Below are positions 1 to 64,000 of a stretch of 64,000 nt of DNA, piece by piece (the stretch's first letter is position 1; each line of letters opens with the position of its first letter). Below the pieces are notes generated by a model. It was not told the DNA's origin. It was given only the letters and a program-made list of their open reading frames with translations, and ran no database searches. The position numbers and the translations under genes were made by a program. The stretch covers positions 69,852,788 to 69,916,787 of the forward strand of contig CM120640.1 in the NCBI GenBank assembly GCA_051362555.1, given 5' to 3'. This DNA comes from Lingula anatina. Lineage: Eukaryota; Animalia; Brachiopoda.

Positions 1-3000
1 AGCAGACACCTGCCAGCATGCTGGGGAACAGGTCAGGCAGGGATCTGGTGCCAAGGGACAGCAACTCTAACTCTCCACAGGTGGGATCAGGAGATGGCAG
101 TGGGGTTATCAGCAACAACAAACGTGGTGGAGGTGGGGTGTATCCTCCAAACTACGGACCACAAGCCTAGGATATTCAAACCTGCAGGAGATGGTCAAGA
201 GAGTGACCAGCGGTCAAGGCAGGTGATCAGGTTGAATGGTCCACCCCCACAGACACTGCCTCACAAGATAGACATGTCCATCAGGTTGAATGGTCCACCC
301 CCACAGACACTGCCTCACAAGATAGACATGTCCAATCTAAGCAGGACAGGCCTGGTAGGGGGTGGCCACCAACAGCAGCATAAGATGGACTCTCCTAATC
401 TGAACAGGTCCAGGCCTGATATGAGTGACCCTGTCTCTGCCTCCCTACAGAGGCCTGGTGCTGGGGCAGCTTATCCACCACATGTACAGCAGAGACTAGG
501 GGGGAATAGGGGGGAACAGAGGCCTCTGGGAAGTACTAGTTCTGATGGCTCAGACAAAGATGGGACTAGAAGGTTTGTTGATGCTGATGGTGGCATGGCA
601 ACAAATAATTTCCAGTCTTCCTCACCAATGAATAGACATAGTACTGAAGTGAGGCCTGGTGTGGCTTACGGTCCACCACCACCATCATCATCAAGTACTA
701 TGCATAATGACTCCTCGGCTAACATGCACAGGGTTAGTGTCTTGAACAGAGCCAGTCAGAACATGATGGACAGACCATCACCAAATGTGCACAGCATGAG
801 ACTCTCTCCACACCACGACTCCCTCCCACATTCCACGGGACCCTGGAACGGTGTGACTGAAATGCGCAATACACCGCAATACAGCGCAACACAGTGCAAT
901 ACACTTCAAAAAATCAAATCCAGTTGCAATTACACAAAAGAAATGACCGTTCCCAGCAAAGTAGGGTGATATAAAAACAACCTATATTACTAGGTAAGTA
1001 ATATCGTTGAAATAACTTAACAAATCAGCAAGACTTTTATATTGTCGTGTTGGCAGCCATGTTGGCGAGTGGCTCTTCTTGGATATATTACTGGCCAAGA
1101 AGAGCTTTTCGCCAACATGGCGGCTGACCAAACAGTGAAAAAATTGTCAAGTTGTATCAGCAATATTAATTACTATGTACTATATTTTGCTTTTATATCA
1201 CCCTATTTTATTTGAGATTACCCTTTCCTGTGTTTACTTGCAACTGGACTTGTGTTATCAAGTGTATTGCGCTGTGTTGCGCTGTATTGCAGTGTATTGC
1301 GCATTTCAGTCACACCCCCGGGACCTCCTTATGAACATGATCACCAGAGGGAGCTGGGGTACGACTCTCAGAGCAATCAGAGCTCAGACTTAAGTGCAAA
1401 GAACACGTCTCTGGATCATACCAGTGAGAGTGAGCCCCCTCCCCCAGAGAGTCACCATGAGATTAGGAACTATGAAGATGTGGCTAGGTTTAAGCAACAG
1501 CAGCAGCCAGACCCTCTGTCACAAGTGTCCAGTTCTACGGACAGTGGCTATGGACACGGACATCACATTTATGAGAAGGTTAATGATCTGAGAATGGGAG
1601 GTGAGTTGTTACATTTTGGATCTGAAAAATTGCTTTTAAGTACATTGTAGCATTGTAACTTACCTTTTATGTATATTAAAGCTACTCTTACAACCGGTCG
1701 TGCGTGCTTCTACGAGCGGTTTGCGTGCAAAAAATTGGCCAAGTAGTAAGATACACGCACGTGGAGCGTACTATTTTTGGTAGACGCAAACACGACGCAA
1801 AGCACGCAGCCCGAAAACTGGCCGGCCAGTTTTTCGCTACGACCTGTCTGCGACAATTAGAATGCCTGGAGCACGCTCGTAGCACGCAAGACAAAAGTAC
1901 TGAGTAAGTGCGCTAGGCGTGCGTGTAACGCAGGAAAAGCATGCAGAAATTACGGGGTTTTTTACCACGAAGACGTACTTACCACGCAAGAGACTCGTAA
2001 GTTTAACTTGCTTTCAATGTACGTGTTAACAAAAAGAGGGGTGAGCGCACTTCCTCCGTGCGTTTATCTTACTTCCAAAGTGCGTGGCGAGTACTACTAC
2101 CATACCTGTGAAGTGCGTCACACTAAGACGACGCACGTGCCCAGCACGATAAAAGTGCAGGCGATCCCGAGCAACCACTGCCAGCATTGCGTCACGATCT
2201 TCGGCCTCCTCTAGCATTAGCAGCTGTAGAAGTCGATGGCGCATCCTTCTTGGAAGTGCCTTTTTGGAAGCCAAAACAGTGAATGATGAAGAGACTCGAT
2301 ACTCCCTTTTATATTATTTTGATTATCTGTGCATTCCATTTCCGTGCTTTTTACGTTTCTCTTACGTTTCTCTTACTTAGTAAGTACGGTTTCTGAAAAC
2401 ATACGCTTCACTTGCAATACACGTATGATTATCTCACTCACTGTGTGCGACACGAGTACAGATCGTACGTGCTCCTTACTTCTTCCTACTTCCAAAAAAA
2501 GGCGTACAGACCACTTGCGGGCCCCACGTTTAGAGCACAACACACCTACTCATAAAGTACTTACTACTTCGTCCGCTGCGATTTAATTTTCATCCTGCGA
2601 CAACGCTACGTCTGACGAGAACTCCGAGGACGCACGATCTCTAAGCACGCACGACGGGTTGTAAGAGAGGCTTAACACAGGTACAGAGAGAGGATCAGAG
2701 TGACTTTGAGGTTTACGAAAAAAAAACCTCTCTTTAATCATTTAGTCTTAAAAACAACTTAAGGCAGAGCAACAATTAAGTTTGACATTTAAAAGAGAAT
2801 GTTCCTGTCATCTTCCAGGTTACCCTCCTAGTCACCTGCCTCCTCCCATGAGAGCCCCACCCTCCCCTCCAGGCCACCCCCAGCCCAGCCCCCTTACTGT
2901 CCACCCCCAGCCCAGCCCCCTTACCATCCACTCCCATCCACCAGAACACAATCAGCTCCACAGGAACCCTCCAGATATCACCAGCCCTGTGGATGGACCT

Positions 3001-4575
3001 TATAATGGAATGGACCAAACCCACAAGGGGACAGATTTACCCTGGTGGTCAGTATGACCCTAGGATGACCAATAACCTCAGGGACTTCAAGCCGGCCAGA
3101 TCTTCCCCAGTAGCTCCTCTAATAAGAGACCATCAGCCTCCCTTGCCGCCCCAGCAAGGTGCCAGCAGGGGGAATCCGTACCCTGGTCCACCTAAGGAGC
3201 CAATCTATGTGTCCAGGAACCAGCTGTTCAGACAGCACAATGATGTGGGGTCAGGCAGAGAGAATGGTCTTCCTGACCAGCCACAACAGAGCCTGTATCT
3301 GGGGCAGAGCAAATATGAAGTGGTGGGTGCATGGGCTGAGATAGATGGGATCCTATTGTGGTAGAATAAAAAAAGATACATGAAACAAATATTTTCATGG
3401 TTAATTTTTAAACACTATTAAAGGATTTGAAGTAATCCTGTGGAGTTCTTAACTGTTATCTTTTGGTTGTAGAGATATGAACTTTGAACTATATTTTTAA
3501 ATTTTATACCTCTGTATTATCCACATGTTCTGGTGTGTTACAGCTTCCAGCCACTGTGTTGAAGAACCCAGGTCTAGGGTTCAGTATAGCTGGTGGGAGG
3601 GGATCCCAGGGCAATCCATACAGACCTGAAGACCAGGTGATACACACAGTCCTTAATTACCTGACTTAACACCATGTATACTCTTAGGCACAATTTCCAA
3701 ACAACCAACACCCAATAAATATTTGGAAGAAAATAGAAAAATTTGTCAAATTGTGTGATATTGTATGCTATTTTAACTATGTTAAGAACTTACATAAATA
3801 GTAACCAAGATTTGCCTAGCTGATGTTGAATGCTTGTTTTGTTCTTTGTTTTCTATTTTAAATAGGTAAATCTATCTACTACTAATTTGACGTGCCCTGA
3901 CAGCAACCATCATTTTATATTACTTTGATATTGATAATTGATATTGATATTGAAAGCCAGTTATTTTCTCTTTTCTTTTTAAATAGGACATGATCTGATC
4001 ACACATATCAGCTAATGCTTCATATGACTTATCTATAAACTTCATTCTGAACTAGCAATATATGAAATATAATTTTCTTTTTCAGGGTGTTTTTGTGACC
4101 AAGGTCCAACCTGAAGGGCCAGCAGCTGCAGAACTACGACCTGGAGACAAAATTTTGGAGGTGAGTTTTTAGAACCAGGCACCTGTTGTAGTGTAACAAT
4201 TTCCATGACTTCTAGATTAACATCAAGGTATCTTTGTGTTCTCTTCTGTAGGCCCTGCATGTCTGCTTAAGGGCTCTGTGTATTATATTATATTATATTA
4301 TATTATATTATATTATATTATATTATATTATATTATATTATATTATATTATATTAATGAGTAAAATGATAAAGTTTGCTGTGCTGCTGATGAGTTTTAGT
4401 GAAATAAGAGTTGTTTTATTGCATTATGTTTTTAACATATGTCTTTGTTTTGAAGGTCAACGGACAGAACTTTACTCAAGTTGACCACAGTCGTGCAGTG
4501 TCCATCTTAAAGAACAGTGGCCAGACTGTGTCCCTGCTGGTAGAGAGAGAAAGAGAGTTGGCCTCTAAGGTTTAG
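1..4575 (+). CDS. Erbin/LRRC7 (densin)-like LAP protein, 3' part with C-terminal PDZ domain (5' truncated by window)
   Basis: Predicted exons <1-850, 1310-1600, 2819-3322, 3544-3636, 4086-4160, 4456-4575, with GT-AG boundaries and matching phases. The last exons give LPATVLKNPGLGFSIAGGRGSQGNPYRPEDQ/GVFVTKVQPEGPAAAELRPGDKILE/VNGQNFTQVDHSRAVSILKNSGQTVSLLVERERELASKV*, matching the Erbin/densin PDZ (LGFSISGG..GNPFRP.D.GIFVTRVQPEGPA..LLQPGDKI). A low-complexity Pro/Ser/His region precedes it. Apparent +1 frameshifts at about 160 and 3028. Confidence 0.85.
226..333 (+). repeat. Exact 54-bp in-frame exonic tandem duplication (IRLNGPPPQTLPHKIDMS x2)
   Basis: 226-279 is identical to 280-333. Confidence 0.95.
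850..1316. mobile_element. Foldback-type MITE inserted in Erbin-like coding sequence; candidate intron 851-1309
   Basis: TIR GGTGTGACTGAAATGCGCAATACAC at 850, with its exact reverse complement ending at 1316. The arms stay imperfectly complementary to a central hairpin (about 1047-1133). Subterminal 10-bp repeats (GCGCAATACA-like). Confidence 0.9.
1680..2672. mobile_element. Non-autonomous PIF/Harbinger-like DNA transposon
   Basis: TIR AGCTACTCTTACAACCGGTCGTGCGTGCTT versus right-end reverse complement AGCCTCTCTTACAACCCGTCGTGCGTGCTT. TAA on both flanks (1677-1679, 2673-2675). CpG-rich interior unlike the host intron. Confidence 0.8.
4281..4354. repeat. (TATTA)n pentanucleotide microsatellite
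   Basis: About 15 perfect copies in the last Erbin-like intron. Confidence 0.95.
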
Positions 4576-6727
4576 GCTGCTTATAAACTGTTGATATGAA
4601 AATATCTTTAACTTGAAAAAACATAGTCAAATAGCAATAAAAAGAATCTGACAGTTCTTAAATGTGCTATTCAAAACCGTGATGCTGACCCTGAAAAGTG
4701 ATGCATTCTATTGGATGTCTTATCAAAGGTTAGAATAACTTATCATACTTAAATGGTCATTTTAGGAATTTTATCTGCAACTCATATGATTGGGAATTCA
4801 ATTATTTCCTTTTTATATTGTGACTGAGAGTTGATATGTATATTATGTATTAAATAAGTATTTGTAGTGCTCTGGTTGATCCATAAAATCAGGACATGTG
4901 ATACTATTCAACCAATGTCAAAGCAATAATGAACTGATTAAGTGGGCAGTAGTAGCCTTACTTGTTTTATAAGGGTCCAAACAATATACATAACTCTTAA
5001 TCATATCCAACAGCACAATTATCCTAGGAATTTTAGGTTCTACATATCATTTAGGATGCAACCTGTTTATACTATGCAGCTTGGTGTTATGAAGGTCAGA
5101 TTCATCAATTATAGCATTTATCACTGAATATAGTTTTGTTTGTGATGAAAACAATAGACAGAAATGTCTTTTTGGCCAGAATCTGTGCAGTTAGTAAGTG
5201 CTTTCAGTTAATAAATTTTATAACATTGTGTAAGGTATAAAGCACTTTCATTGTAGAAACTGTATATTGTTTAGTTGTACCTTTATTATTTCTTTTATTT
5301 AAAGGTTTTAGTAGAAATGCTACTTGCCAATCTTTAATCCATGACTTTAGTTCTTTTATTGATACATGACATTTTCTCTTAAAGACTTGTTTATTTTATT
5401 TATGAAAATAGATGTACGATTTATAGCATTGTATTTATTGTATCTGCAGTTTAACTGTACTTAAGTATTATGTATATGTAAACTTTATTTATACATTCTT
5501 TTCAGGACATTTTAATGTATTTTTGCTGAGAAATGTCTGTCACCTACTTTTAGTAAAAATCTGTAGTTGTTTTCCATATTTATAATTTTATTCCAAATTA
5601 ATGACACAAACTGTCAATTGTCATAACATTTGTTGCTCTTTTACTTTTTAAAGAGGCAGGATTTCCAGAAAGAATTTATTATGGTAAATAAGAAATTGTA
5701 CAACTTACTTTGAACAAAAGGATGTCATTTAAGTGATCTCTTTTGTATATTTTTAAATTAAATACAAACATCTTGTGAAAATATAGGTTTCATTTCTATA
5801 ATTCCATATATACATTTATATGTATGTGCAAAGTGCTATTTATTTATTTGAAGTCTAGATAAGCTGGTATCCTCTTACTGAATGCACCAAATACTTCTTT
5901 AGTAGAACGTACACATTTTATAGATCTGATAGACCTGACATAAAGAATTGGTTGTGAATTTTATAATAGCTAGCTTATGAAGATCTTATCACGGCATGGA
6001 GCAATGCCAATATGTATATTGTAAATGTATTATTATATGATGGTATACGTCTATTCAAAGGTGCATTTTTAAAAGTATCTTATCAGTGTGGCGCTTTAAA
6101 CCAAAATAAGTGCTATGATTGAAATTGTAAATAGCTGTATAGTTCACAAACACTTGGAATAGCATTAACCAGAGTGAATTGCAAAGTGTGATTAAATTAT
6201 GCACCACAGGAAAATTCCCCAAATAAAAATATATTTTGATATTGTGTTATTTCATCATTTGTTATAAATGGCCACCATCAGTCAGCATAAAATGTTTGAA
6301 ATTTGTTAACAAACCCTGAGATGTTAAAGGTACCCAGCATAATATTTTCCCCACCAAAAACACATACTATGAATTTTGCCTGAGGTAAACTGTATTTTTC
6401 TCTCAGTAGCCAACCTTTATCCTCATTTCCTGATACTTGCCATAACTCCAACATTATAACAATGACATAACTCTAACTGTAGCGTAATAACATTGTGGGA
6501 AAATTAGAAAGTCTTTAATTCCATCATCAGTTTGAACACTGACCTGTGAGTGAAACTGTAAAATATTTAAAAAGGAAGAGGAAAAAGATAAGTTAATATG
6601 GTCACTTAATTGCAATTCTTGTACTCTGGGTCACTGACAAATCTGAAGCTCTAACTAGACTTAAGAAATGTACAGTAGCAAGTAAAAAGTGACTAACATT
6701 TTTAAGTAGTTAAAAAAAGCATTTTAG

Positions 6728-6905
6728 CAGTGGCGGATTAGAGGGAGGGTCCTGATCCCCACCCCCACCCCCTTTGATTTTTGGTCCCCTCTTGAAATTA
6801 GAATTTTGACCTGCTGAATCATAGTTCTAAACCATTCATCCTCTAATTGCGTGGCCCTTCAGCAGGCCCGAAACCCCACCTCAGATAATCCTGGATCCGC
6901 CCCTG
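6728..6905. mobile_element. MITE with CAGGGGCGGATCCAG-type TIRs
   Basis: Left end CAGTGGCGGATTAG, right end CTGGATCCGCCCCTG. Flanks TTTTAG/TTTTAA form a near 6-bp TSD. Confidence 0.7.
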
Positions 6906-7299
6906 TTTTAATATGAGAAGACTAATTTTATGTAATATCTCTCCAGATGGGAACATAAAATATTTTATCTTGCCCATCTATTTTAAAAACATACAAACGA
7001 AAAACACAACATAATAAAAAGAGGTGACACTACAAACACAATGTGTCTTCTTTTCACCCTTTGATGGATTTGGGTGAGTTGTAACTTGTATCATAATTAA
7101 TTGTAAGTATTTATTACATGAGGAAAAACAAAAGTAAAGACAGTCCAAGATCTGTGGTAATAACCAACCAATGTTTTACTATAATGGCAAAAATTGTGAA
7201 GTATTAAAGTGACCTACACGTATGTACTTGGACATGATTGATATATGTAGTTGAAAAACACAATCTAATTGCTCAACCAACGCATTCAAATCTCCCGGA

Positions 7300-7941
7300 C
7301 ACCTGTAGTCACGTGACTGTAACTCTCAATCAATACCACTCTGGTATTTAGCCTAAATATCCAATTATTTTCCAATCAATATTCAATTTGAACCAGATGC
7401 AATTTTAAAAATATATTTCAAAACTGCGCTTGTAGACAAAAGTATATTAGATTCATCTTAATGCACCATGTCATTTGTGGACGCCAGTAAAACAGGAACA
7501 GGGTAAAGTAATGCGGCCATCTTTGAAGAGGTGAATGGCAGTTAGGGGTTGACAATATTATCACCTTGGAATAACATTGCATAGGAGATATTACAGCCAC
7601 GGCTCAGAAGGCAGTTTAAATTTTGCTTAAAATTTGCACGGTTTTTGACAGGTAATCTGTGTATTTTTACAGCGCTGTGAAGGAAAGGGCTTAATACGTT
7701 GGAGGTGTGACGAGTTTGCCTACTTCGTTTTTATCATTGAAATCGTAGTGCGGAAGTGGGTGTGAAATGTAGCTTTCAGAGTCGTCGACATATGAAGAAA
7801 TGACATGAGCTTCATAAATACTCATCAGAGTCCCCAGATGGAAGTGGAATAACCTTGTTCTGCAGTTAAAGGGATATTTGTGTAAGTTCATTCACTGGAG
7901 CATAACGCTGTTTGAACGCTAGACGCGACCGCGGACTGACA
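7300..7941 (+). promoter_or_regulatory. Putative ROCK promoter and 5' UTR
   Basis: CpG-enriched. Palindromic E-box GTCACGTGAC at 7308-7317, YY1-like GCGGCCATCTT at 7513-7523, ETS-like CGGAAGT near 7751. Possible 5' UTR intron 7652-7865 (AG|GTAATC ... TTCTGCAG). Confidence 0.5.
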
Positions 7942-45677
<37,736 letters not shown>

Positions 45678-47977
45678 TCCTCCTTACCAGGTCTGGCACA
45701 GGAACAGAAATTTATCAGGAGAAAACTTGAGGTCAATCGGTACTCATTAAAGAATTCTCTATCAGTGACCTTCCATACATTGACCTTGACCTTATACAAT
45801 GTTGACCTTGACCTGTGAAGGCACCCAGGTCAGTTGATTTGAGTTCTGTAGGGAGAAAGCAGTCATGAACCTTCACGTGAAGCATAAATCCCTCATTCAA
45901 AGGAGATGGCATCATTTAACACAGAATGCTGAAAGACAAGACCTAGAATTTTCTACCTATTAATGGAGTAGTAGAGACACAGATGTTGACCATTACAGAC
46001 ATTTTTTTTCTGTTCTCTGTTATATTAAGTTCATTATGATGTGGTGTTCAAATTCCATCAGGATGAACTAAAAGGTGAGGATAATCAACCCAGTTACCAT
46101 GCAAAATTTTAAAATGCTGCAATGTTGTCAACCAGTAAAGTCTGTGCAAGTGGCTTAGTTTCCAATCTTTTTGCAGCCTCTGTGTGCAAATACTACCCTT
46201 AACAAAGTCAGCCACGTGTTGGTTTGTGGTAATGTTTGTTAAATGTTATCCACTGAAATGTGAAATGATATGAGTTTTGGTTATCTGTATTTCCTTTGTG
46301 TATACAGCAGTTCAGTACTGTTAATTTATATCTTCATCTTTGTTGACCTTGACCTTGTAATACTCAGTGCAGATGGAGAACCAACGCAGTGCGTTCTTGT
46401 TTCTTGTATCACCACTGCAAACTTAAGTACTCATTGAGAATTAGAAAGAAACTGAAAGATATATGCAAGTGGTAAGCTGCTCCTTTATTTTGGGTCGTGA
46501 AAATCAATCAGAAGTACCAAGCAGAGCAGGTGCCTTCCCATGATCCTCCAGTATTTCCGTGATGTCTGTATGTTGCCCTTTATCCATGTCTTCCTCTCAG
46601 TAAGAGATGTCCTTAATGCTTTAACCTTCTTTTCAAGAAACAATTAAATTTAGTACAACATGTTGTTATGTAGTCTCTGTATAAGTGCCTGTTTTATTGC
46701 TCCCTTTTGACAAGCCATGTGGCTAGTGTGTGATGCCTGGATCAGGGTCTCTTTTCGTAATTCTAATTCTGTATCAGAGTTGTACTTTTGACACATCACG
46801 GGACAGAAATGGGAGCCATAGACCCAAGCACGCTTATTTTGGTAATGAGAAAATAATATGCATGTATACATTAGTAGCAACTATTTTGTGATACTACTGA
46901 ATCATAAAGGGAACTTTTGCTGGCATACTCCAATAAGGTCATAATTGATTTGAGTTGGTAAGTGGGTCAAAAAGTGCTTCAATTTTAAACCCCATCTTCT
47001 GAGAAGTTCTTTGTTTATTACCCAATAAATGGAAGAAAAAATGTTTTACATTGTAGCTTTCATGGTTAGCACAGATCATGTACATTTCTTGTATTTAAAG
47101 CAACCTGGTGACTGGGATTAATTTGTTGAAAGTGGTGCTTTCGGTGTGCCAGTTAACATAAGCAAACAAAGTAAGGTATATATGTATGATAATTAGGTCA
47201 GCATGGCCTATTTATGGAGATGTACATTTCATATAACTTACACACAGCTTAGCTTGGCTGAAAGATTGTAGCTTTTGTATATTATATTCATCTCCTAGCA
47301 CTTGGAAAGTTGTAATTACATTCCCTGAATTTCTACAGAACGTGTACTGTAAGTATGTATGTATGTATTCTGTAATATGGTGACTTAGCAAGTCTTCTGT
47401 GCTGCAATGTCATTCAGGATAGGTGATAGTTAAGTATTGTTTATCGTTAATTATTGAGATGGTGAGAGCACCATCATTCTCGTCAGGGTGATCACTACAT
47501 GCAGCAGAGCACTAGAAATAATAAGCAGCTCTACTTTATAGTACAAAAATACCAGATATCTGAGAAGTATCTTTGTTAGCGGGTTATAATCGTGTAATAA
47601 AATTACCATCCCACACTGAAGACATGGGTTGTTGGTTCTTTTGCTGAATTTGTTTGATTTCATTAAAACTTGTAACTTTCTTGTTTTTCTGTGGTGATAT
47701 GGTGTAACGTGTTCGTAGTATTTGCCAAGAAGCAAATTTTTCAAAAAATAATTATTAGCTCTCACTTTCTTTTCGAGTTATATTTCATTAATAAATTTAA
47801 TCGTGCTGCATCTAATGCCATAATATGACCTTCTAAATGTCTGCTGTGTCGCACACTGCATGAAATTGAACTACATTCTTTGAACTCCTTTATCAAAAGG
47901 TTTAAAATTTGTTGCCTGAAACTTAAATATATCTTCTTACAAGGTGATTTTACATTAATACACCACTCTCATTTCTA

Positions 47978-47996
47978 AAATAAATAAATAAATAAA
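47978..47996 (+). terminator. Likely ROCK polyadenylation signal cluster
   Basis: Overlapping AATAAA hexamers (AATAAATAAATAAATAAA) about 2.3 kb after the stop, followed by T/GT-rich sequence. Confidence 0.45.
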
Positions 47997-48235
47997 AGAT
48001 TGAAAATGTTGCTCTCCCTTTTCAAATTGTGTCATAAAATACAAATTGCTATTTATCAACTTTGTGAACTTTGATATGTGTACAAGAACTGAACCTAGTA
48101 AAAAGGTCTGCCACTTTGTTCACAGCAACAAATCTCAGCTTGGGCAGGTGAAGTTGTTCCAGATACGTAACCTTTATCTTCCCTCGCATTGAAGGGGCTC
48201 TCAAGACAAATGAAGTGCCCCCTGTCTTATCTCAC

Positions 48236-48495
48236 TGACTGATTGGCAGGTGTAGTGGAAAGTTAAGTGGATTATAGACAACTACCTGGCTGTATCTAGG
48301 CAACAGTCTAAATCTCTTCTGCCATGGCAATCTGCAGCTTACCCGTGCTGATTCCACAGCCCAACTACTGCATGAGACCGACAGAACACAGGACTGGTAG
48401 ACTACCATGCTTGAACCGTGATTTCTGCTGTTTTCTGTTGCCACGGTAACCTCAGATTCGGGTGATGGCTGGTTGATGAAGGCAATATAGTAAGT
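48236..48495 (+). promoter_or_regulatory. RFX X-box and CCAAT promoter-like cluster with first-exon donor
   Basis: CTGATTGGC (reverse CCAAT) near 48240. X-box matches GTATCTAGGCAAC (48292-48304), TCTGCCATGGCAAT (48318-48331), GTTGCCACGGTAAC (48437-48450). Donor GTAAGT at 48490. Confidence 0.5.
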
Positions 48496-50225
48496 TTTAA
48501 TGACTTTTCCATATGGTACATGTGACGATTAAATAATCTTAATGCACATTTTAGAAATTGTATCATGCTAAGCTTTTGGCACATGGTTCAGGAGAAGTTG
48601 TCCAATCAAAGGGTTCATTCTATGTATTTGAATTTAGAAAGGACTGAAAAAAATGCCACTGCCTGTTCTGAAGACAGAGGATGGATTTTACTGAATAAGG
48701 CAAGATTGAAAGTATTGGATGTATTTATATATGTGTCTCTGGGAAGAGAGCAATGAATTGGAGGTAGGTAAGACTTTGCTTTTGCTGAGAAGCTAAGAAT
48801 GATAAAGTTGATGATTTTGCTGGGAAATAAATTATCCATGCTTTTTAACATTTTTTCTTTGTCAAGAAGATTTGTTAATGTTCTAGACTGGAAATAATTT
48901 CTGAATAAACATAATTATTTTCAAATAATTGAGTATCATTTCTTTTAATGAGCCTGTTAATGAACCTAGTCTTATTGGTTTAAAAGTATTCTATATGGGA
49001 TTTTTCCTAATGAAGAAAGTAATTATTCCTGCTATTCACTAATCTTTGTTTGACCTGTCCCTGCAACTGAATTCAGAATTTTTTGCCATTTCTAATTACA
49101 TAACTTAGTTCTAAATTTCATAAAGACACATAGACATCAGGTACTTTTATTTTAGGCATCTTAATTGGAAAATATTTTTGTAGCTTTGCAGGTGTTGTTG
49201 TGTATGTTGACATTTAAAAAAAATGACTTTGGGCAGTTTTCAAATGCATCTACTGGCAGAATTAAGTATGAGATTTATGCATTTGCTAAAAGGCATCATT
49301 ACCTGAACGCTGAAGAAGCTAATGATAATTGGTACTAATGTCACATTTGCTAGGTGTGGAGGGTTGCAGCACTCATGGGGAGAGTGTATTAAACAGCAAT
49401 ATGTTTTTTTTCCTTTTTTTTTGTGGTTCATGTGGTGACTATCAACAACTACTAACAACTTGAAGCACCCGATGCATGACAAATAACACACCACAAATGT
49501 ATTCTATTGTTATTGATTATAGAGAGAGATCAGAATTTATAATTTTCATGTAGTTGTTTTTTTTAAGTAAACATTCTTCCAGAATTCACCTGTTGAATAC
49601 TTTTAGATCATTTAACAAGTGTTCATTTGCATAAATACCCAATTAAAGAAAAAAGACATATTGCACCACACATTAATTTTTCCCTAGCAGGGATGTGGTT
49701 ACATAAAAGAATCTATTAAAATAATTAGACTTTTTAATTCACAAATAAATTGAAGTGAATTACAAAATTAGAAACTTACAGCAGCTTGTTTTAAGACTTT
49801 CATTCAGGCTCAATACTAATAAGTTTCTCAAAGCATGAATGTTTAACTCCATATTGTCACTTCCAGATTGCCATAAGTCATGAAGCCTGTCAGTTCCACT
49901 GCATAACCATGCAAATGTTGTTTCTTTCTCTTCTCTTTTATCTGTCCTAGTCATAATAAAGCTTTGACCTAAGTAAAATAAATTATGCTTCTATTTTTGC
50001 CAGGCACACTGTTGATTTTCCAGTGTCATCTCAACTTGTCATTATCACAACTTAAATACCAACCCTGACCTCATTGTGACATCTACCTGGAGAGTTTACA
50101 CCTGCCTGTGTGGGACAAACAGGGTGGTCAACTTACACCTGATATCTACCCTTGAAGAACATTCTTGCAAAAAGGTGAGGATTTTTTTTGCATGTGTTGA
50201 TAAGTTATCTTTCATTGACTCTCCT

Positions 50226-50228
<3 letters not shown>

Positions 50229-50258
<30 letters not shown>
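50229..50258. repeat. (TC)n microsatellite
   Basis: About 15 TC units. Confidence 0.9.
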
Positions 50259-50263
<5 letters not shown>

Positions 50264-53200
50264 AACAGAACAAAAAATTTATGTCACCACAGATGTGATG
50301 AAGATTTTCAGTTTTGTCCTGTAACAACTGCTCTTGGCATATGTCACCCAACGTTTCTTGGCCTGTCACTACTTAACCTAAATAAGTTGTTTCTGTGTTC
50401 TTTGGTATTTAACCCATTGCATGGTCTCTGTCAAGTATGGTAAACTTGACTGGGAAAAACCTTGTTTTTTCTGTTTAATGTAAAAGTAACAAAACTGGTA
50501 TTTCTGTTTTTGGGAATCTTTGGTTTAGATTTTTTTAAAGAAGACTGCATCATTGTAAAATGAAAATATTTGGTCTTGAATTTAAGCTTGTAGAAGTATT
50601 TTTCTGCTAGCAGGAAACATACATATTGCATATTTTCCATACAGATTGTTTGTATTTCCTTGTTTCCTTTATGTGTGACAATACGGCAGACTGTGTATGA
50701 AGATGATTATTAAAAATCCAGACACCAGGACAAGGATGACAATAGCCATAGAGTATGGTAGTTAAATGTAAGCTGAGAATCAAAGCAGCCCATTGTACCA
50801 GGTCTGAATGAGTAAGGTTATAACTCTTCCTATCATCATGTTACTTGATATCCTGATTGCTGGGTCTTGAACAGAGCATATCATTTTTGGGTCTCATGAA
50901 ATATTTTTTCTTTGGCAAAAAGCTGGCTTATAATGTTGGAATAGGGATCTTGAGTAGGGATACTTGTCTCAAAAGTAAAAACGTGAATTTTATAAAAATG
51001 TAACACAGCTTTGCTACATTATTAACAAACTGTCATTATTTTTAAATGGTTTGGCATTTATAAATGTTTGTTACATCATCTTTTTTTTAAAAATATGTCG
51101 ACCTTTGTATAGAGTGTTATGATTAATATCTTAATTATTTTTCAAAAAGTACAAACTATAACTTTAACCCTCATTAATTACCTGTGGTTACAGATGGTTC
51201 TTGTTAATTAACCCAATCATTGTGTGCAGTTGTCAACCTTTTGATTCTGCACATAAAAAAGGCAACTGTCACTGGTGGCATTCGGACTGTAAGATTTACG
51301 ATAAAGGCAGATTTTCTTTTTTTAATGCGATAATGACAATTACCATGGTTTATTGCTTGACTTTGATATTTAGTGAAATTTGACTTTGTTGGCAGAAACA
51401 GGCAGCTGACAAAACTTGAGTTCAGTGAATTGATTTACCAAAGTTGGTTCACAGGGGGACTATTTTCTGTGATTTAATGACGCTGCATGCAATATGCTAC
51501 CTTTTACAGTATATCACACACTACGTTAGGAGCAGCAAGCCTGTCTGGTTTCATCTTAGTTGACAGGGACGCTTGCAGATGATTGTTTTGGTTTCGACCT
51601 CACCACCAAGTTTACACAAAGACTTTACTTCTGCCCTCAGTTTACCAGTAGTGTTCTTTCAGCTTGAAAGGACAGCAGTTTTTAGGGCAAATACTGAGAA
51701 TGCTTTGTATATTTAACTTGTACCAGTTCTGAGTTAGTCTACAGACAGGCAACATGTAGCCTAATGGGGCTCGTTTCATTTCTGCCATATTGTTTTCAAG
51801 TTGCACTTTATTCCTTCCTCTCCAGAAGTGTGGGATGCCAGAGACTGATGACTTGGGCTTAAAAAGATTTTTTTTCAACCTTGCAGAATGCTTTTTCTCT
51901 TGCGGATTTTACTCTGGATGTAATCTTCTTTGCTAACAGACCTGAACACATTTCAGGATTTTGATGTGTTGTAAGTTTGATTTTGACTTTAGAAACTGCC
52001 GGGTATAAAGGAAAATCAGATTTAACTGCAGTACTCTATGCACATGCAAGATCAAGTTTGATTCTGAAATTCAGTTTTTTGATGCAAATTTCATCAAATT
52101 ATGTATTTGTGATAATTGTTTGTAGTAAGTCATTTAAATGCTGTGAATCTTTTATTTAACAAAGTCTATTTTTACTGGAAGCCTTTGAATAGTAGTATGA
52201 CACCGTATGTGTGCTGCGGGAAAGGAGAATCGACTGTTTTGAAGATATATTTCAGCTCAAACATCACTAAAAGTTGTGTTGCAAACAAAAGTTGAATACC
52301 TTAAATGGAATTGCATATTTGCCAATGACTTACTTCTATTTAGATGCAATTTTTCATTGAAAAATTTTTAGGTCTCTTACTTTTAATTTTATTTTTTGGT
52401 TTGATTTTTATTCAGATAAATTATGAAAGAAGAGAGTGGCTTTTGTAAAGGGTTTATTGTGAAAGAAAGAAAATTATTTAGTTTTTATAGTCATTTTCAT
52501 ACTCTTTTATTCATCAGCATTTCCCATTAAAGGTGTAACTAATTTTTAGATATATTATGTGCCAAATAAGGATTGTAAATATTCCAGAGTTCAGCTAGGT
52601 TAGCTAAGTGCCCCATTATTAAAATAGCAGCTGACCTGAGGCTACCAATTCACAGGTAAGTTCAGTTTAATAAACACTGTGTGAAAAACAGAATAATCCT
52701 GCAGCCTCCAAAGCCTAGCTTCAGGTGAAAACATTTTTTGCCATTAAATATGCATTAAAACTTCACAGTACTTTTTTAAACTGAGATTATCTTAATAACA
52801 GTGCTAATACCTGGGGAAGGGCTATATTTGCTATAAGTATATTTGAACATTTTTAATAAAACTACTTTTAAGAGCTGAAGTCTAACAAGTGAAAATTCAC
52901 TATGATAAAGTAACACATTGAAAACACCCAGTACAAAGTATGATACGTATTTTAAGTGTGCATACCTGACATAGTAATGCCGTCGATGAAATAGTTGTAC
53001 AGGGTATAAACAACAACGCTCAGCATGTCCCCACTGAGCCAATACAACTGGAATTTATCATACTCTATCCCAAGCCTTTAATCTGAACATGACAAAAGTC
53101 CATTGTTACTCGGCCTTTGAGGCACCAGCAGCCTTAAATGATTTAATTAAAGTTCTATAGACAGATTATGATGAGCTATACCTTGGTAGCTATCTATGCT

Positions 53201-54302
53201 GTGACATTGGGTGTATTTAGGCAATCTTCCGTCTTCCTGTCGTTAGCTGAGGAAATATTTAATTTGACTAACCTAGTATTTACAACTGGCTTATGTTGTT
53301 TGCAGAGTTGAGAAATTTTTGAGATGTTGCATTGATTTATAGCATCAAATAGCTACAGTGTCAACATCAGTCTTGTTTTCTAGTTCACCAAAGGTAAGAT
53401 TTCTGATTAAGATTATGAGTAATTGAATTTTTTTACATTGGAGCTTTTTAGGTAAAGTCGTTTCATTTGTTAACATAAAACCTGAGAAGTTTTTTTCTAT
53501 TTGCCATTTGACAGACTCATTAAGCTGAGATCAAAGACTCATAGATTTTCCTTCTTTTGGTAACAGCTCTCCTAATTACAGCAAAAAGTGCCTTATTAAT
53601 ACCAGCTGTGCAACAAAAAATTTAATCTATATGTAGGTTTCTTCTTTTTAATAAGCACTCTTTACTAAGCATAATTTTTAAGACGTACAAAATTAATTAA
53701 GTGACATATCACATTGGGAGCCAGTCAGACGTATTTTCTAAAACAATTAGAATTATCAGGGCAAAAAAAAAAAAAAGAAAGAAAAAAAAAACTGCGGCTT
53801 ATAGATGTTTAACCAAGTTAAATCCCATGCTTTCAACATTTGCTTAATTTTCCCCATCATGTTCTCCTACGCAAATCAATAGTAGTAGCATAGGAAATCG
53901 ATGCATGCTTGCTAACACCTGTTATAATTATCCATACTTAGGGGGTACAGTGTTTTTTAGCACTTCATTTATCAGATATACTTCTGCTTACATATCACAA
54001 GACAGAGAATTGGGTATAAAAGACGAGATGTTTGACACGTTATCCAGAGAAGCTGCCAATAAAAAGTTTCTGAAACTCCTGTAAGGTCATACTGATTATG
54101 ATGACCACTGTTAGAAGACAGTAAAAGTTACCGGGTTGGTCAAACTAGGATATTAAATAGTTTTAATTAATAGAATCCATTCAGTTTGGAATTTCTGATA
54201 TTTGGATCTCTTTTTTGCTCCAATTGAGATAAGTTTTTAAAAAATCATTCCGCCCTTGTATCAAAGGATAATGTTTTCCTAATACTGCAGCCCCTTCACA
54301 CC

Positions 54303-57201
54303 TTTATTTGACATTGATCATTGTTTTCCTTGGTCAATAATTCATTACAAGTGATCCCTAATCCAGGCATGATAATCCACATAGGGGCACAGTGCCATGT
54401 CATAGTTCCATTGCCCTGTATTGACATGTGTTCCCAGACCAGGATAAAGAATGCTGAGGGTATCAACAAGACGATTATCAGAGAAAATTTCAGGTATCCC
54501 GTTTCCAGATCCGAAGATGTTAATTACACGAGCTGTCCCGCCATGGATATTTAATGTGAGTTGATCTGGATATGCCATATCTATAATTGTAGGTATAATA
54601 GAAGGGTGGCTCATTTGAGGGAAGGGGGTCAACTGTTAAAAGAACAAACAGACTGAAGGGCACATGGTTTATGTTGAGAATCAGGTGAGAGAAAATATAT
54701 GGTGTTTTTGACACAGACTTAAATGTTGAAAGAAGTACATTATGTTGTGTTAGTGAAACAGAGGGATGTGGTTGATAAACACAGTGAGGGAAATTTGGCG
54801 GAAAAGTAGTATTATAGAATCTTTGAAGTGGCTTGTTGACCGACTCTCCTGCTGTGAAGGAGGTTATGTAATGACAACAGAGGGTGTTCATAACAGCCGT
54901 GAATTATGCAAAACTTCATGAAACATTTTCGACACTTTGCAAAAGGAACAAGTGTATTATAAGTGGTATTTTTGTGACTTAACACAAATGCAGTTTATTG
55001 GTTCAGTAAACATTATTTCATAGGAGATGTATATTGTTTGTGCAAGAAGGTAGGGGTTTGTCAAATATTTTATGTACAATTTTATTTGAAAACAAAAGTA
55101 TATGGTTCATTGAAATATTTCAGATGTAATTATCAGCATTTTTTTCAAAATTGAAAAAAAAACTTACATCTTGTATATGTCTGATTCAAACATATTATTT
55201 TGAAATCTAAGTCTTATCATTTTTTTTTTTTAATTTTCATAAAAAAAACTTCATGGAAAGAGTGAATGATATTGTTTCTTTTAATTTTTATACTGGCAAT
55301 TGTCAAATTTTAAACCAGAGTCAAGTCAGACTTCCTCTGAGGTAGATCTCACACCTGACTTGTTGATTTTGAGAGTTTGGACATTAGGACATTGGGTAGG
55401 ACAATGGTCAGCTGGTCAATCAACTTGCACCAAAGGTGACGCACCATGCAGGGGATAACACTGAAACAATACTTGGTCAATACAGCGACCAGTTTGCAAG
55501 CAGACGACAATTACCAACCGTTTGTGATGCCCTGTGGTTGGTCAACAGGACCATAGAATGTTCTCAATAGCCTGAAGAGAATGATGAAGAGGAAACCAAA
55601 CAACTTATATTGGGAAAAGCCAATAGTTAACAAATTAAAATAGTATTGGATTTTTGTCACATTCAATGAAATGTGACCACCATATATATAAAGTGTTACA
55701 TACATTTGTGTGATAGTAGCGCCTGGTGGATAGGAAGCTGTTGCAATCTTATAGTCTTTCAGTAAATTTACATGATTAAAAAATACATCATTACAAACTG
55801 TAAATGTAGGTCTAAGCTGCAACAAGCGTAAATGACAACCAAATATGACTTTACAGAATTACAATGTCTGTGGCAGATAATTACAAAAAGATCGTGGTGC
55901 CGTGGTTGGTTAGTTTCAGTTGAACAAATAGGAAAGAGATTTTACCGTTTTCTATTTCCTCAATTTGAAAAACGAAATCTCCATATAATTTGTGGTTAGT
56001 AGATAAGGTTTATCAGTGATCCTCAGTGGTTAGTTTATCCCCCATGCCACTTTGTAGGTGTATCTGAAAATATTTATCATTTCATAGGTATAGATAAAAC
56101 AAGGAGACTAACATGTGCTGAATAAAAAATTACAAATTAGTGGAAACTGGGTCTCTGTCAGCTTAATTGTTTAGACAACGACAAAAACAATTCTTTTTTA
56201 TCATATCCTTTTTGGTAGATAAGTATATATTTCTTCTACTTTCTTCCAATAGTTATAAGGATTTTAAACTGTCTTTAACTTGATTGATTTTGAAAATCTG
56301 TGACATAACTTAGGACAGACAACATCTTAAATAAAAGTCCTAATTGAAAATGTTGGTGCTGTTTTATCCTGTTAGAATGTGCTCAGGAGTTTCTTTTTTT
56401 TTTTTTTTGTAGATTTAATGTTAATTTTATGACACTGTTAACATGCTGTGAAATATTACCCACATTAGAGACTTGAGCCTAGCTGAAAAGGGCAATCAGA
56501 TGGGCATAAAAAGCCTCATAAATGTCACAACCTACTGTGGTGACAAACACAGATAATTGTTGTGCCTGGAGTAGACTGGAACTAACAAAACCAAAACTCC
56601 ACTTTACCATGTAATTTTTCTTGCTCCAAAAAATGCCTTATTTTTTCTATGGGGCATGCAGTGTCTCCCTGTGGGTGGTGTTAAATTTCACACCCAGTAA
56701 ACACTTGCATATTACGCTACCCAACACCACTGGAGCAAACTCTATATATTCTGTTTGCCTAAACCAAAGTTCACACGTCAAGTTTGGTAATGCGCTATTT
56801 TTTTGTTCAAATTGTATGAAATTAAAAGTTTCAATTAAGTCCATAAGAGAATTTTGTGCAAGGACGAAAGAACCACACTTGAAACTGAATTCTCAGTTTG
56901 CCCTGGAGAAAATAACATACTTTTCAAACTTTGCTGTACGGTCATTGCTTTGTAAGGAATTCACTGCAAGGAAAATAGGAATTTACTCAAACACAATTCG
57001 CACAAGTTGGTTTAGATGTAAGAATTTGGATAACATTCAACAAACTTACAAAAGTGAACATATATGGCACATTATGTCCACATGCATGAGTTACAATGAA
57101 AGGAAAAGTTGGGCAAAGGGCTCATTCAATGAAGGGGAAAATGGCGTTGAAGGCGCTCATACAATAACTCTGTATACGTGTGCCTTATCAAAGCAATCTG
57201 C
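54303..57201 (-). pseudogene. Candidate five-exon decayed gene or antisense spliced transcript
   Basis: Minus-strand exons 57201-57050, 56902-56608, 56063-55946, 55571-55519, 54632-54345 with AG/GT boundaries. One reading frame is kept across all junctions (about 300 codons, 8 internal stops, last 107 codons open). AATAAA at 54308-54303. Confidence 0.45.
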
Positions 57202-58804
57202 CTAATATTTGATTAGGGGCAGCGAGATGGGACATTTTTACCTTTGATGGCGAGCCATGCAGTTAGTGTTTTGATGAGCAGGTATGGTACAGGTGTACGT
57301 GGTGAGATAATCCAGGTATTTAAGTGAGATCTAGATTTGAAGGTGAGCCATCGGTGAATTCTGTCACATAAAGAGAATTATCCAGGATTATACACTTGTG
57401 TAGTTTGTATTAGGTGGTGAAAACTTGAAAGTGCCCGCCACTTTTGTACTGAGTGTGAAGAGTTGTGCTTGAGTTACTTAAGGTTGCTCTCATAGAACCT
57501 TGGGTTCAGACCAGTAGCCCATCGTTTGTTTCATAAATCACGAGCTTTTATAGGAATTTATGCGGAGATAAGAATTTCACATCAGGGGGACAATTATCAC
57601 AACATGTCAATCAGAGTGTCTATCGGTAGGTTTGATCTAAAAACACATTATCACTCTTCCTCCCTAATTAGTCAGCATAGTAATTGAGTCCATGGATATT
57701 ATCTGTCTGCAGGTATTGTGACAGTGGCTGATACATGGTTATCAATGATCAGAGATCAGGGTAGTTAGGATTTAGCTGGAGCCATTATACTCATCAGGTA
57801 TCACAGGACGAGCTAGTACAGATAAGATAGGAGGACACATAGCGCTTGCTCTAGATACTGAAGTTTACACACAGATTCACCACAGGGGGGATTGTTGATG
57901 GAGTAAGGTATTTTTACCATAGTTATTATAAAATGTAAGTATGTTTGATTTAGAAAGTAAATAAAGATGTTAAATCGTGTCTGTATTGTAGTATGAGAAG
58001 GTTAATCAACTGAGGAGTGCTGATAAAGATAGTGAATCACTGTGTACAGGGATTGGATATGGAGCCAATCTGTTTGTGTCTTCTGCACATAGCTATGTGT
58101 GTAATTTTCGGTAAGGTAAGCCGTAATGTACTTGTATAAAAAAATAAAGGTGCATACATAGCTGACACATCTTTGATTGAGGTGTTAGGGTTCATTGAAT
58201 CAGTGTGCAGGGAACCCAGGCAGGTCCTGACATCAGCATGCAAGCCGGATATTAGCATCTGCTTGGTAGGTGTTTTTTCTAATTGAAATTGACTGGCAGT
58301 GATTTGTGCTGATGTTTGTCAAAAAGGTGGCAATTTTTGATAAAAATGGAATCACAAATGTTCTGCCACGGGTATCAATACAGTAGTACTAATACAGAAG
58401 TATCTGTGACAGAATATTTGTGATGCAGTCATTTTACATTGTCAGGGATATGATTTGTAAATTTTACGTCAAATCCAATATTACTGAAAGTTTGATAACT
58501 ATTTGAGTGCATTTGCAAGTCTCTTATTAAAGATACAAATTTTTTATTTCAATTGTATTTTGATCAGTCTCACCAAACTTTTAAAAAAGTTGATTTTTTA
58601 AAAAAGGGAATTGGAAAACAAAAGAAGTTTTGAGATTTTTAGGATTTTTCATGAATGATGTAAGCATTCTTTTGCCTCAATAAATCAATTATTTTTACTC
58701 ACAGTTTTTTTTATCTGTAAATATTTAATCATTATTATTCTGTTTGAAGTTTATCAGTAAACAGGAACATTATTGCATCTGGAGGGTGACTAAATTGAAA
58801 ATTA

Positions 58805-59059
58805 AGGTAATGACTCAATCTTTTCAATGGGGAAAATTTTGAATTTTACAGATACTGTATTTTTAAGTCTTATTTTCTTAAAATAAGAGCAATCCTATTG
58901 AGTGTTACAACAAAATTGAAAAGCAGAATACCTTATAGTTGTATTATATGCATTTAAAGCACCACAAGTGCTAGGCAAAAATATAATTTTTATGGTTTTG
59001 AAATGAGGTATCTGAAAGTTTGATCATCTTTACCCATTGAAAAGACCAAGTCATTACCG
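58805..59059. mobile_element. 255-bp TA-TSD MITE with CGGTAAT-type termini
   Basis: TA|AGGTAATGACTCAATCTTTTCAATGGG ... CCCATTGAAAAGACCAAGTCATTACCG|TA. Confidence 0.72.
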
Positions 59060-60196
59060 TACTGTATTCATGTGCCAATACATGCTCACCATGGGAATAC
59101 AGTGGCAGAATACCTCAAAACATTGAATATAATTAAATTTTATACAGGTTATATGTTAGTTAGATAAAATGTGTAAATAGACAGATACCTAGATATAGTT
59201 CTGGGGTAAGCAAATATTTCAGCTGATATCTAGGAGCCACCAAGGATCAATTTTTCATCCTCTAGCTCAAACAACTTTTTAATTAATTTGGCAAGTCGTA
59301 ACAGAATAGGCAGGAGATTTTTTTTTTACCTAAGTAAAGTTCATTACAAGTTTAGTGGTACAGTTACACAATAAATTTGTTTAAAACAAAGAAAATGAAA
59401 TCAAGATCAAAATTGTAAGAGAAATGTTTTCCTTTTATGCTGTGAATTGTTGGCAAAACAAAGCTTTTGTGAATAAATTCCACATACAAAGGCCACAATC
59501 AAATGCAGCATAAGTTTTCAAGGATAATTTCATTAAACACCCATTATGAGCTGAAAACCAGTTTTATAAAAAGCGGTTTCTTTGCGAAATTGAACCTATT
59601 GGAACCATTATTGTTTGCATTACTGGGCGTAAAAATTTTAAAGAAGATATTCCAGCCATACTTGGCAATCTTAGCCCCAGCAAATATATGTTTATTAGCT
59701 ACTAACATCCCACAATATGGCATCAAAACCAGTTTATTCATTCATTGCTTCTGGCCAGGGCGTACGCTCTCTGTTCAGGCAACAAGAGCCTGTTGATAAA
59801 ACTCTTTATGGTATTTACTTATAGTATACACTGCTCTATGGACCTAATTTAGGAGTTTTATTTCAGGGCTCATGATGCGGAATAAGCCCACTTTCAATTT
59901 TTTTGCTGAAATGACTCATGATAAAAGTTTCTTTTTATTCACAACCCAATTTTAATGGTGAACTATAAAAATGTTTGTACTTTGATAAATGAAAAGTTTT
60001 GAGAATCTGAAAGATTTAGCTTTCTGTCTCAAAAGTTGATAAATTACTCTTAAAATTAATGTTTCTCCTTTTTAACTTTACAGCTTTTAACAAGCCGGCC
60101 CAAGATGTTTTTTACAAATGCAGTAGATGCAGTTGAAGACATTTTACACCATAAACAATTGTGATAATCTTTTAAAAAATCAAATCCAAGGTGGGT

Positions 60197-60198
60197 AT

Positions 60199-60241
<43 letters not shown>

Positions 60242-60244
60242 TTT
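60197..60244. repeat. (ATTT)n microsatellite
   Basis: About 12 copies. Confidence 0.92.
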
Positions 60245-61571
60245 GAATTGTTAGATTGTTAAATCGTTACCAAATTTCAGTCCTTTTAGTCGTATGATCA
60301 ACTAAGATTTTCATGACATGATCTGTTTTTTTTTGTTTTTTTTTTTGTTATTATTTTAATGCCCCTGTAAGATCATAAGGGTTATGTAAACTTGCTAAAA
60401 ACTTTACAAATGTTATTCCACAGAAGGCAAATATACAAGAGTCAAAACATAAAAATCAAGTCTACACCTTAATCAGTTAAAGTTCCAAATAACAGTAATC
60501 CCCTGCGTCATAGTCCATTATGTAGGCCCCTCTAATGAGAGGACCAGTGTTCAAAAAATTAAGGTAAACATTAAAAATTCCATTTGTGATTGACCTTACT
60601 GTTATTCTACATTTGCCTTTGTACACCTTAAATCCAATTGAGAGGTTTTCATAGAAGGTGTAATTAATGCGTAGGTTTGTACTGTATTTTCACTGCGATC
60701 TGTCCCTATGTTTGCTCAACAGAAATCCGACCCACACTATACATTTGGGTAGGATAATATCTCACAAATGAAAAGTGTTGATTCAACGTTTGTCTGACAT
60801 CGAGTGGGTATTAACTTAAAAGGTCTTATTTGTGTTCGATTTAGGAGTATTGCTACTTTCACATGTTTGCTAGAGCTGGTTAAAAGCATTTCTTTTTTAC
60901 CTCACCACTATCACGGACATACATTCCATCAATGACCCTGAAGTGAGGTGTAGGCTGTTGAAAACGAACAGTCACTTCCCTTAAAGGTGAAAGAGCAGCA
61001 CAGTCAAACTTACTCAGGATAAATCGTTTTTGACAAAGTTTGTAGATTTACCTTAACCGAAATTAAACCTTATAAATCCAAATCTTTGCTTGGAGTTCGG
61101 AAAATATTGACATGGTTTCAATTGAATGTCAAGGAGTTTGTTTATTGTATACAAATCTAGTATCCAAGAATTTTGTAGATTTTGTGGCTGGCTGATAAAC
61201 TTTCAACATCATCTGTATTTTGAGAGTTCAACTAGCAGCTTATAAAGTAAATTCCACGTACAAAGAAGTAGCAAGCCAAGCCTTGACAGTAAGACATTTA
61301 TCAAAAATATCTGTAACTTTTTCTAGGTTGAATCAAGGGATTAAAGCTGATACGTGATTGTATATCACAAGCCACATAACAGAGAAACAAGTCCACAAGA
61401 ACGCCAGGTATTTTGTGATCAGGAACAGCATAGTCATACAGCTATGGTTTGATGCCAAGCATAAGGAATTAAACCTTAGTGGGCTCAACAAGTTGAAATT
61501 TCAATGCTGTGAAGAGAATACAAGAAGATGGCCAACTATTGTACCCTGAGTATGTGGACAATGTTTCCAAA

Positions 61572-64000
61572 ATGACAAGAGTTGTGCCGACAATTCATAT
61601 ACTTTTGCATGTGACAGAGACAGCACTGCAGCTGAGTGCGGCAGGGTACTACTGGCTGCTTACACCATGGTGCACAGCTATCCTGTGTTTGATCTTCATC
61701 CCCGTTCTCCTGGTCAACCTGCTCTCTCTGCTCTGGGTGTTCAGGACCATGGAGTTCGGGGACAAACAGTGCGGACGGACACTGTGTGCACTGTTACATG
61801 TCCTACAACTAGGAACACTATGGAGATACTTCAAATTACTCGTGGTGTTTGAAAAGGCGGACTGTGAGGAGTTTGTTCTTCTCCGCCTGGTGCAGGTGAC
61901 CCTCCAGAATGCCCCATATCTCATAATACAGGGCTATTTGATTCTGGAGCAAGACTTCAATGACGTGCCAAATTTCCTTTTTGCAAGTGCAATCGTGTCT
62001 CTTCTCTCTCTTGCCTTCAGTATGGTGCTATACCATGAGACAGATGACACTGATGAACAGAATTCAAAGAAAGTTAACCAGAATGCAAAAACCAGTCTGT
62101 GTTTCAAAGTTTTTGTCCTCCATGTTCAAGGACTATGGCACTTGCTTTGCCTCATGTCAAGGTTTATGGCTATTATACTTTTCACAACAGCTTTGCGATT
62201 CTGGACACTTTTATTTCTCGCAACTCACTGGCTGTGTCTGCTGATTTGGATCGAGATTCAGCAGGTGATTTCCATCAAAGCCAAGCCAAAGAAATGGAAA
62301 GAGAGGACTTGGGACTGGTTTTTAGCATGCGTTCAGATTTATGATCTTCTGGACGCAAAAGACTGGAGAAAATATTACAAGTTTGGTGCATTTTATCTCA
62401 CAATTCTGGTGGAAAATATTCTAATGGTCACTATATGGTACACAGATGAAAGCAACCAGAAGGCATACAAAGTGACTGCCCTCACGCTCATGTTTGTGTT
62501 TTACATAACTGGAGTCTTATTTATGATATTCAATTATAAATTCTTCTGGCGCAATGGGCAGCCATTCAATGCATGCAAAGCCTGTTGTCCATGGAAAAGC
62601 AAAACAGCTGAATTGAAGAATATTGAGATTATAACTGATGAAATGCACTGGGATGCTTATGATGTGGATATACAAAGAAATACCCACTGTTTTGAGAATC
62701 TTGCCTTTGAAATGCAGGCACAACAGCTTAAACTTCCAGGGTGTGCTGATGAGAATGAAGCACATCTGACAAATACCAATAACCCTGCAAAATCTTTACT
62801 CCAAATGCCTCAGACAGCTCAGTTTCCACTCCAGAGTCATACAGTGGAAGTAAAACCACTTCGCAAACTCCCGCCAGTCCCAAGTGCTGACAGTGTCAGT
62901 CAAGTCAAACAATACACAAGGCATCAAACAATAAAACCCGACTTACTGGAAAAGGATAGTATCCCCCAGAGCAAGGATTTGCCAGCTGTGGGGGGTGGTG
63001 TGGGAGAACAGAAAACCCGATATGCTGAACTTTCCATCAGTACAGAGCAGGGGTCATCAAATAGTCGTAATACACACACGTTAGAACTCAGTGCTCAAAG
63101 TGTATCCATGGCAACGGACCCAAAGAACAACACGGAAGAAAACACTAGGGTTGACTTACCTAAAAGTAAACAGTTATCGACTCTTCCAACTTCTCAGGTG
63201 ACTTTTGATGTTAACACTAAGCCACTGAGTAATAAAAAACAACCATGGATGTATGACTTTGAGGCAATGTTATCTGAGTCCACATCTTTTCTCAGTGAGC
63301 GTGATGGACACTATAGTATACACTGTGAGACATGCGGAGAGACCCTGACAGAGACATCCAGTGATGTCACCTCAACAGATACCTACCTCAGTGAATTCAG
63401 TGGATTTAACTGGCCAACCCATGATATGGTGGGCAGTGGACCCATAGTGGAAAATATGACTGACCCTCCTGACGAGGACAGTAAAATGTCCCCCTTTGAC
63501 ACCATTCAGCATTGGCTAGAGGCCACCTCACGTTTCCAGAAGAAACAAAAACACCGTGTGGAGGGGCGGAGGGCAGAGAGACTGGCGCATCTTCATCATA
63601 TGGACAATGTGAGGATGTCCACCATGCCAGTTACTGGGCATGGTCATCACCACTACCAGCACCAACACAATCACACAGACTTCTCAACTGATGCAGTGAA
63701 ATTCTCCACTATGATAACTCAGCCAAAGACAGGGGGAGAGGCTGTGGACTTGTCTCAGAAACACAAAGGGAGCCAAGAGCCGTACGTGCACAGATGTCCT
63801 CGTATCCGCTACCACAGCCCTCCAAGCACCATTACACAGTCAACTGCCTCAAGACATAAAAAGCCAAAGCTGAAATCTAAAACCAAAACTACACATAAGA
63901 TACCTCCATCAACCCCAGTCTCTGCAATCACCCAGCTAGACGTAGGGCTGACTGCTACTAGTGCCAAACAAACTTCACAAAAACCATCTTACAGGTCTCC
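61572..64000 (+). CDS. XK-related (XKR family) multi-pass membrane protein with long C-terminal tail, 3' truncated by window
   Basis: Uninterrupted ORF of at least 809 codons from ATG 61572 (in-frame stop at 61494). XK-family motifs LHVLQLGTLWRY, LRLVQVTLQNAPYLIIQGY, SLLSLAFSMVLY, LWHLLCLMSRFMAIILF, THWL, VENILMVTIWY, followed by more than 480 aa of Ser/Thr/His/Lys-rich tail. Possible exon acceptor TTTTCTAG at 61326. Confidence 0.85.
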   Translation, partial: MTRVVPTIHILLHVTETALQLSAAGYYWLLTPWCTAILCLIFIPVLLVNLLSLLWVFRTMEFGDKQCGRTLCALLHVLQLGTLWRYFKLLVVFEKADCEEFVLLRLVQVTLQNAPYLIIQGYLILEQDFNDVPNFLFASAIVSLLSLAFSMVLYHETDDTDEQNSKKVNQNAKTSLCFKVFVLHVQGLWHLLCLMSRFMAIILFTTALRFWTLLFLATHWLCLLIWIEIQQVISIKAKPKKWKERTWDWFLACVQIYDLLDAKDWRKYYKFGAFYLTILVENILMVTIWYTDESNQKAYKVTALTLMFVFYITGVLFMIFNYKFFWRNGQPFNACKACCPWKSKTAELKNIEIITDEMHWDAYDVDIQRNTHCFENLAFEMQAQQLKLPGCADENEAHLTNTNNPAKSLLQMPQTAQFPLQSHTVEVKPLRKLPPVPSADSVSQVKQYTRHQTIKPDLLEKDSIPQSKDLPAVGGGVGEQKTRYAELSISTEQGSSNSRNTHTLELSAQSVSMATDPKNNTEENTRVDLPKSKQLSTLPTSQVTFDVNTKPLSNKKQPWMYDFEAMLSESTSFLSERDGHYSIHCETCGETLTETSSDVTSTDTYLSEFSGFNWPTHDMVGSGPIVENMTDPPDEDSKMSPFDTIQHWLEATSRFQKKQKHRVEGRRAERLAHLHHMDNVRMSTMPVTGHGHHHYQHQHNHTDFSTDAVKFSTMITQPKTGGEAVDLSQKHKGSQEPYVHRCPRIRYHSPPSTITQSTASRHKKPKLKSKTKTTHKIPPSTPVSAITQLDVGLTATSAKQTSQKPSYRS

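What the first reader, a model, noticed from the sequence alone, without database searches (positions are those of the whole stretch)
833..1326. Palindromic MITE inside a coding exon that carries both splice sites (introner-like intron gain)
Seen: a 467-bp element (850-1316) with perfect 25-bp TIRs interrupts Erbin-like coding sequence and contains a stop (TGA 967-969). Bases 2-3 of the left TIR form a donor (AACG|GTGTGA, 851), and the right TIR contains an acceptor (GCATTTCAG|, 1309). Removing 851-1309 joins ...HSTGPWN to VTPPGPPYEHDHQRELGYDSQ exactly in frame. A flanking CGGGACC duplication (836-842 and 1319-1325) suggests an ancestral ...HSTGPPYE and a net 24-nt (8 aa) gain, though the TSD boundary is ambiguous. 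The element is one hairpin with arms of about 230 bp, so the donor pairs with sequence at the acceptor. Because the TIRs are symmetric, either orientation would supply both sites. Established: introner elements are non-autonomous DNA transposons that create spliceosomal introns. Inference: this may be a recent intron gain from such a family. An internal GTAAGT (994) downstream of the stop could route some transcripts to NMD.
Basis: partly seen in the sequence, partly recalled or inferred. Interest (0 to 1): 0.82.

Follow-up and report, generated by a model that had tools for sequence, protein, structure and literature searches.

The report
Hairpin transposon in broken lamp-shell gene
A small fold-back jumping element sits in a coding exon of an erbin-like gene of the lamp shell Lingula, but this copy of the gene is also broken by two frameshifts, and the splice-like signals at the element's ends are predicted to be buried in a hairpin and were not seen in use, so this is likely an ordinary disabling insertion rather than a new intron.

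Summary
The sequence observation holds. There is a 467-bp element at 850-1316 with perfect 25-bp TIRs and a strong hairpin (z -23.8). A GT at 851 and an AG at 1309 would join in frame with a 24-nt scar. The host is the Lingula LRR+PDZ (erbin-like) gene. The database protein, all 6 RNA runs laid and 1 of 2 DNA runs show the predicted empty site. The element is multi-copy, so this is a recent polymorphic MITE insertion. Intron gain is not supported. No 850^1310 joint was listed, but no run was shown to carry the insertion, so splicing is untested. The window's allele has an 11-nt deletion upstream (stop at 168) and a 5-nt deletion downstream (stop at 3055, PDZ lost), while neighbouring ROCK is intact. 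Splicing therefore could not restore the protein. The sites score weak to moderate, have stronger rivals and lie in the stem. A published screen lists 0 introner families for L. anatina. If the RNA is excised at all, imprecise SOS-type splicing is as plausible as the spliceosome. The scan noted similar exonic MITEs in two other genomes.

The parts
850..1316 (.). Fold-back MITE, 467 bp (possibly 849-1317, 469 bp), non-coding, multi-copy family
   Evidence: Longest stop-free stretch is 64 codons. Summed contig depth over the ends is 11,686/12,561 vs 63-109 in the flanking exon in X1, and 5,480/4,100 vs 132-255 in X2 (not a copy number). No Rfam hit.
850..874 (+). Left perfect 25-bp TIR, followed by four 10-bp subrepeats (866-905)
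1292..1316 (-). Right perfect 25-bp TIR, preceded by four 10-bp subrepeats (1263-1302)
851..856 (+). Candidate donor (use not shown)
   Evidence: 5.41 bits; 5 of 30 real donors score as low or lower; fourth best in the element. Predicted fully paired.
1304..1309 (+). Candidate acceptor (use not shown)
   Evidence: 6.27 bits; 9 of 30 real acceptors score as low or lower; the AG at 1292 scores 6.67. Predicted fully paired.
994..999 (+). Strongest donor-like site in the element, downstream of TGA 967
   Evidence: 9.66 bits; 25 of 30 real donors score as low or lower
836..842 (+). Left copy of the 7-nt duplicated target
   Evidence: empty-site joints 835->1319 skip 483 nt
843..849 (+). Extra 7 nt between the target copy and the TIR; a 5-of-7 degenerate copy of the target 7-mer, filler-like (last base may belong to the element)
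   Evidence: sequence; loose ends
1317..1325 (+). Two extra C plus the right copy of the 7-nt target
1..1600 (+). 3' part of a large coding exon of the LAP (LRR+PDZ, erbin/densin-like) gene, orthologue of L. anatina LOC106174883
   Evidence: donor at 1601 shown by RNA joints
154..170 (+). 11-nt deletion behind 154 relative to other alleles; frameshift with stop TAG 168-170 in the P0001 frame, upstream of the MITE
   Evidence: The 11 nt are present in X16, X17, X20 and X22 reads and in an X2 contig.
3019..3057 (+). 5-nt deletion behind 3019; frameshift with stop TGA 3055-3057, removing the PDZ-coding end
   Evidence: The 5 nt are present in X16 13/15, X17 16/17, X22 9/14 and X21 4/6 reads and in X1 and X2 contigs.
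2819..4575 (+). Remaining LAP exons (2819-3322, 3544-3636, 4086-4162, 4456-stop) encoding the PDZ end
   Evidence: RNA joints for the first three introns

Best explanation
A recent copy of a multi-copy fold-back MITE sits in the large linker exon of the Lingula erbin-like gene, on an allele that also carries two frameshifting deletions, so it is likely a tolerated insertion in a dead allele rather than a working new intron. Shown: the element, the empty site in other animals, the multi-copy family, both frameshifts and the intact neighbouring gene. Inferred: a transposase supplied in trans inserted the element, and error-prone repair left a 7-nt target duplication plus filler (483 nt in all). 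Translation of this allele would stop at 168 or, if something upstream of the window compensates, at 967 (unspliced) or 3055 (spliced), and the RNA would be an NMD target. The TIR hairpin is predicted to hide both splice-like sites. Any removal from RNA would be partial or imprecise and could not restore the protein. The order of the insertion and the frameshifts is unknown.
For: Frameshifts against P0001 at ~155 and ~3020. The missing 11 nt are shown in 5 of 8 laid runs and the missing 5 nt in 6 of 8; the other runs have low depth or no row. ROCK matches P0005 with in-frame GT-AG junctions throughout, and an 834-aa XK frame is open, so the assembly is not generally indel-ridden. The empty site is seen in 6 of 6 RNA runs (33 joint reads) and 1 of 2 DNA runs, with no 850->1310 joint listed. 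Donor 851 is outscored by three internal donors; acceptor 1309 is outscored by 1292, which is out of frame with 851. Opening cost is 18.4 (donor) and 43.8 (acceptor) kcal/mol vs 6.2-8.2 for four real LAP sites. A stem at a weak 5' splice site inhibits U1 recruitment in SMN2 (PMC1802598, abstract only). Other family copies appear in RNA with their ends intact, e.g. 45 reads in X22, 13 in X17, 12 in X19 (weak, since they may be in UTRs or introns). 0 introner families are listed for L. anatina GCF_001039355.2 (PMC12130899 supplement file 7).
Against: No run was shown to carry the insertion allele, so the missing junction says nothing about how that allele is spliced. Both sites fall within the range of real Lingula sites and in the top 6.5% (249 of 3,826) and 3.4% (133 of 3,937) of decoys. 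851/1309 leaves the smallest in-frame scar of 8 open combinations among 224. The site lies in an unconserved linker where 8 extra residues would likely be tolerated. Frame 1 is open from base 1, so a compensating indel upstream of the window is not excluded. The folding costs are equilibrium predictions. The published introner screens did not cover this allele.
Confidence: 0.72

Rival explanations
1. The spliceosome removes 851-1309 from a substantial share of this allele's transcripts (a proto-intron). This can coexist with the allele being null, in which case it has no protein consequence here.
For: In-frame, stop-free join. Sites lie within the range of real Lingula sites, and TTTCAG is a common real acceptor in this window. 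Aureococcus introners carry both sites and add codons (PMC9860276 section 7).
Against: Both sites are predicted fully paired. Stronger donor at 994. No branch-point-like motif from my short pattern list in 1241-1309. Other copies are retained in RNA (weak). Frameshifted allele, so nothing selects for rescue.
Confidence: 0.17
2. The hairpin is a substrate for SOS splicing: spliceosome-independent, imprecise excision near the TIR ends, followed by RTCB ligation. The GT and AG are incidental. Also compatible with a null allele.
For: SOS splicing is triggered by ITR base-pairing in exonic DNA transposons, including non-autonomous ones, in C. elegans and human cells. It cuts at several sites near the ITR termini, rarely at GU-AG (PMC12779559 abstract, passages, part 2 of 4 of the main section and the Discussion). 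This element is exonic with a very stable TIR stem.
Against: Not shown in any lophotrochozoan in what I read. AKAP17A, CAAP1 and RTCB were not looked for in Lingula. Other copies are seen unexcised in RNA (weak). No carrier RNA.
Confidence: 0.25
3. The window's copy is a decaying duplicate (paralogue) beside a functional copy upstream of the window, rather than a null allele of the single locus.
For: Several lesions cluster on one gene copy: two frameshifts, the MITE and a second intronic element. A few amino-acid changes (562, 661, 695) differ from all reads shown at those sites (truncated tables).
Against: One L. anatina locus is found in three protein searches. The LAP and ROCK reference proteins both list a longest contig of 1,837,862 bases, consistent with the same neighbourhood. 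Divergence from other alleles is small.
Confidence: 0.1
4. The frameshifts, and possibly the odd junction, are assembly errors on an otherwise functional allele.
For: None of the 8 laid runs is shown to share the lesions. The best listed runs hold only 0.60 of the sampled words.
Against: 11- and 5-nt deletions outside homopolymers are not typical consensus errors (own knowledge). About 1,160 aa of ROCK and 834 aa of XK have no frameshift.
Confidence: 0.06

Closest known systems
Aureococcus sp. introners (Gozashti et al. 2022, PMC9860276, section 7 read)
   Same: Element carries both splice-like sites inside its ends, and removal would leave a short in-frame scar made of element ends plus target duplication.
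   Different: There it is a family of annotated introns with a regular 12-nt scar (4 + 8 TSD). Here it is one unspliced-as-far-as-known insertion with an irregular 24-nt scar including filler, in a frameshifted allele.
SOS-spliced DNA transposons in C. elegans and human cells (Zhao et al. 2025, PMC12779559; abstract, passages, part of main text and Discussion read)
   Same: Exonic DNA transposon whose TIRs form a strong RNA hairpin, in a poorly conserved protein region.
   Different: Excision is not shown here, the factors were not checked in Lingula, and rescue is impossible on this allele because of the other frameshifts.
MITEs, in particular Foldback/MULE-type elements (defining features recalled, not from a call)
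   Same: Short, non-coding, AT-rich, multi-copy, long imperfect arms with 10-bp subterminal repeats.
   Different: The target duplication here is irregular (7 nt perfect but offset; best abutting match 7 of 9), and no autonomous partner was identified, so the superfamily is unassigned.
MITE-derived introners of Micromonas (review PMC11282704, passages read)
   Same: Non-autonomous TIR element in an exon.
   Different: Micromonas elements carry one site and take the other from the TSD; this one would need both from its TIRs.

Membership tests
Introner | Derived from a mobile element (TIRs, multiple similar copies) | tested here: met
Introner | Inserted in an exon; orthologous site empty and without an intron | tested here: met
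   P0001 reads through the site; an X1 contig is continuous across it and 33 RNA reads show the 483-nt skip
Introner | Removed from mRNA at fixed splice sites | tested here: inconclusive
   No 850->1310 joint listed in 6 RNA runs, but no run was shown to carry the insertion; listing needs 3 reads and hid 3 joint rows
Introner | Removal restores a functional reading frame | tested here: not met
   The local join is in frame, but the allele stops at 168 and, even if that were compensated, at 3055
Introner | At least 4 similar introns in unrelated genes (criterion of PMC9860276 and PMC12130899) | not testable with these tools
   No genome held. The published table lists 0 families for L. anatina GCF_001039355.2.
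MITE | Short, non-coding, terminal inverted repeats | tested here: met
   467 bp, 25-bp perfect TIR, longest stop-free stretch 64 codons
MITE | Multi-copy, interspersed | tested here: met
   Many different flanks at the same ends and far higher summed depth; only one copy in the window
MITE | Regular target-site duplication that assigns the superfamily | tested here: inconclusive
   7 nt perfect but offset; 7 of 9 abutting; flanks of other copies are unpaired consensus rows
SOS-splicing substrate | Exonic inverted repeats able to base-pair | tested here: met
   predicted fold
SOS-splicing substrate | Heterogeneous non-GT-AG excision near the TIR ends | not testable with these tools
   no carrier RNA identified
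SOS-splicing substrate | AKAP17A, CAAP1 and RTCB present in the host | not tested
   no query sequences were in hand from tools

The most novel reading that the evidence does not exclude
This MITE family is an active Aureococcus-type introner of brachiopods: every exonic copy, in either orientation, is spliced at its own TIR sites. If the element is 849-1317 with an 8-bp TSD, each insertion would leave an in-frame 18-nt scar. Segregating insertions would then show intron gain in progress in an animal phylum where screens listed none.
Probability: 0.06. Interest if true: 0.7.

Novelty: new member of a known kind. Interest (0 to 1): 0.2.

Why it matters
As it stands it is a routine polymorphic transposon insertion in a disabled allele, a small example of mutational load in a marine invertebrate. 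It is still a convenient natural test substrate. RNA from one carrier would distinguish spliceosomal removal, SOS-type excision and simple retention for a fold-back element in a lophotrochozoan. If the family proved to be an introner, it would extend active intron gain to brachiopods.

Tried and rejected
No whole genome is held, so genome-wide copy and TSD analysis was impossible. No RNA holder was listed by the run search; this is no evidence on expression. I laid 8 of the 24 listed runs (6 RNA, with about 6% of each read except X22 at about 25%; 2 DNA contig sets). TIR pattern scans found nothing in metagenome contigs or viral contigs. No second copy lies in the window. No Rfam family in 700-2800. 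None of the 11 proteins carries the predicted scar peptide; only P0001 among them is a close relative. A-to-I editing: A>G plus T>C places outnumber G>A plus C>T places by 252 to 199 in the RNA lays and 56 to 53 in the DNA lays. Reads come from many copies and there is no matched DNA, so I draw nothing from this. I tried to read the TSD from loose-end consensus rows and rejected the attempt, because the rows mix loci and left and right flanks cannot be paired. X2 is unresolved at the site: one contig runs 17 letters past 842 unlike the window and another begins exactly at 1319, with no empty joint listed. An old intron later invaded by the element is rejected, since the empty allele is continuous in DNA. 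In the splice-site model I left out 2 ROCK junctions unresolved at that time (resolved as in frame) and 1 LAP intron whose donor I had mis-set by one base, leaving 30. Literature: 'Lingula anatina' + 'introner' gave 0 papers; 'brachiopod' + 'MITE' + 'transposon' + 'intron gain' listed 2 papers that look unrelated by title and abstract start. Files 13 and 14 of the PMC12130899 supplements were not searched, and the PMC9860276 supplement was cut when stored.

Full report
Observation. The element is as described. The TIRs at 850-874 and 1292-1316 match at 25 of 25 bases and stop there. The TIR 23-mer occurs twice in 64 kb, with none expected from shuffles. The stretch folds as a long hairpin (MFE -254.1 kcal/mol, z -23.8), and its halves align at 176 of 239 columns. 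Four 10-bp subrepeats follow each end. Frame 1 stops at TGA 967. Removing 851-1309 gives an open frame to the donor at 1601.

Host gene. The flanks match P0001, L. anatina LOC106174883, a 1,653-aa LRR+PDZ protein; relatives in other spiralians are named erbin-like. The site lies in a linker that is not conserved beyond Lingula.

Population evidence. I laid 8 of 24 listed runs. A 483-nt skip with non-splice ends, which is the empty allele, appears in all 6 RNA runs (2, 11, 2, 9, 1 and 8 reads) and in a contig of X1. X2 is unresolved. No 850->1310 joint is listed. The tables need 3 reads to list a joint, hid 3 rows, and no run was shown to carry the insertion, so this is not a test of splicing. 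The element is multi-copy: summed contig depth over its ends is tens to more than a hundred times that of the flanking exon (not a copy number), and many unrelated flanks join its ends. In the loose-end rows shown, 7 of 8 left ends include C849 and 7 of 8 right ends include C1317, so the family ends may be 849-1317. RNA reads running from foreign flanks into intact element ends (up to 45 in X22) show that other copies are retained in RNA, though these may lie in UTRs or introns.

P0001 aligns to frame 3 up to base 161 and to frame 1 from 157. Reads of X16, X17, X20 and X22 and a contig of X2 carry 11 more bases behind 154. In the gene's frame the window stops at TAG 168, about 680 nt before the element. 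A second, 5-nt deletion behind 3019 (the bases are present in 6 of 8 runs) gives a stop at 3055, 265 nt before the next junction, and removes the PDZ end. Frame 1 is open from base 1, so an upstream compensating indel cannot be excluded for the first lesion, but the second remains. These are unlikely to be general assembly noise. The adjacent ROCK gene matches P0005 with in-frame junctions (27 of 29 clean; the other two resolved as a 2-aa difference and a 17-nt micro-exon), and an 834-aa XK frame is open. Whatever happens to the element in RNA, this allele cannot make the protein.

Splice-site quality. I built a matrix from 30 introns of this window. Donor 851 scores 5.41 bits, with 5 of 30 real donors as low or lower and 249 of 3,826 decoys as high; donors at 994, 961 and 966 are stronger. 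Acceptor 1309 scores 6.27, with 9 of 30 as low or lower and 133 of 3,937 decoys as high; 1292 scores slightly higher and is out of frame with 851. The sites are therefore plausible, not strong. Both are predicted fully paired. Opening them costs 18.4 and 43.8 kcal/mol, against 6.2-8.2 for four real sites of the same gene (equilibrium model). A stem over a weak donor blocks U1 in SMN2 (PMC1802598, abstract).

Junction. The perfect 7-mer is separated from the TIRs by 7 nt on the left, a 5-of-7 degenerate copy of itself, and by 2 nt on the right; the best abutting match is 7 of 9. This looks like a target duplication with repair filler (inference). The in-frame total of 24 nt is thus a property of this junction. 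Whether the family as a whole preserves frame depends on its TSD length, which I could not determine.

Comparison. Introners that carry both sites and add codons are known from Aureococcus (PMC9860276, section 7). Families there need at least four similar introns, and the 2025 table lists 0 families for L. anatina (PMC12130899 supplement file 7). The 2022 table lists another Lingula row without introners. A closer mechanism for a fold-back exonic element in an animal may be SOS splicing, which is triggered by TIR pairing, is imprecise and rarely uses GU-AG (PMC12779559). It is untested in Lingula.

Verdict. This is a real, recent, polymorphic MITE insertion with introner-like geometry, in an allele already disabled twice over. 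It works like a disruptive or neutral insertion; it is not shown to be an introner and fails the frame-restoring criterion on this allele. Interest is low (0.2), with a small chance (0.06) that the family is an active brachiopod introner, which the genome and carrier RNA would settle.

Noticed in passing
window 1676-2675: A second multi-copy TIR element of about 992 nt (1680-2671, 31-nt arms 90% complementary) flanked by TTAA, in the intron after the MITE exon. It is absent from X1 and X2 contigs (joint 1675->2672, 4 shared letters). Possibly Kolobok- or Harbinger-like (label recalled). A second haplotype in both runs joins 1678->2731.
   Followed up: partly
window 1-3057: One allele carries two frameshifts, two element insertions and several amino-acid changes while its neighbour is intact. 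Why so many hits fall on one allele of an apparently single-copy gene is unexplained (long-lived null allele, hidden duplicate, or clustered repair).
   Followed up: partly
window 226-333: Perfect 54-nt in-frame tandem duplication containing AG|GT, so it could be read as a 54-nt GT..AG intron. X1 DNA lacks it. X2 contigs end at 255 and start at 305, the pattern expected if X2 carries it, so it likely segregates.
   Followed up: partly
window 7942-45594: Intact ROCK (Rho-associated kinase) gene, with a 17-nt micro-exon at about 44276-44292 and two residues fewer than P0005 at the 33816/35738 junction.
   Followed up: partly
window 61497-64000: 834-aa open frame with an XK-related domain (PF09815) running off the window end.
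   Followed up: partly
window 26265-26977 and 28396-29333: Tandem arrays in a ROCK intron (periods of about 353 and 161 nt, seen in ORF and BLAST lists) and two copies of a 30-nt palindrome at 28396 and 28619.
   Followed up: no
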